IMG/VR virus record: IMGVR_UViG_2548876862_000020
Source: a virus
Taxonomy: Duplodnaviria > Heunggongvirae > Uroviricota > Caudoviricetes
Length of the DNA: 10,174 nt
Reading direction: 5' to 3' (one strand)
This document shows positions 1 through 10,174 of this stretch, piece after piece. The notes under the pieces were generated by a model that worked only from the letters and a program-made list of their open reading frames with translations, made no database searches and was not told the DNA's origin. How positions within the stretch are numbered: the first letter of the stretch is position 1; the number at the start of each line of letters is the position of its first letter. The position numbers and the translations under genes were made by a program.

Positions 1-1251
1 GTGCTTACCGATACAAAATTAAAAAACCTCAAGCCGCAGGACAAACTGTACAAGGTCTCCGATCGTGACGGGCTGTATGTAGCTGTGCTTACGTCAGGCA
101 CGGTCTCGTTTCGCTATGACTACCGTATCAACGGTCGCCGCGAAACACTGGTAATCGGGCAGTATGGGCGTGACGGTATCAGCCTGGCAGAAGCGCGAGA
201 AGAACTGATTGCTGCAAAGAAGCTGCTTAAAGCAGGCCAGTCGCCGGCTGCGGCTAAACGTGACGGTATCAAAAAGATTCGTGGTGCCGAGACGTTTGCG
301 GTACATACCGACAGTTATATGAAACACGTCATCCTGGCTGACAGTACCCGCGCAATGAAGCAGACGGTGATCGACCGTGACATACTTCCGGTTCTTGGCA
401 ACAAAATGATGGCTGAAATTACCACATCGATGGTTCGTGATTTGTGTGACCGGATTGTCGAACGCGGTGGTCGGGCAACAGCAGTACAGGCCAGGGAAAT
501 CATCAGCAGCGTATACCGTCACGCCAATGACCGTGGTCATGGTTTGTTTAATCCTGCGGCTGACATTAAACCTTCGTCTATCGCCATATTTAAACCACGA
601 GAGCGAACACTGACACCAGAAGAAATTGGCCTGTTCTTCCGCACGCTGGATGCCATTGGTGCTATGGGCACTATGAAAATGGCTTTAAAGCTGGTGCTTA
701 TCACTATGGTTCGTAAAGGCGAATTCACCAATGCAACGTGGGATGAAATAGATTTTAAAAAATGGACATGGACAATTCCTTCAGACCGCATGAAGGGAAG
801 CCGGGCGCACGTTATTTACCTGCCTAAACAGGCACAGGATATATTGGTTGGGTTGCAGATGTGCGCTGGTGGAAGTGAATATCTGGTTCCTGGTCGTTAC
901 AATTTTCGGAAGCCATTATCTAATGCCGCGCTGAACTCTCTGATCGACAGAACGGTGAAAATAATAAATGAAGATGGTGAGCATATTCAGGGCTTCACCG
1001 TACACGATATGCGCCGTACAGCCAGTACGTTGTTGCATGAGGCTGGTTATCCTTCAGACTGGATTGAAAAGGCTATGGCACATGAGCAGAAAGGTGTGCG
1101 CGCCGTATATAACAAAGCGGAATACGCCAGACAGCGCGCCTACATGTTGCAGCAGTGGGCCGATATGATTGATTCCTGGATTAACAGGGAGCATACGGAT
1201 CTGATTCCGTTCTCCCCGTCGAAGTTTGAGAAGTGGATGGCGGGGGAATAA
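1..1251 (+). CDS. int: Phage tyrosine integrase, P4/IntA-like family
   Basis: 416-codon ORF from GTG at position 1. C-terminal region shows tyrosine-recombinase signature (MVRKGEF, HDMRRT, VRAVYNKAEY with candidate catalytic Tyr). N-terminus LTDTKLKNLKP resembles P4-type integrases. Start coincides with the window edge, so a few codons may lie upstream. Confidence 0.9.
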   Translation: MLTDTKLKNLKPQDKLYKVSDRDGLYVAVLTSGTVSFRYDYRINGRRETLVIGQYGRDGISLAEAREELIAAKKLLKAGQSPAAAKRDGIKKIRGAETFAVHTDSYMKHVILADSTRAMKQTVIDRDILPVLGNKMMAEITTSMVRDLCDRIVERGGRATAVQAREIISSVYRHANDRGHGLFNPAADIKPSSIAIFKPRERTLTPEEIGLFFRTLDAIGAMGTMKMALKLVLITMVRKGEFTNATWDEIDFKKWTWTIPSDRMKGSRAHVIYLPKQAQDILVGLQMCAGGSEYLVPGRYNFRKPLSNAALNSLIDRTVKIINEDGEHIQGFTVHDMRRTASTLLHEAGYPSDWIEKAMAHEQKGVRAVYNKAEYARQRAYMLQQWADMIDSWINREHTDLIPFSPSKFEKWMAGE

Positions 1252-1254
1252 CGT

Positions 1255-1449
1255 TTAATAGTTCTGCTGATTTTCTTCCATCTCTGCTTCTGCTGCCAGT
1301 GATTCAATTTTGTTTTCGAATATTGCTGACAGTGTTGCAAATTCAGCATCAGTGACAGCGGGAATTGGAACAAACCTGATCCCGCTGTGTGCAAGCATGT
1401 TTGCAGTTTCAAGGCATTTTCTTAAATCTGCTGGTGATGCCCTGTTCAT
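1255..1449 (-). CDS. Hypothetical small acidic protein (64 aa), translationally coupled to the methyltransferase
   Basis: Internal ATG at 1449-1447 of track ORF 1255..1569 overlaps the methyltransferase TGA stop (1448-1446) as ATGA. GGGAG sits 8-9 nt upstream. Stop lies 3 nt from the convergent int stop. The longer 104-aa form would overlap 120 nt of the methyltransferase gene and was not preferred. Confidence 0.5.
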   Translation of the reverse strand: MNRASPADLRKCLETANMLAHSGIRFVPIPAVTDAEFATLSAIFENKIESLAAEAEMEENQQNY

Positions 1450-2096
1450 GCAGCACGCTCCCGCCCCTGGTTGTCTGTTGGTGACAGCGGAGAATTGCTG
1501 AATGCATTTGTTAATCCGCCAATATCCAACGCGTATCCAGGGTGTAGTTGCACTGCCGGGTCTTCGCACTGATTACCCCAAACATCGAAGCCATGAGACG
1601 ACTGGCGGGCGAATAGTTCAATGCGAGAAACATCGCCTAACAATTGCACAAGTTTTTCACGAACGACATCTGGTTTTCTTGAGTGCTCAAGCCGCGGTGC
1701 GGTAAATGACTGAACGATCCCTGCATTAATGCGCGGAGGTAGTTTTCCCTTTACCGCAAACAGGCAATCTTCACTATTGGCGCGAGTCATGTGTCCCATA
1801 CCCATAACCAGTTTATCTGGTTGTCGACTACCACATTTTATCCACGTGAATCCCTTCATGGTCATCAGACGGAATCCCCAGGCTTCAACAACTTTTAGTG
1901 CTTCGAGTGGTTGTGTTGGCACCCACCACATGGCCAACAGACAGTTTTCATCGGCCAAATCCCACACAGGAAGGCGGCAGATATCCAGCACACTCATAAC
2001 CGGATATTTAAAACCGGCACCGCGATTACCATCTGCGGCTTTATCCCGGTATACCCAGGGTGGATCTGCATAGATTAGCGTGTATTTCTTAGTCAT
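1446..2096 (-). CDS. Orphan N6-adenine DNA methyltransferase, MT-A70 family
   Basis: 216-aa ORF with N-terminal IYADPPW (DPPW catalytic motif of MT-A70-type amino-methyltransferases). No adjacent restriction endonuclease gene. Lies in the prophage left arm, as do Dam-like methylases of Stx-type phages. Confidence 0.85.
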   Translation of the reverse strand: MTKKYTLIYADPPWVYRDKAADGNRGAGFKYPVMSVLDICRLPVWDLADENCLLAMWWVPTQPLEALKVVEAWGFRLMTMKGFTWIKCGSRQPDKLVMGMGHMTRANSEDCLFAVKGKLPPRINAGIVQSFTAPRLEHSRKPDVVREKLVQLLGDVSRIELFARQSSHGFDVWGNQCEDPAVQLHPGYALDIGGLTNAFSNSPLSPTDNQGRERAA

Positions 2097-2388
2097 AAAC
2101 CACCCCGCAACATCCTATGCCGCTATAGTCGCCACGGCGAAGGCCGTTACCTTTTGTGATACATTGGTCCCTGCGAACCGCGATCCTTGCACGCTCAACA
2201 TCACCAGAAGCAACATCCATACACTGAAGCCAAAGGTGGGCAGCAATGCGGAACTGCCCTTTTTTCTCTCTTTCAATCGCGCGTTTTTCGATCTCTATCG
2301 CCGCAGGAGTAACGGCAACAACCTTTGAAGGGCTGCGCATTGAAACCTTGTTCATGTGATATTTTTCAAGTCGGCTTAACTTTCTCAC
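2089..2388 (-). CDS. Hypothetical basic protein (99 aa) with C-terminal Cys cluster; first gene of the methyltransferase block
   Basis: ORF with GTG start at 2388 preceded by GAGAGGG. Its 3' end overlaps the methyltransferase start by 8 nt. Arg/Lys-rich, ends in GIGCCGVVYD. Family not recognised with confidence (possibly ANR-like small regulator). Confidence 0.5.
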   Translation of the reverse strand: MRKLSRLEKYHMNKVSMRSPSKVVAVTPAAIEIEKRAIEREKKGQFRIAAHLWLQCMDVASGDVERARIAVRRDQCITKGNGLRRGDYSGIGCCGVVYD

Positions 2389-2497
2389 TTAATCCAACCC
2401 TCTCTGAAAATTAATGCCAGCAGATAAAGCCATGCTGAAACAGAGGCCAGGAATAAGTACCATCCTGACCATTTGCTCCAGTGCCTTAGCAGCACAC

Positions 2498-2746
2498 TCA
2501 TGCCGCGTTGCTCACAGGACGATATACACGTTGCTGAACAGGAGGTTTTTTACCCTGGAACTCTGCCGGGCTTGCTGCCTGACGTTCATCAAGCCAACGC
2601 TCAACTTCATCACGGTTCCATGCGCAGCGTTTGTCAGTGATATACCAGCGTTTAGGAAATTCCCCTGCGCGCTCCATACGGTCGATAGTGCTCCATGACA
2701 GTGGCACCACCGCCAGGAGTTCCTTCTTACCTAATGCACCTTTCAT
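2498..2746 (-). CDS. AlpA-family HTH protein (prophage regulatory / excisionase-like)
   Basis: 82-aa ORF with ATG at 2746 preceded by AGAGAGG. Segment LLAVVPLSWSTIDRMERAGEFPKRWYITDKRCAWNRDEVERW matches the AlpA/Vis-type winged-HTH pattern. Confidence 0.7.
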   Translation of the reverse strand: MKGALGKKELLAVVPLSWSTIDRMERAGEFPKRWYITDKRCAWNRDEVERWLDERQAASPAEFQGKKPPVQQRVYRPVSNAA

Positions 2747-2795
2747 AAATACCTCTCTTGGTTGCAGTGCGGCGCGCGTGGCGCCGCGGTGGTGG

Positions 2796-3677
2796 TTACA
2801 TAGATGTTTCGTTTAATTCTTCCCGACGAACGCTGTAAACGTCGGTGGCTTTTGCCAGCAGTTCGTCATCATCTGAAAGTTTTTGTGCAATGTATTTGTA
2901 AGCCTTATCCAGTTCGGAGACAGTGCTGTAATTCATCGCTGCGCTGGTAAAGGCCATCAGCATTTCTTCTGGATCACGGCTATCCGCTTTACGCGTTTGC
3001 TCATCATGCTTTTTCGCTGGTTTAGCGTTGATCAGACTGTTCATTCCCGCAGCAGTAGTCGTTTGCGGAGTAATGTCTCGCTCAACGCGCGGTGCCGTTT
3101 CCTGTAATTCGTCAGGGGTGTAAACACCGAGAAGCACATCAGGAGCGTGCAGGCGAGCCCATCGTTTCGTGCAAAGATAGGCAAGCTGCTGGCGCGGATC
3201 CTGTTCCCACAATGGAGAGTTACGCACTCCGGCTTGCGCCATACTGATGGTAAGCTCACGGGGTTCTGCTTCTCCTTTAAGAACTGCTGACACAGTTACC
3301 GTCAGATTCGGTGATTTATCTGTTTTGCCGTTAACATTCGACCAGTCACCGCTCCAGCGATAATTCAGGCGTGTCGCTAGCAGGCTGGAAGAGGATACGA
3401 CCGCGTTTACCAACTGTGCTTCGTAGCCTAACGTTCCGTTTACCACATGCGTTTTCTGCGCCACGGCGAAAGGGTTCATTCCCCACTGTGCCGCCTGCAT
3501 GGTCACCGCCAGACAATCGGAAGGTTTGCCTTCAAGATGTTTCGGTACAGTCGCTTTGCTTTGTGACATCAACTCCGCGAAACGCACCAGTTGATTCATG
3601 CCCTCGGGGCTGAAGATTGCCGCAGCAGTGCCTACAGTTGCGCCTGGTTGTGATGTGATTGCGATATCATTGCTCAT
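2796..3677 (-). CDS. recT: RecT/Bet-family single-strand annealing recombinase
   Basis: 293-aa ORF. Segments MQAAQWGMNPF and RVERDITP resemble lambda Bet / RecT. Start ATG overlaps the upstream exonuclease stop as ATGA (3677-3674). Confidence 0.85.
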   Translation of the reverse strand: MSNDIAITSQPGATVGTAAAIFSPEGMNQLVRFAELMSQSKATVPKHLEGKPSDCLAVTMQAAQWGMNPFAVAQKTHVVNGTLGYEAQLVNAVVSSSSLLATRLNYRWSGDWSNVNGKTDKSPNLTVTVSAVLKGEAEPRELTISMAQAGVRNSPLWEQDPRQQLAYLCTKRWARLHAPDVLLGVYTPDELQETAPRVERDITPQTTTAAGMNSLINAKPAKKHDEQTRKADSRDPEEMLMAFTSAAMNYSTVSELDKAYKYIAQKLSDDDELLAKATDVYSVRREELNETSM

Positions 3678-4495
3678 ACATACATATCCTGTTTACGTGC
3701 CCAGTCAGGGCGTTTAATAATTTCCACTCCGCCCCATTCATCGTTGATGCGGCATTCGTGATAGGTATTCAGATCCCGGCGGAACAGAGCGTGCCCGGCA
3801 TCGACATCCTGCGCATCCAGCTCGAACACGCGTACCGGATACCGACCACAATCAATGCTTTCGCTCACGGCAAGAAAGAAAAAACCATGCGTCTGACCAG
3901 TAACCCTCATTGCGCCTTCGCGGTACATTGCGTCCTGCACGTGGTAGCGGAATTCCTCGATGTGGCGTGCAAAACGGTCCATATCTGCAACCTTTTTCAC
4001 GTCGACGATCACGTTGTGCTCGTTCAGCCATTTGTCTGGACGAATGCGGCACAACTCACCAGTATCTTCATCGTTCCAGTACATTGATGCTTCGCAGTAA
4101 CCAGGTGCTTCCAGCATCCAGCGTGCCGCCGGGTGAGCCATTGCGCTATCACGCATCAGCTCCAGTTTCCGCCACTGCTCGGCATCAAGTACCGTAATCC
4201 CCATATCCGCCACATCACGAAGAAATGCCTCTTCGTCAGCTTTACCTTGTTTCGTCCGACGATCGAATTTCGGTGAAACAATGAAGCGTTTGTCGAACTC
4301 TCCAGGCTCCAGAAGCAGACAGTGCAATGCGGTTCCCATATCCAGTGCAGACTTTTTCTCTTCGTCTTCTGGTGCTGCCTGAACCCATTTAAGAAGCGCC
4401 GGATTCTTGGCAACCATGTCCAGTTGCGACTTACTCACGCCGTCACCTGCGTGGTAGTCTTCGTTGCTGATGTCGAAATAAATTCCCGGTTTCAT
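3674..4495 (-). CDS. RecE-like short-form exonuclease (exonuclease VIII-like, PD-(D/E)XK fold)
   Basis: 273-aa ORF starting MKPGIYFDISNEDYHAGDGVSKSQLD, typical of prophage short exonuclease VIII-like proteins. Candidate D...E-x-K nuclease motif around RPDKW...VDVKK. Paired and translationally coupled with recT. Confidence 0.8.
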   Translation of the reverse strand: MKPGIYFDISNEDYHAGDGVSKSQLDMVAKNPALLKWVQAAPEDEEKKSALDMGTALHCLLLEPGEFDKRFIVSPKFDRRTKQGKADEEAFLRDVADMGITVLDAEQWRKLELMRDSAMAHPAARWMLEAPGYCEASMYWNDEDTGELCRIRPDKWLNEHNVIVDVKKVADMDRFARHIEEFRYHVQDAMYREGAMRVTGQTHGFFFLAVSESIDCGRYPVRVFELDAQDVDAGHALFRRDLNTYHECRINDEWGGVEIIKRPDWARKQDMYV

Positions 4496-4791
4496 GCCGC
4501 GTCCCTCTGCCCATCAAGCTGATCTGCCAGATCCCAGCGCGCTATAATTGCCATTGCCTCGCGCCGGTAGGCATCCATCAGTTCTTCGAACTCAGGGCTG
4601 TCTTTAGCAGCCTCCAGCACTTCCTGACGAACGCCTTTGCCTGTTACAACGTCGAAAGTTGAGGACAGTTGATGGAGTCGGATGCTCTCAATCAGTTCAA
4701 CTTGTCGGTCATATAGCTGTTCTGACAGGCGGTAGTCCTTGTCGAATGCCAGCATGATTTTTTGAAGATTTTTCTGCTGATTAACGTTCAT
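4492..4791 (-). CDS. Hypothetical protein (99 aa) immediately upstream of and coupled to the exonuclease
   Basis: ATG at 4791 preceded by GGGAGGG at 6-nt spacing. Stop overlaps the exonuclease start as ATGA (4495-4492). Track start at 4806 lacks an SD. Confidence 0.55.
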   Translation of the reverse strand: MNVNQQKNLQKIMLAFDKDYRLSEQLYDRQVELIESIRLHQLSSTFDVVTGKGVRQEVLEAAKDSPEFEELMDAYRREAMAIIARWDLADQLDGQRDAA

Positions 4792-4793
4792 TA

Positions 4794-4946
4794 TCAGCCC
4801 TCCCATATCTCGTTATCGTTGGCTACATCGCGAGCTTCTTTGCTGACGAAAGCCCACTTAATGCCTTCCTGTAAGGTGCGGAACTTCCAGCTCATGAATC
4901 CGCATGCAGCAACGCAGTACCAACCGTTGATGATTTTCCACTGCAT
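4794..4946 (-). CDS. Small Trp-rich ORF (50 aa), first gene downstream of pL
   Basis: Hand-translated, not in ORF track: MQWKIINGWYCVAACGFMSWKFRTLQEGIKWAFVSKEARDVANDNEIWEG. ATG 4946 preceded by GAGGT at 8 nt. E. coli-like codon choice. Its 3' end supplies the SD for the next gene. Confidence 0.35.
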   Translation of the reverse strand: MQWKIINGWYCVAACGFMSWKFRTLQEGIKWAFVSKEARDVANDNEIWEG

Positions 4947-4965
4947 AACTTGTTACCTCGGTCTG

Positions 4966-5042
4966 TTACCGTTGAGGTAATGATTATGCGTATCTGGTTT
5001 GATGTCAATAGATATGAGTTAAAAAAATTACCCATAAGGTAA
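4966..5042 (-). promoter_or_regulatory. pL-like promoter flanked by two operator palindromes
   Basis: Minus strand reads operator TTACCTTATGGGTAA (5042-5028), 19 bp, -35 TTGACA (5008-5003), 17-bp spacer, -10 AATCAT (4985-4980), operator TTACCTCAACGGTAA (4980-4966). Operator centres are 62 bp apart. Confidence 0.6.
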
Positions 5043-5052
5043 TCTTGCTGGC

Positions 5053-5079
5053 AATAAAAAAGCCGCCATGAGGCGGCTT
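5053..5079 (-). terminator. Rho-independent terminator downstream of the repressor gene
   Basis: GC stem gccgcc (5062-5067) / ggcggc (5072-5077), extendable by 2 A-T pairs, with 4-nt loop. Followed on the minus strand by UUUUAUU. Lies 21 bp after the repressor stop. Confidence 0.7.
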
Positions 5080-5099
5080 ACTTGCTGAAAACTATAGTT

Positions 5100-5708
5100 T
5101 TATTGTTTGCTTTTTTCGTTCTGGTTGATGACAAATTCAATGTAACTTTCGATCTTTGCTTTCTCGGTTTCGGGTAACAATGCGTAGCGCGAGCGGTCAT
5201 AGTTGATAGTCGCAGGGTCGTGCGGGTGAATCAGTAGTTCATATCCGTGACGCCCGAATGCGGATGCAACATTCTCCAGGGTGGAAATGGAAACGCTGAC
5301 CTCATTGTTTAACAGGCGGCTGATTGTCACCTGGGCGACGCCGGATGCGCGGTGAAGTTTTCCCTGCGTTGAAAGGTCGCGGCTTTCGCTCATCCAGCGT
5401 TCCAGGTTGTGAGCCGCCAGCTGACCAATGTCGCTTGGTCCGACAGGCTGAAAACCTTCCTGAGAAAGCGAGCGATCGATATCAAGCCAGTTACGGGGTT
5501 TATTGGCGGCAGCTTCAATTTTTCGCGCAACCTGGTCGCCGATAACCTTCTTGCCAAGAGCCCAGCGGTTTACCAGATTTGCCTGAGTTCCAAGTTTTTC
5601 TGCCATCCGCGTCTGAACACCATTGAATTCACGGTCGATCAAGTCGTTGAGATTTTGCCTGCGGACGTCCTGGATACTTTTCATTTTCTGGAAAATCGCC
5701 TCATACAT
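5100..5708 (-). CDS. Prophage immunity repressor (CI-like position) with two HTH domains and no apparent S24 peptidase domain
   Basis: 202-aa ORF divergent from the cro-like gene across the operator region. N-terminal HTH (QTRMAEKLGTQANLVNRWALGKK) and a second XRE-type HTH (SGVAQVTISRLLNNEVSVSISTLENVASAFG). No room or motif for a LexA-like Ser/Lys autocleavage domain. Confidence 0.75.
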   Translation of the reverse strand: MYEAIFQKMKSIQDVRRQNLNDLIDREFNGVQTRMAEKLGTQANLVNRWALGKKVIGDQVARKIEAAANKPRNWLDIDRSLSQEGFQPVGPSDIGQLAAHNLERWMSESRDLSTQGKLHRASGVAQVTISRLLNNEVSVSISTLENVASAFGRHGYELLIHPHDPATINYDRSRYALLPETEKAKIESYIEFVINQNEKSKQ

Positions 5709-5739
5709 GAATCAGTAGATGATTCAATTTAAAGCAATA

Positions 5740-5813
5740 TTACCCAACAGGTAAATGCACCCCATAGGTAACTATCCTTGATTTTTGTTACCTTATGGGT
5801 GAATATTTATTAT
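5740..5813. promoter_or_regulatory. OR-like operator/promoter region between repressor and cro-like genes
   Basis: Three palindromes: 5740-5754 ttacccaacaggtaa, 5757-5771 gcaccccataggtaa (degenerate), 5788-5802 ttaccttatgggtga. Candidate pR: -35 TTGTTA (5785-5790), 17 bp, -10 TATTAT (5808-5813). Candidate pRM on minus strand: -10 AATCAT (5724-5719), a few nt before the repressor ATG. Confidence 0.55.
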
Positions 5814-5838
5814 CTGAAATAAATATCAGGCAATAGCT

Positions 5839-6069
5839 ATGAGCGATAACGGACATTTCGATTTCAAAAAGCACTGGCTTGCACTTACTCCGGATGAGCG
5901 TGAAGCCTTCGCACAGGAAGCCGGAACGACGAGTCACTATATCCAGACTCACTTAACAGGTAAGCGCAAAATGCCAGGTAAAGTATTGATGAATGGGCTT
6001 TTTAAAGCCTGTAAATCAAGACAATGGTTGCGCTCAAAAGCAGAACTGGCATACTTCTTCTACTCATGA
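5839..6069 (+). CDS. Cro-like HTH regulator (YdaS/Cro-type)
   Basis: 76-aa ORF divergent from the repressor. HTH-like segment LTPDEREAFAQEAGTTSHYIQTHLTGKRKMP. Occupies the cro position. Confidence 0.65.
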   Translation: MSDNGHFDFKKHWLALTPDEREAFAQEAGTTSHYIQTHLTGKRKMPGKVLMNGLFKACKSRQWLRSKAELAYFFYS

Positions 6070-6090
6070 TATCCAGCCACAACCCTCTGT

Positions 6091-6114
6091 AGACCGCCAT
6101 CCGGCGGTCTTTTC
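6091..6114 (+). terminator. Intrinsic terminator after the cro-like gene (tR1-like position)
   Basis: Stem agaccgcc (6091-6098) / ggcggtct (6103-6110), loop atcc, followed by TTTT (6111-6114). Confidence 0.6.
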
Positions 6115-6219
6115 ATATCTATTCGCACCTCAAAGGTAATAAAAAACCAAATCTGGTTGATCTTTTTTTTGTGTCAGCACAAAATAACCGTAATCCCAAT
6201 ACTAATAACAGGGCTTACC

Positions 6220-6420
6220 ATGGAAATCATTACACGTATTGATGCCGCAAAGCGCGGACTTAAACGCTACTACACCGGAAAACCATGTAAGCACGGACAT
6301 GACAGTGAACGCTGGGTTTACAACGGACACTGTGTTGAGTGCACCATGGAATCAAACCGTCGCATCAGGGCAGAGATTAAGCAGATCATGATTAATTCCT
6401 CCCCACAACATTCAAGCTGA
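6220..6420 (+). CDS. Small Cys/His zinc-ribbon-like protein (66 aa) at the cII position
   Basis: Internal ATG 6220 of track ORF 6157..6420. Upstream part of the track ORF overlaps the terminator region and is hydrophobic junk. Motif C-K-H-G-H ... C-V-E-C. Confidence 0.5.
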   Translation: MEIITRIDAAKRGLKRYYTGKPCKHGHDSERWVYNGHCVECTMESNRRIRAEIKQIMINSSPQHSS

Positions 6421-6435
6421 TAGCGGAGATTAATC

Positions 6436-7251
6436 ATGAGCAGACATGCAACAGATTGGGCCTGGGAGACAGATCCAGGTAGCTCGTCATTAAAGCTCAT
6501 ACTGCTCTCGATGGCTGACAGAGCCGATGAATATAACCTCTGCTACCCCAGCATAGAACGCCTCGTTAAAGACACTTGCCTGAATAAAAAAACCGTACAG
6601 GCCGGGCTTATATCGCTCATGAAAATGGGGCTTATTTCAGATACCGGAGAGAGAAAGGGTGCGACGAAAAGAGTGCGGGTTTTCTCTCTTAATATAACCA
6701 AAAACGGGAACATTAAAGGCAACCGGGAGGGAGGTAATGAACCCAAAAACGGTAATGTTACCGAAAACGGGAATATACCCAAAAACGGGATGTTGAATAT
6801 ACCCAAAAACGGGATGTTGAATGATCCCAAAAACGGGATCCAGAACCAGTCATATAACCAGTCATTTAACCAAGAGAGGGAGAGCAGGACAAAAACCGGG
6901 GATTCTGTTCCTCATGACCCCGGCGCAAACAACGCCGTGATGAATAACTTTGTTCCTCCTGGTGGGCTAGGGCAATTAGGCAAATTTGTCATGCATGAAC
7001 AATGGCAACCATCAGATGACTTTCTTCGGAAAAGCTCATTGCAGGGGATCTACCTGGACAGTCTGCCAACGGCACAGGAACTTGCAGAGTTCAGAATTTA
7101 CTGGATGGCTGAGGGTAAGGCATACCATCAGGCACAGTGGGAGCAGAAGCTGGCAAGGCGGCTGCAGATTAGCAGACAGAAGCAATCAACATTACCTGAT
7201 AACAACGTTCCGCACTGGAACAGCCCTGAAGCGTGGGAGGATTTCTTGTGA
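6436..7251 (+). CDS. Replication initiator, O-like (winged-helix N-domain, repeat linker, C-domain)
   Basis: 271-aa ORF, ATG 6436 preceded by GGAG at 7 nt. Contains DNA iterons internally. Immediately followed by and overlapped with a lambda P-like gene. Confidence 0.8.
   Translation: MSRHATDWAWETDPGSSSLKLILLSMADRADEYNLCYPSIERLVKDTCLNKKTVQAGLISLMKMGLISDTGERKGATKRVRVFSLNITKNGNIKGNREGGNEPKNGNVTENGNIPKNGMLNIPKNGMLNDPKNGIQNQSYNQSFNQERESRTKTGDSVPHDPGANNAVMNNFVPPGGLGQLGKFVMHEQWQPSDDFLRKSSLQGIYLDSLPTAQELAEFRIYWMAEGKAYHQAQWEQKLARRLQISRQKQSTLPDNNVPHWNSPEAWEDFL
6698..6840 (+). repeat. Origin-like iterons inside the O-like gene
   Basis: Six copies of core CCAAAAACGG(G/T)A at 6698, 6743, 6762, 6778, 6802, 6826. 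Two exact 24-bp tandem units at 6775-6798 and 6799-6822. Followed by tandem CAGTCAT(A/T)TAACC at 6847-6871. Encodes the low-complexity PKNG peptide repeat. Confidence 0.75.
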
Positions 7252-8033
7252 ACAACGTTTTTACCGCGATACAAAACCGTGACGGAGAAGCCCTTTATCG
7301 CATGTCAGGTTATGAGCATCAGTACGTCAACAATGACAATGTGGTGAACATGTCAGCAGAGAGGCTTGTTGATGCCCTTTTCAAACAGCTGAAACAACTG
7401 TTTCCGGCGGCAGTGGTAACCAACCTGAAGACGCCAGAGCAGGAAGTTGCTGCAAAACAGCAGTGGATTGCTGCGTTTGCCGAAGGGGGGATCCGAACCC
7501 GTGAACAGGTTTCTGCTGGTATGCGCCACGCCCGCGCCAGTGAATCTCCGTTCTGGCCGTCGCCAGGGCAATTTATCAAGTGGTGTAAAGACAGCAAGAT
7601 GGTTCTTGGCGTCACCATTGACGATGTGATGGCGGAGTTTCACCGGTACAGCAAGGAAAAAAGTTTATATCCTGGTGGTCCCGAAAGATTCCCGTGGCGA
7701 CATCCGGTTATGTACTGGGTCGTATGTGATACCCGCCGTGCAATGTATCAGCGCCAGCTTAGCGAGATTGAGGTTGAGAAACATGCGCGCAGGCTGCTCG
7801 ATGATTGGGCGAAAAAGGTGGCTTCCGGACAGCAGATACCCGATCCGGTGATCAGCATACAGGCAAAGCCAGAACCCATGAGTACGCCTCCGGACACAGG
7901 GAGAGACGTTTACCATCCACCAGGGCGAAGTTTCGGGTGTATGCCTAACGCCGCTACCCTGGGGGGAATAACACCGGCGCAGTGGCTGATGGAGGAATAC
8001 AGGCGGGGAAAGGCGGCAGGATTTATCAAGTAA
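7248..8033 (+). CDS. Lambda P-like replication protein (DnaB helicase loader)
   Basis: Segment QQWIAAFAEGGIRTREQVSAGMRHARASESPFWPSPGQFIKWCKDS parallels lambda P as recalled from memory. Preferred start GTG 7248 has GGGAGG 8 nt upstream and overlaps the O stop as GTGA. Track start 7233 has no SD. Confidence 0.8.
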   Translation: MNNVFTAIQNRDGEALYRMSGYEHQYVNNDNVVNMSAERLVDALFKQLKQLFPAAVVTNLKTPEQEVAAKQQWIAAFAEGGIRTREQVSAGMRHARASESPFWPSPGQFIKWCKDSKMVLGVTIDDVMAEFHRYSKEKSLYPGGPERFPWRHPVMYWVVCDTRRAMYQRQLSEIEVEKHARRLLDDWAKKVASGQQIPDPVISIQAKPEPMSTPPDTGRDVYHPPGRSFGCMPNAATLGGITPAQWLMEEYRRGKAAGFIK

Positions 8034-8038
8034 TACCA

Positions 8039-8058
8039 GCGCGATAGCGCATTTTTTT
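8039..8058 (+). terminator. Weak terminator-like hairpin plus T7 run after the P-like gene
   Basis: gcgc (8039-8042), loop gata, gcgc (8047-8050), then a-TTTTTTT (8052-8058). Stem is only 4 bp, so weak. Confidence 0.35.
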
Positions 8059-8070
8059 ACGTCTTGATAA

Positions 8071-8147
8071 TTACCTGTTGGGTAATAAAATATTCTAAAA
8101 TCTATTGATTTCGTGTCTTATGTGGTTTTTAATTACCTCAGGGGTAA
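8071..8147 (+). promoter_or_regulatory. Third operator-flanked promoter (p3) upstream of the DUF1064-like gene
   Basis: Operator TTACCTGTTGGGTAA (8071-8085), 19 bp, -35 TTGATT (8105-8110), 17-bp spacer, -10 TTTAAT (8128-8133), operator TTACCTCAGGGGTAA (8133-8147). Same spacing as pL. Confidence 0.55.
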
Positions 8148-8150
8148 ATC

Positions 8151-8495
8151 ATGAGAAAACAGATACAGGCTCTTGGTCGACTCAAAACAGGCCAGATGAA
8201 CAAAACAGAATCTGCGTATTGCCAGCACCTTGAGCTGCGTAAACGTGCAGGGGAAATCGCCTGGTATCGATTCGAGGGTATCAAGCTGCGGTTAGCTGAT
8301 AACACGTTCTATACGCCAGATTTCGCTGTGATGCTCGCCACCGGAGAGATGGAACTGCACGAAGTGAAAGGTTTCTGGACCGACGACGCCAGGGTGAAAA
8401 CCAAAGTCGCCGCAGATCAATATCCGTTCCGAATCATCGGGGTAACTGTTAAGCCAAAGAAAGCAGGTGGTGGCTGGAAAATCGAAGAGTTCTGA
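8151..8495 (+). CDS. DUF1064-like phage protein (predicted PD-(D/E)XK-type nuclease fold)
   Basis: 114-aa ORF. Motif YTPDF ... GEMELHEVKG fits D-x(n)-E-x-K. Overall pattern recalled as DUF1064, common next to lambdoid replication genes. Confidence 0.6.
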   Translation: MRKQIQALGRLKTGQMNKTESAYCQHLELRKRAGEIAWYRFEGIKLRLADNTFYTPDFAVMLATGEMELHEVKGFWTDDARVKTKVAADQYPFRIIGVTVKPKKAGGGWKIEEF

Positions 8496-8556
8496 ATCGA
8501 CGATCTCTTTAGTTATCAATGTAATCAATAAGTTATGTGGATAAGTGAGGGTAAAG

Positions 8557-9036
8557 ATGGAAAGTAATATCAAAGGGTTAGTTTCCGCCGGGCATGAGAT
8601 GGCTTCGGAACTGAAAGCAGAATGTGGTGCCGTTGATATGCGTAATGTGGCAAAGCTGCTCAGCGATTTTGCAACGCAACTGGAAGTGCAACTGGTGCGT
8701 GCTAATGCGCTGGCGGCGGAGAATGCGGGGCTGAAGTCTGGCGCTATGGACGAAATCAAGGTTATCAACCGTGGAGGTCAGGCATATTGCGTAAAAGATG
8801 GAGTGCAAGTTAATCCCATGTATGCAAGAGGGTGGAATGACTATCGCGCAAAGTCTCTGCAATCAGACACCCCAGCCACCGATGCTTTCCTGGCTGAAAT
8901 TGAACGCAAAGCAATCCGCAAGTTCATTAACAGCATTGAACACATCCTGCGTGACAAGTTGTCACCGTATGACACCGAAGAGATGCTTGAGGCTATGCGT
9001 ATTTTTCTGGAAGAACAGGGAGGCGAGCAAAAATGA
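8557..9036 (+). CDS. Hypothetical protein (159 aa)
   Basis: ATG 8557 preceded by GTGAGGG at 5 nt (track start 8545 is the GTG inside this SD). Stop overlaps the next start as ATGA (9033-9036). Confidence 0.55.
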   Translation: MESNIKGLVSAGHEMASELKAECGAVDMRNVAKLLSDFATQLEVQLVRANALAAENAGLKSGAMDEIKVINRGGQAYCVKDGVQVNPMYARGWNDYRAKSLQSDTPATDAFLAEIERKAIRKFINSIEHILRDKLSPYDTEEMLEAMRIFLEEQGGEQK

Positions 9037-9347
9037 CAATCACAAAACAACGAGTAGAAAAAATCATATATCGCCATGAAATGGGACTGAACAGCGATGT
9101 CACTGCCGAAGAGGTTTATGACCTGGCTGTACTGGCGCTGAATTTATCAAATATCGCAAATCTGAAGCGATACGAGCTTGATATGGGAGGTTGTGACTCA
9201 TGCGGTCAGGATTGTGGCGCTGACATGACTGAAGATTCTGATGGCAATTATGTCCTGTTTGATGACGTGGTTAAGTTGTTTGAGTTTGATACAACCACTC
9301 GGAAGCTAGAAAGCCCAGCAAAGGAGGCAACCAGTGAGCAAGATTGA
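9033..9347 (+). CDS. Hypothetical protein (104 aa) with C-x2-C-x3-C motif
   Basis: ORF coupled to the upstream gene by ATGA. Contains GGCDSCGQDCG and an acidic tail. 3' end overlaps the next gene by 14 nt. Confidence 0.5.
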   Translation: MTITKQRVEKIIYRHEMGLNSDVTAEEVYDLAVLALNLSNIANLKRYELDMGGCDSCGQDCGADMTEDSDGNYVLFDDVVKLFEFDTTTRKLESPAKEATSEQD

Positions 9348-9912
9348 CTATCAGGCGCTGCGTGAGGCAGCAGAACGTGCAATTCCGGCAATGGAACGCC
9401 TGTTAATGTTGCCAGTTGATGATGATTTGTTAAGTGAACAGGAACTTAAAGATTACGGTGTGGATATTGATGCGCTCAACGCCTTCAAATTTCTGACCGG
9501 ACCAGAAACCGTGCTGGCACTACTGGATGAACTGGAAAGAAACCAGCAATACATAAAACGCCGCGATCAGGAGAACGAGGAAATTGCGCTAACGGTAGGG
9601 AAGCTGCGTGTTGAGCTGGAAGCCGCAGAGAAGCGCATTGCAGAACTGGAAGCACGGGAAATAAAACCAGCCAAAGGCGAAGTTCTTGTCGTTGTTTCTG
9701 GTTTTACTGGTTGCGGAAAAAGCGCCATTGCCGGGGAAATAGAAATCGCGATGAAGGCTATTGGTGTACCGGTTAAGTGGACTAATGGCGATGCAGAAAA
9801 GCGCATGACTGGCGCTGACTGGCTGACAGCAATTGAGATGTACAAACCAACTGTGCGCATTGTGGAAGTTAATGTGCCACGCGTCGCTGGCATTCGCATC
9901 AAAGGAGAGTGA
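9334..9912 (+). CDS. Ead/Ea22-like family protein (coiled-coil)
   Basis: GTG 9334 preceded by AAGGAGG at 6 nt. N-terminal IDYQALREAAERA, then VLALLDELE and KRIAELE, match the recalled Ea22-like pattern. Confidence 0.6.
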   Translation: MSKIDYQALREAAERAIPAMERLLMLPVDDDLLSEQELKDYGVDIDALNAFKFLTGPETVLALLDELERNQQYIKRRDQENEEIALTVGKLRVELEAAEKRIAELEAREIKPAKGEVLVVVSGFTGCGKSAIAGEIEIAMKAIGVPVKWTNGDAEKRMTGADWLTAIEMYKPTVRIVEVNVPRVAGIRIKGE

Positions 9913-9913
9913 C

Positions 9914-10174
9914 GTGGAAATAAATCCAGAAGATGAGTTAAGTAATATTGTTTTATTTCCGGTAAAAGAGGATGACCCACGTAATCAGGTTAATTTTCTT
10001 TATGAGCCATCGGAAAGACCATACTGCCATCACGCTTCTGTCCGGGTTGACGAAAAAGAGCGTCAGGTCCGCTGTAAAAACTGCGGTGCAGTTGTGGAGC
10101 CGTTTGACTGGATGCTCTCAGTGGCGAAAAGAGAAACCAGACTGGCAGATGATGTAAGGCTATTGCGCCAGGAG
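9914..10174 (+). CDS. 3'-truncated ORF missing from the ORF track, Cys/His-containing unknown protein
   Basis: Open frame from GTG 9914 to window end (87 codons, no stop). AAGGAG at 9901-9906, 7 nt upstream. Translation VEINPEDELSNIVLFPVKEDDPRNQVNFLYEPSERPYCHHASVRVDEKERQVRCKNCGAVVEPFDWMLSVAKRETRLADDVRLLRQE. Alternative in-frame ATG at 9872 is possible. Confidence 0.5.
   Translation, partial: MEINPEDELSNIVLFPVKEDDPRNQVNFLYEPSERPYCHHASVRVDEKERQVRCKNCGAVVEPFDWMLSVAKRETRLADDVRLLRQE

Follow-up and report, generated by a model that had tools for sequence, protein, structure and literature searches.

The convergent junction between a P4-type integrase gene and the leftward gene block of a Uetakevirus phage

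Control of P4-type integrases is known to act at the promoters of their own genes. In P4, Int and Vis repress the int promoter (PMC7286903), and in KplE1, IntS and TorI repress intS, whose promoter overlaps attL (PMC2951348). In the Staphylococcus aureus phage 80alpha, an antisense architecture makes expression states follow the lysogeny/lysis switch (PMC11087260). Here we analyze a 10,174-nucleotide stretch of Caudoviricetes DNA (IMG/VR record IMGVR_UViG_2548876862_000020), hereafter the window, in which an integrase gene and a minus-strand gene block converge. The original prediction held that the two end 3 bp apart with no terminator between them and that read-through in both directions could couple integrase expression to the prophage switch, a solution different from lambda sib retroregulation.

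Gene content of the window and its relatives

Two phages, phiV10 (NC_007804) and ZX5, are each 98.2% identical in nucleotide sequence to window positions 1-3000, and throughout the window the genes match phiV10 gp31-gp46, in unchanged order. Identity and gene order thus place the window in Uetakevirus, the phiV10/epsilon15-like temperate podoviruses. The region is carried by 554 of 5426 Escherichia coli genomes (~10% of complete genomes), where the prophage site adjoins guaA, and in prophages with 98-99.5% identity the end of guaA lies 192 nt upstream of int. The attP core of ZX5 has been reported (PMC9782041); that report and the related prophages place att upstream of int. The phiV10 record differs from the window in giving RecT and the nuclease as one fused CDS, while the window has two separate ORFs. 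The features of the window are collected in Table 1.

Table 1. Features of the window, in order of position
Feature	Position	Strand	Details
P4-type tyrosine integrase gene int	1..1251	+	416 aa; GTG start at window position 1; phiV10 gp31
Zone of suppressed synonymous variation	1156..1245		int codons 386-415 (last 30 codons)
GC-rich hairpin in last 70 nt of int	1183..1220	-	35-72 nt downstream of convergent stop on leftward transcript
Mosaic breakpoint	1238..1242		Similarity ends 11 nt before int stop; different terminal cassette follows
Junction	1249..1257		int stop TAA, spacer CGT, convergent stop TTA (reverse complement of TAA)
Lambda Orf63 homologue (DUF1382), last gene of the candidate leftward operon	1255..1449	-	64 aa
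MT-A70 family adenine methyltransferase	1446..2096	-	Pfam MT-A70, E = 7e-22; phiV10 gp33
PerC-family regulator	2089..2388	-	Pfam PerC; PHROG 868
First terminator-like site for int read-through	2238..2267	+	GGGCAG-N10-CTGCCC then TTTTTT; antisense within perC (relaxed scan)
Small membrane protein	2385..2501	-	38 aa; phiV10 gp35 annotation at same position
AlpA/Vis-type gene	2498..2746	-	Phage_AlpA, E = 3e-5; PHROG 66 'excisionase and transcriptional regulator'
RecT gene	2796..3677	-	Pfam RecT
PD-(D/E)XK nuclease gene	3674..4495	-	Pfam DUF3799
Two small genes, upstream part of candidate operon	4492..4806, 4794..4946	-	
Putative early-left promoter	5008 to 4980	-	TTGACA-17-AATCAT (promoter scan)
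Operator palindromes, perfect	4966-4980, 5028-5042		TTACC-N5-GGTAA; flank early-left promoter
Strong intrinsic terminator	5060..5079	-	8-bp stem and T tract; annotated in phiV10; directly after repressor gene
Repressor gene, two HTH domains	5100..5708	-	Pfam HTH_3; PHROG transcriptional regulator and repressor families

The int product matches Arm-DNA-bind_3 (PF13356), Phage_int_M (PF22022) and Phage_integrase (PF00589), all above Pfam cut-offs, and is a P4-type tyrosine integrase with its arm-binding N-terminal, central and catalytic domains present. Facing it, the minus-strand genes from 4946 to 1255 form one tightly packed block, whose upstream part (2796..4946) includes members of PHROGs 856 and 898, with stop and start codons that overlap. 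In the ORF list, the block's last gene appears at 1255..1569; its real start is the ATG at 1449-1447, which shares an ATGA with the MT-A70 stop. The 64-aa product matches DUF1382 (PF07131) at E = 1.8e-30 over 60 of 60 profile positions and PDB 8DSB at E = 8.5e-13, and by these matches it is a full-length member of the lambda Orf63/DUF1382 family. Its identification as an excisionase, after the PDB label 'Xis (Excision72)', was ruled out, as 8DSB is lambda Orf63. Judging from its family assignments, the AlpA-type gene probably encodes an excisionase and regulator. The 38-aa product had no match in a Pfam search.

The putative early-left promoter has an operator palindrome on each side. Our search for this palindrome returned 11 matches against 2.9 expected; epsilon15 carries the same palindrome, annotated there as a repressor site, and the half-sites are identical in phiV10 and epsilon15. 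Between the promoter and position 1255, neither consensus nor relaxed scans detected a terminator-like site on the minus strand, and the strong terminator at 5060-5079 separates the repressor gene from the block. The operator-flanked promoter, the packed genes and the terminator-free path to 1255 make it plausible that the block is a repressor-controlled operon, the "pL" operon of the original prediction. The ZX5 paper (PMC9782041) reports overexpression tests of ORF21, which by gene position is probably the counterpart of the window's repressor gene. With Rfam at E <= 1, the one match was a sub-threshold one to SQ2397 at 4934-5152, unrelated to the junction.

The junction and the 3' end of int

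Read 5' to 3', the junction is GGG GAA TAA (1249-1251), CGT (1252-1254), TTA (1255-1257). The predicted 3-bp distance between the stops is borne out by the sequence, by the ORF list and by the phiV10 RefSeq record, in which int and the DUF1382 gene (gp32) have the same 3-nt gap and end at 28177 and 28181. The identical junction occurs in 373 of the 545 E. coli genomes with this int 3' end. The predicted absence of a terminator was likewise upheld: a consensus scan found no terminator-like site within ~1 kb of the junction, and a relaxed ViennaRNA-based scan found no hairpin with a T tract near it. Neither scan showed an intrinsic terminator, with its GC-rich stem and U tract, in the spacer or directly past either stop. 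The two opposed units are thus separated by a 3-nt spacer with no terminator-like site, and because no terminator lies in or near this spacer, polymerases from either side must enter the opposite gene. A promoter scan of positions 1-3000 found no promoter-like site and hence no antisense promoter near the junction. For read-through from int, the first terminator-like site is the one within perC, and its fold is not distinctive (z -0.9).

The companion claim, that there is no room for a hairpin, is correct for the spacer itself and fails for its surroundings, as a strong hairpin lies at 1183-1220 inside int. As minus-strand RNA, this hairpin folds at -20.6 kcal/mol (z -4.7) and is the third most stable of 6754 45-nt windows. 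It is kept in 14 of the 15 enteric-clade loci examined (-18.7 to -23 kcal/mol), locus L011 being the one without it. Its helix, of 9 + 5 bp, is short and contains an interruption, and no U tract accompanies it on either strand, where it is followed by UGUUAAUC (minus) and CGAAGUUU (plus). Its outer helix is 91% paired and three pairs have changed on both sides; the covariation is weak, with a score reached by 38 of 500 shuffles. No Rfam family matches this hairpin. On the plus strand, a further hairpin downstream of int (1351-1395) is strong in the Orf63-like cassette and was ruled out as a general element, being absent from other cassettes.

The hairpin lies within a stretch of int in which synonymous variation is suppressed. 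Across codons 386-415, synonymous diversity falls to 0.136 (gene mean 0.320; permutation p < 1e-5), and amino-acid diversity is average, at 0.112. Across 11 genera the stem codons hardly vary, while four-fold sites elsewhere in int vary freely. Two amino acid replacements (N to A and S to A) preserve a base pair in the stem, changing it from A-U to C-G. Both the synonymous-site constraint and the conserved hairpin are reported here for the first time, and such nucleotide-level constraint is invisible to annotation by protein homology. Recombinational homogenization at a cassette boundary could also produce low synonymous diversity at this end of int.

Cassette exchange and inheritance of the layout

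In about one-third of the E. coli carriers, similarity to the window breaks off within the last codons of int, where matches to the query 1203-1302 stop at its position 37-38. Three different cassettes follow this breakpoint, with gaps of 2, 3 and 31 nt between the convergent stops. In place of the Orf63-like gene, the E. coli variants carry either a NinI-like phosphatase gene (2-nt gap), the cassette present in ML35, or Ant (31-nt gap), which marks the junction as a hotspot for the exchange of terminal cargo genes. At the remaining convergent junctions of phiV10, 12 and 65 nt separate the genes. At the same junction, epsilon15 differs in having a different terminal gene and a 154-nt spacer with a hairpin that resembles a bidirectional terminator, indicating that the terminator-less state is not required in the genus.

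We assessed the wider distribution of the layout by scoring a locus as abutting when a minus-strand ORF (50 aa or longer) ends within -25..+20 nt of the int stop. Tail-to-tail abutment was found in 25 of 35 homologous-int loci from other species, compared with 14% at random positions in the same loci (binomial p about 2e-14, for loci that are related). Because the loci are related, this excess shows inheritance rather than independent events, and judged from the compared loci the abutting layout is an inherited trait of the integrase lineage. The partner of int is Dam, MT-A70 or DUF7740 in enteric loci and AlpA in all seven distant loci. In these distant relatives, int faces alpA and the distance between the stops runs from -23 to +17 nt; where the genes overlap, the overlaps fall in non-conserved protein tails. 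Of the 40 related junctions, most have no canonical terminator from -60 to +120 nt around the int stop; terminator hairpins are present at the junctions of loci L011, L016, L032, L034 and L035.

Transcription across the junction and known systems

The int promoter and attL lie outside the window, and the region upstream of int was studied in relatives only. In relatives with 98-99% identity, in epsilon15 and in Tyrion, an operator-like palindrome overlaps a -10-like hexamer ~45 nt upstream of int; the hexamer is TATACT in the relatives and TATAAT in epsilon15. In the relatives, the hexamer is overlapped by TTACCTTAAAGGTAT, with GACGGTAT / ATACCGTC flanking it, and a strong terminator after guaA precedes both palindrome and hexamer. 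This candidate promoter combines a poor -35 with a 15-nt spacing, and it went uncalled in the promoter scan. Since P4-type integrases are controlled at their own promoters and an operator-like site is present in these relatives, coupling of int to the switch needs no antisense mechanism.

RNA made beyond each stop codon is untranslated, and untranslated antisense RNA is a classic substrate of Rho, which together with NusG reportedly keeps antisense transcription down in E. coli. At its start, the antisense-int RNA is C-rich, a moderate bias (C/G 1.62, 90th percentile). An untranslated, C-rich RNA of this kind would be expected to be stopped by Rho within a few hundred nucleotides unless the phage antiterminates. 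We know of no antiterminator for this phage group, and an as yet unrecognized antitermination function could override Rho.

We give about an even chance to an account in which the junction is an inherited, compact module boundary with short, Rho-ended 3' overlaps, and int is controlled at its own promoter. Under this account, int would be transcribed from a promoter next to attL/guaA and would meet, tail to tail, the exchangeable last gene of the repressor-controlled leftward early operon. Polymerases crossing the junction in either direction would make untranslated antisense RNA, with Rho as the main agent ending it within a few hundred nucleotides. Leftward RNA may then be trimmed back to, or paused at, the 1183-1220 hairpin, a structure that could set the 3' terminus of the left-operon RNA. 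Short overlaps between the 3' ends of the transcripts are likely at the junction, and when both promoters fire the two mRNAs would overlap by tens to a few hundred nucleotides, at most damping Int synthesis modestly in lytic growth. The main control of int would lie at its own promoter, through the operator-like site and sites for Int and AlpA, as in P4 and KplE1. What we state about transcripts and Int levels, here and below, we infer from sequence; the ZX5 paper (PMC9782041) contains no transcript mapping, and our literature search found no paper combining Uetakevirus with RNA-seq.

A fuller form of the original prediction assigns the junction a larger part: pL transcripts would run antisense through the whole of int and int transcripts through the methyltransferase block, and the resulting collisions and duplexes would be the main switch-coupling device, replacing lambda sib. 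Its path is free of terminators in the spacer, between the early-left promoter and 1255 and, as far as any convincing one goes, inside int. The abutting or overlapping layout kept across the int lineage (alpA partners included), the nucleotide-level constraint at the int 3' end and the 80alpha architecture also speak for it. We nevertheless consider it unlikely, as its untranslated RNA would be exposed to Rho with no antiterminator known to us, Int is needed for excision exactly when the left operon is on, and the operator-like site at the candidate int promoter would give direct coupling. Moreover, the overlaps in distant relatives fall where neutral drift predicts, and the terminator hairpins of epsilon15 and of the five loci named above indicate that an antisense device is dispensable. 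The same hairpin and constraint beside the junction could instead point to embedded sib-like retroregulation, in which RNase III would cut the 1183-1220 hairpin or a transcript duplex, yielding a non-stop int mRNA or a destabilized left-operon RNA, so that Int output would follow the active promoters. The epsilon15 GenBank record does place RNase III sites around int, one of them just downstream, but these are predictions and none falls on this hairpin. With a helix this short and interrupted, no Rfam match, and ribosomes translating int that would unwind the plus-strand form, such retroregulation appears very improbable.

At the other extreme, the junction may be a mosaic boundary whose spacer was deleted down to the stops, with the hairpin and the low synonymous diversity as by-products of codon choice and recombination and with no regulatory role. 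The exchange breakpoint near 1240, the three cassettes with their different gaps, the tight packing that is general in phiV10, the weak covariation and the failure of the plus-strand hairpin downstream of int to persist across cassettes all fit neutral compaction. We regard it as somewhat unlikely, however, given that the stem codons are near-invariant where other four-fold sites are free, that both replacements in the stem keep the base pair, and that amino-acid diversity is unreduced where synonymous diversity is, the opposite of a simple recent exchange of the whole segment. A bolder proposal joins the abutment to the last 90 nt of int, with their constraint and hairpin, as an embedded post-transcriptional module, in which overlapping RNAs from the left operon and/or RNase III would strip the int stop codon and 3' end and tie Int to lysis or lysogeny. 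Such a module would do the work of lambda sib with convergent genes and would be ancestral to a broad P4-type int/alpA lineage in Proteobacteria; the proposal as a whole strikes us as quite improbable.

A functional overlap would explain how Int levels are set in common guaA-integrating prophages of E. coli and Salmonella that lack an int-xis-sib arrangement, would extend to the wider int/alpA lineage in beta- and gammaproteobacteria, and would add a tail-to-tail case to the few documented prophage antisense switches. If the overlap has no function, the junction would be a tidy case of a mosaic boundary at which Rho makes up for the lack of a terminator. On both views a modest but definite practical value remains, in the constraint at the int 3' end and in the cassette hotspot.

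The comparison with lambda is one of partial likeness. Int output would depend on sequence 3' of int and on the promoter from which the RNA came, a stable hairpin lies close to the int 3' end, and the partner is a candidate repressor-controlled leftward early operon with an Orf63 homologue. However, int is co-directional with pL in lambda and convergent to the operon here, where it lies on the opposite strand and is not transcribed from the early-left promoter. In lambda, sib lies beyond att and is detached in the prophage, whereas in the window att is upstream of int and the sole strong hairpin, inside the coding sequence, stays linked in the prophage and is not separated from int by integration. 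The layout also resembles tha-ith of 80alpha (PMC11087260) and "excludon"-type units, in that opposed units have no terminator between them, one unit is predicted to be under the prophage switch, and their expression states could become mutually exclusive. In 80alpha, a gene is nested antisense inside an operon, and the overlap, transcripts and phenotype were shown by direct RNA sequencing and genetics; the window has a tail-to-tail end and is known from its DNA layout. Compared with P4 and KplE1, the integration target is the guaA 3' end rather than a tRNA gene, and the palindrome, over a candidate promoter outside the window, resembles the phage repressor operator. The window and its relatives otherwise share with P4 and KplE1 a P4-type int beside attL that is transcribed into the prophage in an 'STI'-like shape (int following the target gene), a factor of AlpA/Vis type encoded at another place in the element and, in the relatives, repeated candidate Int sites with a palindrome over the likely promoter.

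The int junction and its recurrence in the integrase lineage

The window covers part of a temperate podovirus of the phiV10/epsilon15 type (genus Uetakevirus). Its bases 1-3000 share 98.2% identity with Escherichia phage phiV10 and 98.5% with phiv142-3, and phiV10 gp31-gp46 are one-to-one counterparts of its genes. The int gene meets, tail to tail, a minus-strand gene whose product is homologous to lambda Orf63 (PDB 8DSB, E = 8.5e-13; this entry is lambda Orf63, contrary to its deposited name [PMC10869804]) and whose start shares an ATGA overlap with the stop of an MT-A70 methyltransferase gene. The junction reads GAA TAA CGT TTA, which bears out exactly the stop positions and 3-nt spacer described in the original prediction.

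Features of the window and of related loci
Feature	Coordinates	Strand	Remarks
int	1-1251	+	Arm-DNA-bind_3, Phage_int_M, Phage_integrase
GTGACGGTAT copies	170-179, 260-269; 513-522	+; -	perfect
Weak composite structures	near 264-223	-	relaxed scan
int 3' hairpin	1183-1220		GC-rich
int stop	1249-1251	+	sequence read
Spacer	1252-1254		sequence read
Orf63-like stop	1255-1257	-	sequence read
Orf63-like gene	1255-1449	-	64 aa; DUF1382, E = 1.8e-30
Inverted repeat ACAGCGGGA...TCCCGCTGT	1351-1395	both	9 bp
MT-A70 gene	1446-2096
GGGCAG-N10-CTGCCC-TTTTTT	2238-2267	+	antisense to perC
GCGGCGC-N5-GCGCCGC hairpin	2769-2787	both	recT/AlpA-type gap
recT	2796-3677
PD-(D/E)XK (DUF3799) nuclease gene	3674-4495
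Left operon	4946-1255	-	ten genes
Rfam SQ2397 match	4934-5152	+	sub-threshold
TTACC-N5-GGTAA	4966-4980, 5028-5042		perfect
Promoter-like TTGACA-17-AATCAT	5008-4980	-	beyond repressor terminator
Intrinsic terminator	5079-5060	-	strong; directly after repressor gene
Two-HTH repressor gene	5100-5708	-
TTACC-N5-GGTAA	5740-5754, 5757-5771, 5788-5802		divergent repressor/cro-like region
cro-like gene	5839-6069
Intrinsic terminator	6091-6110	+	strong
TTACC-N5-GGTAA	6125-6139		after cro-like terminator
TTACC-N5-GGTAA	8071-8085, 8133-8147		before DUF1064 gene
int-upstream palindrome	L003 2944-2958; L001 7944; L055 283; L007 1444		related loci, outside the window

A survey of one genome per species found an int homologue encoded at 47 loci. 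Flanks were usable for 35 of these, and in 25 the end of a minus-strand ORF (50 aa or longer) falls -25 to +20 nt from the int stop, compared with 14% of random positions. The enteric partners of int are Dam, MT-A70, DUF7740, or small unknown proteins; at each of the seven distant loci tested (Edwardsiella, Oceanimonas, Chromobacterium, Cupriavidus, Phenylobacterium, and Rhodocyclaceae), int faces an AlpA-family gene. The gaps between int and nine AlpA-like genes range from -23 to +17 nt; overlaps in the distant relatives fall within non-conserved protein tails, as expected from neutral drift. Most of the related junctions scanned have no canonical terminator, and a few loci do (L011, L016, L032, L034, and L035). 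This lineage-wide recurrence indicates that tail-to-tail abutment has been inherited within this int lineage. In the enteric phages, cargo genes appear to have been inserted between alpA and int without loss of the abutment.

Cassette exchange and constraint at the int 3' end

The region is carried by 554 of 5426 complete E. coli genomes, in which the prophage lies directly downstream of guaA, in the same orientation and behind a strong phage-borne terminator; the attP core has been reported (PMC9782041). A 100-nt probe spanning the junction matches over its full length in 373 of 545 genomes. Similarity in the others ends near position 1240, 11 nt before the int stop, with other cassettes beyond. 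This distal cargo slot of the left operon (window about 1240-1449) is polymorphic in E. coli: the Orf63-like gene occupies it in about 68% of carriers, and the remainder have either a NinI-like Ser/Thr phosphatase or Ant together with a hypothetical gene (related loci L002 1554-2213; L004 2783-4012). The stops are separated by 3 nt with the Orf63-like cassette (window and phiV10), 2 nt with the NinI-like cassette, 31 nt with the Ant cassette, 4 nt in Enterobacter phage Tyrion, and 154 nt in epsilon15, whose spacer contains a bidirectional-terminator-like sequence, AAAAAAGCCCTTACGGGCTTAGTTTGATTT. The exchange breakpoint falls within the last 3-4 codons of int, and the Int C termini therefore differ (…WMAGE versus …WMEDSNK).

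The last 70 nt of int contain a GC-rich hairpin, which on the leftward RNA lies 35-72 nt past the stop. Its stability is -20.6 kcal/mol on that RNA (z -4.7; equalled by 0 of 200 shuffles) and -16.1 kcal/mol on int mRNA, ranking third among 6754 45-nt windows on both strands, above the repressor terminator. Of 15 enteric-clade loci examined, 14 have the hairpin, with stabilities of -18.7 to -23 kcal/mol, and L011 has no comparable structure at that int position. It is encoded in a ~20-aa C-terminal Int extension (GEHTDLIPFSPSKFEKWMAGE; residues ~397-416; window 1189-1248) confined to the enteric clade and missing from distant relatives; beta- and gammaproteobacterial homologues stop shortly past …WADMVDGWI.

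We assessed synonymous diversity in 20-codon windows across 14 enteric int genes from 11 genera. The mean is 0.320, and no window falls below 0.21 before the last 30 codons, in which diversity is reduced to 0.115-0.145 (codons 386-415, 0.136; permutation p < 1e-5); amino acid diversity over codons 386-415 is average, at 0.112. Stem codons are nearly invariant (GGG 13/13, GAG 13/13, TTC 14/14, TCC 12/14, and CCG 14/14). The outer helix is 91% paired, and both sides have changed in three pairs, one of them turning A-U into C-G through N-to-A and S-to-A replacements; covariation is weak overall. We read the hairpin as a putative nucleotide-level element, the main alternative being that the constraint reflects recombinational homogenisation at the cassette boundary. 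If it is such an element, the simplest guess would be that it pauses the leftward transcript or protects its 3' end. The hairpin lacks a downstream U tract on both strands, which rules out a classical terminator, and no Rfam family matches the hairpin. Separately, an inverted repeat inside the Orf63-like gene (dG ~-19), about 100-140 nt past the int stop, is not kept in other terminal cassettes.

The left operon and possible coupling of int to the prophage switch

ORF calls and the phiV10 annotation place ten genes with overlapping or almost abutting ends in the left operon, among them two small genes and those for the nuclease, RecT, an AlpA-type protein, a 38-aa membrane protein, PerC, MT-A70, and the Orf63-like protein. 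The promoter-like site ahead of them is flanked by two perfect TTACC-N5-GGTAA palindromes, a motif that the GenBank entry for epsilon15 gives as the repressor binding site. The window holds 11 matches with at most two mismatches (2.9 expected; 11 reached by no shuffle), and the operator-like palindromes cluster at four promoter regions. Terminator scans found no terminator-like site on the minus strand from this promoter to 1255. The sole strong intergenic hairpin on the way, in the 49 nt that separate recT from the AlpA-type gene, yields the most stable 45-nt window of the whole sequence, has no U tract, and is annotated in epsilon15 as a "transcriptional pausing" stem-loop. Given the operator-flanked promoter and the uninterrupted minus strand, "repressor-controlled early-left operon" seems a reasonable label.

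The recT and nuclease ORFs are separate with a 4-nt overlap, as in E. coli RefSeq prophages, whereas the phiV10 RefSeq record has one fused 1761-nt "RecE-RecT" CDS. A terminator sits directly behind each of the repressor and cro-like genes, and the operator-flanked promoter-like sites of downstream operons come after it, an unusual immunity-region layout. The SQ2397 match ("Cis-regulator of HTH transcription factor"; E = 0.12, 28 bits where the gathering score is 100) covers the left-operon promoter and repressor terminator and is probably due to chance.

The original prediction held that the junction has no terminator and that interference between int and left-operon transcripts across it could couple integrase expression to the prophage switch. 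A consensus scan found no terminator within ~1 kb, and a relaxed scan, which required hairpin dG <= -7 and four or more T among the next 8 nt, found no convincing one around the junction, in agreement with the first point. The first plausible plus-strand site past int lies ~1 kb inside the opposing operon; its fold is statistically undistinctive, and int read-through might end there. The minus strand shows just weak composite structures near 264-223. RNA beyond each stop would be untranslated and antisense. The initial 80 nt of antisense-int RNA have a C/G of 1.62, at the 90th percentile for the window, and the ratio exceeds 1 across most of antisense int; plus-strand read-through is C/G neutral over the Orf63-like gene and C-rich from ~1730. 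Rho and NusG end untranslated antisense transcripts in E. coli, and no antiterminator is annotated for the phage. Since such RNA would be a Rho/NusG target, the 3' overlap would be expected to span between some tens and a few hundred nucleotides, not the whole of int, unless the phage antiterminates.

Coupling could equally act at the int promoter, which falls outside the window. In a 99.5% identical prophage, phiV10, epsilon15, and Tyrion, an operator-like palindrome with one mismatch (TTACCYTAAAGGTAT; TTACCTTAAAGGTAT) lies about 45-57 nt upstream of int, overlapping a -10-like hexamer, TATACT (TATAAT in epsilon15), and enclosed by a GACGGTAT/ATACCGTC inverted repeat; a promoter scan called no promoter there. 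The conserved palindrome over the hexamer points to possible direct control of int by the repressor. Three perfect copies of GTGACGGTAT also lie in the 5' half of int (0.36 expected), and relatives have an extra copy ~60 nt upstream of the gene. In the epsilon15 GenBank record these sites carry the label of integrase binding sites, and the copies may be arm-type sites within coding sequence. Together with precedents in P4, whose int promoter is repressed by P4 Int and Vis (PMC7286903), and KplE1, whose intS promoter overlaps attL and is repressed by IntS and TorI (PMC2951348), the operator-like site makes promoter-level coupling at least as likely as antisense coupling.

The junction belongs to an already known phage, and its abutment is an inherited layout. 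This analysis adds three points: recurrent abutment across the lineage, with distant relatives having int opposite alpA; the cassette breakpoint within the last codons of int; and the constrained, hairpin-bearing int 3' end. The observation behind the original prediction is confirmed, and its premises hold (abutting stops, no terminator, and an operator-flanked minus-strand operon); the interpretation is partly supported. The proposed antisense mechanism would be of a known kind: S. aureus 80alpha offers a documented case of an antisense architecture that links expression with the prophage switch (PMC11087260).

Follow-up and report, generated by a model that had tools for sequence, protein, structure and literature searches.

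An MT-A70 methylase gene and its two overlapping neighbours in the early-left operon of a phiV10-like prophage

The integrase-proximal end of the operon

The window analysed here is a 10,174-nt stretch of phage DNA (IMG/VR record IMGVR_UViG_2548876862_000020). Its block at 1255-2388 makes up the part of the early-left operon nearest the integrase gene; the prophage is phiV10-like (Uetakevirus, epsilon15-type), and its integration site adjoins guaA. The three overlapping genes reported in the first-pass annotation are present in the sequence, all on the minus strand. The first, with a GTG start, encodes a small basic protein of the PerC family (99 aa; 2089..2388). It is followed by the gene for an orphan MT-A70 N6-adenine methyltransferase of the beta class with a DPPW motif (216 aa; 1446..2096) and by that for an acidic 64-aa protein of the DUF1382 family, a homologue of lambda Orf63 (1255..1449). 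These are the counterparts of phiV10 p34, p33, and p32, respectively. The gene for a P4-type tyrosine integrase (1..1251) is on the plus strand and converges with the block, its stop codon being 3 nt from that of the DUF1382 gene.

The gene order leading into the block is exo, recT, AlpA, p35, PerC, methylase, and DUF1382, all in the minus orientation. The DUF3799 PD-(D/E)XK exonuclease gene (3674-4495) and recT (2796-3677), both carrying RefSeq annotations at the matching E. coli locus, overlap by 4 nt and form the upstream part of the same operon. The AlpA-family excisionase/regulator gene (2498..2746; PF05930, 24.2 bits, and a phrog_66 match) directly follows the single intergenic gap in the operon. 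It is chained to the PerC gene by 4-nt overlaps through a gene for a 38-aa small membrane protein (2385..2501). This protein is a RefSeq-annotated homologue of phiV10 p35 and is 76-79% conserved in Tyrion and in an epsilon15-like Salmonella phage.

The block is approximately 98% identical (range 97.6-98.5% at the nucleotide level) to phiV10 genes p32-p34 and their relatives. When it is compared with PhiV10p32-p34 (NC_007804) and with the guaA prophages of E. coli, the order, the overlaps, and the sequence are alike (97.6% over 1251 nt). The window and phiV10 show point differences only, apart from the annotated PerC start, which gives 88 or 83 aa as against the conserved 99 aa. In these genomes the genes are annotated as a DUF1382 family protein, a DNA methyltransferase, and a PerC-family transcriptional activator. 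The same three-gene block, with the same NCBI product names, was found in 545 of 5426 complete E. coli genomes. It is a common piece of phiV10-like E. coli prophages, already annotated, and its parts come from described families. The composition profile is even across the region and the block is not compositionally foreign. RNA families were absent from the Rfam scan of the entire window.

Overlapping junctions extend over almost the whole operon. From about position 4980 down to 1255, the successive junctions are a 13-nt overlap (with another choice of start, a 2-nt gap), overlaps of 4 and 4 nt, a 49-nt gap, and overlaps of 4, 4, 8, and 4 nt; this means that seven of the eight overlap by 4-13 nt. 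The 8-nt overlap, TATGACTAA, joins the end of the PerC-like gene to the start of the methylase gene, and the ATG of the DUF1382 gene shares ATGA with the TGA of the methylase gene. The 3' junction of the PerC gene, GGGGTGGTnTATGACTAA, is identical whether an MT-A70 or a DUF1317 gene comes next. A promoter-like site on the minus strand, TTGACA-17-AATCAT at 4980..5008, is a consensus match only; it follows a terminator-like site at 5079-5060 and is the sole sigma-70-like minus-strand match upstream of the block. Between 4980 and 1255, the promoter/terminator scan, in which site counts were no higher than in shuffled sequences, gave no promoter-like or terminator-like site on this strand.

It had been proposed from this tight coupling that the three products act together as one functional unit, in which the flanking proteins set the specificity of the methylase or regulate it. 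The translationally coupled overlaps would fit such a unit; however, they are operon-wide, and the PerC junction is a feature of the backbone that is the same with either gene next. The overlaps are best explained by operon-wide compaction and translational coupling, as are usual in the early operons of phages, with exchange of cassettes at conserved junctions.

The two small proteins and the methylase

The basic and the acidic neighbours, with net charges of +9 and -5, are both genuine conserved genes. Both proteins pass the Pfam gathering thresholds, have homologues across the Enterobacteriaceae, and show pN well below pS against diverged homologues; spurious overlap ORFs were ruled out by these family matches, by the conservation, and by the excess of pS over pN. 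The statement that neither protein could be assigned to a known family did not hold: they belong to PerC (PF06069) and to DUF1382, the family of lambda Orf63, and NCBI names both accordingly.

The PerC match covers residues 35-80 (30.1 bits; gathering threshold 22.6), and phrog_868 matches the entire protein (1-99/99; 6.5e-62). The profile for ANR, the AraC negative regulator (NCBIfam NF033650), gave 23.6 bits, below its cutoff of 32. The protein contains 20 Lys and Arg and 11 Asp and Glu residues, and its dN/dS against diverged homologues is approximately 0.09-0.19. The N-terminal extension is kept in homologues of 59-85% identity, in which Y10 is invariant and H11 is nearly so. In addition, a Shine-Dalgarno-like GAGAGGG run precedes the GTG codon, and this codon shares GTGA with the stop of the 38-aa gene upstream. 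On these grounds, the 99-aa start seems better supported than the annotated ones of 88 aa (phiV10 RefSeq) or 83 aa (PGAP).

The AF2 model of this protein has a three-helix core (residues 28-80), which is a bundle and not a winged helix, and has no HTH. A Foldseek comparison of the model with the PDB gave only weak matches to MIT/TPR-like three-helix structures (E >0.3), and the PerC profile had no significant match among PDB sequences. EPEC PerC and EHEC PchA-E share with it the above-threshold family match and are likewise small, basic, helical, and prophage-encoded. However, the similarity is limited to approximately 46 core residues, and the PerC-like protein has its own conserved N- and C-terminal extensions. 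It also occurs in many non-LEE Enterobacteriaceae. Pch works via relief of H-NS silencing (PMC4764244). By analogy, the PerC-like protein, which belongs to the conserved backbone (AlpA, p35, PerC), probably serves in anti-silencing or regulation.

The 64-aa protein matches PF07131 (DUF1382) over the full model (1-60/60) with 105.2 bits, against a gathering threshold of 27, and its residues 2-62 match Orf63 in PDB entry 8DSB (E = 8.5e-13). Its tail is AEAEMEENQQNY. The orf63 gene of lambda itself carries the DUF1382 annotation. As in the exo-xis region of lambda (orf60a/DUF1317, orf63/DUF1382, orf61, orf73, ea22), the gene sits between the recombination genes and int in a pL-type early-left operon. 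The lambda order of DUF1317 followed by DUF1382 is retained in relatives of the window, whereas the window itself is without orf60a and has the orf63 homologue placed after the methylase; lambda lacks both a methylase and a PerC gene in this region. Orf63 is described as a pro-lytic dimer with a cleft that binds an amphipathic helix (PMC10869804). The homologue in the window probably comes from this exo-xis pool of small developmental genes and may share the pro-lytic role.

Another possibility is that one or both small proteins have no connection with methylation and serve in anti-defence or host takeover. The helix-binding cleft of an Orf63-like protein could, for instance, bind a host protein, and the PerC-like protein could counter H-NS-type silencing of the prophage. 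The reported properties of Orf63 and Pch point in this direction, and the hypervariable accessory region that holds both genes is of the kind in which such factors are typically encoded. Against it, the PADLOC scan of the small proteins gave zero matches and other defence-related matches were nil. We regard this possibility as unlikely; in any case it is largely compatible with three independent accessory genes, the reading preferred below, and does not really compete with it.

The recognition of the middle gene as an orphan MT-A70/DPPW methylase in a prophage left arm is supported. PF05063 (MT-A70) aligns with residues 5-176 over the whole model (1-172/172) at 78.6 bits (gathering threshold 23.9), and catalytic motif IV is YADPPW at residues 9-14. 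The enzyme is 83% identical to M.EcoPA8orf6770P of Stx2a phage PA8 over residues 1-187 (E = 2e-123); its C-terminal tail (188-216) is its own and is unrelated to that of the PA8 enzyme. No endonuclease adjoins the methylase in the window, where its neighbours are PerC, DUF1382, and int, in agreement with the earlier description. With no adjacent endonuclease, and with MTase_II (PDLC03262, 6e-77, the methylase) as the only PADLOC match, a Type II restriction-modification system was rejected. The closest solved structures by sequence are Tetrahymena MTA1 (E ~4e-13) and METTL3 (~4e-6), which share the DPPW catalytic core. MTA1c and METTL3-METTL14 need an inactive paralogous subunit and DNA- or RNA-binding partners, whereas the window encodes no paralogue or conserved partner.

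Gene order between PerC and the integrase in related prophages

A scan of viral contigs with the methylase gave only copies of 97-100% identity, and because these near-identical copies held no diversity, the comparison of gene orders was anchored on PerC (and on PNB-2, the PA8 protein described below) instead. The resulting set comprises 103 distinct PerC-to-integrase segments. A scan of GTDB species representatives with the PerC profile gave 7 loci only.

All 103 segments contain a DNA methylase: MT-A70 in 87 (86 in the first count, and segment L133, later shown to carry one), a PF05869 Dam enzyme in 12, and a C5+Dam fusion in 4. The Dam and C5+Dam enzymes lie in exactly the same slot of sister prophages, between PerC (or PNB-2) and int. 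As members of an unrelated fold family, they correspond to the MT-A70 enzyme in position but are not homologous to it. HK639-like phages draw on the same cassette pool after their PNB-2 homologues. Because non-homologous enzymes are swapped in one slot, we argue that DNA methylation would be the activity under selection.

The genes around this slot are mosaic, with 27 gene orders among the 103 segments. Fifty-one of the segments contain DUF1382, which precedes the methylase in 13 cases and comes after it in 37; five times it occurs together with the unrelated Dam family. Forty-one MT-A70 loci are without DUF1382. In 17 segments, of the PerC, MT-A70, NinI type, a NinI phosphatase replaces it after the methylase; in PAS61, which is of this type, the methylase is essentially unchanged (96.8% identical, tail included). 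In a natural PerC::DUF1382 fusion, the methylase is absent. PerC itself lies upstream of all three methylase families, in most cases with DUF1317 or other genes in between. In some relatives, an upstream protein of 168 aa, absent from the window, has a sub-threshold PD-(D/E)XK match.

A fixed three-gene association is thus not what these segments show. The order PerC, MT-A70, DUF1382 is the commonest E. coli architecture (37 of the 103 unique segments), which, together with the 545 genomes that carry the block, speaks for a single functional unit. Nevertheless, the multiplicity of architectures, the occurrence of DUF1382 before or after the methylase and together with Dam, its loss or replacement beside an unchanged methylase, and the fusion without a methylase all speak against it, and we consider such a unit very improbable. 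Judged from these sequence comparisons, the block appears to be a set of shuffled accessory genes, not a dedicated three-protein machine. It should be mentioned that in the phiV10 lineage the adjacency of PerC and MT-A70 is nearly universal, with DUF1382 next in about two thirds; since this is so, a lineage-specific interaction might exist there.

Partner dependence and possible role of the methylase

We consider it reasonably probable that the block consists of three independent accessory genes: a stand-alone Dam-like DNA adenine methylase and two independent flanking genes. The methylase occupies a slot in which each related prophage carries a DNA methylase of one kind or another. Methylases of the beta class are typically homodimeric, and the enzyme is probably a homodimer too and would need no specificity subunit encoded by the phage. 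It is expected to be a Dam-like DNA N6-adenine enzyme, probably acting on GATC, whose substrates would be the DNA of the phage and of the host, at induction or early in lytic growth. In this way the replicating phage DNA might be kept methylated, for protection or for epigenetic timing.

Such a specificity is consistent with published work on similar enzymes. In two secondary sources (PMC10810198; PMC6602927), M.EcoGV from E. coli O104:H4, which is highly similar to the PA8 enzyme, is described as methylating GATC in vivo when expressed without a partner, an activity seen on overexpression only. REBASE predicts GATC for similar enzymes (PMC10810198; PMC6602927). On the other hand, a further enzyme of GATC specificity would seem redundant beside the Dam that enterobacterial hosts already possess, which weighs against a stand-alone Dam-like methylase.

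The first-pass annotation had also named the flanking proteins as candidate partners of the methylase. There is a precedent with a near-orthologous enzyme: PNB-2, a small protein encoded upstream and adjacent, is the only proven partner of M.EcoPA8orf6770P (Gong, Chakraborty and Koudelka, NAR 2023, PMC10810198). The purified enzyme was essentially inactive in vitro on GATC-unmethylated DNA, it needed PNB-2 for strong activity, which was on 16S rRNA, and it raises prophage induction (PMC10810198). This means that independent action on DNA, as assumed above, may be wrong. The precedent of an adjacent partner supports the proposal in part; the identity of the partner does not carry over, for the PerC-like protein has no PNB-2 similarity. 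PNB-2 (a 143-aa winged-helix protein, phrog_1680) is absent from the window by tblastn and does not align with the PerC-like protein. A relationship of the latter to PNB-2 or to PA28 gp06 was rejected, as no similarity was found.

The two phages are alike in having an integrase-proximal left arm in which a small gene overlaps the methylase start and a DUF1382 gene follows the methylase. They differ in that the upstream protein is of the PerC family in the window and an unrelated winged-helix protein in PA8, and in that the methylase tails diverge past residue 187. Moreover, the phage of the window is an epsilon15-type podovirus and PA8 is a lambdoid Stx phage.

From the PA8 work, the methylase might be expected to act mainly on an adenine of 16S rRNA and to increase spontaneous prophage induction, with the PerC-like protein or the Orf63 homologue as a substrate-directing subunit. 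The identity of 83% with the PA8 enzyme, the upstream overlapping position that the PerC-like protein shares with PNB-2, and the DUF1382 gene directly downstream in PA8 as well are in favour of this. So are the usually heteromeric nature of MT-A70 enzymes (METTL3-METTL14, MTA1-MTA9) and a 75-aa winged-helix protein encoded directly upstream of the Tyrion methylase. However, the PerC-like protein, modelled as an MIT/TPR-like bundle without HTH, does not resemble PNB-2, and the C-terminal tail suspected by Gong et al. of binding PNB-2 differs here. The slot is common to bona fide DNA methylase families, and backbone PerC lies equally upstream of Dam and C5+Dam, usually not adjacent to the methylase. 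Even in HK639-like phages, the methylase that follows the PNB-2 homologue is a Dam or C5+Dam enzyme in roughly as many cases as it is MT-A70. An rRNA methylase with a flanking subunit therefore seems to us quite unlikely.

A broader scheme would make the backbone gene upstream of the slot (PerC-like in epsilon15/phiV10-type phages, PNB-2 in lambdoid ones) a lineage-specific adaptor, binding any adenine methylase that fills the slot and redirecting it, for instance towards rRNA or particular regions of DNA. In that case, the window would specify a new PerC-type MT-A70 holoenzyme by which prophage induction is tuned, and the Orf63 homologue would act in this pro-lytic pathway as well. To this scheme we give very little credence.

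For the stand-alone methylase among independent accessory genes, the comparison with PA8 matters in another respect. A near-orthologue has been claimed to be partner-dependent, to methylate rRNA, and to control induction of a Shiga-toxin phage (PMC10810198). The presence of the same enzyme without PNB-2 in approximately 10% of complete E. coli genomes bears on the generality of the rRNA-methylase claim. The locus is otherwise routine; its residual value lies in the fact that some DNA methylase is kept at this position in every related prophage examined. As a minor and uninformative observation on composition, GATC is mildly depleted in the window, with 32 occurrences as against approximately 49 expected.

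Identity of the block genes and their known annotation

The window corresponds to the left arm of a prophage that resembles phiV10 (genus Uetakevirus, epsilon15 type) and is inserted beside guaA. Three minus-strand ORFs were confirmed with the coordinates and overlaps proposed in the first-pass annotation: a 99-aa gene (2089-2388), the MT-A70 methylase gene (1446-2096) and a 64-aa gene (1255-1449), joined by overlaps of 8 nt (TATGACTAA) and 4 nt (ATGA). The net charges of the two small products (+9 and -5, respectively) and the acidic tail also agree with the earlier description. The methylase, an MT-A70 enzyme of the DPPW type, is intact and under purifying selection; it is an orphan, as had been stated. 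Both small ORFs are real genes, as indicated by family matches and by the purifying pattern against diverged homologues: in all three genes, non-synonymous differences are far fewer than synonymous ones.

The small proteins had been left without a family; profile and structure-chain searches corrected this. The 99-aa product belongs to PerC (Pfam PF06069; 30.1 bits against a threshold of 22.6) and is matched end to end by phrog_868, while its score against the NCBIfam ANR model is under the cutoff. In its AF2 model (mean pLDDT 73), three helices form a bundle, followed by a disordered tail; the bundle resembles MIT/TPR folds only weakly. The 64-aa product matches DUF1382 across the whole model (105 bits) and the solved structure of phage lambda Orf63 (PDB 8DSB; E = 8.5e-13); Orf63 is stated to be DUF1382 in the paper describing it (PMC10869804).

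The block is not new and is annotated in public records. A 1251-nt query (window 1200-2450) showed 97.6-98.5% identity to phages phiv142-3, TL-2011b, phiV10 and O157 typing phages 9 and 10. Of 5426 complete E. coli genomes, 545 carry the block at 95-99% identity; there, the NCBI labels are "PerC family transcriptional regulator", "MT-A70 family methyltransferase" and "DUF1382 family protein", with a tyrosine integrase adjoining. In the phiV10 RefSeq record the same genes are p34, p33 and p32.

In public annotations (L001, and L002, the matching E. coli locus), the PerC gene begins at internal ATGs, giving 88 or 83 aa. The GTG at 2388, which gives the 99 aa of the first-pass annotation, has better support than these and is probably the true start, because the 16 extra N-terminal residues (2340-2388, minus strand) are kept across genera; homologues with 59-85% identity retain the extension, and Y10 is invariant in them. 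A Shine-Dalgarno-like GAGAGGG lies 5' of this GTG, which shares GTGA with the stop of the upstream gene (2385-2501, minus strand). The latter encodes a conserved 38-aa hydrophobic membrane protein, the homologue of phiV10 p35, and chains AlpA to PerC by 4-nt overlaps. It should be mentioned that this gene is in the phiV10 RefSeq record and missing from the PGAP annotation of L002.

Junctions and gene order

The tight coupling had been taken to suggest that the three products act together. This is not supported: overlaps run operon-wide, the PerC junction is independent of the gene that follows, and gene orders vary. A promoter-like site at 5008-4980 is the probable start of the operon, which continues with two small genes, exo, recT, AlpA, p35, PerC, methylase and DUF1382. 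Genes overlap at seven of the eight junctions, by 4-13 nt; the sole gap (49 nt) precedes AlpA. A promoter and terminator scan gave no minus-strand site of either kind within the operon, an Rfam scan gave no family match, and base composition is uniform in the region. The PerC 3' end, GGGGTGGTnTATGACTAA, is identical in relatives in which DUF1317 (MTNPHD...) comes next instead of the methylase (MTKKY...). The 8-nt overlap is thus a backbone junction for cassette exchange, not an adaptation tying PerC to this methylase.

Searches were anchored on PerC, not on the methylase, and all genes between PerC and the integrase were classified by tblastn against a reference set from annotated loci, for which the family membership of the Dam and C5+Dam sequences was checked. 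This gave 103 distinct complete segments from Uetakevirus-like prophages (L095-L234), in 27 gene orders. The methylase slot is always filled, by a DNA methylase from one of three families: MT-A70 in 87 segments (86 first counted and L133, shown afterwards), the PF05869 "Dam" family, unrelated to MT-A70, in 12, and a C5-cytosine + Dam fusion in 4. Because all segments carry a methylase though its family varies, selection on methylation itself is suggested to be strong in these phages.

The window order, PerC>MT-A70>DUF1382, was found in 37 of the 103 segments, and PerC>MT-A70>NinI phosphatase in 17. DUF1382 is present in 51, lying upstream of the methylase in 13 and downstream in 37; it accompanies Dam in 5, and MT-A70 occurs without it in 41. 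In most relatives outside E. coli, DUF1317 lies between PerC and the methylase, sometimes accompanied by DUF1382, NinX or unknown proteins of 168-220 aa. The methylase of phage PAS61 is 96.8% identical, C-terminal tail included, even though NinI replaces DUF1382 there. In a natural variant, the NCBI protein P0119 (3 contigs), a deletion has taken out the entire methylase gene and so fused the PerC core in frame to the body of DUF1382. Lambda has orf60a (DUF1317) and orf63 (DUF1382), and the methylase is absent. Such patterns are to be expected if the three genes are accessory genes of the "exo-xis" pool, each exchanged independently, and not if they encode subunits of one machine. A true three-protein unit, as the overlaps had seemed to imply, is thus highly improbable.

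Two genes found upstream of MT-A70 in relatives are of note. The first, in L101 (3445-3951), encodes a protein of 168 aa and lies directly before MT-A70 with a 4-nt overlap; L108 and some IMG/VR loci have similar genes. Since the protein has a sub-threshold match to a PD-(D/E)XK endonuclease (PF11645; 24.5 bits against 26.1), the methylase may not be an orphan in these relatives. The second, in L106 (4948-6015; Citrobacter werkmanii), is inserted between DUF1317 and MT-A70 and widens the cassette repertoire; its product is a DGQHR-motif protein of 355 aa that looks DndB-like by eye.

The PA8 precedent and the proposed action of the methylase

A flanking protein as methylase partner, the other part of the earlier proposal, has a precedent. 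Gong, Chakraborty and Koudelka (NAR 2023; PMC10810198) studied M.EcoPA8orf6770P of Stx2a phage PA8, which is nearly inactive alone in vitro and co-purifies 1:1 with PNB-2, the winged-helix product of the upstream co-transcribed gene. The preferred substrate of the complex is 16S rRNA, and the methylase gene raised spontaneous induction. The enzyme is 83% identical to the window methylase over residues 1-187 and divergent beyond. PA8 also has a DUF1382 gene directly after the methylase, as in the window, which that paper does not discuss; with this precedent, the idea of an adjacent partner is not far-fetched. However, no PNB-2 is encoded in the window (tblastn), and the PerC-like protein is unrelated to PNB-2 by sequence comparison; its modelled three-helix bundle likewise speaks against carrying the precedent over to the window.

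In a control scan of 80 loci anchored on HK639-type PNB-2 homologues (56% identical to PA8 PNB-2), the same cassette pool was found downstream as for PerC: MT-A70 in 31, PF05869 Dam in 21 and C5+Dam in 11. Between PNB-2 and the methylase there is usually a gene for DUF1317 or for a 55-aa product (HK639-like phages L235-L314, and L091 and L092). Because of this shared pool and the mixed methylase families, PNB-2, reported as the specificity subunit of the PA8 enzyme, seems, like PerC, to be a backbone gene at the edge of a variable methylase slot; a role as dedicated MT-A70 subunit fits awkwardly with this.

The window methylase most likely methylates adenine in DNA in the manner of Dam. Infection or induction would bring about its expression from the early-left operon, and it would work with no specificity subunit encoded by the phage. 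For protection or timing, it would keep the DNA of the phage methylated, and transiently that of the host. M.EcoGV, said to resemble the PA8 enzyme closely, methylated GATC in vivo when it was produced with no partner (PMC10810198), and GATC is the REBASE prediction for similar enzymes as given in PMC6602927. The PerC-like protein and the Orf63 homologue would each have a role of its own, the former perhaps as a Pch-like anti-silencing factor (by analogy; PMC4764244) and the latter as a pro-lytic developmental factor (cf. PMC10869804). This explanation as a whole is favoured with moderate confidence. It is weakest on one point: the PA8 enzyme, purified and used by itself, gave no GATC DNA methylation in vitro (PMC10810198). 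An rRNA-directed or partner-dependent enzyme seems unlikely for the window. The first-pass interpretation is partly supported, in that the orphan state of the methylase, the reality of the small genes and a precedent for partners all stand.

Phage PA28 has a methylase identical to that of PA8, but its upstream protein, gp06 (L003, 3816-4004), is 62 aa long and has only the last ~10 residues (LYIDEFENAL) in common with PA8 PNB-2 (L005, 2851-3282). It may be a recombination remnant, or the sole part retained for translational coupling or binding. GATC is mildly depleted in the whole window (32 observed against ~49 expected from trinucleotide frequencies), in a phage encoding a putative GATC methylase. 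Elsewhere, a stretch rich in Asn and Gly, in which "PKNG" and "KNGN" recur, is seen at residues ~88-135 in the translation of the DnaT-like replication protein gene (6436-7251, plus strand).

Follow-up and report, generated by a model that had tools for sequence, protein, structure and literature searches.

Lambda Gam and GamS (PF06064; PDB 2uuz and 5mbv) are acidic, all-helical proteins of about 98 residues, encoded by a gene whose recombination partners are Exo and Beta. The C-terminal region of GamS is part of a dimeric body that mimics duplex DNA, and the N-terminal helix enters and plugs the single-strand DNA channel of RecB. A second Gam sequence type, GamL of phages phi80 and HK639, keeps the N-terminal ~22 residues of lambda Gam; the phi80 protein is annotated in its record as an inhibitor of both RecBCD and SbcCD, and its gene directly follows Mog (in the phi80 annotation, "modifier of Gam, antitoxin for Gam") and is directly followed by RecT. 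HHpred links Plu-gamma (Plu2934) of Photorhabdus luminescens weakly to Gam (71.7% over 27 residues); the protein was proposed as a Gam equivalent on that ground and later proved to boost recombineering. The RecE/RecT operon, according to a recombineering paper, appears to lack a Gam counterpart. Among lambdoid phages, genomes that encode Gam avoid Chi sites (observed/expected ~0.3) whereas genomes that carry a recombinase only are enriched in them (~2.5), a correlation established in lambdoid phages, not in Uetakeviruses, and with 24 exceptions in 202. Early-left regions also encode proteins of 40-75 aa, among them lambda Kil, KilR of the Rac prophage, P22 Kil, lambda cIII and P22 Arf.

The window analysed here, a stretch of 10,174 nucleotides from IMG/VR virus record IMGVR_UViG_2548876862_000020, is a phiV10/epsilon15-like (Uetakevirus) prophage. 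A first-pass annotation had called attention to two uncharacterised genes, here ORF50 and ORF99, in the place that kil and gam occupy in lambda, and had proposed that they may be analogues of a host-cell inhibitor and a RecBCD inhibitor.

Results

Read along the minus strand, a predicted promoter is followed by ORF50, ORF99, an exonuclease gene and recT, with 2 nt between the first two genes and ATGA overlaps at the other two junctions. The features of the region are the following.

2796..3677, minus strand: RecT single-strand annealing protein, 293 aa (Pfam RecT)
3674..4495, minus strand: RecE-like PD-(D/E)XK exonuclease, 273 aa (Pfam DUF3799, PHROG exonuclease VIII)
4492..4791, minus strand: ORF99, 99-aa acidic protein, predicted all-helical, PHROG 856 (phiV10 gp38, epsilon15 gp36)
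4794..4946, minus strand: ORF50, 50-aa Trp-rich microprotein, PHROG 898 (phiV10 gp39, epsilon15 gp37)
4966..4980, unstranded: operator-like palindrome TTACCGTTGAGGTAA, immediately adjacent to the -10 hexamer, perfect TTACC-N5-GGTAA match
4980..5008, minus strand: predicted early-left promoter (pL), TTGACA-17 nt-AATCAT, 10 of 12 consensus positions
5028..5042, unstranded: operator-like palindrome TTACCCATAAGGTAA, upstream of the -35 hexamer, perfect TTACC-N5-GGTAA match
5060..5079, minus strand: intrinsic terminator of the repressor transcript, GC-rich stem of 8 bp, then a run of T
5100..5708, minus strand: repressor, 202 aa, two HTH domains and no peptidase domain (Pfam HTH_3, PHROG transcriptional regulator; homologs phiV10 gp40 and epsilon15 gp38)

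The overlap of the ORF99 stop with the exonuclease start as ATGA, reported previously, is present in the sequence at 4492-4495, and a second ATGA (3674-3677) is shared by the exonuclease stop and the recT start; with the 2-nt gap between ORF50 and ORF99, these junctions uphold the earlier description of the four genes as one unit. A ribosome-binding GAGGT (4955-4959) stands 8 nt upstream of the ORF50 ATG. The ORF99 ATG comes 2 nt past the TGA of ORF50, with a GGGAGGG ribosome-binding site within the final ORF50 codons; an alternative ATG at 4806 would give 104 codons, and the 99-codon start is preferred because it fits the family alignment, the length of the PHROG profile and the ribosome-binding site.

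The two palindromes that flank the predicted pL belong to a motif that recurs in the repressor/cro intergenic region and has 11 matches in the window against 2.9 expected, a count reached by none of 200 shuffles. The palindrome at 4966..4980 would, by its position, block RNA polymerase. Repressor sites are annotated at the equivalent position in the epsilon15 record, and the terminator that follows the repressor gene is annotated as such in phiV10. Predicted promoter, terminator and operator-like palindromes together support the placement of ORF50 as the first gene after pL.

Of 5426 complete E. coli genomes, 559 (about 1 in 10) carry the ORF50-ORF99 region, and the gene pair has further carriers among the Enterobacteriaceae, including Salmonella, Klebsiella, Citrobacter and Enterobacter. 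Both products match their PHROG families over the full length (E 2e-37 for ORF50 and 2e-55 for ORF99), and these matches, together with the dN/dS of ORF50, place both reading frames far from chance. Every source and database checked labels the two families "hypothetical"; Pfam, NCBIfam and PADLOC scans gave no result for either protein, an exhaustive profile search (1.84 billion representatives) returned 35 family members only and no annotated relatives, and we found no functional work in the literature on phiV10 gp38/gp39 or epsilon15 gp36/gp37.

ORF50 is a genuine, tightly conserved small protein. Its dN/dS is 0.05-0.2 with saturated synonymous sites, variation is seen in 30 of 39 columns at third codon positions and in 12-13 at positions 1 and 2, and its first 36 residues are invariant. 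Strong purifying selection thus maintains in nine genera the 50-codon frame, whose lack of conservation among related prophages would, by the first-pass annotation, have counted against the proposal. The five Trp residues described for it are there; its Cys residues number two (C11 and C15), not three. In each of 10 loci the repressor gene is followed first by ORF50, and ORF50 accompanies the promoter and immunity region, not ORF99, from which 0.3-1 kb of other genes separate it in many relatives. The structure model of ORF50, a single helix of low confidence, is uninformative.

In profile comparisons (hhalign) of ORF50 with lambda Kil, KilR and P22 Kil the probabilities were below 1% and the scores at or below the shuffle background, and in an HMM rank test the Kil families ranked beyond 490 of 6,610, in agreement with the earlier statement that no similarity to lambda Kil is visible. 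The comparison with cIII (8 and then 12 sequences) scored 10.8-11.9 against 9.5 +/- 2.5 for shuffles and was equalled by 19-41 of 150 shuffles; cIII ranked 27th of 6,610, and ORF50 has no Pfam match, including to cIII of the PF02061 type. Nothing was found for ORF50 against P22 Arf, Abc1, gene 17 and Ral, lambda Ea10 or neighbouring small ORFs, nor for ORF50 or ORF99 against RacC, YdaE, KilR, YdaF, YdaG, RcbA, RalR and the RecE N-terminal region of the Rac prophage. With three Kil families, cIII and Arf all without detectable similarity to ORF50, the Kil half of the original proposal finds no support in these comparisons, and the early-left position of ORF50 is what makes a division-inhibitor role possible. 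By eye, ORF50 and cIII, especially that of a Yersinia phage, have in common a motif of MQ-x-I--GW, a Cys and R-L--G-K, which is real but not significant.

For ORF99 the picture is different at the profile level. Aligned with hhalign to nine lambda-type Gam sequences, the ORF99 family gave a probability of 92.2% (E 5.8e-7) over 55 colinear columns, pairing ORF99 33-87 with GamS 35-90, that is, with the C-terminal ~55% of Gam; the probability climbed with the diversity of the profiles, from 5% through 9%, 31%, 51% and 88% to 92%. Against a ten-sequence Gam profile the score was 37.2, compared with ~11.4 +/- 2.6 for 300 column shuffles (maximum 22.2) and 13-15.5 for reversed profiles. A rank test with plain HMMER among 9,092 ORF segments placed 48 of 50 Gam segments above every unrelated ORF, and the converse search did so for 26 of 38 ORF99-family segments. 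These comparisons statistically support ORF99 as a remote homolog of the C-terminal core (~55 residues) of lambda Gam. The previous statement that no similarity to Gam can be seen thus holds by eye, by BLAST and by Pfam, and it fails in profile-profile comparison; the remote-homology search that had been suggested as a check is what brought out the match to the Gam core.

Other methods mark the limits of this resemblance. Even at E 10 the Pfam Gam model (PF06064) matched neither ORF99 nor any of 29 members of its family; the same model scores 217 bits on lambda GamS and 62 bits on phiES15 Gam, and it misses phi80 GamL. A PDB sequence search with the ORF99 profile returned noise only, with Gam absent, and no similarity was detectable between ORF99 and GamL of phi80 and HK639 (0.5%). 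A 104-aa protein of Edno5 is not significantly similar to ORF99 directly and is linked to it only through the distant member P0180. [quoted passage not shown]

In gross properties ORF99 resembles the known Gam proteins. Its net charge is -6 and its pI 4.7, within a family of 97-102 aa, net charge -4 to -9 and pI 4.5-5.2; the corresponding values for Gam and GamL are 93-98 aa, -7 to -11 and 4.6-5.3. The AF2 monomer is a helical hairpin of moderate confidence (pLDDT 75) with helices at 3-39, 42-45, 48-51, 56-63 and 66-98, so that ORF99, like lambda Gam, appears as a small (~98 aa), acidic, all-helical protein, the helices being those of the model. Foldseek searches with this model against PDB and viral (BFVD) structures gave nothing below E 1.

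In the window and in every related locus that we examined, the ORF99-family gene stands at the head of a recombination module. Usually its stop overlaps the next start, and only in a few loci does a small inserted gene keep it from overlapping or abutting the first recombination gene. What follows is of three kinds: a DUF3799 exonuclease and RecT, a YqaJ-type exonuclease and a different RecT (in Klebsiella and Erwinia dacicola), or RecT directly. Such indifference to the type of partner is consistent with a factor directed at the host. Immediately ahead of ORF99, in prophages of Citrobacter and Kluyvera and in very common ones of Salmonella, stands a homolog of phi80 Mog, and a Mog-type gene has the same place relative to phi80 GamL and to one lambda-type Gam; unlike phi80, the window itself has no Mog gene. 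The head-of-module position on which the Gam proposal had been founded is therefore real, and for ORF99 that proposal, described at the time as purely positional, now also draws on profile-level homology and on a Gam-like length and acidity.

Five complete genomes that carry ORF99 contain 35 Chi sites (GCTGGTGG) against 15.4 expected under a trinucleotide model (observed/expected 2.3). Synonymous-codon shuffling gave 17.9 +/- 3.7, and none of 300 shuffles reached 35, so that a mere effect of codon usage is rejected as the source of the excess. Chi is co-oriented in these phages, four of the five genomes showing both selection and co-orientation; the Kp4865-1 genome has few Chi sites. Whereas phages that encode Gam avoid Chi, the genomes that bear ORF99 are thus rich in it and, judged by the lambdoid pattern, look as if RecBCD remained active in their hosts.

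Discussion

The account that we favour, with modest confidence, is that ORF99 is a Gam-like protein that blocks a host end nuclease and that ORF50 is an independent protein, the two being co-transcribed from a repressor-controlled pL. The early-left promoter would give a common transcript of ORF50 and ORF99 as two separate genes, and the start/stop overlap would cause ORF99 and the recombination exonuclease to be made together. In its most likely mode of action ORF99 would form a small, acidic, DNA-mimicking dimer and sit in the DNA-end site of a host nuclease that attacks double-strand ends, for which RecBCD is the default candidate and SbcCD or another enzyme is possible. Such a blockade would shield both the linear DNA of the phage and what its exonuclease and RecT use as substrates. 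ORF50, for its part, is a separate protein of 50 residues under strong constraint, part of the promoter and immunity region.

The Chi sites bear directly on the identity of the target. Since their enrichment is the pattern of phages that lack a RecBCD inhibitor, RecBCD is perhaps not the target of ORF99 or is not fully blocked, and the excess argues, indirectly, against a full block. It is somewhat unlikely, in our estimate, that a protein descended from Gam has been retargeted, its dimeric DNA-mimic core and new N-terminal helix now blocking a different host enzyme that binds DNA ends, for example SbcCD or a defence nuclease, with RecBCD left active for the many Chi sites of the phage to recruit. 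Positive selection and co-orientation of Chi in four of the five genomes speak for such a change, as does the fact that the C-terminal core alone is common to ORF99 and lambda Gam, the helix that plugs RecB being unrelated; the annotation of phi80 GamL against two nucleases also indicates that Gam-type proteins are not confined to one. Against it, any alternative target is hypothetical, the Chi correlation is of lambdoid origin, with its exceptions, and one of the five genomes, Kp4865-1, is poor in Chi. The same Chi enrichment, in suggesting an unblocked RecBCD, can be turned to another use: the resemblance to Gam may be without functional meaning, and ORF99 an accessory subunit or chaperone comparable to P22 Arf or Abc1, with the exonuclease or RecT as its target instead of a host nuclease. 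Its adjacency to the first recombination gene nearly everywhere and the non-specific outcome of the fold searches agree with this; we nevertheless consider it quite improbable, because three different downstream partners are hard to square with a partner-specific subunit, the profile similarity to Gam stands out from 9,092 decoys whichever family is used for the search, and ORF99 has no similarity to Arf or Abc1.

As a relative of Gam whose kinship was previously unrecognised, ORF99 amounts to a third sequence type among Gam-like proteins. GamL and Plu-gamma resemble the N-terminal part of Gam (in Plu-gamma, the helix) and ORF99 the C-terminal core. GamL is like ORF99 in size and charge, in escaping the Pfam Gam model and, in many prophages, in the order of genes behind Mog; lambda Gam can also have a Mog-like gene ahead of it. 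Plu-gamma is, like ORF99, small, acidic and beside a phage recombination pair, and the experimental support is Plu-gamma's only. Lambda Gam is partnered by Exo and Beta, and ORF99 by a RecE-like or YqaJ-type exonuclease and RecT. The kinship of ORF99 with Gam suggests that RecE/RecT-type modules may carry a Gam-like gene of their own and that surveys in which "recombinase, no RecBCD inhibitor" is scored with Pfam Gam and Abc2 models would miss the ORF99 family. If active, ORF99 would be a possible helper for RecET recombineering in enterobacteria. The presence of a Gam-like gene beside selected Chi sites also makes testable the idea that a phage inhibits RecBCD or recruits it, not both. A bolder combination, which we regard as somewhat doubtful, is that ORF99 is a Gam-derived mimic with a swapped plug that spares RecBCD, or blocks it transiently, while Chi is exploited, and that ORF50 represents a new class of host-directed microprotein. 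If this were true, ORF99 would hit another host end-binding nuclease or a defence factor, and one lineage would join strategies treated as alternatives, inhibition of RecBCD and its recruitment via Chi.

ORF50 is a strongly conserved early microprotein without known relatives outside its own family. The invariance of its first 36 residues points to the binding of a conserved host target, and its size and early-left position resemble those of lambda cIII (54 aa) and Kil (47 aa), so that it may be a functional analogue of Kil that blocks cell division or a cIII-like inhibitor of FtsH. The alignment chosen by hhalign, which pairs ORF50 6-31 with cIII 6-35, is also that of the motif seen by eye; its score is within the shuffle range, as no ORF50 score rises above shuffled controls, and with the poor HMM ranks and an uninformative structure model we think this role unlikely. 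A very improbable alternative is that ORF50 has no function as a protein and is a leader or upstream control ORF, such as one that senses Trp, whose translation would serve only to set the expression of ORF99 and the recombination genes. It opens the transcript, 5 of its 50 residues are Trp, and the ORF99 ribosome-binding site falls inside its last codons, all of which would suit a leader; the purifying selection on its amino acids across 36 residues would not, and neither would the scattered, unclustered Trp codons, the gap of 2 nt to ORF99 with no terminator or antiterminator structure, or the intervening genes found in many relatives. The small early-left proteins also differ from ORF50 in their setting: ORF50 is promoter-proximal and linked to immunity, and is not beside recombination genes in all relatives. 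Where a Mog-like gene is present, ORF50 lies upstream of it, whereas in mEp234 cIII and kil lie downstream.

Prophage identity and organization of the locus

The window belongs to a prophage of the phiV10/TL-2011b type, in the genus Uetakevirus (epsilon15-like podoviruses). A stretch of 701 bases spanning ORF50 and ORF99 is 95-97% identical to these phages, and 559 out of 5426 complete E. coli genomes contain it. The locus contains the following features:

5100-5708, minus strand: repressor with two helix-turn-helix (HTH) domains
5060-5079, minus strand: intrinsic terminator
5008-4980, minus strand: predicted sigma-70 promoter, TTGACA-17-AATCAT (pL)
4794-4946, minus strand: ORF50, the 50-codon Trp-rich first gene after pL, with GAGGT 8 nt 5' of the ATG
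4492-4791, minus strand: ORF99 (99 aa); the ATG is 2 nt past the ORF50 stop, and the ribosome-binding site, GGGAGGG, falls within ORF50
3674-4495, minus strand: RecE-like PD-(D/E)XK exonuclease (Pfam DUF3799)
2796-3677, minus strand: RecT

The gene layout is as the first-pass annotation described it, with ATGA overlaps at both downstream junctions (ORF99/exonuclease and exonuclease/RecT); ORF50 has two Cys and not three, and pL is a prediction. Translation from an upstream ATG in the same frame, at 4806, would extend the second gene to 104 aa and make it overlap ORF50 by 13 nt (region 4792-4806), but the 99-aa start agrees better with the ribosome-binding site, with the alignment of the family and with the length of the PHROG profile. 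Exonuclease and RecT are separate genes in the window (2796-4495) and most relatives, whereas the phiV10 record (L001 5101-6861) annotates one fused 586-aa protein. The two genes may truly be fused in phiV10, or the difference may come from a frameshift or from sequencing.

ORF50 and ORF99 correspond to gp39 and gp38 of phiV10 and to gp37 and gp36 of epsilon15, and match end to end PHROG 898 (E 2e-37) and PHROG 856 (E 2e-55), respectively. Every source labels both 'hypothetical protein', scans with Pfam, NCBIfam and PADLOC gave no match for either, and literature searches found no experimental work on them. Both families are restricted to Enterobacteriaceae, and a profile search run exhaustively over 1.84 billion representatives returned only 35 clusters of the ORF99 family.

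ORF99 as a remote homolog of lambda Gam

The earlier proposal that ORF50 and ORF99 may be functional analogues of the lambda cell-division inhibitor Kil and RecBCD inhibitor Gam was positional. For ORF99, profile-profile scores, their controls and rank tests now support remote homology to Gam, with an uncertain biochemical target. In profile-profile comparisons the probability rose steadily as both profiles were broadened, from 5% and 9% when Gam was represented by one sequence to 31% with three sequences, 51% with four, 88.5% with ten (score 37.2) and 92.2% with nine of the lambda type (E 5.8e-7, score 40.2; reproduced), the latter over 55 colinear columns (ORF99 33-87, GamS 35-90). As controls for the ten-sequence profile, shuffling the columns 300 times gave scores of about 11.4 +/- 2.6 (maximum 22.2), and reversed profiles, which preserve composition and helical periodicity, scored 13-15.5. 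In an empirical rank test with plain HMMER on the 9,092 unique ORF segments of all fetched loci, the ORF99-family HMM gave 7.7-21.6 bits for all 50 Gam-family segments and 8.6 for the best unrelated ORF, so that 48 of the 50 exceeded every unrelated ORF; reciprocally, the Gam HMM placed 26 of 38 ORF99-family segments above every unrelated ORF. Size and charge agree too: members of the ORF99 family have 97-102 aa and a net charge of -4 to -9, and Gam and GamL (the phi80/HK639 type) 93-98 aa and -7 to -11. Counting against the homology, the Pfam Gam model does not match ORF99; it also misses phi80 GamL, a RecBCD/SbcCD inhibitor according to the phi80 record. Foldseek searches with ORF99 gave nothing informative.

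Lambdoid recombination modules were surveyed in 2025, and the authors distinguished four anti-RecBCD types, Gam, phi80-type GamL, Abc2 and MuGam, Gam and GamL differing in sequence but having a similar predicted fold (PMC12315714). We find that lambda Gam and GamL (phi80, L266 9555-9836) have only the N-terminal ~22 residues in common (MNAY..DRIE..W; hhalign 93%), whereas the likeness of ORF99 to lambda Gam is confined to the C-terminal core, and ORF99 has no sequence similarity to GamL. ORF99 can be classed as a putative third Gam sequence type. Gam-like proteins therefore look like mosaics in which the N-terminal helix and the body can be exchanged. When GamS is bound to RecBCD, one long helix at its N terminus lies inside the channel of RecB for single-strand DNA. 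GamS also masks the site on the RecB arm that binds duplex DNA, its acidic side chains being positioned like DNA phosphates (PMC5218532). We infer that the Gam region kept by ORF99 is part of the dimer body, so ORF99 would combine a body-like region with a different N-terminal helix.

In Edwardsiella phage Edno5 (L181 1498-2883) the order is cIII, a 39-aa ORF, a 104-aa hypothetical protein, exonuclease VIII and RecT. The 104-aa protein is the second-best unrelated match of the ORF99 HMM, and its C-terminal helix is 38% identical over 37 residues to P0180, a distant ORF99-family member (E 1e-6, pairwise). Edno5 is listed in the literature as lacking an anti-RecBCD gene, but judging from this similarity it may have one after all.

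Gene context across relatives

We compared ten loci from Escherichia, Salmonella, Enterobacter, Klebsiella, Ca. Erwinia dacicola, Pseudocitrobacter, Citrobacter, Kluyvera and Scandinavium. In all of them the first ORF past the repressor is ORF50, and ORF99 heads the recombination module, directly or with one small gene between. ORF50 and ORF99 need not be neighbours: a 330-aa gene lies between them in Salmonella, Citrobacter and Kluyvera prophages and a 101-aa gene in a Scandinavium prophage. The partner of ORF99 is the DUF3799 exonuclease with RecT in the window. In Klebsiella and Erwinia dacicola it is a YqaJ-family exonuclease with a different RecT, and the 4-base start/stop overlap with ORF99 is kept; in P0171, the most divergent member found, RecT directly follows the ORF99 homolog, matching the order of lambda gam-bet and phi80 gamL-recT. 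This independence from the downstream partner argues for a host-directed function rather than for ORF99 being a subunit of any single exonuclease. The small variable genes between ORF99 and exonuclease encode 96 aa in Pseudocitrobacter (L088 4300-4590), 68 aa with weak MarR/HTH matches in Salmonella (L273-L276 4300-4506) and 45 aa in phage Tyrion (L270 33585-33722).

The product of the 330-aa gene is clearly homologous to phi80 Mog/Agt (64.5% identity, E 1e-122; 47.6%, E 1e-63), and the gene lies between ORF50 and ORF99 in Citrobacter (L089 3001-3993), Kluyvera (L090 3000-3992) and very common Salmonella prophages (L273-L276 3001-3993). These homologs have no Pfam family and a charged, repeat-rich middle. 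In the phi80 record Mog, described both as 'modifier of Gam' and as 'anti-toxin for Gam', stands directly 5' of gamL, and one viral contig has a Mog homolog (E 5e-83) directly 5' of a lambda-type Gam. All three Gam sequence types can occur immediately after Mog. This adjacency is supportive of the ORF99-Gam link but not decisive, because genes of the Mog type are also present where no Gam is nearby, as in mEp234 and a Yersinia phage (annotated TolA-like), where they are upstream of cIII.

Chi sites and RecBCD

According to two surveys, Chi is avoided in phages that carry Gam or Abc2 (observed/expected about 0.3 and 0) and enriched in those that have a recombinase but lack an inhibitor (about 2.5) (PMC3784561). 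Chi was counted in five complete ORF99-carrying Uetakevirus genomes (L267-L271).

Chi sites in five Uetakevirus genomes
phiV10: 8 forward, 0 reverse
epsilon15: 6 forward, 0 reverse
BUCT554: 0 forward, 9 reverse (record in reverse orientation)
Tyrion: 9 forward, 1 reverse
Kp4865-1: 2 forward, 0 reverse

The total of 35, against 15.4 expected under a trinucleotide model, is an about two-fold enrichment, with almost perfect co-orientation in four of the five genomes. Protein sequence and codon usage are ruled out as its source, since shuffling synonymous codons within genes gave 17.9 +/- 3.7 and none of 300 shuffles reached 35. A Chi-related position in the window is 865-872.

A Gam-like gene alongside Chi enrichment is the most interesting tension in these data. 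By the Chi proxy, ORF99 phages behave as though RecBCD stays active and useful. The enrichment lowers our confidence that ORF99 fully blocks RecBCD, which now seems somewhat doubtful, and raises the standing of an alternative in which ORF99 has been retargeted to something other than RecBCD. The Chi pattern fits the active RecBCD that retargeting would leave, but the correlation between Chi and inhibitors was derived from lambdoid phages and has exceptions.

ORF50, an orphan microprotein

The 50-codon frame is conserved among relatives, the opposite of what the first-pass annotation said would count against its proposal. Across the first 39 codons, whose synonymous sites are saturated, pairwise dN/dS is 0.05-0.2. 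Of these 39 columns, 30 vary at the third codon position and 12-13 at the first and second, and the first 36 residues are almost invariant over nine genera, with a variable tail. The suggested likeness to Kil is unsupported: ORF50 showed no family relation to lambda Kil, KilR-type Kil or P22-type Kil, nor to P22 Arf, Abc1, gene 17, Ral, lambda Ea10, neighbouring small ORFs or Rac early proteins. Among these families, all the small early-left ones that could be assembled for comparison, only cIII resembles it by eye (MQ-x-I--GW, a Cys, R-L--G-K), that of a Yersinia phage being nearest. Although hhalign recovers this alignment, its score (10.8-11.9) was equalled by 19-41 of 150 shuffles and cIII ranked only 27th of 6,610 in the ORF50 HMM test, so kinship with cIII was dropped and ORF50 is assigned to no known family on these comparisons.

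The position of ORF50 ahead of ORF99 could be that of a leader peptide, but this is unlikely, because selection acts on its amino-acid sequence and it is often separated from ORF99. ORF50 also keeps 68-98% identity where the neighbouring repressor falls to 41-45%, which points to a possible conserved host target and speaks against a repressor-specific partner such as an antirepressor.

Repressor sites and promoter control

Perfect TTACC-N5-GGTAA palindromes lie on either side of pL, at 4966-4980 (touching the -10) and 5028-5042, and the motif is seen three more times between the repressor and cro-like genes; matches in the window number 11 against 2.9 expected (0 of 200 shuffles reach 11). The epsilon15 record annotates repressor sites at the equivalent place by pL. 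Two further perfect copies, at 8071-8085 and 8133-8147, come after the replication genes and a terminator, just 5' of a DUF1064 gene (8151-8495, plus strand), and suggest a third repressor-controlled promoter there; the epsilon15 record likewise annotates a repressor site past its replication genes. The repressor (5100-5708) consists of two HTH domains without a LexA-like peptidase domain, and a study of the related phage ZX5 implicated a separate Bro-N antirepressor in induction; induction of this prophage is therefore probably driven by an antirepressor and not by self-cleavage.

Follow-up and report, generated by a model that had tools for sequence, protein, structure and literature searches.

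Probable Rep operators of the TTACC-N5-GGTAA type in the early region of a phiV10/epsilon15-like Escherichia coli prophage

The Rep-Ant lysis-lysogeny switch of Salmonella phage SPC32H was reportedly worked out by Kim and Ryu in 2013 and by Kim et al. in 2016. It relies on a repressor, Rep, that is non-cleavable and on an antirepressor, Ant, under LexA control. In PMC9638917, SPC32H Rep is described as a tetramer on palindromic sites that is broken by Ant, and one tetramer is reported to be sufficient for repression. PMC9986798 gives the domain order of SPC32H Rep as DNA-binding, dimerisation, and tetramerisation, assigns the C-terminal domain the same tetramerisation fold as that of pLS20 Rco, and calls the structural mechanism of Rep repression not extensively characterised. 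Overexpression of the repressor of ZX5 (the same protein as in phiV10 and 99% identical to the one analysed here) abolished free phage and lowered holin and endolysin mRNA by 99.97 to 99.99% (PMC9782041). For epsilon15, the RefSeq record NC_004775.2 annotates 17-bp sites of the form ATTACC-N5-GGTAAT as 'protein_bind: repressor, lysogeny', although these entries may be bioinformatic predictions.

Here, we describe sites of this kind in a 10,174-nucleotide stretch of viral DNA (the window). It is the early/immunity region of a temperate podophage of the phiV10/epsilon15 kind (genus Uetakevirus) that resides in E. coli as a prophage, with 97 to 98% identity to phiv142-3 and phiV10 (96.7% in the comparison with phiV10 alone). 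The rep product is homologous to SPC32H Rep along its full length, as evidenced by a match to PDB 5D50 (5D50_A, E 2.5e-42) and also to 5D4Z. A first-pass annotation had called the product a 202-aa repressor. The gene was recognised correctly, and the open frame does reach an ATG at 5708 that would yield 202 aa; however, the protein probably has 194 aa and starts at 5684, the start adopted by both the NCBI pipeline for annotation and the record of phiV10. For Rep, Pfam returned only helix-turn-helix domains, with no S24 (LexA-like) autocleavage domain found. Since this domain is lacking, and since the homologue 5D50 is a Rep-Ant complex, we rejected a CI of the lambda type induced through RecA. 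The phiV10 gp24 protein is an Ant homologue (match to 5D50_E, E 2.9e-46) with 88% identity to SPC32H Ant, and a perfect LexA box lies 22 bp upstream of its gene (L008 20822-20837), at a locus outside the window. This is the only place in phiV10 where a true LexA box occurs. Table 1 lists the features of the region.

Table 1. Operators, promoter-like elements, terminators, and genes of the early region, in window coordinates
Feature	Position	Strand	Remarks
OL promoter-proximal operator, exact	4966-4980		Arms invariant in 13 of 14 relatives
PL promoter-like element (predicted)	4980-5008	-	Consensus, 10/12 matches; register kept in relatives
OL distal operator, exact	5028-5042		62 bp centre-to-centre from 4966-4980; near -62 of PL
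Intrinsic terminator ending rep transcript	5060-5079	-	Annotated in phiV10
rep, Rep-type (SPC32H/epsilon15) repressor	5100-5684	-	194 aa from Met at 5684
OR rep-proximal operator, exact	5740-5754		Overlaps -35 position of candidate rep promoter
OR middle operator, weak left arm GCACC (2 mismatches)	5757-5771		17 bp from rep-proximal site
PR promoter-like element (inferred)	5778-5806	+	TTGATT (5778-5783), 17-bp spacer, GAATAT (5801-5806)
OR cro-proximal operator, 1 mismatch (GGTGA)	5788-5802		Inside -35/-10 spacer of PR
Cro-like helix-turn-helix protein, 76 aa	5839-6069	+	epsilon15 gp39 homologue; PHROG 35, E 8.7e-13
Intrinsic terminator after cro-like gene	6091-6110	+	Terminator prediction; phiV10 annotation
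Weak operator GCACCTCAAAGGTAA, 2 mismatches	6125-6139		Missed by the first-pass annotation; conserved position
Promoter-like element TTGATC, 17-bp spacer, CAAAAT (inferred)	6157-6185	+	Before 66-aa gene and replication genes
Terminator after lambda-P-like replication gene	8039-8058	+	GCGC-GATA-GCGC, then T-run; annotated in phiV10
O3 distal operator, exact	8071-8085		Near -62 of P3
P3 promoter-like element (predicted)	8105-8133	+	TTGATT, 17-bp spacer, TTTAAT; register same as PL
O3 proximal operator, exact	8133-8147		Centre 8140 at predicted P3 start site
First gene of P3 unit, DUF1064	8151-8495	+	PHROG 'Holliday junction resolvase'

All seven TTACC-N5-GGTAA-type copies that the first-pass annotation had picked out by eye are present where it placed them. 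Five are exact (at 4966, 5028, 5740, 8071, and 8133), compared with a chance expectation of 0.01 from 200 dinucleotide-preserving shuffles; the copies at 5788-5802 and 5757-5771 carry one and two mismatches, respectively. Counts in the window (10.2 kb) are 5 exact, 6 with at most one mismatch, and 11 with at most two, while 164.6 kb of the E. coli CE10 chromosome gives 1, 10, and 116, which places the density of exact motifs in the window about 80-fold above that of this host DNA. Intergenic DNA makes up 875 bp (8.6%) of the window and contains 6/6 sites with up to one mismatch and 8/11 with up to two; the three matches in coding DNA (4443, 5949, and 7954) are at chance level. The earlier statement that genes are free of the motif is thus true of every site with one mismatch or fewer in the window, and the pattern search found no similar frequency in genes or in the 164.6 kb of CE10. 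The motif was also rightly said not to be a LexA (SOS) box, an identity we rejected because TTACC-N5-GGTAA differs from CTGT-N8-ACAG.

The comparison of these sites took in 14 phages and prophages, representing about eight genera. Throughout, the ACC/GGT half-site cores are invariant, while the central five bases drift and differ even between phages that are 97 to 98% identical. One might still attribute the motif to chance or to the composition of AT-rich intergenic DNA, given that its two-mismatch versions occur at background density, and for this reason we counted such sites only when position and conservation supported them. Nevertheless, the shuffles, the host scan, and the coexistence of invariant arms with variable spacers over 14 genomes refute that reading, and we assign it a negligible probability.

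The first-pass annotation had also placed the copies next to candidate sigma70 promoters, and the sites do overlap the cores of conserved promoter-like elements, although these predicted promoters and start sites are matches to the consensus whose number in the region is no higher than chance. The leftward element PL consists of TTGACA (5008-5003), a 17-bp spacer, and AATCAT (4985-4980); the final T of this -10 also opens the OL proximal operator, whose centre (4973) coincides with the predicted PL start site. P3 has the identical register, that is, an operator, 19 bp, the -35, 17 bp, and a -10 abutting the second operator. Its assignment is weaker because the -10 is without the usual A at position 2, and the alternative suggested by the promoter scan at 8064-8091 has a -35 that relatives do not keep. 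The right half of the O3 proximal operator doubles as the ribosome-binding purines of the next gene, and the place in epsilon15 homologous to 8071-8085 is an annotated repressor site. In both pairs, sites 62 bp apart bracket a promoter, one over the predicted start and the other at -62. This spacing occurs in 24 of the 28 operator pairs of the 14 genomes: for O3 in 13/14 relatives, and for OL in 11/14, with 63 bp in two more and a different arrangement in Scandinavium.

Three sites occupy the gap between rep and the cro-like gene. The rep-proximal to middle spacing of 17 bp and the middle to cro-proximal spacing of 30/31 bp are each kept in 14/14 relatives. We regard the weak 5757 site as real because its positional counterparts in epsilon15, SPC32H, and BUCT711 are perfect. 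Most relatives share the A-to-G change in the weak arm of the cro-proximal site, and two Klebsiella phages have a two-mismatch arm there. The -35 of PR is conserved in all relatives; a promoter scan offers TTGTTA, a 17-bp spacer, and TATTAT (5785-5813) as an alternative. The candidate rep promoter on the minus strand (5754-5726) comprises TTACCT, a 17-bp spacer, and TAAATT, of which TAAATT is conserved. As a separate observation, it is the strongest OR site that overlaps the -35 of this presumed promoter, a poor fit with simple positive autoregulation.

Restriction of the motif to three intergenic regions, as first proposed, is accurate for the seven listed copies, but a weak eighth site (6125-6139) occupies a fourth gap. 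Its counterparts in phiV10, Tyrion, and BUCT711 carry a single mismatch. In 11/14 relatives the site sits at a fixed place relative to the rep start (-448 to -450); the other three have a differently placed site in this gap or none. In the promoter-like element downstream of it (6157-6185), GGTTGATCTTTTTT is conserved in all relatives. The 6125-6200 region looks like a degenerate third operator-promoter-operator copy, so that the window would hold two intact early-promoter units (PL and P3, with operator centres at +1 and -62) and one decayed unit. Moreover, the count of three regions applies to the window, and the whole phiV10 and epsilon15 genomes have further motif locations upstream of terS, the portal-region operon, ant/tail fibre, the lysis genes, and int. 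The presence of the motif before late operons is unusual for a lambda-style repressor.

We propose that the palindromes are operators of the lysogeny repressor Rep, an assignment that, together with the mechanism outlined below, we hold with high confidence. The earlier suggestion that they belong to the adjacent repressor gains support from the homology of Rep, from the epsilon15 annotation, and from co-occurrence with a recognition motif: the recognition helix NLVNRW of the Rep helix-turn-helix is invariant wherever the palindrome occurs, and the palindrome is absent around distant N-terminal Rep homologues with other recognition helices. The Cro-like protein, which is 78% identical to epsilon15 gp39, has an equally invariant helix-turn-helix across the genus, and conservation alone therefore cannot assign the sites to Rep. 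This protein belongs to a PHROG of transcriptional repressors, and together with the sites before late operons, these facts could suggest that the palindromes mainly serve it or another phage regulator (e.g., a late-gene regulator), with Rep binding elsewhere. Such a reading is very unlikely, in our view, considering that the epsilon15 record gives the sites to the repressor, that PMC9638917 places SPC32H Rep on palindromic sites, and that the only strong repeat families near rep are this motif and the replication iterons. Sharing of operators between the two proteins, like that of lambda Cro with CI, was allowed for by the first-pass annotation and is conceivable; it would be no true rival.

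According to the mechanism we favor, each palindrome would offer its two ACC/GGT half-sites to a pair of N-terminal helix-turn-helix domains from a Rep tetramer. At PL and P3, one site would cover the -10/start region while the second, 62 bp upstream, would lie on about the same helix face, so that each promoter would be bracketed and shut, probably by a single tetramer that spans the two. The three sites of the gap that separates rep from the cro-like gene (17 and 31 bp apart) would cover PR as well as the -35 of the putative rep promoter, and would thus repress PR and make rep autoregulated. The weak site before the replication genes may exert partial control over a fourth unit. Induction would proceed not via RecA cleavage of Rep but via a small LexA-controlled Ant, encoded outside the window, that dismantles the tetramer.

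The bridging step is the one most exposed to an alternative. Each palindrome may act alone, with the 62-bp pairing reflecting promoter layout and the distal site blocking an upstream AT-rich element or alpha-subunit contacts. The DNA from the distal site to the -35 is indeed AT-rich, the sites in the phiV10 late region are mostly single, and PMC9986798 regards the structural mechanism of repression as not extensively characterised. Yet the distal site is outside the core promoter, and its spacing nevertheless stays at 62/63 bp (Scandinavium OL excepted) across diverged intervening sequence. At about 5.9 helical turns, a separation of 62 bp leaves both sites on one face of the helix; of the four DNA-binding domains in a tetramer, each palindrome takes two; and a single tetramer is reported to suffice for repression (PMC9638917). 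Independent action of the palindromes is accordingly the less probable reading, though one to be taken seriously. Bridging by Rep might mean that one tetramer clamps both sites, on one DNA face or via a very tight micro-loop.

The operator kind is already known, and what was unannotated is its E. coli instance. Because the same motif is annotated as repressor sites in epsilon15, the finding is correct and ordinary, with mild novelty confined to the conserved 62-bp bracket. It is doubtful, although conceivable, that the fixed unit (operator, 19 bp, -35, 17 bp, -10, operator) with its tetramer clamp and a genus-wide operator specificity has escaped description. A single specificity extends over phages of Escherichia, Salmonella, Klebsiella, Enterobacter, Citrobacter, Erwinia, and others despite Rep proteins that are only about 43% identical, and cross-reaction of repressors among phages that infect different hosts is therefore conceivable. 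The prophage region matches 562 of 5426 complete E. coli genomes (about 10%), with at least 80% of it covered in 417, and at this level of carriage a correct operator map is useful for annotation. Such a map also serves to predict silent prophage genes in lysogens and to engineer reporter phages of the phiV10 type. The understanding of phage repression is unchanged, since the Rep/Ant switch has already been solved structurally in SPC32H; the fixed 62-bp bracket does provide a simple experimental handle on how a Rep tetramer engages two palindromes.

Among described phages, epsilon15 shares with the window its genus, the palindrome (A)TTACC-N5-GGTAA(T), the spacing of sites, and homologous positions, both in the gap separating rep from the leftward operon and beyond the replication genes. 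The two Rep proteins are only about 43% identical. Epsilon15 also differs in having a third OL site 76 bp further on and a perfect middle OR site, where the phiV10 group conserves the weak arm GCACC; in its record, the three sites between rep and gp39 and the second member of the downstream pair are unannotated. SPC32H has the same motif and layout (62-bp pairs and a triplet at 17 and 30/31 bp), whereas the window's host is E. coli and the middle domain and linker of its Rep have diverged. Bracketing or looping of promoters is also a property of LacI (O1/O3), GalR (OE/OI), and pLS20 Rco, which resemble Rep as tetrameric repressors whose promoter lies between two operators. Loops at lac and gal measure roughly 92 to 113 bp, and the separation of 62 bp in the window is much shorter, with looping by Rep being hypothetical.

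With the OL/OR regions of lambda and P22, the window shares divergent rep and cro-like genes flanking three adjacent pseudo-palindromes of graded quality (5740-5802), a second operator set at the leftward promoter, and terminators that separate transcription units. Unlike the lambda and P22 sites, those of the window are 15 to 17 bp long with a 5-bp spacer, and OL and O3 are promoter-bracketing 62-bp pairs rather than adjacent triplets. Rep has no S24 autocleavage domain and would, by homology, be inactivated by an antirepressor, and phiV10 and epsilon15 have further operator-bearing promoters, late ones included. Finally, whereas lambdoid phages have diversified immunities, one operator specificity spans Uetakevirus.

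By every sequence-level criterion tested, the TTACC-N5-GGTAA palindromes belong to the operator family of the epsilon15/SPC32H-type lysogeny repressor (Rep). The first-pass annotation had listed seven copies, and each sequence is present where it was placed, but the list was not complete, as an extra weak intergenic site lies at 6125-6139. Five copies are exact (4966, 5028, 5740, 8071, and 8133), compared with 0.01 expected from dinucleotide-preserving shuffles of the window, and 11 matches have up to two mismatches versus 2.9 expected, including the weak copies at 5757-5771 (two mismatches) and 5788-5802 (one mismatch). As a host background, 164.6 kb of the E. coli CE10 chromosome contains 1 exact site, 10 sites with up to one mismatch, and 116 with up to two, while the 10.2-kb window contains 5, 6, and 11, respectively. 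The proposed pattern search of phage and host thus bears out the motif, with exact sites approximately 80-fold enriched in the window; two-mismatch sites occur at background density and therefore count only where position and conservation support them. Intergenic DNA makes up 8.6% of the window, yet it contains all six sites with up to one mismatch and 8 of the 11 with up to two. The claim that no copy lies inside a gene accordingly holds for every site with up to one mismatch, the three coding two-mismatch matches being at chance level.

An unbiased repeat search of 4900-8200 recovered only two strong families, namely, the operator palindromes and a set of iterons in a replication gene. A reading of the motif as an RNA element was rejected, as an Rfam search of the window matched no family and stable hairpins would need arms longer than 5 bp. 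The short word ATNTGGTT was also rejected as a second motif because its frequency equals background.

The window represents the early/immunity region of a temperate, phiV10/epsilon15-like podophage in the genus Uetakevirus. It shares 96 to 98% nucleotide identity with phiv142-3, phiV10, PAS61, ZX5, and TL-2011b, and matching prophage DNA occurs in 562 of 5,426 complete E. coli genomes. Gene order was derived from open reading frames (ORFs), Pfam, PHROGs, and the phiV10 annotation (see the table). Each operator-bearing gap is preceded by a terminator, so that the gaps head separate transcription units. Here and in phiv142-3, RecT (2796-3677) and the RecE-like exonuclease (3674-4495) are encoded by two distinct ORFs that overlap; the phiV10 record has one 1,761-bp RecE-RecT fusion in their place. 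The iterons, seven copies of an approximately 18-nt repeat (consensus ATATACCCAAAAACGGGA) spaced 18 to 45 bp apart at 6692-6881, sit within the DnaT-like/HTH_36 replication initiator gene (6436-7251). This array is probably the phage replication origin, and the origin of lambda likewise lies within its initiator gene, O.

Features of the window and operator sites in related genomes
Feature	Position	Details
Integrase gene	1-1251	
Leftward operon	to 4946	last genes RecT, RecE-like, two small genes
OL, operator pair	4966-4980, 5028-5042	flanks PL
PL, predicted leftward early promoter		TTGACA, 17-bp spacer, AATCAT; 10/12 consensus matches
rep, repressor gene	5100-5684/5708	minus strand
OR, operator triplet	5740-5754, 5757-5771, 5788-5802	between rep and cro-like gene
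Cro-like helix-turn-helix protein gene	5839-6069	76 aa
Terminator	6091-6110	after cro-like gene
Fourth-gap unit	6125-6139; 6157-6185	weak distal site; TTGATC, 17-bp spacer, CAAAAT
66-aa gene, DnaT-like gene, lambda-P-like replication gene	6220-8033	
Terminator		after lambda-P-like replication gene
O3, operator pair	8071-8085, 8133-8147	flanks P3
P3, predicted promoter of DUF1064 unit		TTGATT, 17-bp spacer, TTTAAT; -10 without canonical A at position 2
DUF1064 gene	8151-8495	then further early genes
phiV10 sites near late/structural operons and int	87-119, 3252, 20497, 20877, 24692, 26870	coordinates of phiV10 record (L008)
epsilon15 sites near late/structural operons and int	12-44, 2932, 19896, 24704, 26882	coordinates of epsilon15 record (L009)

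Along its entire length, Rep aligns with SPC32H Rep (PDB 5D50 chain A, E 2.5e-42; PDB 5D4Z is the C-terminal tetramer), a match that, together with the repressor-site annotation of epsilon15, supports the earlier repressor-operator interpretation at the level of homology. The length of 202 aa assigned to Rep is indeed obtained from an ATG at 5708, but the start shared by the annotations of phiV10 and PGAP, by the solved SPC32H protein, and by more distant relatives is the Met of MKSI (5684), which gives 194 aa. According to Pfam, Rep has no S24 cleavage domain. SPC32H Rep is reported to act as a tetramer on palindromic sites, with pairs of DNA-binding domains contributed by different dimers; a single tetramer is enough for repression, and the tetrameric antirepressor Ant breaks it (PMC9638917). 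The domain order is N-terminal DNA binding, middle dimerization, and C-terminal tetramerization and Ant binding (PMC9986798). The sole strong Pfam match in the window's protein is HTH_3 (E 1.4e-9, residues ~106 to 147 of the 194-aa form), which falls in the middle domain; the N-terminal domain, said to bind DNA, has only a subthreshold YdaS-type match, and domain annotation alone would thus indicate the wrong DNA-reading head. The repressor of ZX5, reported to be identical to that of phiV10, is 99% identical to Rep, and its overexpression abolished free phage and lowered holin and endolysin mRNA by 99.97 to 99.99% (PMC9782041).

The window was compared with 13 relatives (14 genomes in all). 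The set comprised phiV10, phiv142-3, Enterobacter phages Tyrion and BUCT554, Klebsiella phage BUCT711, epsilon15, SPC32H, and six prophages identified by genome scanning (Superficieibacter, Erwinia dacicola, K. pneumoniae, two Citrobacter species, and Scandinavium). Within this set, the Reps are as little as about 41 to 45% identical to that of the window, and the motif is at the same places in all 13 relatives. Across 98 orthologous sites, ACC and GGT never vary (2 bits each), information at the outer TT/AA is 1.5 to 1.7 bits, and the center base is A or T in 94%, with near-zero information at the other spacer positions. The spacer varies even among phages that are 97 to 98% identical; for instance, at 8071-8085 it is TGTTG in the window, TAATG in phiV10, and CGTCA in phiv142-3. 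Fixed arms around a drifting spacer are the footprint expected for a protein that reads the arms only. The Rep recognition helix, NLVNRW, is invariant in six aligned Reps and is TLVNRW in Scandinavium. That one operator specificity is kept genus-wide despite ~43% Rep identity might be a new point.

A search for covariation, in which a changed helix would accompany a changed operator, returned mostly relatives with the same helix and motif, the genome scan having been seeded on conserved peptides and hence biased toward them. Five proteins that are distantly homologous in the N-terminal domain and carry other helices (from Paraburkholderia, Hydrogenovibrio, and Thiomicrospira) have no motif within 4.5 kb and no clear palindrome of their own, and the cI of Pseudomonas phage PseuP_224 (S24 type, with a similar N terminus) gave nothing useful for covariation. 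The missing motif around other-helix homologues is negative support only, not true covariation. The Cro-like protein, also put forward as a ligand of these sites, is also highly conserved (78% identical to epsilon15 gp39, with an invariant helix-turn-helix); conservation is therefore compatible with the operators serving Rep alone or both proteins.

PL and P3 share one unit, alignable base for base, that consists of the distal operator, 19 bp, a CTA-TTGAC/T -35 element, 17 bp, and a -10 hexamer whose final T doubles as the proximal operator's first base. Because the P3 -10 lacks the position-2 A, its assignment leans on paralogy with PL and on the conserved -35; a promoter called by a scan tool at 8064-8091 was rejected as P3, since its -35 is unconserved in relatives. 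The predicted starts coincide with the centers of the proximal operators (about 4973 on the minus strand and 8140 on the plus strand), placing the distal centers at -62. Further starts are predicted at 5813 and 6192 on the plus strand and, for rep, at about 5719 on the minus strand. The two O3 centers lie 62 bp apart in 13 of the 14 genomes, the remaining genome having 61 bp, and the OL centers lie 62 bp apart in 11 and 63 bp apart in 2, with 1 rearranged. As 62 bp is ~5.9 helical turns, paired sites face the same side of the helix. Each palindrome requires two of the four DNA-binding domains present in a tetramer; in the simplest reading, a single Rep tetramer could bridge both operators and bracket the promoter. 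This fixed 62-bp bracket might also be new. Within 8133-8150, the proximal O3 operator also provides the ribosome-binding region for the DUF1064 gene: in most relatives, the operator's center and right arm have the sequence (G/A)AG(A/G)GGTAA, 3 to 4 nt before the ATG, and the normally free spacer is constrained there by this role.

OR is built differently, its three sites being 17 and 30/31 bp apart in every one of the 14 genomes. The cro-proximal site, which has a weak arm (A-to-G) in most relatives, lies within the -35/-10 spacer of the predicted, conserved rightward promoter PR (-35 TTGATT). The rep-proximal site, perfect in all relatives, overlaps the -35 position of a candidate promoter for rep that is likewise conserved (TTACCT, 17-bp spacer, TAAATT). 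In the epsilon15 group the middle site is also perfect, but the phiV10 group conserves a weak arm there, GCACC.

The gap at 6070-6219 resembles a third operator-promoter-operator unit that has decayed, with only a TAACC half-site at the expected proximal position. Between its weak operator and the -35 lies a different palindrome, AACCAAATCTGGTT (AACCA-N4-TGGTT, 6145-6158), which is kept in the same gap in relatives and recurs, exactly or with one mismatch, in the phiV10 lysis, tail-fiber, and gp06 promoter regions (24736, 20918, and 3305 in the phiV10 record). A second regulator may bind there, although statistical support is weak.

Beyond the window, phiV10 and epsilon15 carry the motif upstream of terS, a portal-region operon, the lysis genes, and int, as well as in the ant/tail-fiber divergent region, and nearly all of these sites are intergenic. 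The int-proximal site lies ~45 bp outside the left end of the window. Such placement suggests that Rep may directly silence most transcription units, late and structural operons included. The annotated phiV10 terS start (41) places two operators, 87-101 and 105-119, inside coding sequence, and in epsilon15 the equivalent pair directly precedes the start of terS; the true phiV10 start probably lies farther downstream than annotated.

phiV10 gp24 (20543-20837 region) is annotated as hypothetical and is 88% identical to SPC32H Ant (5D50 chain E, E 2.9e-46); 22 bp upstream of the gene, at 20822-20837, is a perfect LexA box, CTGTATAAATACACAG. The phiV10 type thus has a complete Rep/Ant/LexA switch. 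The ZX5 study took a Bro-N protein (ORF4) as the antirepressor to test (PMC9782041).

This kind of element is already known, and the present instance is unannotated. The epsilon15 RefSeq record labels 17-bp ATTACC-N5-GGTAAT sites as "protein_bind: repressor, lysogeny" in the repressor gene/leftward operon gap, after the replication genes, and at several late promoters, so that the sites are in public annotation; the phiV10 record annotates terminators and no other regulatory elements. Among the open papers searched in full text for operators of Uetakevirus, epsilon15, phiV10, and SPC32H, none defines the operators, those of the phiV10 type included.

The region shares with lambda-type systems the divergent orientation of its repressor and cro genes, a triplet of graded sites, and a set of leftward operators. 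Unlike them, its repressor is not self-cleaving, OL and O3 are 62-bp brackets rather than adjacent triplets, and additional promoters carry sites. The element therefore works like a lambda-type operator system but is not a member of the lambda family.

Follow-up and report, generated by a model that had tools for sequence, protein, structure and literature searches.

The closest described precedents for the repressor analysed here are those of Salmonella prophages. In prophages of this kind, including SPC32H, cleavage of LexA leads to the production of an antirepressor, which in turn inhibits the phage repressor by protein-protein contact, as summarized in PMC7380047 with reference to Kim & Ryu 2013. 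The account of SPC32H given in PMC9638917 has the repressor, Rep, binding DNA as a tetramer in which the DNA-binding pairs come from different dimers; the antirepressor, Ant, is itself tetrameric and binds two Rep dimers, which breaks the Rep tetramer. SPC32H Rep is described in PMC9986798 as an assembly of an N-terminal DNA-binding domain, a middle dimerization domain and a C-terminal tetramerization/Ant-binding domain with a p53-like 'TetDloop' fold, a tetramerization fold that the same source links to DNA looping.

We analysed a 10,174-nucleotide stretch of DNA (hereafter the window) and found a gene that very probably encodes the immunity repressor of a Uetakevirus prophage, orthologous to SPC32H Rep and inactivated by a LexA-controlled Ant. 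The Rep system is thus one that is already known. An earlier, sequence-only reading of the window had described a repressor with two helix-turn-helix (HTH) regions and no autocleavage domain, and had proposed that induction would need an antirepressor encoded elsewhere; its observation is confirmed and its interpretation is supported by the comparisons below.

The early region of a Uetakevirus prophage

The final 10,174 bases of contig AIBM01000227.1 (assembly GCA_000446785.2) match the window exactly, and the sequence there is the left portion of a prophage that lies beside guaA and is integrated at the 3' end of that gene. From the left end it carries the integrase gene and then, on the minus strand, genes for DUF1382, MT-A70 methylase, PerC-like, AlpA-like and RecT proteins, followed on the same strand by a PD-(D/E)XK nuclease gene, two small genes and rep. 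Beyond rep, the plus strand carries a cro-like gene, a 66-aa gene, DnaT/O-like and lambda P-like genes, a DUF1064 gene and further genes. Together these genes make up the early region of the phiV10/epsilon15-like podophages of the genus Uetakevirus. The contig stops within the early-right region of the prophage, some 4.5 kb rightward of rep, and the late genes, ant, the tailspike gene and attR must therefore be on other contigs. Of 5,426 complete E. coli genomes, 316 carry at least 80% of the window, which makes the module a common one. Comparison of the window with Rfam gave no match at gathering thresholds.

Some features of this early region stand apart from the immunity genes. The RecT (293 aa) and PD-(D/E)XK nuclease (273 aa) proteins are encoded at 2796-4495 on the minus strand by separate genes with a 4-nt overlap, where the phiV10 record has one ORF in which RecE and RecT are fused. 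Within the DnaT/O-like gene, at 6733-6839, there are about five iteron-like repeats (CCCAAAAACGG[G/T]A; periods 18 and 24 bp) that read as a repeated 'PKNG' in the protein. These repeats are probably the phage replication origin, situated inside the initiator gene as in lambda O.

The longest ORF at the repressor locus, at 5100..5708 on the minus strand, encodes 202 aa. All 29 of the 29 aligned homologues start with MKSI, which corresponds to Met9 of this ORF, and the same start is found in the phiV10 and RefSeq annotations and in SPC32H Rep. Because the homologues all begin there, we take Met9 as the start of rep, and the coding sequence is probably 5100..5684 on the minus strand, specifying 194 aa. 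The eight extra N-terminal residues of the 202-aa ORF were rejected as part of the protein, since every homologue aligns from Met9.

The rep gene is flanked by the RecT/exonuclease operon on one side and the O/P-like replication genes on the other and is divergent from a Cro-like gene of 76 aa (5839..6069, plus strand), the product of which matches phrog_35 'transcriptional repressor' with an E value of 8.7e-13. A terminator lies 3' of the Cro-like gene at 6091-6110. An intrinsic terminator (5060..5079, minus strand), consisting of an 8-bp GC-rich stem and a run of T, lies 3' of rep, where the phiV10 record also has one annotated. The assignment of the repressor to the CI position, made initially from the sequence alone, is thus borne out by the divergent Cro-like gene and the neighbouring operons.

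Identity and domain architecture of Rep

A phmmer search of the PDB matched Rep residues 9-198 to 5D50_A, which is SPC32H Rep in the Rep-Ant complex (E 2.5e-42), and also matched Rep to 5D4Z, comprising SPC32H Rep 92-198 (E 3.9e-20). By tblastn, Rep shows about 43% identity to the repressors of SPC32H, epsilon15 and SPN1S, over 96% of the protein for SPC32H and epsilon15, and 99% identity to those of phiV10, ZX5, PAS61, TL-2011b and others. It differs from phiV10 gp40 by one residue and from Rep of the E. coli 90-3040 prophage by two. The phiV10 record describes gp40 as having 'two helix-turn-helix motifs; similar to putative repressor epsilon15p38', and the epsilon15 record in turn cites an HHpred match to 5d50_A; the orthologue is labelled a repressor there and in the SPC32H record.

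Other labels have been attached to proteins of this type. The phage BP9 record calls its Rep homologue 'antidote protein VapI', and Rep itself gives sub-threshold NCBIfam matches to HigA, HipB and RstR models, as might be expected if it were some other XRE-type regulator or a HigA/VapI-like antitoxin instead of an immunity repressor. However, NCBIfam returned only sub-threshold, uninformative matches for both Rep and Ant, and no toxin gene is adjacent to rep. The gene is instead found at the CI position, with a divergent Cro-like gene and predicted operators on both sides, and its orthologue is a repressor in the epsilon15 and SPC32H records. Lytic growth is also blocked when the ZX5 orthologue (ORF21) is overexpressed: free phage was abolished, endolysin mRNA was cut by 99.99%, and the reduction exceeded 99.9% for endolysin and holin mRNA (PMC9782041). 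We therefore regard a regulator or antitoxin of another kind as barely credible and continue to treat Rep as the immunity repressor.

Profile searches place two HTH domains in the protein. Pfam identified HTH_3 at residues 114-155 of the 202-aa ORF (E 1.4e-9, above the gathering score), overlaid by HTH_26 at residues 112-152, and a Cro-like HTH (YdaS_toxin) at residues 29-69 that was sub-threshold (E 6e-4); both halves of Rep are also covered by PHROG families of phage repressors. These positions agree with the two HTH regions that had been placed at about residues 30-75 and 120-152 in the sequence-only reading. That reading had further held that the remaining sequence was too short for an S24 peptidase domain and that no Ala-Gly cleavage site was present, and had suggested an HMM search as a check. 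This search recovered the HTH domains and no Peptidase_S24 in Rep even at E≤1. The precomputed Pfam domains of 89 Rep homologues likewise include no Peptidase_S24. Only about 45 residues remain after the second HTH, and AG, CG and GG dipeptides are absent from the whole of the Rep sequence, so each of these earlier observations stands.

An AlphaFold model of Rep, built from 30 homologues, has a mean pLDDT of 81 and consists of five-helix bundles at residues 4-59 and 85-151 (194-aa numbering), a disordered linker between them and a long C-terminal helix at residues 172-193; the strand of the C-terminal module is unformed in this monomer model. When the model was used as a Foldseek query, the top 12 matches were to 5D50 and 5D4Z, followed by generic XRE/HTH_3 domains. 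The model and these matches give Rep the SPC32H-type architecture of an N-terminal HTH, a middle HTH-like domain and a C-terminal module, which can be considered in turn.

The first, a five-helix HTH domain at the N terminus (about residues 1-62 in 194-aa numbering; 5499..5684, minus strand), is presumed to bind DNA. It shows 54% identity to SPC32H Rep with conservation of the NLVNRW helix, and the DNA-binding role is assigned to the corresponding domain of SPC32H Rep in the description given by PMC9986798. A variable, low-confidence linker follows (residues about 63-84; 5433..5498, minus strand), with pLDDT below 50 at residues 75-81; it is the least conserved stretch of the homologue alignment and shows 29% identity to SPC32H Rep. 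The second, HTH_3-like five-helix domain (residues about 85-152; 5229..5432, minus strand) aligns to 5D4Z, that is, to SPC32H Rep 92-198, at 32% identity. On this alignment it appears to correspond to the middle dimerization domain of SPC32H Rep and not to a second reader of DNA. The C-terminal module (residues about 153-194; 5103..5228, minus strand) has as its SPC32H counterpart the tetramerization/Ant-binding domain (CAD, 'TetDloop'). The C-terminal 42 residues show 52% identity to SPC32H Rep, and by analogy with that protein the last 40 or so residues appear to form a separate tetramerization/Ant-binding module as opposed to left-over sequence.

This architecture bears on how the repressor is removed at induction. 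Proteolysis is the default model for lambdoid prophages, as exemplified by lambda CI and LexA, and the disordered linker at about residues 63-84 could be accessible to a protease; Rep might accordingly be imagined to undergo RecA-stimulated self-cleavage at a cryptic site, or to be degraded by a host protease. Against this, the S24 domain is missing at E≤1, as are the Ala-Gly and Cys-Gly dipeptides, and the C-terminal part of the protein folds like that of SPC32H Rep. Self-cleavage is thereby excluded as far as sequence can exclude it, and we consider inactivation of Rep by proteolysis of either kind to be highly improbable. Inactivation by a LexA-controlled Ant remains our preferred reading.

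Predicted operators and promoters

The window is enriched in palindromes of the form TTACC-N5-GGTAA. With up to two mismatches allowed, we found 11 copies where 2.9 were expected, and 0 of 200 shuffled sequences reached 11. The copies are concentrated in three regions of the window. By analogy with the Salmonella phages, Rep is inferred to bind the ATTACC-N5-GGTAAT palindromes of the window. Such operators are prior knowledge, since the epsilon15 GenBank record already annotates repressor-binding sites: seven copies of the motif appear there as 'repressor' protein_bind features, including a pair spaced by 62 bp at the place corresponding to the OL-like region described here. In the window, predicted ATTACC-N5-GGTAAT operators lie on both sides of rep at its immunity-region position.

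To the left of rep, the OL-like region (4966..5042) contains two perfect palindromes, at 4966-4980 and 5028-5042, that are 62 bp apart and flank a strong predicted PL-like promoter. This promoter (TTGACA-17-AATCAT; 4980..5008, minus strand) is predicted from a consensus scan with 10/12 matches and would drive the leftward recombination operon. The OR-like region, between rep and the cro-like gene (5740..5802), contains three TTACC-N5-GGTAA palindromes: a perfect one at 5740-5754, one with two mismatches at 5757-5771, and one with a single mismatch at 5788-5802. The last of these overlaps the predicted PR-like promoter (TTGTTA-17-TATTAT; 5785..5813, plus strand; consensus scan), which would serve the cro-like gene and the replication operon. 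A third operator pair lies at 8064..8147 on the plus strand, with both palindromes perfect (8071-8085 and 8133-8147) and again separated by 62 bp. The pair brackets the predicted promoter TTGATA-16-TAAAAT, before the DUF1064 gene and downstream of the P-like gene, and points to an early-right transcription unit under separate repression.

This arrangement recurs among relatives of the prophage. The spacings in the OR-like region are 17 and 31 bp here, against 17 and 30 bp in both epsilon15 and SPC32H. The motif, with its pairs at 62-63 bp and its spacings of 17 and 30-31 bp, is common to phiV10, SPC32H, epsilon15 and the 90-3040 prophage. These four also have the third operator pair, as well as further copies of the motif in most of their other intergenic regions. 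The motif and the 62-63-bp OL pair were found at the Tyrion and BUCT711 loci too.

A palindrome of the Rep type was also observed in the intergenic region between ant and the tailspike gene, 54 nt upstream of the LexA box, in 8 of the 8 Uetakevirus genomes checked (for example, at 20877-20891 in phiV10 and 20013-20027 in SPC32H). Given this placement, Rep may act on ant, or on the promoter of the tailspike gene, as well. We suggest, tentatively and as less probable than not, that a Rep tetramer loops each 62-bp pair and that Rep, together with LexA, co-represses its own antirepressor or the late region. Were Rep and LexA to co-repress ant, the prophage would be doubly locked, and the appearance of Ant would set off positive feedback.

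The antirepressor and comparison with known systems

The sequence-only reading had recognized no antirepressor gene in the window, and database searches bear this out. A tblastn search of the window with the Ant proteins of SPC32H and phiV10 was empty. No Bro-N, ANT, P22_AR or P22_AR_N domain is present on the Pfam record of the called genes of the identical contig stretch, and scans of eight ORFs agree. This result follows from the extent of the contig, which reaches some 4.5 kb past rep and leaves the position of ant far outside. There is also no perfect CTGT-N8-ACAG LexA box in the window; six boxes with one mismatch were found against 3.7 expected, and at least six occurred in 33 of 200 shuffles, which is not above chance. 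Nothing in the window looks LexA-controlled.

The relatives show where ant would be expected. In SPC32H, ant (86 aa) is divergent from the tailspike gene; at the same position, phiV10 p24 is 88% identical to SPC32H Ant, and the complete, guaA-integrated E. coli 90-3040 prophage has an 85-aa gene with 87% identity. In seven of the eight phages and prophages examined, the start codon of ant is preceded, at a constant offset of about 20 nt, by a CTGT-N8-ACAG LexA box, the perfect boxes being those of phiV10, ZX5, the 90-3040 prophage, SPC32H, epsilon15, Tyrion and BUCT554. Among the phage records, 35 have Ant and 36 have a full-length Rep; BP9, a 138-kb record, is the only one with Rep but no Ant. 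The search for Ant homologues gave about 20 near-identical clusters, with one NCBI-only variant, P0100, coming from an assembly other than GCA_000446785.2. The earlier proposal of a non-cleavable repressor paired with an antirepressor outside the window is therefore in agreement both with published SPC32H Rep and with the LexA-boxed ant of relatives whose Rep is at least 99% identical to that of the window.

The eighth genome, that of Klebsiella phage BUCT711, has its LexA box about 25 nt upstream of ant with one mismatch, a C-to-A change in the first half-site (ATGT...ACAG). Kim and Ryu are said to have found, in 2013, that a single LexA-box mutation causes SPC32N to make Ant constitutively. 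By analogy, BUCT711 might behave like SPC32N, with constitutive Ant.

Taken with the SPC32H literature and the conservation of the protein, these observations point to the following sequence of events. A Rep tetramer, held together by the middle dimerization and C-terminal tetramerization domains, would bind the palindromes through its N-terminal domain and so shut off the PL-like, PR-like and downstream early promoters. Upon DNA damage Rep would stay uncleaved, and RecA-stimulated cleavage of host LexA would instead de-repress the small ant gene (85-86 aa), which prophage gene order would place about 25 kb from rep, divergent from the tailspike gene and outside both the window and the contig. 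Ant would then bind the C-terminal part of Rep and convert the tetramer into dimers, which would be released from DNA to allow the lytic programme. Because Rep of the window shares only about 43% identity with SPC32H Rep, and 32% in the middle domain, the sensitivity of this allele to Ant is inferred by analogy. Ant is highly conserved (60-100% identity) whereas Rep diverges to about 43%, and different Uetakevirus prophages might accordingly be cross-induced by a single Ant, in the way seen with the Gifsy phages.

In phiV10, ZX5 and Tyrion, ant is adjoined by a gene for a Bro-N-type 'anti-repressor' (phiV10 p23, ZX5 ORF4), and it could be argued that this protein, and not the small Ant, is the main inactivator of Rep. 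In ZX5, the Rep of which is 99% identical to that of the window, overexpression of ORF4, the Bro-N protein, brought the prophage titre down from 1e9 to 1e6 and reduced rep mRNA by 75% (PMC9782041). However, that result came from strong overexpression, and no LexA box is tied to the Bro-N gene. The small Ant accompanies Rep in 35 of 36 records, whereas Bro-N does not travel with Rep: the gene is annotated in none of SPC32H, epsilon15 and the complete E. coli 90-3040 prophage, which has the same Rep. Given this absence, the Bro-N 'anti-repressor' would be at best an accessory route, and we judge it improbable as the main one; the small, LexA-controlled Ant is preferred.

The annotation of the two genes in public records is a separate matter. 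Nearly all E. coli phage and genome records list the small Ant homologue as a 'hypothetical protein', and the label 'anti-repressor' sits on the neighbouring Bro-N gene that was tested in the ZX5 paper (in ZX5 the two lie at 1501-1758 and 2074-2769). Many E. coli Uetakevirus records also have a second, weaker tblastn place for Ant, giving 2-3 'places', and this second place may be a partial duplicate beside the Bro-N insertion.

The finding matters little beyond correct annotation, as non-proteolytic, antirepressor-driven induction of SPC32H Rep has already been published (Kim & Ryu 2013, J Virol; Kim et al. 2016, PNAS). Transfer of the SPC32H annotation to the small Ant would nevertheless correct the predicted response of these prophages, some of them in O157 and other STEC, to SOS-inducing antibiotics. 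The only experimental paper on an E. coli member tested the Bro-N protein as antirepressor instead of the small Ant (PMC9782041).

Among known systems, the repressors phiV10 gp40, vB_EcoP_ZX5 ORF21 and those of other E. coli Uetakevirus phages are effectively the same protein as Rep of the window, with nothing substantive different. SPC32H Rep/Ant (PDB 5D50, 5D4Z), epsilon15 gp38 and SPN1S show full-length homology and the same three-part architecture, and SPC32H and epsilon15 resemble the window in gene position, operator half-sites and spacings. The close relatives of the window phage likewise have a small Ant 87-88% identical to that of SPC32H; its gene lies upstream of the tailspike gene, and its LexA box is in the matching position. 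The differences lie in the host, which is E. coli for the window prophage and Salmonella for SPC32H, in the divergence of Rep (about 43% identity, 32% in the middle domain), and in the central 5 bp of the operators, which are of mixed sequence in the window but A/T-rich in the Salmonella phages.

The Gifsy prophages were the precedent named in the sequence-only reading, and only part of that parallel holds. Gifsy-1, Gifsy-2 and Gifsy-3, with the repressors GfoR, GtgR and GfhR and the antirepressors GfoA and GfhA, follow the same logic as Rep-Ant, in that the repressor is non-cleavable and is countered by a small antirepressor under LexA control, the gene for which lies outside the immunity region (Lemire et al. 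2011, PMC3121763). Homology, however, is not part of the likeness. GfoR is a protein of 136 aa with one HTH and is essentially unrelated to Rep; BLASTP of Rep against Gifsy-1 STM2628 aligned 40 residues of weak HTH similarity at 25% identity and 25 bits, no Gifsy record was among the 37 tblastn matches of Rep, and membership of Rep in a Gifsy-type family was rejected. The ant gene of the window-phage relatives is also unrelated to gfoA, and the resemblance is one of functional analogy only. According to the description in PMC9638917, Rep and Ant further differ from the Gifsy proteins in acting as tetramers. The homologous precedent is therefore the Rep-Ant pair of epsilon15 and SPC32H.

With lambda CI, P22 C2 and LexA, Rep has in common a genome position, an N-terminal HTH, a divergent cro-like gene and operators on both sides. 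Unlike these proteins, Rep is without an S24 domain, a cleavage site or a Ser/Lys dyad, and its oligomerization is assigned to an HTH-like domain and a short C-terminal module. The fold of the latter in SPC32H Rep is, as presented in PMC9986798, common to Rco of the Bacillus plasmid pLS20 and to the p53 tetramerization domain. Rep differs from Rco in having an extra middle dimerization domain, and the 62-bp operator pairs would suit one Rep tetramer bridging two sites.

Follow-up and report, generated by a model that had tools for sequence, protein, structure and literature searches.

A hairpin terminator and a candidate promoter between cro-like and replication genes of a phiV10-like prophage

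The 150-bp spacer between the cro-like gene and the gene for a 66-aa protein (positions 6070–6219 of the window, by which we mean the whole 10,174-nt stretch of phage DNA analyzed) is best explained, with a probability that we put at roughly 60%, as the boundary of two transcription units, a terminator followed by a restart promoter, and not as an antitermination site. Transcripts from pR would cover the cro-like gene only and would end at the stem-loop T1 (6091–6110) and its U-rich tail, after which, about 46 nt further on, a σ70-type promoter would restart transcription near position 6192. This promoter, comprising TTGATC, a 17-nt spacer and CAAAAT, with an A-tract and a GGTAAT half-operator upstream, would drive the genes for the 66-aa, O-like and P-like proteins. 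T1 would in this way uncouple expression of the cro-like gene from that of the replication genes, and would shield the downstream promoter against incoming pR transcription. Since the replication genes appear to have a conserved promoter of their own, lambda-style antitermination would not be needed.

The sequence of the window corresponds to the early region of a phiV10-like prophage (Uetakevirus, epsilon15 group). The 2 kb around the spacer are 98% identical to Escherichia phage phiV10 and 76–78% identical to Enterobacter Uetakevirus phages, and a 582-bp segment is found in 538 of 5426 complete E. coli genomes (∼10%). An integrase gene (1–1251, plus strand) is followed by a leftward operon (1446–4946, minus strand) encoding a methylase, PerC-like and AlpA-like proteins, RecT, a PDDEXK nuclease and two small proteins. 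RecT (2796–3677, minus strand) and the nuclease (3674–4495, minus strand) occupy two overlapping ORFs here, in place of the single fused recET gene (1761 nt) annotated in phiV10. A terminator (5079–5060, minus strand) and the gene of a two-HTH repressor (5100–5708, minus strand) precede the cro-like HTH gene (5839–6069, plus strand; stop codon 6067–6069), which is the homologue of phiV10 p41 and epsilon15 gp39 and the sole gene of the pR-proximal unit. Its product is 98.7% identical to p41 and matches phrog_35 (“transcriptional repressor”, E 8.7e-13), while against PDB profiles the family yields a marginal HTH match only, to immunity repressor 8bny. On the other side of the spacer, the gene for the 66-aa Cys/His-rich protein (6220–6420, plus strand; homologue of phiV10 p42 and epsilon15 gp40; phrog_1081, E 7.7e-43) is the first gene of the replication unit, with the DnaT/O-like initiator gene (6436–7251, plus strand) and then the lambda-P-like loader gene (7233–8033, plus strand) downstream, followed by a resolvase-like gene (8151–8495, plus strand) and then by genes without assigned function. 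Relatives of the 66-aa protein (CKHGH...CVEC) occur in nearly 200 phage records, many of them of Vibrio phages, and some of these relatives form the N-terminal part of annotated HNH endonuclease or endonuclease VII proteins. Within the O-like gene (6740–6830) lie tandem peptide repeats of the GN(I/V)PKNGMLN type, the repeated DNA having hairpin-like sites on the minus strand; as in lambda, the repeats might be intragenic iterons of an origin.

T1 starts 21 nt past the stop codon of the cro-like gene and has the orientation of that gene. The stem-loop, AGACCGCC-ATCC-GGCGGTCT (6091–6110, plus strand), has an 8-bp stem with six GC pairs and a 4-nt loop, and directly 3′ of the stem lies TTTCATATCTA. 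The U-rich tail, UUUCAUAUCUA (6111–6121, plus strand), holds four consecutive U residues if the closing U is counted, and with that residue included (UUUUCAUAUCU) it is a short, interrupted U-tract. The folding energy of about −15 kcal/mol compares with a shuffle mean of −4.7 (z −5.1), a value matched by 0 of 200 shuffles, and when the whole spacer is folded T1 forms in the MFE structure as well as in the centroid. The d'Aubenton-Carafa-type score is +6.6, and higher if the closing A-U pair is assigned to the tail, such scores being approximate here, with modern folding energies entered into the formula. A simple terminator scan of the window found 10 candidates against 10.6 expected from shuffles, and because this is no enrichment the support for T1 comes from fold statistics and conservation, not from the scan count. 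T1 is already known: the GenBank record of phiV10 (DQ126339.2, 33078–33100, between p41 and p42) lists this very element as a putative rho-independent terminator, at the same position after the same gene and with no more than point differences in the flanks. The vB_EcoP_ZX5 paper (PMC9782041) makes no mention of terminators. Thus, the GC-rich intrinsic terminator that the initial annotation had placed between the cro-like and replication genes is borne out by its stability, by the phiV10 annotation and by its conserved pairs. With a stable GC-rich stem, an adjacent U-rich tract, a position at the end of a gene and a structure that is kept in relatives, T1 is by its sequence a credible intrinsic terminator of the window and would be expected to act as such in vivo. 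With only four consecutive U residues it may be leaky, and it is probably not fully efficient. A bidirectional terminator was also considered and rejected, the minus strand having no T-run after the hairpin.

The homologous spacers compared come from phages of Enterobacter, Salmonella and Klebsiella as well as prophages of Citrobacter, Erwinia, Kluyvera, Buttiauxella, Pseudocitrobacter, Scandinavium and Klebsiella. All 17 lineages (∼10 genera) have a GC hairpin, with folding energies between −9.8 and −15.4 kcal/mol, that ends 42–48 nt upstream of the −35 motif. When the alignment is anchored on the 3′ arm, the six core pairs of T1 are paired in 101 of the 102 cells over 17 distinct sequences; two pairs show compensatory exchanges between GC and AU, and others have G-U intermediates. 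Covariation scores higher than in all 500 shuffles and in most slid controls, but not higher than in the +3 slide, and the +2 slide is about equal. Among 77 E. coli-type copies, variation is confined to the loop (ATCC, ACCC, ACTC or ACCT), the upstream flank or G-U pairs, and the 3′ arm is invariant. A viral-contig scan with the cro-like family listed 80 matches, all with 99–100% identical protein, and these loci, being near-identical, are informative on polymorphism only. Stability of the fold, conserved and compensated pairs and neutral variation among the E. coli copies together argue that T1 is real and selected as an RNA structure. The tail is less constant than the stem. Terminator scores are positive for the window and Buttiauxella, marginal in three lineages, and −36 to −42 for the tested epsilon15 and Klebsiella hairpins, which have tails UCCUUCC or UCCCGCC; the Citrobacter hairpins carry the same tail, devoid of a U-tract. 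In seven loci of epsilon15, Citrobacter and Klebsiella (∼1750–1770 of each locus) the stem is invariant, the loops are variable and the U-tract is gone, and the epsilon15 record annotates no terminator at the homologous hairpin. Because the U-tract is missing there, classical intrinsic termination is not the whole story across the family, and the hairpin must, as far as these sequences can be read, have some further role. A core of GCCGCC and GGCGGC is common to three terminator hairpins of the phage type, found after the repressor gene (5060–5079, minus strand), after the cro-like gene (6091–6110, plus strand) and after the last early gene, the third lying directly upstream of two operators and the small terminase gene.

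T1 is embedded in an untranslated, C-rich and G-poor tract (6070–6134, plus strand; C 37%, G 14%), with 16 C against 3 G outside the hairpin and a C–G skew in the top 25 of 10110 65-nt windows (top 0.25%). The skew recurs in 13 of 14 lineages even where the sequence has diverged, and is missing only from the one that has the best U-tract. In composition the tract resembles a Rho loading site (rut-like) and recalls lambda tR1 with its hairpin between rutA and rutB. T1 might accordingly be a composite or Rho-assisted terminator, with the C-rich tract loading Rho and pR transcripts being ended with or instead of the intrinsic signal, a proposal that we hold to be distinctly improbable and that is compatible with a downstream promoter. 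It draws on the extreme composition of the tract, on the persistence of the skew in divergent sequence and on the lineages that lack a U-tract and retain an invariant stem with variable loops; against this, the tract spans only ∼65 nt, part of which is sequestered by the hairpin, and the hairpin and U-tract of the E. coli lineage already score as an intrinsic terminator. A further proposal, highly speculative and with very little probability in our estimate, takes the fixed spacing of 42–48 nt, the loss of the U-tract in some lineages and the constant C-rich context as grounds to regard the hairpin and its C-rich RNA, even without a U-tract, not as a plain terminator but as a family-wide, N-independent control cassette. 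Such a cassette could be, for example, a Rho-dependent stop with an efficiency governed by the repressor or a Cro-like protein bound to the GGTAAT half-site, or else a switch made up of a roadblock and a promoter, perhaps adjusted through Dam methylation of the −35 GATC.

The initial annotation had counted as part of a terminator barrier a second, weaker structure at 6141–6170, composed of an A-tract, a hairpin and a T8 run. The sequence is as described (A6, AACCA-AATC-TGGTT, GATC and T8), and the assignment as a terminator falls. The weak inverted repeat AACCA-AATC-TGGTT (6145–6158, no strand assigned) is conserved as DNA and not as an RNA structure: on the plus strand its folding energy is −4 kcal/mol (z −0.9), 31 of 200 shuffles fold equally well, and the 4 nt of GATC separate the stem from the T8 run. 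Two of the five pairs are broken among the 15 lineages aligned, in 10 and 6 of the 15 sequences respectively, and these lineages contain no compensatory change or covariation in the stem. A plus-strand terminator was rejected on the grounds of the weak fold, the GATC gap and the uncompensated mismatches. On the minus strand the fold is −5.8 kcal/mol (z −2.0), and a terminator in that direction was rejected as well: it would have neither a minus-strand gene nor a conserved promoter upstream of it to terminate, and the stem does not covary. Folding energy, proposed initially as a check on both hairpins, thus upholds T1 (−15 kcal/mol) and tells against the second hairpin (−4 kcal/mol). The putative hairpin/T8 element appears to be a misread −35 region and T-rich spacer of a candidate promoter.

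The second structure sits within the best-conserved DNA of the spacer. The columns that are invariant in the 15 lineages are GGTAA, two scattered A, C and T, GGTTGAT, AAAAT and a C four bases later, and both the interval between TTGAT and AAAAT and the stretch downstream to the ribosome-binding site drift freely. In the window these columns correspond to a UP-like A-tract (6141–6146, plus strand), the A positions of which are partly conserved, a candidate −35 hexamer TTGATC (6157–6162, plus strand) with GGTTGAT invariant, a 17-nt promoter spacer of variable sequence that holds the T8 run (6163–6179, plus strand) and a candidate −10 hexamer CAAAAT (6180–6185, plus strand) with AAAAT invariant. 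The block is found in 97 of 100 loci, and the hexamers are 16–17 nt apart in 95 of these 97, and 15 or 18 nt apart in the remaining two. The hexamer pair begins 46 nt past the T1 hairpin, and the predicted start at ∼6192 would give a leader of 28 nt to the ATG at 6220. TTGATC-17-CAAAAT has 8 of 12 consensus matches, including A at −11 and T at −7, and is similar to the rightward promoter TTGATA-16-TAAAAT at 8064–8091. The simple promoter scan of the window did not list the site because of its 8/12 matches, and the GenBank record of phiV10 annotates neither this promoter nor the operator-like half-site. Hexamers at 16–18 nt, kept together with their spacing while the spacer between them drifts, make up the pattern expected of a σ70 promoter, and the conserved block is probably the promoter of the replication genes. 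The option of an extra promoter, raised in the initial annotation, is therefore the one that these sequences favor. An IHF site, a DnaA box or a replication origin behind the conserved block was rejected, the consensus sequences fitting poorly by eye and iteron-like repeats lying in the O-like gene instead.

Two further observations concern the block itself. In TL-2011b-type phages homology to the window ends right after TTGATC (6162/6163), a different replication module follows, and CAAAAT is retained at 16-nt spacing despite the swapped module; the conserved candidate promoter seems, from these sequences, to be an exchange point for alternative replication modules. The candidate −35 contains a Dam site, GATC (6159–6162), which is kept in 92 of 97 loci (the other five have TTGATA), and the phage has an adenine methylase gene of its own (1446–2096, minus strand). 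Promoter activity might depend on methylation.

For the operators, the consensus ATTACC-N5-GGTAAT was derived from repressor sites annotated in the epsilon15 record, in which operators of this type are scattered across the genome. The window has 14 matches with up to three mismatches against 3.25 expected, a number reached in 0 of 200 shuffles. Five operators have at most one mismatch: two flank the pL promoter (4965–4981 and 5027–5043), one lies in the pR/pRM region (5739–5755), one, a perfect match, fills the spacer of the promoter at 8064–8091 (8070–8086), and one ends 2 nt before the ATG of the next gene at 8151 (8132–8148). Upstream of the candidate promoter is an operator-like sequence, CGCACC-TCAAA-GGTAAT (6124–6140, no strand assigned), with a perfect right half, a degenerate left half and three mismatches to the consensus, too many for a 17-bp palindrome as defined here (at most ∼1 mismatch). 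In 15 lineages its GGTAA is invariant and the upstream CC nearly so, and this conservation of the right half in all lineages makes binding as a half-site or auxiliary site possible. A further ATAACC/ATTACC half-site abuts the candidate −10. The spacer of the candidate promoter contains no full repressor operator, and half-sites only are found nearby, which counts against the promoter reading as regards silencing in a lysogen.

The order GC hairpin, operator-type site, promoter occurs three times in the window, once behind each of the repressor, cro-like and P-like genes. At pL, the terminator at 5079–5060 (minus strand) is followed by pL itself (5008–4980) with operators on either side, and behind the P-like gene a terminator that is annotated in phiV10 is followed by the promoter at 8064–8091. 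The latter region (8039–8148) features a weak hairpin, GCGC-GATA-GCGC, with a T7 run ahead of TTGATA-16-TAAAAT. An Rfam search at permissive thresholds over the whole window returned nothing in 6070–6219 and one sub-threshold match elsewhere, at 4934–5152 (plus strand), to RF03532 (SQ2397, “cis-regulator of HTH transcription factor”; 28 bits where the gathering threshold is 100, E 0.12), which spans the pL/operator region and the terminator of the repressor gene.

Leakiness of T1 was the second option of the initial annotation. In its strong form, T1 is a leaky attenuator, the replication genes are expressed mainly from pR by partial read-through, and the conserved downstream block is a protein-binding or regulatory site and not a promoter. 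In lambda, some expression of O and P occurs past tR1 without N, and in the window the short and interrupted U-tract of T1 with its modestly positive terminator score, the 8/12 hexamers that the scan left unlisted and the lack of a full operator overlapping the candidate promoter all point the same way. We nevertheless regard this explanation as rather unlikely, given that TTGAT and AAAAT, invariant and 16–17 nt apart in 95 of 97 loci around a variable spacer, have the signature of a promoter, and that the layout of terminator and then promoter recurs at two other places of the window. Of the three possibilities, the downstream promoter has the best support; leakiness, rather unlikely as the main route, is reasonable as a minor contribution by partial read-through.

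The remaining option, a different antitermination mechanism, finds little to build on. As described initially, the first pL gene (4794–4946, minus strand) encodes a 50-aa, Trp-rich peptide (five Trp) and not an Arg-rich, N-like protein: neither of the first two pL genes contains an Arg-rich motif, and both match families of unknown function (phrog_898 and phrog_856). Neither the window nor the early genes scanned in phiV10, the complete reference phage, contain an N-like gene or a nut site. Neither the window genes nor phiV10 p46–p55 match an N/Q-type antiterminator family, and no Q-like protein is encoded at the end of the early right operon (phiV10 p46–p55, window genes 8151–10157), where the last early gene, p55, has its match in a “transcriptional regulator” family; the phiV10 and epsilon15 records contain no antiterminator annotation. 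The initial failure to spot boxA-like sequences is likewise confirmed, the window having a single match with one mismatch, at 10054 on the minus strand and in no relevant place, against 1.9 expected by chance. A boxB-type conserved loop is absent from the spacer, the loop of its only hairpin varying even within the E. coli copies, which makes a boxB-like recognition site unlikely. The leaders from pR and pL to the first genes are, as estimated from promoter positions, only ∼20–27 nt, and with 21 nt between the cro-like stop codon and T1 a put-like RNA would not fit. The search for put-like RNA and boxA/boxB that had been suggested has thus been run and found none in the relevant places, and the proposed alternative antitermination mechanism loses its footing, the leaders being too short and the region having no Rfam match. 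On its own strand, the leftward operon is free of terminator-like hairpins. An antitermination system of an unrecognized kind, in which a phage protein without known function or an RNA element carries pR transcription through T1 in lytic growth, is conceivable in that many early genes have no assigned function and could include a new family; with no N/Q homologue, boxA or Rfam match, too little space ahead of T1 for a put-like RNA, a variable hairpin loop and a pL operon without intrinsic terminators that need read-through, we give it hardly any credence. Nothing in the phage seems to require processive antitermination.

The spacer shares with lambda tR1/nutR a terminator right after a cro-type gene and ahead of the replication genes, and a hairpin within C-rich, G-poor RNA. 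In lambda, termination at tR1 depends on Rho, and N acts at boxA/boxB to overcome it; here there are instead an intrinsic hairpin with a U-tract, neither an N-like protein nor boxA, a variable loop and a conserved candidate promoter downstream. As in HK022, a lambdoid-type layout occurs without a functional N. The put elements of that phage are ∼65–70-nt two-stem RNAs just downstream of pL and pR, whereas the leaders and the stop-to-T1 interval of the window are much shorter and show no put structure. There is also a likeness to the other epsilon15/phiV10 boundaries of terminator and repressor-controlled promoter, at pL and at 8039–8091, with which the spacer has in common a GC hairpin, an operator-type site and TTGAT(A/C)-16/17-xAAAAT. 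It differs from these in that the operator is a half-site (three mismatches) located upstream of the −35 and not in the spacer.

The region is an ordinary operon boundary in a well-known and very common prophage family, and the wider importance of the finding is little. As the cro-like and replication genes would form separate units, their co-transcription should not be taken for granted, which is useful for correct annotation, for engineering of phiV10-type reporter phages and for reading RNA-seq data of lysogens. In this common E. coli prophage type, carried by about 1 in 10 complete genomes, the early genes would be arranged as short units that end in terminators and have promoters of their own, and not as an N/Q cascade.

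Follow-up and report, generated by a model that had tools for sequence, protein, structure and literature searches.

A conserved 66-residue protein with a predicted zinc site, probably DNA-binding, encoded ahead of the replication genes in an epsilon15/phiV10-type phage

The 66-residue (66-aa) protein encoded at positions 6220 to 6420 of the window (the 10,174-nt stretch of phage DNA analysed here) is best explained, with a confidence somewhat above even, as a small zinc-stabilised, probably DNA-binding protein made from the first cistron of a separately promoted replication operon. By sequence it is a single, nuclease-free copy, extended by a helix, of a repeat that fronts phage HNH/endonuclease VII nucleases. 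The core of this small basic protein would be one zinc-stabilised finger, and a long Arg/Lys-rich helix, with C38 and C41 at its start, would contact DNA. In the epsilon15/phiV10-type phages, one copy of the module has lost its nuclease partner and become fixed as a strongly conserved gene. The replication operon would lie behind a post-cro terminator, with its own weak promoter beside an imperfect repressor operator, and the zinc protein would be made together with the replication proteins after derepression or infection, and not in the lysogen. Its action would then fall in early lytic development, where it would either tune promoters or assist the replication region.

The gene, its start codon and its neighbours

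The reading frame extends from an ATG at 6220 to a TGA at 6418-6420, giving 66 codons plus the stop, and its product is MEIITRIDAAKRGLKRYYTGKPCKHGHDSERWVYNGHCVECTMESNRRIRAEIKQIMINSSPQHSS. The protein matches the profile of PHROG 1081, a family annotated as function unknown, with an E value of 7.7e-43, and residues 1-66 align with positions 1-66 of the 67 in the profile. The same 201-nt CDS is annotated in E. coli RefSeq (WP_000402893.1), O157 typing phage 10, Enterobacter phage Tyrion, and epsilon15 (gp40). Comparison with the Tyrion, Superficieibacter, and Klebsiella orthologues gives a dN of 0.05-0.12, with dS saturated (2 or more), and an omega of about 0.02-0.04. The full-length PHROG match, the RefSeq CDS, and the low omega bear out the 66-aa ORF proposed in a preliminary description of this DNA; the gene is real, conserved, and under strong purifying selection. 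The window belongs to a phage of the epsilon15/phiV10 type (genus Uetakevirus) whose complete genome measures 39.8 kb, and of 5426 complete E. coli genomes about 540 carry the gene's region as a prophage.

The features of the window that bear on the gene and its neighbours are as follows.

1-1251, plus strand: integrase gene, starting at window base 1 and facing away from the early-left genes
1446-4495, minus strand: genes for an MT-A70 methyltransferase, a PerC-like protein, an AlpA-like protein, RecT, and an exonuclease
5100-5684 (as annotated), minus strand: repressor gene
5839-6069, plus strand: 76-aa gene in the cro position, PHROG 35 (transcriptional repressor)
6091-6114, plus strand: terminator-like GC hairpin (6091-6110) and T run, directly 3' of the cro-like gene
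6210-6213, plus strand: Shine-Dalgarno-like AGGG, 6 nt before the ATG at 6220
6220-6420, plus strand: coding sequence, with its stop codon, of the 66-aa zinc-module protein (PHROG 1081; orthologous to epsilon15 gp40 and E. coli WP_000402893.1)
6386-6439, plus strand: perfect 11-nt inverted repeat (6386-6396 / 6429-6439) with a CCUC/GGAG extension, -17.2 kcal/mol, z -2.1
6436-7251, plus strand: O-like replication initiator gene (HTH_36 and DnaT DNA-binding domain), immediately 3' of the 66-aa gene
6697-6836, inside the O-like gene: five copies of CCCAAAAACGG, four exact and one with one mismatch
7233-8033, plus strand: lambda P-like helicase loader gene, third in what is most likely the same operon

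The start at 6220 is favoured by the spacing of the AGGG, by the N-termini of the orthologues, and by stops in the upstream frame of relatives. Purine-rich motifs occur at the position of the AGGG in relatives, and in the alignment the N-terminus reads M/V-[EK]-I-I-T-R in all orthologues. The frame 5' of this start runs into a stop within 1-11 codons in 7 of 10 relatives examined. A longer ORF beginning with the TTG at 6157 was rejected: the upstream frame is closed in most relatives, the TTG has no Shine-Dalgarno sequence, and its three bases open a conserved -35-like hexamer, TTGATC. The preliminary description had allowed that the 66-aa frame might lack conservation or that the 6157 start might be the one used; the purifying selection on the frame and the upstream stops of the relatives speak against both. 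Two ORFs on the opposite strand (6202-6330 and 6318-6500) were also dismissed as fortuitous, the plus frame being the one under selection.

Homologues of the zinc module are present but unannotated in several deposited genomes, namely TL-2011b, phage BP9 (hit H1), and Klebsiella phage JD001 (hit H16). In Escherichia phage TL-2011b (locus L004, 3001-3213), a 70-codon frame with a TTG start lies where the annotation leaves a gap, between the genes for the cro-like and O-like proteins.

The order of cro-like gene, terminator-like hairpin, 66-aa gene, O-like gene, and P-like gene places the 66-aa gene in the position of cII, as had been proposed. It is most likely the first cistron of a replication operon that encodes the zinc protein, the O-like protein, and the P-like protein. 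At every orthologous locus (from Escherichia, Salmonella, Klebsiella, Enterobacter, Superficieibacter, Pantoea, and Erwinia), the repressor and the cro-like gene come first, then about 150 nt of spacer, then the zinc-module gene and the replication genes; no Uetakevirus-type locus examined departs from this slot, irrespective of its repressor or O allele. The stop codon of the zinc-module gene usually overlaps or abuts the next start, which is mostly that of the replication initiator and, in epsilon15 and PAT1, that of a cytosine methylase.

Identities among these loci vary from gene to gene. In TL-2011b, the repressor and the cro-like gene are 99% identical, the zinc protein 60%, and the O-like protein 46%; in the Klebsiella loci, the repressor is 45% identical, the O-like protein 36-46%, and the zinc protein 77-79%. 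Across loci whose repressor is 45% or whose O protein is 36-46% identical, identity of the zinc protein is 77-85%. Judged from these comparisons, the zinc-module gene is a mosaic unit of its own, tied neither to the immunity genes nor to the replication genes, and therefore no partner is deducible from linkage. The best 80 loci of an IMG/VR linkage scan are near-identical throughout and give no extra resolution.

The same arrangement bears on the suggestion that the protein is a replication accessory factor, which would be made in a fixed ratio with the O-like initiator and would help origin recognition, origin opening, or helicase loading with no regulation of promoters. Its cistron always directly precedes the replication genes, and the stop/start overlap with the next gene is often of the translationally coupled kind. 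The CCCAAAAACGG copies, for which 0.2 would be expected, are most likely origin iterons, as in lambda, and they lie about 300 bp downstream. In this allele, moreover, the inverted repeat at 6386-6439 is predicted, as RNA, to pair the 3' end of the zinc CDS with the Shine-Dalgarno sequence and ATG of the O-like gene. Such a hairpin would sequester the O-like start, and only translation of the zinc ORF would open it. The hairpin belongs to this allele only; it is absent in the Superficieibacter relative, and many other relatives have overlapping stop and start codons in its place. Against an accessory role, the identities above show no co-variation of the zinc protein with the O allele, and in epsilon15 the cytosine methylase gene intervenes before the replication gene and a P-like gene is missing. 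To our knowledge, lambda-type O/P replication needs no such factor. All in all, we regard an accessory role in replication as unlikely.

The metal site, the predicted fold, and the module family

Two Cys/His clusters, C-K-H-G-H at residues 23-27 and C-V-E-C at residues 38-41, lie in the middle of the protein. The codons of the predicted ligands are given below.

6286-6342, plus strand: C23-x3-H27-x10-C38-x2-C41 ligand codons, with C23 at 6286-6288, H27 at 6298-6300, C38 at 6331-6333, and C41 at 6340-6342

In an alignment of 27 orthologues, C23, G26, H27, S29, E30, R31, and C38 never vary and C41 hardly does; residue 25 is H, R, or Y. The conserved G26 and R31 fall between the ligand codons. 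A wider view comes from 387 copies of the module extracted from distant proteins, at or below 50% identity. C23 and C38 are conserved in 100% of these copies, H27 and C41 in 99%, and H25 in 28%. Because of this conservation, the predicted ligand set is C23, H27, C38, and C41 (C-x3-H-x10-C-x2-C), and the presence of four conserved Cys/His ligands marks the protein, as far as its sequence can indicate, as a zinc-binding module in the general sense.

The AlphaFold2 model, made with the orthologue alignment, is confident, with a mean pLDDT of 90.4. A short helix (residues 6-11) comes first, followed by a β-hairpin whose strands span 16-18 and 30-32, and then by a long helix (39-60). The loop of this hairpin carries C23 and H27, and the N-terminus of the long helix carries C38 and C41. 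The model thus predicts a treble-clef-like fold, judged by the placement of the ligand pairs, and not a two-knuckle zinc ribbon, in which both ligand pairs sit on β-hairpin knuckles. Of the "zinc-ribbon" put forward in the preliminary description, the Cys/His protein stands, with four candidate ligands that are invariant in the family, but H27 takes the place of H25 in the ligand set, and the ribbon itself gives way to a hairpin knuckle combined with a CxxC at a helix N-terminus.

The C-terminal helix is conserved as well. R48, I53, and K54 are nearly invariant in the 27 orthologues, and positions 43-50, in the helix after the CxxC, are R/K-rich throughout the module copies of the family. The 66-aa protein as a whole has 12 basic and 7 acidic residues.

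An exhaustive search with a profile of the orthologues yields 15,984 cluster representatives (50% clustering) at E <= 1e-3. Among the best-scoring 150 of these, nearly all are proteins of 100-540 aa with 2-5 tandem copies of the module, and the copies are mostly N-terminal. The 66-aa protein matches the consensus of the module, R.EA...GL.RYFTG.PC..GH..ER....G.C..C, and the alignment consensus of the multi-copy proteins ends in the HNH motif DH..PL...G.....N........N..K. Partner domains found in 102 top hits are HNH (28), HNH_5 (26), Endonuclease_7 (16), and HNH_4 (12), counts that overlap; one phage module protein matches HNH_3. Annotations among the structural neighbours in BFVD include endonuclease VII, HNH, and group I intron endonuclease. 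Phage records show the module at the front of nuclease-type genes that stand free between terminase, portal, capsid, or queuosine-pathway genes, and it is common in lytic phages. The module is therefore shown to be a unit of roughly 45 residues that stands, in 2-5 copies, before the catalytic domain of thousands of phage HNH/endonuclease VII nucleases.

In these nucleases the module most plausibly supplies DNA recognition. From this domain architecture and from its charge, the 66-aa protein probably binds DNA as well; zinc modules can also bind RNA or protein. The module behaves as a modular unit by which homing-type nucleases recognise DNA, a concept covered in a review (PMC5714182). Xu and Gupta describe zinc modules of HNH enzymes that influence specificity, phage zinc-ribbon HNH nickases, and stand-alone zinc-domain proteins (PMC3592412).

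The 66-aa protein does not have the features of an HNH or His-Me finger nuclease. Pfam scans of the protein and its 27 orthologues give no HNH-type match, the module has no conserved His or Asn beyond the four ligands, and catalytic residues are absent from the 66-aa protein; in its relatives, the nuclease is a separate C-terminal domain. More broadly, nothing meaningful emerges for the protein or the 27 orthologues from Pfam, NCBIfam, or PADLOC, the last giving no anti-phage defence family at E <= 1. Ogr_Delta and zf-dskA_traR give no Pfam match at E <= 1 for the protein or at E <= 10 for the 27 orthologues. NUMOD1, NUMOD3, and NUMOD4 give no significant Pfam match, the nearest being 1 of the 27 orthologues that hits NUMOD3 below threshold (E 0.028). 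The PDB holds neither a sequence match nor a fold match for the 66-aa protein; the one hit with the module profile, to the sarcosine oxidase delta subunit (E 0.67), was dismissed as chance. Literature searches found no paper with the motif strings, and the papers found on epsilon15, phiV10, SPC32H, and Uetakevirus do not include this gene.

A single N-terminal copy of the module is also found in a 166-aa protein of Photobacterium indicum (locus L012, 5001-5501), encoded after a 275-aa ORF in an integrase-bearing island. The C-terminal domain of that protein has no Pfam hit.

With nucleases as relatives, the gene could be the decayed remnant of a free-standing homing endonuclease, or the module could have been kept for a protein contact, for example to block a competing nuclease or a host factor. 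The nearest non-orthologous relatives are indeed nucleases with the same N-terminal unit, typically encoded between essential phage genes, and the HNH family PF01844 has no match anywhere in the 39.8-kb phage. However, omega is 0.02-0.04 over the full length of the gene, its slot is fixed across Escherichia, Salmonella, Klebsiella, Enterobacter, Pantoea, and Erwinia, and the C-terminal helix, with R48, I53, and K54, is conserved. Jointly, these three observations exclude a neutral relic, whereas a protein contact may still apply, and the reading as a whole is very improbable.

Upstream signals and the AACC-N6-GGTT dyad

The spacer between the cro-like gene and the 66-aa gene begins with the terminator-like hairpin. 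In relatives, a hairpin at the terminator position is kept by differing sequences, and the T run is missing in some. Three further elements follow.

6125-6139, no strand assigned: imperfect repressor-operator-like site GCACCTCAAAGGTAA, with 2 mismatches to TTACC-N5-GGTAA
6145-6158, no strand assigned: dyad AACCAAATCTGGTT, overlapping the -35 by 2 bp, its centre about 41 bp upstream of the inferred start
6157-6185, plus strand: weak σ70-like promoter with -35 TTGATC (6157-6162), a variable spacer of 17 nt, and -10 CAAAAT (6180-6185)

The sequence TTACC-N5-GGTAA has 11 matches in the window, for which 2.9 would be expected, and perfect copies flank other early promoters. At the 66-aa gene, the second operator expected 3' of the -10 is degenerate (4 mismatches by eye), and therefore repressor control may be weak. 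Elsewhere, two perfect copies exactly 62 bp apart lie at the leftward early promoter (4966-4980 and 5028-5042), and a second pair with the same 62-bp distance (8071-8085 and 8133-8147) lies at a promoter just 5' of the DUF1064 gene (8151). A cluster of three operators is present at 5740-5802, between the repressor and cro-like genes.

The element at 6157-6185 is a putative weak σ70 promoter aimed at the zinc-module gene, with a putative start near 6192. The call is made from conservation, that is, from a conserved -35 and -10 separated by a spacer that is free to vary. Of 8 aligned sequences, 6 have TTGATC, and the Erwinia and Pantoea loci each differ from it by one base; the AAAAT of the -10 is invariant in all 8, and the 17 nt between the two elements differ. 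The strongly conserved block in the intergenic spacer reads GGTAAT-N6-CCAwATnnGG-TTGATC. The promoter scores 8 of 12 consensus positions, below the scan threshold of 9. Together, the terminator, the gene's own promoter, and the adjacent imperfect operator suggest expression after derepression or infection, and not in the lysogen.

An IHF site at the TTGATC block was checked by eye and rejected, the consensus WATCAA-N4-TTR not being present. In the 6 aligned sequences that have it, the TTGATC hexamer includes a GATC (Dam) site. This phage carries an MT-A70 methyltransferase gene at 1446-2096, and in epsilon15 the cytosine methylase gene directly follows gp40.

For AACC-N6-GGTT, 0.44 occurrences would be expected in the 39.8-kb phage; three exact copies are present (P about 0.012), together with one further copy that has a single mismatch. 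Besides the one upstream of the zinc-module gene, the dyads lie at 9273-9286, 12515-12528, and 12135-12148 of the phage record G001 (2474-2487, 5716-5729, and 5336-5349 of locus L025). All four stand in one register against -35-like hexamers (TTGATC, TTTATC, TTTGCA, and ATAGAA). They precede the zinc-module/replication operon, a holin-holin-endolysin cassette, an Ant gene, and a small Ant-like gene. No such dyad is found at pL, at pR, or at the promoter after the P-like gene. Just 5' of the small Ant-like ORF is a LexA-box-like sequence, CTGTATAAATATACAG (L025 5431-5446; about 12230-12245 in G001). Phages of the SPC32H type reportedly have an anti-repressor under SOS control, a picture into which this sequence would fit.

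The core of the dyad, CC-N6-GG, is shared by 7 of 8 aligned sequences; the Pantoea locus has a symmetric change to GCA-N4-TGC. Such a symmetric change of half-sites, from CCA..TGG to GCA..TGC, fits a dimeric, phage-encoded binder. The Pantoea locus is the only one in which the half-sites change, and there both the zinc protein and the cro-like protein have diverged. The dyad is thus a candidate site for a dimeric factor, which may be the zinc protein or the cro-like protein.

If the zinc protein were that factor, it would bind as a dimer to AACC-N6-GGTT at four weak promoters and would either activate them, in the manner of a class II activator, or damp them. We think this unlikely. The excess of dyads over expectation, their common register, the kind of genes that follow them, and the conserved core with its symmetric change in the most diverged locus (Pantoea) all speak for it, as does the probable DNA binding of the module. 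On the other side, the 76-aa cro-like protein, sole product of the terminated pR transcript, is a more conventional candidate, being of the dimeric HTH kind. TL-2011b has the identical dyad with a zinc protein of only 60% identity, and self-activation would require basal read-through of the terminator. Finally, the four promoter modules are paralogous copies, so that their shared sequence may partly reflect descent. The corresponding evolutionary proposal, that a DNA-recognition repeat of homing endonucleases was domesticated as a promoter-specific regulator timing a delayed lytic stage, whether as an Ogr-like activator or as a Cro-like damper, is just as unlikely.

The lytic nature of these promoters also bears on the cII position of the gene. 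As a functional analogue of CII, the protein would establish lysogeny, for instance by activating transcription of the repressor or integrase gene from the same slot. That slot, between cro-like and replication genes and behind a tR1-like terminator, is what suggests such a role, and the window has no other recognisable CII homologue; the CII-like PHROG 725 gives only one weak hit in it (E 0.12), on the HTH region of the repressor. However, the 66-aa protein is not a homologue of lambda CII. It has no Pfam or NCBIfam hit to the lambda CII family, and no CII-like PHROG is among its hits. The preliminary description saw no cII-like HTH, and it was right: these three resources are negative, and the model is made up of a hairpin and one long helix. 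Neither the 66-aa gene nor its flanks showed a leftward promoter or TTGC-type repeats, and the integrase gene, from its position and direction, has its promoter outside the window. The candidate target dyads lie at promoters for replication, lysis, and anti-repressor genes, the opposite of a lysogeny-promoting set, and the module is common in strictly lytic phages. We therefore judge a CII analogue to be quite improbable. More generally, a role in lysogeny is unsupported and less likely than one in early lytic development, because the module is abundant in lytic phages and the candidate target promoters are lytic.

Significance and comparison with known systems

Although still labelled hypothetical, the gene occurs in roughly one in ten complete E. 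coli genomes and in all epsilon15/phiV10-type phages examined. The module has about 16,000 representatives (50% clustering) and no Pfam, NCBIfam, or PDB entry, and its annotation would cover domains of many phage nucleases. What is new, as judged from sequence, is a nuclease-associated, probably DNA-binding module that is used on its own, where the public record says hypothetical. If the stand-alone copy were a regulator, a DNA-binding module of selfish elements would have been recruited into a phage developmental circuit, and a gap would be filled in the ordering of gene expression in Uetakeviruses, which lack recognisable N, Q, and CII genes. Action at the dyads, if true, would represent an independent origin, in epsilon15-type podophages, of an Ogr-like activator or a Cro-like damper. 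If the protein were only a replication accessory, the finding would be an ordinary one.

The closest counterparts are epsilon15 gp40 (AAO06103.1), Tyrion gp42 (YP_009287774.1), ECTP10_01613 of O157 typing phage 10, and WP_000402893.1, which are the same gene at 52-100% identity. The PHROG 1081 orthologues share its length and slot and are all annotated as hypothetical protein.

Lambda CII activates leftward establishment promoters through TTGC-N6-TTGC repeats and is turned over by FtsH. The 66-aa protein shares with CII (Phage_CII) only the slot, after cro and a terminator and before O and P. Unlike CII, it has neither an HTH nor a sequence match, its predicted fold is different, and its probable targets, if any, are lytic promoters.

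P2 Ogr and P4 Delta are phage zinc-finger activators of late genes, about 70 aa in length, and Ogr activates weak promoters that have an upstream dyad. The ligands of Ogr are spaced C-x2-C-x22-C-x4-C, and its sites lie near -55. As a small phage zinc protein of about 70 aa, Ogr resembles the 66-aa protein and is the nearest functional precedent for a regulator acting at the dyads. However, the ligand spacing differs, the dyad is centred at about -41 and not near -55, and an Ogr_Delta hit is lacking.

The zinc proteins of Xu and Gupta (PMC3592412) are encoded beside cos and terminase, whereas the 66-aa gene lies in the immunity-replication region. Compared by description, the C-x3-H...C-x2-C spacing falls outside the motif types listed in the abstract of that paper. 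NUMOD-type modules are likewise small, shuffled among the catalytic domains of nucleases, and often tandem; the module of the 66-aa protein, which has no Pfam model, is zinc-based. The nearest likeness is to the phage HNH/endonuclease VII nucleases, in which the identical module is found as 2-5 tandem N-terminal copies, whereas the 66-aa protein consists of one copy and carries no nuclease domain.

What the first reader, a model, noticed from the sequence alone, without database searches (positions are those of the whole stretch)
6698..6871. Iteron array embedded in the O-like gene and translated as a PKNG peptide repeat
At least six direct repeats with core CCAAAAACGG(G/T)A lie inside the initiator gene, including two perfect 24-bp tandem units. 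They encode the linker GNIPKNGMLNIPKNGMLNDPKNG. A tandem pair CAGTCAT(A/T)TAACC follows at 6847-6871. This mirrors lambda, where ori sits inside O, and probably marks the replication origin; the repeat number may vary between relatives.
Basis: partly seen in the sequence, partly recalled or inferred. Interest (0 to 1): 0.4.

Follow-up and report, generated by a model that had tools for sequence, protein, structure and literature searches.

The report
Phage replication origin inside initiator gene
The repeats are real and are most likely the replication origin of a phiV10-like E. coli prophage, sitting inside the gene for the protein that binds it; this is an ordinary lambda-style arrangement, here in a different initiator family.

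Summary
Six in-frame copies of CCAAAAACGG(G/T)A lie at 6698-6838, including two perfect 24-bp units, followed by a 12-bp tandem at 6844-6872.

The repeats sit in the linker-coding part of a 271-aa initiator gene (6436-7251). The protein has an N-terminal HTH_36 winged helix and a C-terminal DnaT-like ssDNA-binding domain. A lambda P-like helicase-loader gene follows, translationally coupled.

The window is a phiV10-like (Uetakevirus) prophage found in 424 of 5426 complete E. coli genomes.

Copy number varies from 4 to 11 among near relatives, always by whole units.

Every distant relative examined that has the same N-terminal domain (Edwardsiella, Vibrio, Acinetobacter, Burkholderia, Pseudomonas phages) carries an array at the same place. 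The core is often read in different frames within one gene, so the constraint is on DNA. The PKNG peptide repeat is a by-product.

Immediately after the last iteron, 22 of 22 lineages carry C(A/G)GAA(C/T)C plus more such boxes about 12 nt apart.

The best reading is a lambda-type origin: a new member of a known kind, not tested experimentally. By sequence the initiator is not a lambda O family member.

The parts
6436..7251 (+). Replication initiator gene (271 aa). It has an N-terminal winged-helix domain, a repeat-encoded linker and a C-terminal DnaT-like domain.
   Evidence: ORF list and translation. PHROG phrog_1032 'replication initiation protein', E 5.5e-107, over the full length. 96-98% DNA identity to phiV10 gene p43 and relatives.
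6487..6636 (+). Coding region of the HTH_36 helix-turn-helix domain (aa 18-67), the presumed iteron-binding domain.
   Evidence: Pfam PF13730, E 1.8e-10. The same domain sits at the N-terminus of every relative that carries an array.
6690..6709 (+). Iteron unit 1 (TAATATAACCAAAAACGGGA), the distal copy, 45 nt from the next one.
6735..6754 (+). Iteron unit 2 (TAATGAACCCAAAAACGGTA).
6753..6772 (+). Iteron unit 3 (TAATGTTACCGAAAACGGGA). It has one mismatch in the core, and the core is almost identical to the phi80 iteron TCCCGAAAACGGGAA.
6771..6790 (+). Iteron unit 4 (GAATATACCCAAAAACGGGA), which starts the first perfect 24-bp unit.
6795..6814 (+). Iteron unit 5 (GAATATACCCAAAAACGGGA), which starts the second perfect 24-bp unit.
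6819..6838 (+). Iteron unit 6 (GAATGATCCCAAAAACGGGA). It has the best dyad, GATCCC-N6-GGGATC, and is the copy next to the box element.
6841..6875 (+). Box element CAGAACCAGTCATATAACCAGTCATTTAACCAAGA: three (G/T)AACC boxes at 12-nt period.
   Evidence: TRF period 12. C(A/G)GAA(C/T)C lies directly after the last iteron in 22 of 22 lineages. A two-box pattern hits that site in 19 of 23 loci, against 4.2 hits expected over all 161 kb scanned. Low duplex stability. Only 2 of 37 sites vary among 46 haplotypes.
6985..7191 (+). Coding region of the DnaT-like ssDNA-binding domain (aa 184-252).
   Evidence: Pfam PF17948, E 1.1e-15. E 7e-21 to solved E. coli DnaT C-terminal domains, PDB 6AEP, 4OU6 and 9ZBT.
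7248..8033 (+). Lambda P-like helicase-loader gene. Its GTG start overlaps the initiator stop codon (GTGA).
   Evidence: Pfam PF06992 Phage_lambda_P, E 1.5e-56. PHROG phrog_109. phiV10 p44 has the same length and the same overlap. Sequence read.
5785..5813 (+). pR-like promoter candidate between the divergent repressor gene (5100-5708, -) and the cro-like gene (5839-6069, +). It would drive transcription through the origin.
   Evidence: Consensus scan only, 9 of 12 matches. The gene order matches phiV10 and lambda.

Best explanation
The segment 6690-6875 is the replication origin of a phiV10-like temperate phage. It is embedded in the linker-coding part of the gene for its own initiator, as ori-lambda is embedded in gene O.

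Inferred mechanism:
- Dimers of the N-terminal winged-helix domain bind the six dyad-symmetric iterons (core CCC-AAAAAC-GGG, preceded by a directional RAAY sub-element). They form an O-some-like complex on intrinsically bent A-tract DNA.
- The stress opens the adjacent low-stability box region (6841-6875).
- The C-terminal DnaT-like domain captures single-stranded DNA and/or docks the P-like loader.
- The loader delivers host DnaB.

What is shown here: the repeats; their position between the two domains; their conservation in position with change in sequence across the family; constraint at the DNA level; and copy-number variation.

What is inferred: binding, opening, helicase loading and origin activity.

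The PKNG peptide repeat is simply what the iterons encode when their spacing is a multiple of three, within a linker that tolerates almost any sequence.
For: Repeats are statistically real.

Gene context: the initiator (HTH_36 plus DnaT-like C-terminal domain) is followed by a translationally coupled lambda P-like loader, downstream of divergent repressor and cro-like genes.

Positional conservation: all eight phage relatives fetched by tblastn of the N-terminal domain carry an array starting about 250-300 nt into the gene. So do 19 further IMG/VR lineages.

Specificity covariation: all 19 CCC..GGG lineages in the alignment keep K-T-(V/I) in the recognition helix. The three with KRT, RST or KRA have unrelated iterons.

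DNA-level rather than peptide constraint:
- The same core is read in different frames within one gene in GF-2, PPompW, Bcep176, phi2 and lambda itself.
- 67 of 120 diverse family representatives carry peptide signatures from at least two frames.
- The central codon varies between N, I and F while staying A/T-rich.
- Among 46 near-identical haplotypes, iteron cores plus boxes vary at 7 of 109 sites, against 32 of 185 in the spacers and right linker (Fisher p = 0.0075).

Iteron design matches experimentally defined lambdoid origins: lambda ATCCCTCAAAACGAGGGA and phi80 TTCCCGAAAACGGGAA.

Position of the boxes: GF-2 is a natural hybrid. Its HTH_36 domain, iterons and boxes are joined, right after the boxes, to the lambda-like 'GAGAATTCTGACGAATCC' sequence and a lambda O C-terminus (62% identity to O residues 156-299). 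The boxes therefore occupy the slot of lambda's A+T-rich region.

Stability: the box window is the least stable 40-mer of the gene (within 16 nt) in 11 of 22 lineages and in the top 6% in 15 of 22. In the window, 6771-6870 is in the least stable 5% of 100-bp windows and is the only such stretch lying inside a long ORF.

Circular form: a relative was assembled as a circular 41-kb 'plasmid' in which this gene pair is the replication module seen in the 5.8-kb stretch examined.

The lambda mechanism cited comes from PMC7466680 and PMC5043065.
Against: No experiment exists for this phage or for any member of the HTH_36 initiator family, and none was found in the literature.

There is no conspicuous A+T-rich tract like lambda's. 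The box region is only 53-58% A+T, and the least stable windows of the 10-kb sequence are intergenic.

The third-codon-position test within close relatives is not significant: 3 of 24 against 37 of 210, p = 0.77.

The box region is also conserved as a peptide (QNQSLEPVIEP) in many relatives, so a protein-level role for it cannot be excluded.

The structure prediction was uninformative, with pLDDT 37, so the claim that the linker is disordered rests on composition and variability only.
Confidence: 0.8

Rival explanations
1. The repeats are a protein-level feature only: a low-complexity N/G/P/K linker whose length is tuned by replication slippage. The DNA has no cis-acting role, and the origin lies elsewhere in the phage.
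For: In the window and its near relatives all copies are in frame, and indels are whole 18- or 24-nt units that preserve the reading frame. An 8-residue peptide pattern NxP(K/E)xGxL recurs in several relatives.
Against: In other family members the same DNA core recurs at 17-, 20-, 22- and 23-nt spacings and is translated in two or three frames within one protein.

Pro is always CCC and Gly is GGG in five of six copies. The central residue swaps between N, I and F while the DNA stays A/T-rich.

The linker between the cores varies freely at all codon positions, while the cores do not.

Each unit is a DNA palindrome, which has no meaning for a peptide.
Confidence: 0.06
2. The initiator does bind the sites, but their main role is regulatory rather than initiation: autoregulation or a transcription roadblock, titration or handcuffing for copy control, or exclusion of related phages.
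For: Iterons of plasmids also serve copy control. In Stx phages only the four iterons nearest the A+T-rich region are bound well (PMC7466680), so distal copies may have accessory roles. Copy number is variable, from 4 to 11. Adjacent iterons create terminator-like hairpins on the antisense strand.
Against: No iteron copies occur near the promoter region or anywhere else in the 10-kb window.

The array is always coupled to the box and low-stability element, and always sits next to a helicase-loader or helicase gene. That is the anatomy of an origin.

A regulatory role would add to origin function, not replace it.
Confidence: 0.08
3. The array is a selectively neutral hypervariable tandem repeat (VNTR) that happens to sit in a tolerant linker.
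For: Copy number varies between otherwise 96-99% identical prophages.
Against: A neutral repeat would not persist at the same position, with the same palindromic design and the same adjoining box element, in phages of Enterobacterales, Vibrio, Acinetobacter, Burkholderia and Pseudomonas whose N-terminal domains are only 28-57% identical.
Confidence: 0.03

Closest known systems
ori-lambda inside gene O of phage lambda (with the Stx-phage variants 933W and P27)
   Same: The direct repeats have internal dyad symmetry and a central A-tract: lambda ATCCCTCAAAACGAGGGA against ATCCCAAAAACGGGAT here. They lie in the middle of the initiator gene, between an N-terminal DNA-binding domain and a C-terminal domain, and are followed by a P-type helicase-loader gene in the early-right operon. 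Iteron number differs between relatives: 4 in lambda and 6 in Stx phages.
   Different: The N-terminal domain is Pfam HTH_36, not Phage_rep_O. There is no BLASTP similarity to O, and hhalign gives only 52% probability over the recognition helix and wing. The C-terminal domain is DnaT-like, not the lambda O C-terminus. There is no strongly A+T-rich, purine-asymmetric tract; instead there are 12-nt-period GAAYC boxes. All six copies are in frame, so a peptide repeat results.
phi80 origin in gene 15 and P22 origin in gene 18
   Same: The architecture is the same. The four annotated gp15 sites of phi80, TTCCCGAAAACGGGAA, are almost identical to iteron 3 here (ACCGAAAACGGGAA). They are followed by AGAAC repeats (CAAGAACAAGAACAGT) and an AAGATCT, as in several relatives of the window.
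   Different: Both initiators have Phage_rep_O N-termini. P22 pairs its initiator with a DnaB-like helicase. In P22 the 'GAATCAGTCA' next to the A-rich tract looks like a degenerate fourth iteron, so its likeness to the boxes may be coincidental.
Iteron origins of theta plasmids (RK2, F, pPS10, R6K)
   Same: Arrays of directional initiator-binding repeats lie next to an unwinding element made of short 13-mer-like repeats. The initiator also captures one strand there (PMC5043065). The full unit here is directional as well: RAAY-N3-CCC-N6-GGG.
   Different: Plasmid Rep proteins have two winged-helix domains (Pfam Rep_3), and their iterons lie outside the rep gene. No Rep_3 match was found here.
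E. coli DnaT (primosomal protein I, replication restart)
   Same: The C-terminal 85 residues align at about 55% identity with the solved ssDNA-binding domain of DnaT.
   Different: The N-terminal half of DnaT is absent and is replaced by a site-specific winged helix plus the origin-encoded linker. The protein is a phage initiator, not a restart factor.

Membership tests
Lambda-type phage origin embedded in its initiator gene (architecture class) | Three or more direct repeats with internal dyad symmetry in the middle of the initiator gene, between the DNA-binding and C-terminal domains | tested here: met
   There are six copies at 6698-6838. The HTH_36 domain ends at aa 67 and the DnaT-like domain starts at aa 184. 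The dyad is ATCCC-N6-GGGAT.
Lambda-type phage origin embedded in its initiator gene (architecture class) | An easily melted (A+T-rich) region directly downstream of the last iteron | tested here: inconclusive
   6771-6870 is in the least stable 5% of 100-bp windows, but it is only 53-58% A+T. In relatives the box region is the stability minimum of the gene in 11 of 22 lineages.
Lambda-type phage origin embedded in its initiator gene (architecture class) | The initiator gene is followed by a helicase-loader or helicase gene in the early operon under repressor/Cro control | tested here: met
   A P-like loader lies at 7248-8033, overlapping the initiator stop codon. A repressor gene lies at 5100-5708 (-) and a cro-like gene at 5839-6069 (+).
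Lambda-type phage origin embedded in its initiator gene (architecture class) | The repeat sequence changes together with the initiator's N-terminal domain, and that domain plus ori are exchanged as one module | tested here: met
   Different iterons accompany changed recognition helices. GF-2 joins this N-terminal domain, iterons and boxes to a lambda O C-terminus. AB1 and AP22 join them to another C-terminus plus a DnaB-like helicase.
Lambda-type phage origin embedded in its initiator gene (architecture class) | Initiator binding to the repeats and origin activity of the segment | not testable with these tools
   This needs EMSA or footprinting and a replication assay. No published data were found.
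Lambda O protein family (Pfam PF04492 Phage_rep_O) | An N-terminal domain that matches the Phage_rep_O profile | tested here: not met
   Lambda O, P22 gp18 and phi80 gp15 match PF04492 (E 6e-25 to 7e-38). The window protein and its relatives match PF13730 HTH_36 instead. BLASTP against O finds nothing. hhalign gives 52% probability over 43 columns.
DnaT (primosomal protein I) orthologues | A C-terminal ssDNA-binding three-helix domain (PF17948) | tested here: met
   PF17948, E 1.1e-15. PDB 6AEP, E 7e-21.
DnaT (primosomal protein I) orthologues | A DnaT N-terminal domain and a full-length match of about 179 aa | tested here: not met
   Only residues 180-265 align with DnaT residues 85-170. The N-terminus is HTH_36.
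Plasmid iteron-binding Rep proteins (Rep_3 / RepA-RepE-pi type) | Two tandem winged-helix domains that match Rep_3 | tested here: not met
   No Rep_3 hit in the Pfam scan at E <= 0.01.

The most novel reading that the evidence does not exclude
The HTH_36-type phage initiators form a large family: 555 clusters at 50% identity with E <= 1e-10, and 3732 with E <= 1e-3. They may share an origin grammar that has not, to my knowledge, been described.

Each iteron is a directional unit, RAAY-N3-CCC-N6-GGG. After the last complete iteron come 2-4 'half units' that keep only the 5' sub-element (C(A/G)GAA(C/T)C, period 11-13 nt). These half units are conserved even between phages whose iterons and hosts are unrelated.

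Under this reading the boxes are a sequence-specific unwinding element. The initiator oligomer spreads from the duplex iterons onto them, or captures one strand there, comparable to plasmid 13-mers or DnaA-trios, rather than relying on a merely A+T-rich tract.
Probability: 0.3. Interest if true: 0.55.

Novelty: new member of a known kind. Interest (0 to 1): 0.35.

Why it matters
It places the probable origin of a prophage carried by about 8% of complete E. coli genomes (424 of 5426). Its relative phiV10 is used as an O157 reporter and typing phage.

It shows that the 'origin inside the initiator gene' design extends unchanged from the lambda O family to a different and very large initiator family. 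RefSeq currently labels these proteins only as 'DnaT-like ssDNA-binding domain-containing protein'.

In practice, the segment 6680-6930 together with the two genes should make a compact conditional replicon.

The variable iteron number explains the length polymorphism of this protein (271-311 aa). That polymorphism splits it into many clusters in protein databases.

The conserved GAAYC boxes give a concrete, mutable candidate for the unwinding or strand-capture site in a family with no experimental data.

Tried and rejected
- Structure prediction from the single sequence gave pLDDT 37 and pTM 0.24, which is unusable, so no fold search was run.
- The third-codon-position conservation test within 46 near-identical haplotypes had too few variable sites (p = 0.77). 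A first version of that test was invalid because one sequence was out of register.
- The search for related loci with the 9-sequence alignment failed for lack of a conserved stretch. The 7-sequence alignment worked.
- The first IMG/VR scan returned only near-identical phages. Re-ordering the alignment with Bcep176 first gave the diversity needed.
- GC and AT skew around the gene are confounded by the switch in transcription direction at about 5750. They give no independent origin signal, only a top-strand A excess over 6400-7000.
- Rfam found nothing in the window.
- DnaA-box and IHF-site readings of the box element were checked by eye against their consensus sequences and do not fit.
- The idea that P22's 'GAATCAGTCA' is the same box was set aside, because it looks like a degenerate P22 iteron.
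- A possible seventh iteron at 6889-6903 was not counted, because that stretch varies among close relatives.
- Literature searches found no description of the origin of phiV10 or of any HTH_36-type initiator.

Full report
**1. Observation**

The repeats exist as described.
- CCAAAAACGGKA occurs six times on the + strand between 6698 and 6838 (five exact, one with a single mismatch). None of 200 dinucleotide-preserving shuffles of the window reach the observed count.
- Spacings are 45, 18, 18, 24 and 24 nt.
- Tandem Repeats Finder reports a period-24 array at 6771-6839 (score 122), a period-18 array at 6733-6788 and a period-12 array, AACCAGTCATAT x 2.4, at 6844-6872.
- Units 6771-6794 and 6795-6818 are identical.
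- The ORF 6436-7251 reads through them as ...GNIPKNGMLNIPKNGMLNDPKNGIQNQSYNQSFNQ....

**2. Context**

The 271-aa product has an HTH_36 helix-turn-helix domain at residues 18-67 and a DnaT DNA-binding domain at residues 184-252. It matches PHROG 1032, 'replication initiation protein', end to end. Residues 180-265 align at E 7e-21 with solved structures of the ssDNA-binding C-terminal domain of E. coli DnaT.

The next gene (7248-8033) overlaps the initiator stop codon (GTGA) and is a lambda P-type helicase loader (PF06992, E 1.5e-56).

Upstream lie a two-HTH repressor gene (5100-5708, minus strand), a promoter-like site (5785-5813), a cro-like gene and a terminator-like hairpin. Further left are RecE- and RecT-like genes, a methyltransferase gene and an integrase gene.

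The gene is 96-98% identical to phiV10 and other Uetakevirus phages. It is present in 424 of 5426 complete E. coli genomes. One relative was assembled as a circular 41-kb 'plasmid'.

**3. Copy-number variation**

An alignment of seven near relatives shows gain and loss of whole 18- or 24-nt units. phiV10 has an extra 12-nt AACCAGTCATAT unit.

Among 78 complete genes from IMG/VR, strict core counts run from 4 to 9. Forty-seven of them have exactly the window's arrangement.

Protein clusters have lengths of 271, 279, 283, 287, 291, 292 and 311 aa. The longest has eleven copies.

**4. Is the constraint on DNA or on protein?**

Relatives with the same N-terminal domain were taken from annotated phages by tblastn and from IMG/VR. 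All have a repeat array that begins about 250-300 nt into the gene.
- Edwardsiella GF-2: CCCAAAATTGGG.
- Vibrio Her: CCCGAAAACGGTAC, five to six copies at 24-nt spacing.
- Acinetobacter AB1 and AP22: CCCAAATTTGGG.
- PPompW prophages: CCCAAAAACGGGA.
- Burkholderia Bcep176: GTCCCAAA(A/T)...
- Stx phage Min27: GGGGCAGGAGCTGCCC.
- Pseudomonas phi2: ACCCCCGCAGGAAATGC, seven copies.

In GF-2, PPompW, Bcep176, phi2 and lambda itself the spacing is not a multiple of three. The same DNA core is then translated in different frames within one protein, for example TQKR and PKIG in GF-2.

In 120 diverse representatives of the family, 101 carry at least two peptide signatures of the core, and 67 carry signatures from at least two frames.

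Where the frame is kept, the middle codon changes between Asn, Ile and Phe while the DNA stays A/T-rich. Pro is always CCC, and Gly is GGG in five of six window copies.

Among 46 haplotypes of the 816-nt gene, the linker varies at all three codon positions, which indicates relaxed protein constraint. Iteron cores plus boxes are conserved islands within it: 7 of 109 sites vary, against 32 of 185 in the rest of the linker (p = 0.0075). A third-position test alone was under-powered.

The repeat is therefore a DNA element. The PKNG peptide repeat in this phage follows from in-frame spacing.

**5. Link to the DNA-binding domain**

Each unit is a palindrome: ATCCC-AAAAAC-GGGAT here, a perfect ACCCAAATTTGGGT in AB1, and GGGCAG-GAG-CTGCCC in Min27. 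That fits a dimeric binder.

All 19 lineages with CCC..GGG iterons in the alignment keep K-T-(V/I) in the predicted recognition helix and DTGE(R/K)xG in the wing. The three lineages with other residues there (L127, Min27, phi2) have unrelated iterons. The lineages are not phylogenetically independent, so this is suggestive rather than proof.

The domains are shuffled as modules.
- GF-2 joins this N-terminal domain, iterons and boxes to a lambda O C-terminus, 62% identical to O residues 156-299.
- AB1 and AP22 join them to another C-terminus and a DnaB-like helicase.
- The window and PPompW use a DnaT-like domain.

This is the classic lambdoid logic: the N-terminus goes with ori and the C-terminus goes with the loader.

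**6. The tandem pair is part of a family-wide box element**

When 22 lineages are anchored on the end of the array, C(A/G)GAA(C/T)C lies directly after the last, best-palindromic iteron in all 22. This includes Min27 and phi2, whose iterons are unrelated. One to three further (A/G/T)(G/A)AA(C/T)C boxes follow at 11-13 nt.

A two-box regular expression hits that exact site in 19 of 23 loci. Only 4.2 hits are expected by chance across all 161 kb scanned.

The boxes are read as Q-N, as R/G-T and as E-P in different phages. Within Vibrio phage Her they are read in two frames (QNQS, then EPVI), so they too are DNA elements. In many relatives the peptide QNQSLEPVIEP is conserved as well.

A logo of 106 iteron units from 19 lineages shows that the unit extends 5' of the core: R-A-A-Y-R-N2-CCC..., with A at 92% and 89% at positions -7 and -6, which the search pattern did not constrain. 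The boxes are therefore repeats of the 5' sub-element of the iteron without its CCC..GGG core. In the window they read GAAC-CAG-TCA, TAAC-CAG-TCA and TAAC-CAA-GAG.

In GF-2 the boxes sit between the last iteron and the lambda-like GAGAATTCTGACGAATCC sequence. That is the slot of lambda's A+T-rich unwinding region.

The 40-bp window starting at the first box is the least stable of the whole gene (within 16 nt) in 11 of 22 lineages and in the top 6% in 15 of 22. This is most striking in the G+C-rich Burkholderia and Pseudomonas phages.

In the window the region is in the least stable 5%, but it is not conspicuously A+T-rich.

**7. Mechanism**

By analogy with lambda, O dimers bind and bend four iterons, the adjacent A+T-rich region opens, O and P contact the open strands, and P delivers DnaB (PMC7466680; PMC5043065; PMC8508860).

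I infer the same sequence of steps here. The HTH_36 domain binds the iterons. The complex destabilises the box region. The DnaT-like domain provides strand capture and/or the contact for the P-like loader with DnaB. None of these steps has been tested for this family.

**8. Comparison and membership**

The architecture meets the sequence-testable criteria of a lambda-type origin, apart from a weak A+T-rich criterion.

The protein is not a member of the lambda O family.
- Lambda O, P22 gp18 and phi80 gp15 match PF04492, while this protein and its relatives match PF13730.
- BLASTP finds no similarity.
- Profile-profile comparison gives only 52% probability over the recognition helix and wing.

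The iterons nevertheless resemble those of phi80 (TTCCCGAAAACGGGAA) and lambda.

The protein is also not a DnaT orthologue, because only the C-terminal domain matches.

**9. Verdict**

- the protein family is wrong (O-like in role only);
- the peptide repeat is a by-product;
- the tandem pair belongs to a conserved box element.

This is a new member of a known kind. The origin of phiV10-type phages had not been described in the literature I could search. The conserved half-iteron boxes are the only part that might go beyond textbook knowledge.

Noticed in passing
window 6889-6923: To the right of the boxes lies an iteron-like sequence, ACAAAAACCGGGGAT. In phiV10 and most relatives it reads ACAAAAAACGGGGAT and is translated TKNGD. 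It overlaps a short inverted repeat, CCGGGG-N16-CCCCGG, that recalls the palindrome to the right of lambda's A+T-rich region. The stretch varies among close relatives, so it was not counted as a seventh iteron.
   Followed up: partly
window 6750-6763 and 6810-6829, minus strand: Adjacent iterons create terminator-like hairpins on the antisense strand: a GGGAT...ATCCC stem followed by GTTTTTGGG. They could stop antisense transcription into the origin, or they could be an incidental result of the iteron design.
   Followed up: no
window 6823-6826 and 6837-6840; L009, L102, L125, L131, L137, L142, L151, L177 (phi80): GATC (Dam) sites flank the last iteron in the window. Many relatives and phi80 carry AAGATCT at the right end of the box region. 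The window also encodes a DNA methyltransferase (1446-2096, minus strand). A possible link between methylation and origin use was not examined.
   Followed up: no
L102, L116, L125, L132, L137, L142, L147 (IMG/VR relatives), about nt 400-440 of the gene: In the PPompW-like lineages the penultimate iteron is inverted (CCCGTTTTT(T)CC) relative to the last one. The final two sites therefore face each other just before the boxes. The window lacks this arrangement.
   Followed up: no
L002 (Escherichia phage BP9, PP488543.1, 134-136 kb): A 138-kb Vequintavirus (virulent, rV5-like) record ends with this temperate-phage initiator and P module at 95% identity. This looks like an assembly chimera or contamination with a phiV10-like prophage rather than a real gene of that phage.
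   Followed up: no
L178 (NZ_CP079771.1, plasmid pHL15EC-2, 41,027 bp, circular): A phiV10-like phage genome is deposited as a circular plasmid of E. coli strain HL15. It is probably the excised or replicating phage genome captured in the assembly.
   Followed up: partly
window 6157-6420 (+): A small ORF just upstream of the initiator gene matches phrog_1081 (unknown function). It corresponds to phiV10 p42 / epsilon15 p40 and is conserved next to the initiator in all E. coli relatives fetched. Its role is unknown.
   Followed up: no
window 2796-4495 (-): The RecT-like and exonuclease VIII-like genes are two ORFs overlapping by 4 nt here. The phiV10 record annotates a single RecE-RecT fusion protein.
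   Followed up: no

Follow-up and report, generated by a model that had tools for sequence, protein, structure and literature searches.

The window, as the whole 10,174-nt stretch of DNA analysed here is called, represents the early region of a podophage of the phiV10/epsilon15 type (Uetakevirus) residing as a prophage in E. coli (Table 1). Between its replication operon and a DUF1064 protein gene lies a compact cassette that consists, in this order, of a weak terminator, a palindromic site A, an AT-rich segment of 19 bp, a -35 hexamer TTGATT, 17 bp, the hexamer TTTAAT, a second palindromic site B containing a Shine-Dalgarno sequence, and an ATG. The centres of the two sites are 62 bp apart, and the A+T content between them is 79%, compared with 51% for the window as a whole. 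A second pair of sites with the same 62-bp distance is found at pL.

Table 1. Positions of the features discussed, numbered within the window; the last row uses the numbering of the epsilon15 record.
Feature	Position	Strand	Remarks
pL cassette	4966..5042	-	sites 5028-5042 and 4966-4980; -35 TTGACA 5008-5003; -10 AATCAT
Rep gene	5100..5708	-	two-HTH protein without peptidase domain; Pfam HTH_3
OR region (interval between rep and the cro-like gene)	5740..5802	.	sites 5740-5754, 5757-5771 (2 mismatches), 5788-5802 (1 mismatch)
Small cro-like gene	5839-6069		
Degenerate operator-like site GCACCTCAAAGGTAA	6125..6139	.	11 bp past the terminator of the cro-like gene (6091-6110 plus T run)
Weak terminator-like element, end of replication operon	8039..8058	+	hairpin GCGC-GATA-GCGC 8039-8050 and T7 8052-8058
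Predicted operator site A (promoter-distal), TTACCTGTTGGGTAA	8071..8085	.	perfect TTACC-N5-GGTAA; centre 8078, about -62 from the predicted start
AT-rich 19-bp segment, site A to -35	8086..8104	+	begins TAAAAT; AAAAT nearly invariant across genera
-35 TTGATT of the favoured predicted promoter P_b	8105..8110	+	same position as TTGACA of pL; 4/6 consensus matches
Second, degenerate palindrome TCTTATGTGG (copy of CCATATATGG)	8116..8125	.	inside the promoter spacer; population-invariant
-10-like hexamer TTTAAT	8128..8133	+	17 bp from -35; site B begins at its final T; predicted start about 8139-8141
Predicted operator site B (promoter-proximal), TTACCTCAGGGGTAA	8133..8147	.	perfect TTACC-N5-GGTAA; centre 8140
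DUF1064 protein gene, 114 aa, first of the predicted gated unit	8151..8495	+	Pfam PF06356, E = 3.6e-07
epsilon15 (NC_004775.2) 'protein_bind: repressor'	12-27, 2931-2947, 19895-19911, 32479-32494, 32554-32570, 32616-32632, 35906-35922		

The true start of the repressor, Rep, is probably the ATG at 5684; MKSI forms the N-terminal start in all Rep homologues compared. The protein is 99% identical to the phiV10 repressor and 43% identical to the repressors of epsilon15 and SPC32H, and it aligns over residues 9-198 with the crystal structure of SPC32H Rep (5D50; 43% identity, E = 2.5e-42). SPC32H Rep binds palindromic DNA as a tetramer, a single tetramer being enough for repression, and it is dismantled by a small antirepressor (PMC9638917). 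It possesses a looping-type tetramerisation domain with two domain pairs about 100 Å apart, and its structural repression mechanism was described in 2023 as one that "has not been extensively characterized" (PMC9986798). The initial annotation had set the locus against classical lambda; rather than a lambda-like CI system, it is part of an epsilon15/phiV10-type podophage with a tetrameric, antirepressor-controlled Rep of the SPC32H type. When the repressor's recognition helix was compared with the half-site for co-variation, every full-length Rep homologue recovered had kept the NLVNRW region together with an identical operator half-site. A scan seeded on the C-terminal half of Rep returned only Reps that are at least 99% identical, and the distant matches confined to the N-terminal domain (Paraburkholderia, Hydrogenovibrio, and Thiomicrospira) have no TTACC-N5-GGTAA sites.

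The operator motif is a palindrome of 15-17 bp, (A)TTACC-N5-GGTAA(T). Six phages and six prophages have it on either side of rep, at OL and at OR. Six sites with at most one mismatch are present in the window, compared with 0.15 expected, and this number was reached in none of 200 shuffles. phiV10 carries 14 sites (0.64 expected), 12 of which fall within the 6.5% of its genome that is intergenic (P = 5e-13), and 14 of the 15 sites in epsilon15 are likewise intergenic (P = 5e-16). The 14-15 sites of the relatives are spread over about eight loci, including some upstream of terS and int and of the genes for the head, tail fibre, and holin; nearly all are intergenic, and some are lone sites that follow terminators without an obvious promoter. 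Three to four loci of this kind fall within the window. The degenerate site at 6125-6139 has a homologue with one mismatch in phiV10, Tyrion, and BUCT711. The post-replication locus had been presented as a third repressor-controlled promoter. A gated pair is indeed predicted there, but relatives have about eight loci and the window itself holds the extra site at 6125-6139; with 14-15 sites in relatives, a "third operator" is an undercount. A role of the sites in an origin of replication was considered and rejected, as they represent the operator motif, which is also found before late genes.

The hairpin and T7 run reported at the end of the replication operon do exist and are weak, with a GC stem of four base pairs and a folding energy of -8.7 kcal/mol for a 33-nt stretch of the window; the homologous 33-nt stretches of five phages range from -6.5 to -8.7 kcal/mol. 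With GCGC-N4-GCGC followed by U7, the element shows the GC-rich hairpin and U tract of an intrinsic terminator. It was missed by the terminator scan because its stem lies below the five-pair rule of the tool, and the phiV10 record labels its counterpart as a putative rho-independent terminator. The stem and T7-AC are unchanged in 11 diverse genomes, in which the loop reads GATA, AGTA, AGCA, GGAA, GCAG, GGCA, or GAAG. Further downstream, the TTTAAT hexamer agrees with the -10 consensus at five of six positions; the A at position 2, which is usually essential, is missing, and the scan tool therefore does not report P_b. Site B overlies the predicted +1 and carries the Shine-Dalgarno sequence of the first gene, AGGGG (8140-8144), while the AT-rich segment between site A and the -35 is possibly an UP-like or bendable element. 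No terminator-like site was detected by the scan from 8150 to the end of the window, which fits a single operon, and Rfam yielded no RNA family anywhere in the window.

Comparison with related prophages, as the initial annotation had suggested, revealed the same cassette after a replication gene, with the sites 61-62 bp apart, in each of the 12 family genomes that encode a full-length Rep. These genomes stem from E. coli, Salmonella, Enterobacter, Klebsiella, Citrobacter, Superficieibacter, Erwinia, and Scandinavium. The cassette is also present in 62 of 62 IMG/VR loci, always with a distance of exactly 62 bp, and 530 of 5426 complete E. coli genomes (about 10%) harbour the cassette. The columns that are invariant across the 11 diverse genomes are exactly the hairpin stem, the T7 run, the four half-sites, TATTGA at the -35, and T.T.AAT at the -10. 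Among 77 sequences of the E. coli population, the half-sites and positions 8101-8111 and 8114-8138 are fixed and neighbouring positions are saturated. What is observed directly is that the sites exist, how they are spaced, that they are conserved, and that they go with phages encoding Rep. The ATG lies 2-5 nt past site B in all cassettes compared. The cassette is retained although both flanking genes differ among relatives. The upstream gene encodes P, a protein resembling DnaT, or some other replication protein; the first gene behind the cassette always encodes either a DUF1064 protein or a RuvC-type resolvase, the latter in epsilon15, Tyrion, Superficieibacter, Erwinia dacicola, and Citrobacter werkmanii. 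This restriction to two types of first gene, together with the phiV10 operon, which takes in a putative regulator gene and, beyond it, the terminase genes, contradicts the earlier description of the downstream genes as accessory cargo.

Based on these features, we propose, with a probability of roughly two in three, that 8039-8150 is a Rep-clamped delayed-early promoter that restarts transcription past a leaky terminator. Briefly, the weak intrinsic terminator would end the cro-replication transcript, and a sigma-70-type promoter directly after it would restart rightward transcription into the DUF1064 or "nin-like" operon. Rep operators would bracket this promoter, with site B on the edge of the -10 and on +1, and site A about 62 bp, or about six helical turns, upstream. 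Most likely, a single Rep tetramer with its two DNA-binding dimers would hold both sites, and the resulting bridge would bend the AT-rich 47 bp and exclude RNA polymerase, as at pL. In a lysogen, the unit would be silenced at its own promoter and against read-through. Upon SOS induction the antirepressor Ant, whose gene lies outside the window, would take the Rep tetramers apart, and the promoter would then fire alongside pL and pR; the antirepressor of SPC32H is reportedly under LexA control. That Rep binds the sites and bridges them in a loop, that the promoter is active, and where transcription starts are all predicted from the sequence. Several features count against this reading: the -10 lacks the A at position 2, a start at about 8140 would give a leader of only about 11 nt that begins at the Shine-Dalgarno sequence, and a protein-bridged loop of 62 bp is tight. 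As the upstream hairpin is weak, the downstream genes may owe much of their expression to read-through from pR, with only a minor part for the promoter. The earlier proposal of an operator-gated unit starting at the DUF1064 gene finds strong comparative support in the conserved cassette and in the repressor-site annotation of epsilon15, with promoter activity and Rep binding as its predicted elements.

The order of terminator, about 11-12 bp, and operator occurs three times in the window (from rep to the distal OL site, from cro to 6125-6139, and from P to site A), which would suit a function as a roadblock or aid to termination. There would be no promoter between the sites; Rep would stop read-through from pR into the nuclease-led operon in lysogens, or would anchor bridges to OR at a distance of 2.3 kb, and induced expression would come from pR only. 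The weakness of the terminator, the departure of the -10 from consensus, and the lone sites after terminators in relatives, which lack an obvious promoter, are in line with this. A roadblock would, however, need no invariant -35 or -10, and the conservation of TATTGA and of an AT-rich -10-like block at a fixed distance from site B in 11 genomes and 77 sequences therefore argues against it. Moreover, the layout equals that of pL, which is necessarily a promoter, and a single site would be enough, yet two are kept at exactly 62 bp. This makes a function without a local promoter unlikely.

Another reading places the working promoter further upstream, with a -35 TTGATA at 8064-8069, a 16-bp spacer formed by site A, a -10 TAAAAT at 8086-8091, and a start at about 8098. 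Site A would then repress from within the spacer, like the proximal OR site at pR, and site B would serve as a downstream roadblock; such a promoter may also act together with the favoured one. It has the top consensus match in the region (10/12) and would give a normal leader of 53 nt, and the TAAAAT that adjoins site A hardly varies from genus to genus. However, the -35 is not kept in close E. coli relatives, which have CTCAAT, TCGACA, CTATAT, and others in its place, positions 8062-8070 are among the most variable of the region, other genera have no -35-like sequence there, and pL lacks a matching -10 after its distal site. Owing to this lack of conservation in the -35, 8064-8091 was rejected as the site of the main promoter, and we consider this reading improbable.

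The favoured promoter, by comparison, has a close counterpart in pL. Both cassettes consist of a site, 19 bp ending in ATCTA, a -35, 22 bp, and a second site, and the palindromes, the 62-bp spacing, the -35 hexamers, and the 19- and 22-bp intervals given in the initial annotation all proved correct. The pL promoter scores 10/12 and is the sole candidate start for the leftward operon; its cassette is preceded by the rep terminator at 5079-5060 (8 pairs, -18.8 kcal/mol). The description of the two cassettes as near-duplicates base for base applies to the layout, which is identical, but not to the sequence, which is identical at only 49 of 77 positions. Outside the half-sites and the -35, 25 of 51 positions agree, compared with about 15 expected (P ~0.002). 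A modular duplication of pL is possible as this similarity exceeds chance, although shared functional constraint explains it equally well.

The same similarity (25/51 vs about 15) is compatible with a further idea, namely that the sites are functionless relics of a duplicated pL, or else that they bind another factor, such as the cro-like protein encoded at 5839-6069 or a host factor. Relics would not account for four half-sites and a 62-bp spacing that are invariant, next to saturated bases, across eight host genera and in the 77 population sequences. As for another binder, the motif brackets rep where its operators are expected, and the annotators of epsilon15 assigned these sites to the repressor. 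Either version is very improbable, and a Cro-type protein acting on Rep operators would not contradict the main explanation.

Site A is the exact reverse complement of the OR site 5740-5754, as had been pointed out. No functional meaning was retained for this identity: the spacer TGTTG is one of 32 haplotypes and is present in seven of 77 sequences, phiV10 differs at this point, and about 0.03 coincidences of the type are expected per genome. Judged by the sequences compared, the identity is an unusual coincidence that is not conserved.

Part of the cassette has been annotated before. In the epsilon15 record, the repressor site at 35906-35922, with the motif ATTACC-N5-GGTAAT, is the homologue of site A in both position and sequence, and it occupies the same slot, between a replication gene with its T7 hairpin on one side and the first "nin-like" gene on the other, with a partner 62 bp downstream. 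The record marks this distal site, leaving the partner (35969-35983), the promoter, and the OR sites unmarked, and its repressor sites are predictions in a database record rather than mapped sites. The flanking genes differ, being DnaT-like and RuvC in epsilon15 and P and DUF1064 in the window. The same cassette is located at 35972-36048 in SPC32H, the source of the Rep structures 5D50 and 5D4Z, whose Rep shares the 43% identity given above over the full length of the protein. Records of phiV10-like phages contain no repressor-site annotation, and the paper on ZX5 mentions four predicted promoters without coordinates. In the full texts that were searched for phiV10, epsilon15, Uetakevirus, and SPC32H, no description of these sites was found. 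The cassette thus extends the existing epsilon15 annotation and overturns no current view.

As in lambda, the repressor shuts divergent early promoters through palindromic operators that flank its own gene. Each lambda operator has three adjacent sites that overlap the -35 and -10 and are bound cooperatively by dimers. The P gene of lambda is not followed by an operator, and expression further downstream depends on antitermination by N and Q. Unlike this tripartite arrangement, pL and the post-replication promoter of the window each sit between just two bracketing sites 62 bp apart, and the repressor, unlike lambda CI, is a non-cleavable tetramer. Many scattered sites in the prophage that silence units and read-through are also known for P1 C1 and for L5 gp71 (stoperators); these sites are asymmetric, and those of L5 are orientation-dependent and lie inside transcription units. 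The relatives resemble P1 and L5 in carrying dispersed sites (14 in phiV10 and 15 in epsilon15), whereas the sites of the window are symmetric, being palindromes, and there is no relationship between the repressor families. A structural parallel is Rco of plasmid pLS20, a tetramer that forms a loop between operators 75 bp apart flanking a promoter and shares the looping-type tetramerisation fold with SPC32H Rep (PMC9986798). Rco differs in using direct-repeat arrays and several tetramers, whereas the window has one palindrome per operator and its looping is predicted.

The cassette represents the wiring of a common group of enterobacterial prophages that includes phiV10, an O157 typing and reporter phage, and the serotype-converting epsilon15. 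In this group, each transcription unit appears to be under direct control of the repressor, including the one led by a resolvase-type nuclease. For reporter engineering with phages of the phiV10 type, and for the prediction of expression in lysogens, genes after the replication module are probably to be regarded as being under their own Rep-controlled promoter. The paired-operator geometry furthermore offers a concrete DNA target for a tetrameric Rep of the SPC32H type.

Aside from its conserved elements, the cassette contains bases that evolve unusually fast. The N5 spacer of site A is hypervariable, with 32 haplotypes in the 77 population sequences, and its half-sites are invariant. The fast positions are 8077-8080 in this spacer, 8062-8070 in the 5′ flank, and 8139 and 8142 in site B, and parsimony assigns about 21-24 changes to each of them, compared with 1.2-2.3 at synonymous sites. 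The spacer bases of site A, which are not contacted, thus evolve about 10-20 times faster than synonymous sites. Gene conversion among operators was considered as the source of this diversity and set aside as not convincing: when spacers were compared by hand in either orientation, about 4 of the 32 site A spacers matched another operator, compared with about one expected.

A more far-reaching and distinctly tentative proposal combines two claims, namely that the 62-bp pair is a Rep "promoter clamp", and that the uncontacted operator bases are under diversifying selection or local hypermutation. On the first claim, one tetramer would span a micro-loop of about six turns, an arrangement that pL and the post-replication promoter would have in common, and the phage would dispense with an antitermination cascade and silence all its transcription units directly. 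On the second, the changes in these bases might quickly adjust how tightly the repressor binds or how strong the promoter of the nuclease-led operon is, or might alternatively stem from mutagenesis caused by permanently bound repressor. A literature search found no earlier description of either a promoter clamp or a diversification of operator bases.

The degenerate palindrome within the spacer of the favoured promoter has counterparts elsewhere. At the equal offset, the pL spacer of the window contains CCAGATACGC and that of Tyrion a perfect CCATATATGG. Relatives also have related copies near the holin and tail-fibre genes and in the region after cro.

The window, which is 96-98% identical to phiV10, vB_EcoP_ZX5, phiv142-3, TL-2011b, and other E. 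coli Uetakevirus podophages and is more distantly matched by Salmonella phages of the epsilon15/SPN1S group, carries downstream of its lambda-P-type gene two perfect TTACC-N5-GGTAA palindromes, here called sites A and B, whose centres lie 62 bp apart. The operator pair of pL has the identical spacing, and both cassettes share one layout, namely a site, 19 bp ending in ATCTA, the -35, 22 bp, and a second site. With one mismatch allowed, the window holds six sites of the operator motif against 0.15 expected. Site A is preceded by a hairpin and a T7 run; the 4-bp stem is weak, and the phiV10 record labels the homologous hairpin a putative terminator. The sequence statements of the initial annotation are all correct, whereas its term near-duplicate of pL holds for the layout and not for the sequence: of the 51 positions that belong neither to a half-site nor to the -35, 25 are identical where about 15 are expected (P about 0.002), a likeness above chance yet far from a copy.

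Coordinates of genes and regulatory features (window positions unless a phage is named; gene order based on the phiV10 map)
Feature	Position	Strand	Remark
Integrase, then leftward early operon			start of window gene order
Repressor gene	5100-5708	minus	
cro-like gene			next after repressor gene
DnaT-domain initiator			between cro-like and lambda-P-type genes
Lambda-P-type protein gene	7233-8033		
DUF1064 gene	8151-8495		then Eae- and Ead/Ea22-like genes
pL (OL) operator pair	5028-5042; 4966-4980		
Strong terminator hairpin	6091-6110		after cro-like gene, before degenerate operator
Degenerate post-cro operator	6125-6139		GCACCTCAAAGGTAA, then TAAAAAA
Weak hairpin and T7	8039-8058		
Site A; site B	8071-8085; 8133-8147		
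Between-sites promoter candidate	8105-8110; 8128-8133		TTGATT (-35), 17 bp, TTTAAT (-10)
Second palindrome	8116-8125 (degenerate copy)		CCATATATGG
Second palindrome	4997-4988	minus	CCATATATGG
Second palindrome, Tyrion (L005)	26454; 34217; 35387; 37310		
Second palindrome, phiV10 (L002)	20920; 24738; 33134		
phiV10 operator sites beyond the immunity region	87-119; 3252-3266; 20497-20511; 20877-20891; 24692-24706; 26870-26884; 33112-33126		before terS, head, tail-fibre, holin, and int genes and beside ant/Bro; same synteny in L003-L006
Operator places in six phages			before terS; before head genes; between ant and tail-fibre gene; between conversion genes and holin gene; upstream of int; OL; OR; past the terminator of the cro-like gene; post-replication pair

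The cassette is found in phiV10, epsilon15, SPC32H, Enterobacter phage Tyrion, and Klebsiella phage BUCT711, as well as in each of the six prophages that encode a full-length repressor (Rep) in a set of species-representative genomes (Superficieibacter, Erwinia dacicola, Klebsiella, two Citrobacter species, and Scandinavium), with sites A and B 61-62 bp and the OL pair 62-63 bp apart throughout. The exact 62-bp pair was present in 62/62 IMG/VR contigs with sufficient flanking DNA and a Rep at least 99% identical to that of the window, and 530 of 5426 complete RefSeq E. coli genomes carry the cassette (window 8020-8160), nearly always chromosomally and in single copy. E. coli strain A_5 (NZ_CP195580.1) matches this segment with 100% identity. 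Invariant in an 11-genome alignment are the hairpin stem with T7-AC, the loop being variable, the four half-sites, TATTGA (-35), a spacer GG, and T.T.AAT adjoining site B; 2-5 nt past site B comes the start codon, and the Shine-Dalgarno sequence lies within the site B spacer. The gene upstream (P-type, DnaT-type, or another replication gene) and the gene downstream (DUF1064 or a RuvC-type resolvase) both differ around this constant cassette, which is therefore a conserved boundary element between modules.

Part of the cassette has been recorded before. The epsilon15 RefSeq record has seven 'protein_bind: repressor' features, of which the one at 35906-35922 corresponds to site A by homology and is located downstream of a replication gene and T7 hairpin and upstream of the resolvase gene; neither the partner site at 35969-35983 nor a promoter is annotated in that record, and in phiV10-type records the terminator is the only annotated part of the cassette. 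The post-replication feature is genuine, looks functional, and is conserved to a very high degree; it is an orthologue of this annotated site and fits a known kind of regulation.

Two promoters can be drawn in this region. A consensus scan yields TTGATA(8064)-16-TAAAAT(8091), which scores 10/12 and has site A in its spacer, but its -35, which is part of the region's most variable stretch, is unconserved even between closely related E. coli phages. The candidate between the sites has a -35 and -10 invariant in all genomes and a layout exactly as in pL, and is favoured by this comparison; its weak points are a -10 with T in place of A at position 2 and a predicted leader that is very short. The DNA between the operators is 79% A+T, and its AT-rich 19-bp stretch next to site A could provide a UP-like element or bend readily.

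The window repressor shares 43% identity over its full length with Rep of the Salmonella phage SPC32H (structure 5D50, E = 2.5e-42) and has no peptidase domain. SPC32H Rep is described as binding palindromic DNA as a tetramer, a single one being enough to repress, as being dismantled by the tetrameric antirepressor Ant, and as having a tetramerisation domain like the one in Rco, a repressor that forms loops (PMC9638917; PMC9986798); the two domain pairs of the tetramer lie ~100 A apart (PMC9986798). Because the repressor of this Uetakevirus-type podophage lacks the peptidase domain and is of the SPC32H tetramer/Ant type, the lambda frame first applied to the region is a mere analogy. The longest repressor ORF encodes 202 aa from 5708, while MKSI, the N-terminus in the phiV10 annotation and in all homologues, corresponds to the ATG at 5684 (194 aa), and the eight codons upstream are probably not translated.

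In the proposed mechanism, the pR transcript would be trimmed by the weak terminator, and the promoter would restart transcription into the resolvase-led operon, which in phiV10 runs on to a putative regulator gene and then the terminase genes. With centres about 5.9 helical turns apart, sites A and B would lie on the same helix face and could be held simultaneously by Rep, which would thereby occlude +1 and -10 and block read-through, until Ant releases it upon SOS induction. That the 62 bp are kept so strictly at two different promoters is the best indirect argument for such a bridged complex; with the domain-pair separation of SPC32H Rep, bridging would need a sharp bend, the intervening DNA being about 210 A if straight.

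In substance the initial annotation was right, but its scope was too narrow. Rather than being a third operator region, the pair belongs to a large set: phiV10 carries 14 sites at up to one mismatch (0.64 expected), 12 of them in the intergenic 6.5% of the genome (P = 5e-13), epsilon15 has 15, of which 14 are intergenic, and the sites are syntenic in all six phages. This distribution suggests that the repressor silences every transcription unit directly. Dispersed operators are known for P1 C1 and many sites for L5 gp71; the sites described here resemble both, but differ in being symmetric. A terminator followed about 11-12 bp later by an operator is seen at three places in the window (rep terminator and OL-distal site, post-cro, P terminator and site A). 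In phiV10, the operator-like sites 87-101 and 105-119 fall inside the annotated terS CDS (start 41; L002 41-119), while in epsilon15 the same two sites are upstream of terS (start 47), and the phiV10 start may be annotated too far upstream.

Among 77 phiV10-type sequences, P and DUF1064 have third-codon-position diversities of 0.04 and 0.10, respectively, and the next intergenic gap shows about 0.04. Much higher values, with three or four alleles at each position, were found in site A at its four free spacer bases (8077-8080; 0.49-0.66), and also for five bases of the site A 5' flank within 8062-8070 (0.28-0.61), positions 8086, 8099, and 8100 (0.41-0.55), and the unconstrained spacer bases 8139 and 8142 of site B (0.49-0.60), while all 20 half-site bases are essentially fixed. 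Site A alone has 32 spacer haplotypes. When the changes are counted on a neighbour-joining tree of the flanking sequence, parsimony gives about 24 per site for the site A spacer, about 21.5 for the site B bases, and about 10-24 for the variable operator and flank bases overall, against 1.2-2.3 at synonymous sites, counts that recombination inflates although the gap remains large. In phage pairs whose flanks differ by 1-2%, half of the spacer positions are already different. A milder hypervariability is seen at the OL-distal site and in its outer flank, and none at the OR sites. One candidate explanation is selection that favours diversity in Rep affinity or promoter strength, and another is local mutagenesis where a site is permanently occupied; together with the paired-operator geometry, these fast-evolving spacers are the parts that deserve experiment.

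The second palindrome, CCATATATGG, often followed by TTT, occurs at a fixed offset in the spacers of pL and the post-replication promoter and also in the holin, tail-fibre, and post-cro regions. Three perfect copies and one with a single mismatch lie in Tyrion, all in regulatory gaps (1.1 expected with up to one mismatch). The palindrome is probably bound by a second regulator. Behind an identical cassette stands either DUF1064 or a RuvC-type Holliday-junction resolvase (L003, epsilon15, 35987-36451; L005, Tyrion, 37345-37809), never both, and this non-orthologous replacement in one slot suggests that DUF1064 performs a resolvase-like job. Phages whose repressors are identical diverge strongly in the 5' third of their P-type gene (about 7240-7510; diversity 0.09-0.39 per 20-bp bin), while the sequence from about 7520 on is near-identical (under 0.05), which indicates a mosaic recombination joint within the gene.

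Follow-up and report, generated by a model that had tools for sequence, protein, structure and literature searches.

A prophage early gene behind the Ea22-like gene encodes a predicted zinc-ribbon and long-helix protein of PHROG 1621

Ea22 is tetrameric and pro-lysogenic (PMC10834534, PMC7093339). All Ea22 proteins are reported to end in K/R-G-E, a motif whose significance was given as unknown by Dydecka et al. 2020 (PMC7093339) and which is not addressed by Goddard et al. (PMC10834534). Lambda Ea8.5, whose gene is transcribed after ea22, is described as having a hybrid homeodomain/zinc-finger fold (cited in PMC7093339). Here we describe what stands behind an Ea22-like gene in another phage element, of which a stretch of 10,174 nucleotides (the window) was analyzed. 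An initial annotation had proposed that the frame running from a GTG at 9914 to the window end is a real but truncated gene. Our analysis bears this out: positions 9914 to 10174 cover the first three-quarters of a genuine early gene on which purifying selection acts. The gene was already known, being annotated in public genomes as a hypothetical protein, and it is ordinary and common. The interest lies in the description of its family and in an explanation of the Ea22 tail, and not in the existence of the gene. The features of the locus are collected in Table 1.

Table 1. Positions of the PHROG 1621 gene, its putative domains, and neighboring features in the window
Feature	Position	Strand	Basis
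ead/Ea22-like gene, upstream, 192 aa	9334..9912	+	Pfam PF13935, E=1.9e-31; same name in related records
Junction GCTGGCATTCGCATCAAAGGAGAG TGA, encoding A-G-I-R-I-K-G-E-stop of the Ea22-like protein	9886..9912	+	3' end of lambda ea22 identical
Shine-Dalgarno sequence AAGGAG, within the last Ea22-like codons	9902..9907	+	Sequence; junction conservation
GTG start codon	9914..9916	+	Aligned start in related junctions and in distant homologs
Zinc-ribbon/long-helix gene (PHROG 1621), first 87 of 118 codons	9914..10174	+	Translation; identity to WP_033873273.1
Predicted zinc-ribbon domain, residues ~37-65, with conserved R50 and [DE]-P-F-D cap	10022..10108	+	AF2, Pfam, Foldseek
Putative metal-ligand codons: C38 10025-10027, H40 10031-10033, C54 10073-10075, C57 10082-10084	10025..10084	+	Conservation
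Predicted long C-terminal helix, first 25 residues (63-117 in the full protein)	10100..10174	+	AF2; hydrophobic periodicity
Track ORF, rejected as artifact	9972..10157	+	pN/pS of 6.18; 3.9 stops per homologous copy
Track ORF, rejected as artifact; antisense to the Ea22-like gene and the start of the PHROG 1621 gene	9567..9980	-	pN/pS of 2.78 over the overlap

The Ea22-like ORF at 9334..9912 (Pfam PF13935, 109.9 bits against a cutoff of 27, E=1.9e-31) ends in ATC AAA GGA GAG TGA, with its stop codon at 9910-9912. The consensus Shine-Dalgarno (SD) sequence is as well spaced as had been claimed, since AAGGAG at 9902-9907 is followed after 6 nt by the GTG, which itself stands 1 nt (a C) past the Ea22-like TGA. 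AAGGAG occurs three times in the window, with 3.96 occurrences expected, so there is no excess over chance. Because two of the three copies precede start codons, lying 6 to 7 nt ahead of the starts at 9334 and 9914, the evidential weight of the motif comes from its position and not from its frequency. Read from 9914 to 10174, the frame has 87 sense codons and zero stops (VEINPEDELSNIVLFPVKEDDPRNQVNFLYEPSERPYCHHASVRVDEKERQVRCKNCGAVVEPFDWMLSVAKRETRLADDVRLLRQE). The frame is open from 9914 onward, as stated in the initial annotation, but it opens earlier than was described there: the preceding in-frame stop is at 9824-9826, the open stretch begins at 9827, and an in-frame ATG is present at 9872.

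We compared the junction with those of related loci, which were collected with an 8-sequence alignment. Of 92 related junctions, 85 have ATG as the start codon at the position equivalent to 9914, and the other 7 have GTG. In the ATG junctions, the start lies within ...AAAGGAGAGGAGCATG, where the Ea22 stop is lost, Ea22 gains eight extra codons, and the two genes overlap by 23 nt. The form seen in the window, ...AAAGGAGAGTGACGTG, is thus the minority form (7/92). None of the 92 junctions departs from the string AAAGGAGA, which includes the AAGGAG SD, and 87 of them have AAAGGAGAG. M1 is at least 90% conserved in a 50-sequence alignment of relatives, the M1 of distant homologs aligns at 9914, and the 9914-type start is the sole start common to loci with at least eight unrelated upstream modules. 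The start at 9914 is favored over ATG 9872 because it is the only one common to all loci and because distant homologs begin there.

In every RefSeq or GenBank record inspected, a "hypothetical protein" coding sequence (CDS) of 118 to 119 aa stands right after the ead/Ea22-like gene or slightly overlaps it. Homologous CDSs include WP_032206196.1 in an O111:H2 plasmid-prophage and a poultry strain, URC08890.1 in phage vB_EcoS-689R5, WP_000403779.1 in strain 90-3040, YP_009907882.1 in Stx phage ArgO145, and WP_033873273.1 in strain AREA_497. Residues 1 to 87 of the last protein are identical to those encoded in the window, including an unusual N56. The AREA_497 locus (L014) is 99.6% identical at the DNA level, and because its gene is 357 nt long, the stop of the window gene is placed near 10270. 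The last 31 codons (...EQERRKNIEKLIQIERNAKARIRRATKSRTE), including a basic motif, lie outside the window and were taken from this 99.6%-identical locus. The region was found repeatedly by megablast in complete E. coli genomes and phages, and the 261 nt are present in 1679 of 5426 complete E. coli genomes (~31%), always under a "hypothetical protein" feature.

To assess selection, we compared 43 distinct copies of the 261 nt, drawn from the collected loci. In the candidate frame, 34 of the 46 variable sites fall on third codon positions, with a pN/pS of 0.06 and no stop in any of the 43 copies. In the same copies, the frame of the plus-strand track ORF 9972..10157 has a pN/pS of 6.18 and ~3.9 stops per copy, and that of the minus-strand track ORF 9567..9980 has a pN/pS of 2.78 and stops in homologous copies. 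Neither ORF is annotated in any related record examined. The initial annotation had suspected both of being artifacts, which agrees with these results, and it had named conservation of one of them in place of the 9914 frame as evidence against the gene; what the 43 copies clearly show is conservation of the 9914 frame. Both track ORFs at the locus should be discarded, and real genes can be missed when an ORF track omits frames that are still open at the edge of a window. The antisense in-phase frame was also considered as a gene and rejected, its pN/pS of 0.08 being the expected mirror of the sense frame and its stops numbering 4.3 per copy. All 92 of 92 full-length copies are intact, with 118 or 119 codons.

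Synteny with E. coli 90-3040 (L004) identifies the element as a lambdoid prophage inserted beside guaA. In the 90-3040-type order, the integrase stands at the left end and is followed by a leftward early operon (RecT, a PD-(D/E)XK nuclease, and others). Then come the repressor, cro, DnaT-like and P replication genes, DUF1064, and two hypothetical genes, and the order ends with the Ea22-like gene, the PHROG 1621 gene, about a dozen small genes (DUF4014, DUF551, ASCH, and hypotheticals), and terminase. The PHROG 1621 gene is placed in the rightward operon, past the replication genes and directly behind the ead/Ea22-like gene. The genes of this operon abut or overlap, and no promoter-like or terminator-like site beyond chance was found between them. 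In Stx phage ArgO145, the pair of Ea22-like and PHROG 1621 genes lies in the leftward exo-to-int region instead. A 32%-identical homolog in Enterobacter phage Tyrion stands directly behind an Ead/Ea22-like gene, a distant relative in a Klebsiella phage is located between ninG and ylcG/Q without Ea22, and one in a Hafnia phage follows the replication genes, also without Ea22. Around the distant relatives lie series of small early genes, among which no constant partner gene was found. PAPS-reductase-like genes recur near relatives, inconsistently.

The K-G-E codons of the window's Ea22-like gene, AAA GGA GAG, double as the SD for the gene that follows. Lambda ea22 has the same 3' sequence (GCTGGCATTCGCATCAAAGGAGAGTGA), yet nothing comes after it for 191 nt. 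At least eight unrelated Ea22 C-terminal modules are found upstream of the PHROG 1621 gene, and all of them end in A-G-I-(R/H)-I-K-G-E. Among 41 distinct Ea22 C-terminal variants, sampled without bias, 23 have the K-G-E end. In 22 of these 23, TGA-N-ATG comes next and opens one of no fewer than 10 different genes. Tails without K-G-E spell SD-like strings before an overlapping or adjacent start (e.g., CAGGAGGTTAATTGATG, GGAGGTGAGTAGTG, and AAGGGGAATTAGGGATATG). Read most simply, the constraint on the Ea22 tail would fall on its nucleotides, which would form a coupling SD and also mark a module boundary, and the conserved 24-nt junction may in addition be a boundary at which recombination exchanges cassettes. 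The K/R-G-E tail of Ea22 thereby gains a simple candidate explanation, namely, the SD of whichever coupled gene lies downstream. For the window, we infer from the layout that translation of the 9914 gene is most likely coupled to that of the Ea22-like gene, because the SD lies in the last Ea22 codons and the start is 1 nt past the stop.

The initial annotation had recommended homology and structure-prediction searches. The window fragment belongs to PHROG 1621 (E=4e-39, residues 1-87 against positions 1-90 of the 134 in the profile), to which a full-length copy matches with an E value of 9e-57. PHROGs 8538 and 4865, which like PHROG 1621 are of unknown function, were matched more weakly, and 50 of 50 diverse relatives match the same three PHROGs. 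No Pfam or NCBIfam model reached threshold with the fragment, the full-length copies, or the 50 relatives. Against the anti-phage defense profiles of PADLOC-DB, P0010 and P0046 had no match at E<=0.1, and P0115 and P0123 had weak matches of coiled-coil type in the helix region (PbeC best, E=0.0013; also LmuB and Cas5b). A word-indexed search returned 104 close relatives, and a profile run exhaustively against 1.84 billion cluster representatives returned 1027 clusters at E<=1e-3, of which 112 were at E<=1e-10. Using tblastn, relatives at 31-44% identity were found in temperate phages of Klebsiella, Serratia, Enterobacter, Hafnia, Providencia, Cronobacter, and Morganella. In all sources, the family members are named "hypothetical" or "bacteriophage protein." Ten longer relatives carry no extra Pfam domain and no informative fusion, and searches by accession numbers, PHROG id, architecture, and context found no literature on the protein.

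In the 50-sequence alignment, C54 and C57 are invariant; C38, H40, R50, L98, and K106 are at least 90% conserved; and H39 is variable. C-H-H (residues 38-40, nt 10025-10033) and C-K-N-C-G (residues 54-58, nt 10073-10087) had been put forward as a possible zinc-binding pair. Conservation retains C38, H40, C54, and C57 from that proposal and removes H39, so that C38-x-H40 with C54-x2-C57 is the conserved, predicted zinc-ligand set. The neighboring 9033..9347 product does contain the C-x2-C-x3-C motif that had been noticed, reading C-D-S-C-G-Q-D-C; the hinted kinship between the two Cys proteins found no support, the neighbor belonging to another PHROG (3126).

Further signatures were derived from a 103-sequence alignment, which was pre-filtered for the Cys/His core, so its 100% ligand values are partly by construction. 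The N terminus reads M-(S/T)-(D/E), followed by N-[IV]-[IV]-x-F-P, and the ribbon reads C-x-H-x2-[VI]-x-[VIL]-D-E-x2-R-x-[VLI]-x-C-x2-C-G-x2-[ILV]-[DE]-P-F-D. The family consensus has hydrophobic positions 3-4 apart from 67 to 112, and the C-terminal signature is L98-[KR]-[RK]-E-E-[RK]-N-x-K-A-R-[LI]-[RK]-[RN]-A. N104, K106, A107, and R108 are conserved at 72-81%. The conserved basic motif at the helix end, E-R-N-x-K-A-R-I/L-R-R-A, lies past the window end. Residues 1-36 carry a net charge of -6 and residues 99-118 one of +5. A reading of N-I-V-x-F-P as a beta-clamp-binding motif or SSB tip was dropped, as the family varies at the fourth position of the motif.

An AF2 model of the monomer, built from the 50-sequence alignment, has a mean pLDDT of 82, with low confidence for residues 1-36. 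Strands were modeled at 43-46 and 51-54 with a bridge at 60-61, the ribbon element being short and sparsely resolved, and a single helix spans 63-117 at a pLDDT of 92-97. The 118-aa product is accordingly modeled as an acidic low-confidence tail of ~36 residues, a small zinc ribbon, and a ~55-residue helix. In the helix core of the E. coli protein, E74, E88, and E102 occupy 'a' positions and R91 a 'd' position. From the sequences, a homomeric coiled coil is plausible for the family and not assured for the E. coli member. A sequence search of the complete set of PDB chains with the family profile gave coiled-coil noise only (best E=0.015), and the fold search gave no matching solved structure, the best Foldseek match being 1pft at E=0.3. 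A concrete description of PHROG 1621 can now be given: a predicted CHCC zinc ribbon and long helix, with a basic motif that is conserved. With about a thousand clusters at 50% identity and no Pfam model, it is a tractable target for functional studies of the "dark matter" of the exo-xis and nin regions. That the locus is a conserved gene of this ribbon-plus-helix family is almost certain. The explanation as a whole, in which a real prophage early gene encodes a ribbon and helix protein, is very probable.

Other explanations of the frame fare less well. Were it a decaying remnant, or were an overlapping track ORF the real gene, one could point to the fact that the frame has no stop in the window and starts with the minority GTG. 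This is scarcely credible in view of the pN/pS of 0.06 in this frame versus 6.18 and 2.78 in the rival frames with their stops, the intactness of all 92 full-length copies, and the identity of the 87 aa to an annotated intact CDS; the track-ORF version is already refuted by the selection test. A 132-aa product starting at the in-frame ATG 9872 (MCHASLAFASKESDV-EINPEDEL...) instead of GTG 9914 is very improbable as well. Although the open stretch begins at 9827 and starts of this type appear in several public gene calls (P0004, P0013, and P0025; 132 aa in P0004 and P0025), there is no SD ahead of 9872, whereas AAGGAG precedes 9914 by 6 nt, and PGAP/RefSeq calls the form of 118-119 aa. The extension would lie inside Ea22 C-terminal modules that differ among loci and is hence unconserved, and distant homologs begin at the position aligned with 9914.

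The close association with Ea22 raises another explanation, that the protein is an Ea22 partner or a detachable C-terminal module of it, whose helix would dock on the tetrameric coiled coil of Ea22 and share in its pro-lysogenic activity. The reported tetrameric state and pro-lysogenic role of Ea22 fit this idea, as does the position of the gene directly behind the Ea22 junction in 93 of 93 E. coli-type loci and that of the homolog behind an Ead/Ea22-like gene in Tyrion, and the 1-nt gap between stop and start is a layout typical of coupled subunits. In-frame Ea22::zinc-ribbon fusions also recur with three different Ea22 N-terminal modules (P0287, P0288, and P0292), all joined at ...AELEAREIKPEDELSNIV / ...AELEAREIKPEDEL. 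These fusions are rare, however (clusters of 1-2 members), and because they are rare and have one common junction at a short EIKP repeat, they may stem from a single deletion. Moreover, the PHROG 1621 gene was found in 0 of 80 Ea22 loci chosen solely by similarity to the Ea22 N terminus. In one such case (L108), the Ea22 has 192 aa like that of the window, is 95% identical to it over the N-terminal 109 aa, differs in the C-terminal 60 aa, and keeps the AGIRIKGE tail, but a different gene comes next. Distant family members exist without Ea22, and the Ea22 C-terminal modules upstream of the gene are mutually unrelated. A partnership with Ea22 is therefore unlikely. The gene is instead probably one of many interchangeable cassettes behind a conserved Ea22 junction that precedes 10 or more different genes, rather than a dedicated partner of Ea22.

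Because no solved structure or characterized family matches the protein, we can only infer its function. The long helix might mediate self-association as a coiled coil, and the ribbon and the basic helix end might form a bipartite surface gripping nucleic acid or a host protein. The protein could then act as a small accessory regulator or inhibitor in early development, a role that would resemble those of other exo-xis and nin-region accessory genes. Such an oligomeric binder with an accessory regulatory or inhibitory function is a tentative proposal, possible but not probable. It is quite doubtful that the protein represents an unrecognized class of small phage regulators, in which a zipper-like dimer with a reversed-bZIP basic end and a CHCC ribbon would act, in E. 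coli prophages, with the tetrameric Ea22 scaffold. If such a class were real, its members would hold on to DNA or RNA or obstruct a host enzyme that works on nucleic acid, and those in E. coli prophages would influence the lysis-lysogeny decision. The recurrent in-frame Ea22 fusions hint at an action of this putative class through Ea22.

Several known proteins resemble the PHROG 1621 protein in part. Lambda Ea8.5 is likewise a small Cys/His protein whose gene lies in a lambdoid accessory region behind ea22, and it contains C-R-H-H. However, that gene lies 191 nt past ea22 with its own SD, and the architecture predicted for Ea8.5 differs. Homology to Ea8.5 was tried and rejected, as hhalign against the 50-sequence alignment gave a probability of 1.7% over 11 aligned columns, and the two are unrelated. 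The replication controller YabA, a small protein made of a coiled coil and a zinc module, can be likened to the PHROG 1621 protein in architecture. Bacterial proteins of the COG1579 type, such as MSMEG_4306 (PMC5947703), are likewise small and pair an oligomerizing helix with a single Cys/His zinc module. In both the COG1579 type and YabA, however, the zinc module is C-terminal, so the order is reversed relative to the PHROG 1621 protein. Similarity to the YabA N-domain (5dol) is confined to a generic coiled-coil segment (E=0.11), and there is no Pfam match. The DksA/TraR C4 zinc finger (lambda Orf73-like) was considered and rejected, being absent from the Pfam matches of the fragment, a full-length copy, and the 50 relatives even at E<=1. 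DksA/TraR proteins have a coiled-coil hairpin before the zinc finger, whereas the PHROG 1621 protein is predicted to have a ribbon and then a single helix. In comparison with bZIP DNA binders, the modeled order is reversed, the conserved basic end lying C-terminal to the putative zipper.

The TFIIB/TFB ribbon (PF08271 Zn_Ribbon_TF, 1pft) shares with the predicted structure a beta zinc ribbon with two knuckles and four conserved Cys/His ligands. PF08271 is the best Pfam match, below threshold at 26.8 bits for the fragment against a cutoff of 29 and at 20.5-21.5 bits for full-length copies, and 11 of 50 family members match it at E<0.01. The top Foldseek match to 1pft has E=0.3, a probability of 0.82, and a TM score of 0.45 normalized on the target. 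The first knuckle of the PHROG 1621 protein is C-x-H rather than C-x2-C/H, and a single long helix follows the ribbon in place of the B-reader, linker, and cyclin core of TFIIB. The resemblance of the predicted ribbon to that of TFIIB is one of fold class, not of family.

The window's junction between the Ea22-like and zinc-ribbon genes, TGA-C-GTG, is a minority form among the 92 junctions in the related loci L001 to L095. In 85 of them, GAG stands in place of the Ea22 stop TGA and the zinc-ribbon gene starts with ATG (GAGGAGCATG). Ea22 in this form extends eight codons further (..KGEEHGNKTRR), which gives a 23-nt overlap with the zinc-ribbon gene.

A short direct repeat encoding E-I-K/N-P was also found (window about 9655-9675 and 9914-9930). 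One copy closes the Ea22 coiled coil (AELEAREIKPAKGE), and the other opens the zinc-ribbon gene (V-E-I-N-P-E-D-E-L). In rare, naturally occurring in-frame fusions, Ea22 and the zinc-ribbon protein are joined exactly at this repeat (...AELEAREIKPEDELSNIV), and the Escherichia marmotae fusion (P0287) corresponds to the window's Ea22 with the P-loop-like module precisely excised. That C-terminal module carries a Walker-A-like motif, V-V-V-S-G-F-T-G-C-G-K-S, and gave weak APS-kinase/AAA_16 matches (E about 0.05-0.09). A complete P-loop NTPase domain would not fit in the module's roughly 80 residues. Within the N-terminal tail of the zinc-ribbon protein, the short N-[IV]-[IV]-x-F-P at residues 11-16 is kept family-wide and looks like a linear interaction motif.

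The 9033-9347 product matches PHROG 3126 (E=5.9e-63), a family without described function, had no match in Pfam, and is unrelated to the zinc-ribbon family. In Stx phage ArgO145, in Enterobacter phage Tyrion, and on a metagenomic contig, the first or second gene upstream of the zinc-ribbon gene is PAPS-reductase-like; on the metagenomic contig it directly overlaps the start of the zinc-ribbon homologue. This neighbor is not constant across the family. The enterobacterial-prophage zinc-ribbon gene is also present in records bearing unrelated taxon names, which are most likely mis-binned or contaminating contigs rather than true host range.

Features and records of the zinc-ribbon gene, its neighbors, and its relatives
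Feature	Record	Position	Strand	Remark
Cys protein	window	9033-9347		104 aa; C-D-S-C-G-Q-D-C (C-x2-C-x3-C)
Ea22-like C-terminal module	window	9660-9912	+	residues about 110-192
Ea22/zinc-ribbon junction	window	9886-9916	+	tail codons, stop, start
N-terminal tail	window	9914-10021	+	residues 1-36; acidic, low confidence
GAG/ATG junction	L004 (E. coli 90-3040)	15306-15328
GAG/ATG junction	L096 (ArgO145)	5001-5023
PAPS-reductase-like gene	L096	2745-3623
PAPS-reductase-like gene	L099 (Tyrion)	662-1624
PAPS-reductase-like gene	L101 (metagenomic contig)	491-1543
Repeat/fusion proteins	P0287, P0288, P0289, P0290, P0292
Near-identical copy	L009			MAG "Collinsella sp.," 3030-nt scaffold
Near-identical copy	L011			"Ursidibacter maritimus," 233-nt contig
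Near-identical copy	P0239			"Campylobacter sp."
Copy solely by membership of Citrobacter/Klebsiella-type cluster	P0279			"Clostridiales bacterium" MAG

The K/R-G-E tail of Ea22 proteins has been described as "of unknown significance" (PMC7093339). A candidate explanation is that the codons of the K-G-E tail, AAA GGA GAG, serve as a Shine-Dalgarno sequence for any downstream gene. Among the Ea22 loci L106 to L185, 23 of the 41 C-terminal variants end in K-G-E, and TGA-N-ATG directly follows the tail in 22 of these 23, where it begins at least 10 different genes. The identical 27-nt ea22 end is kept in lambda (L015 1348-1375, minus strand), even though no gene directly follows it there.
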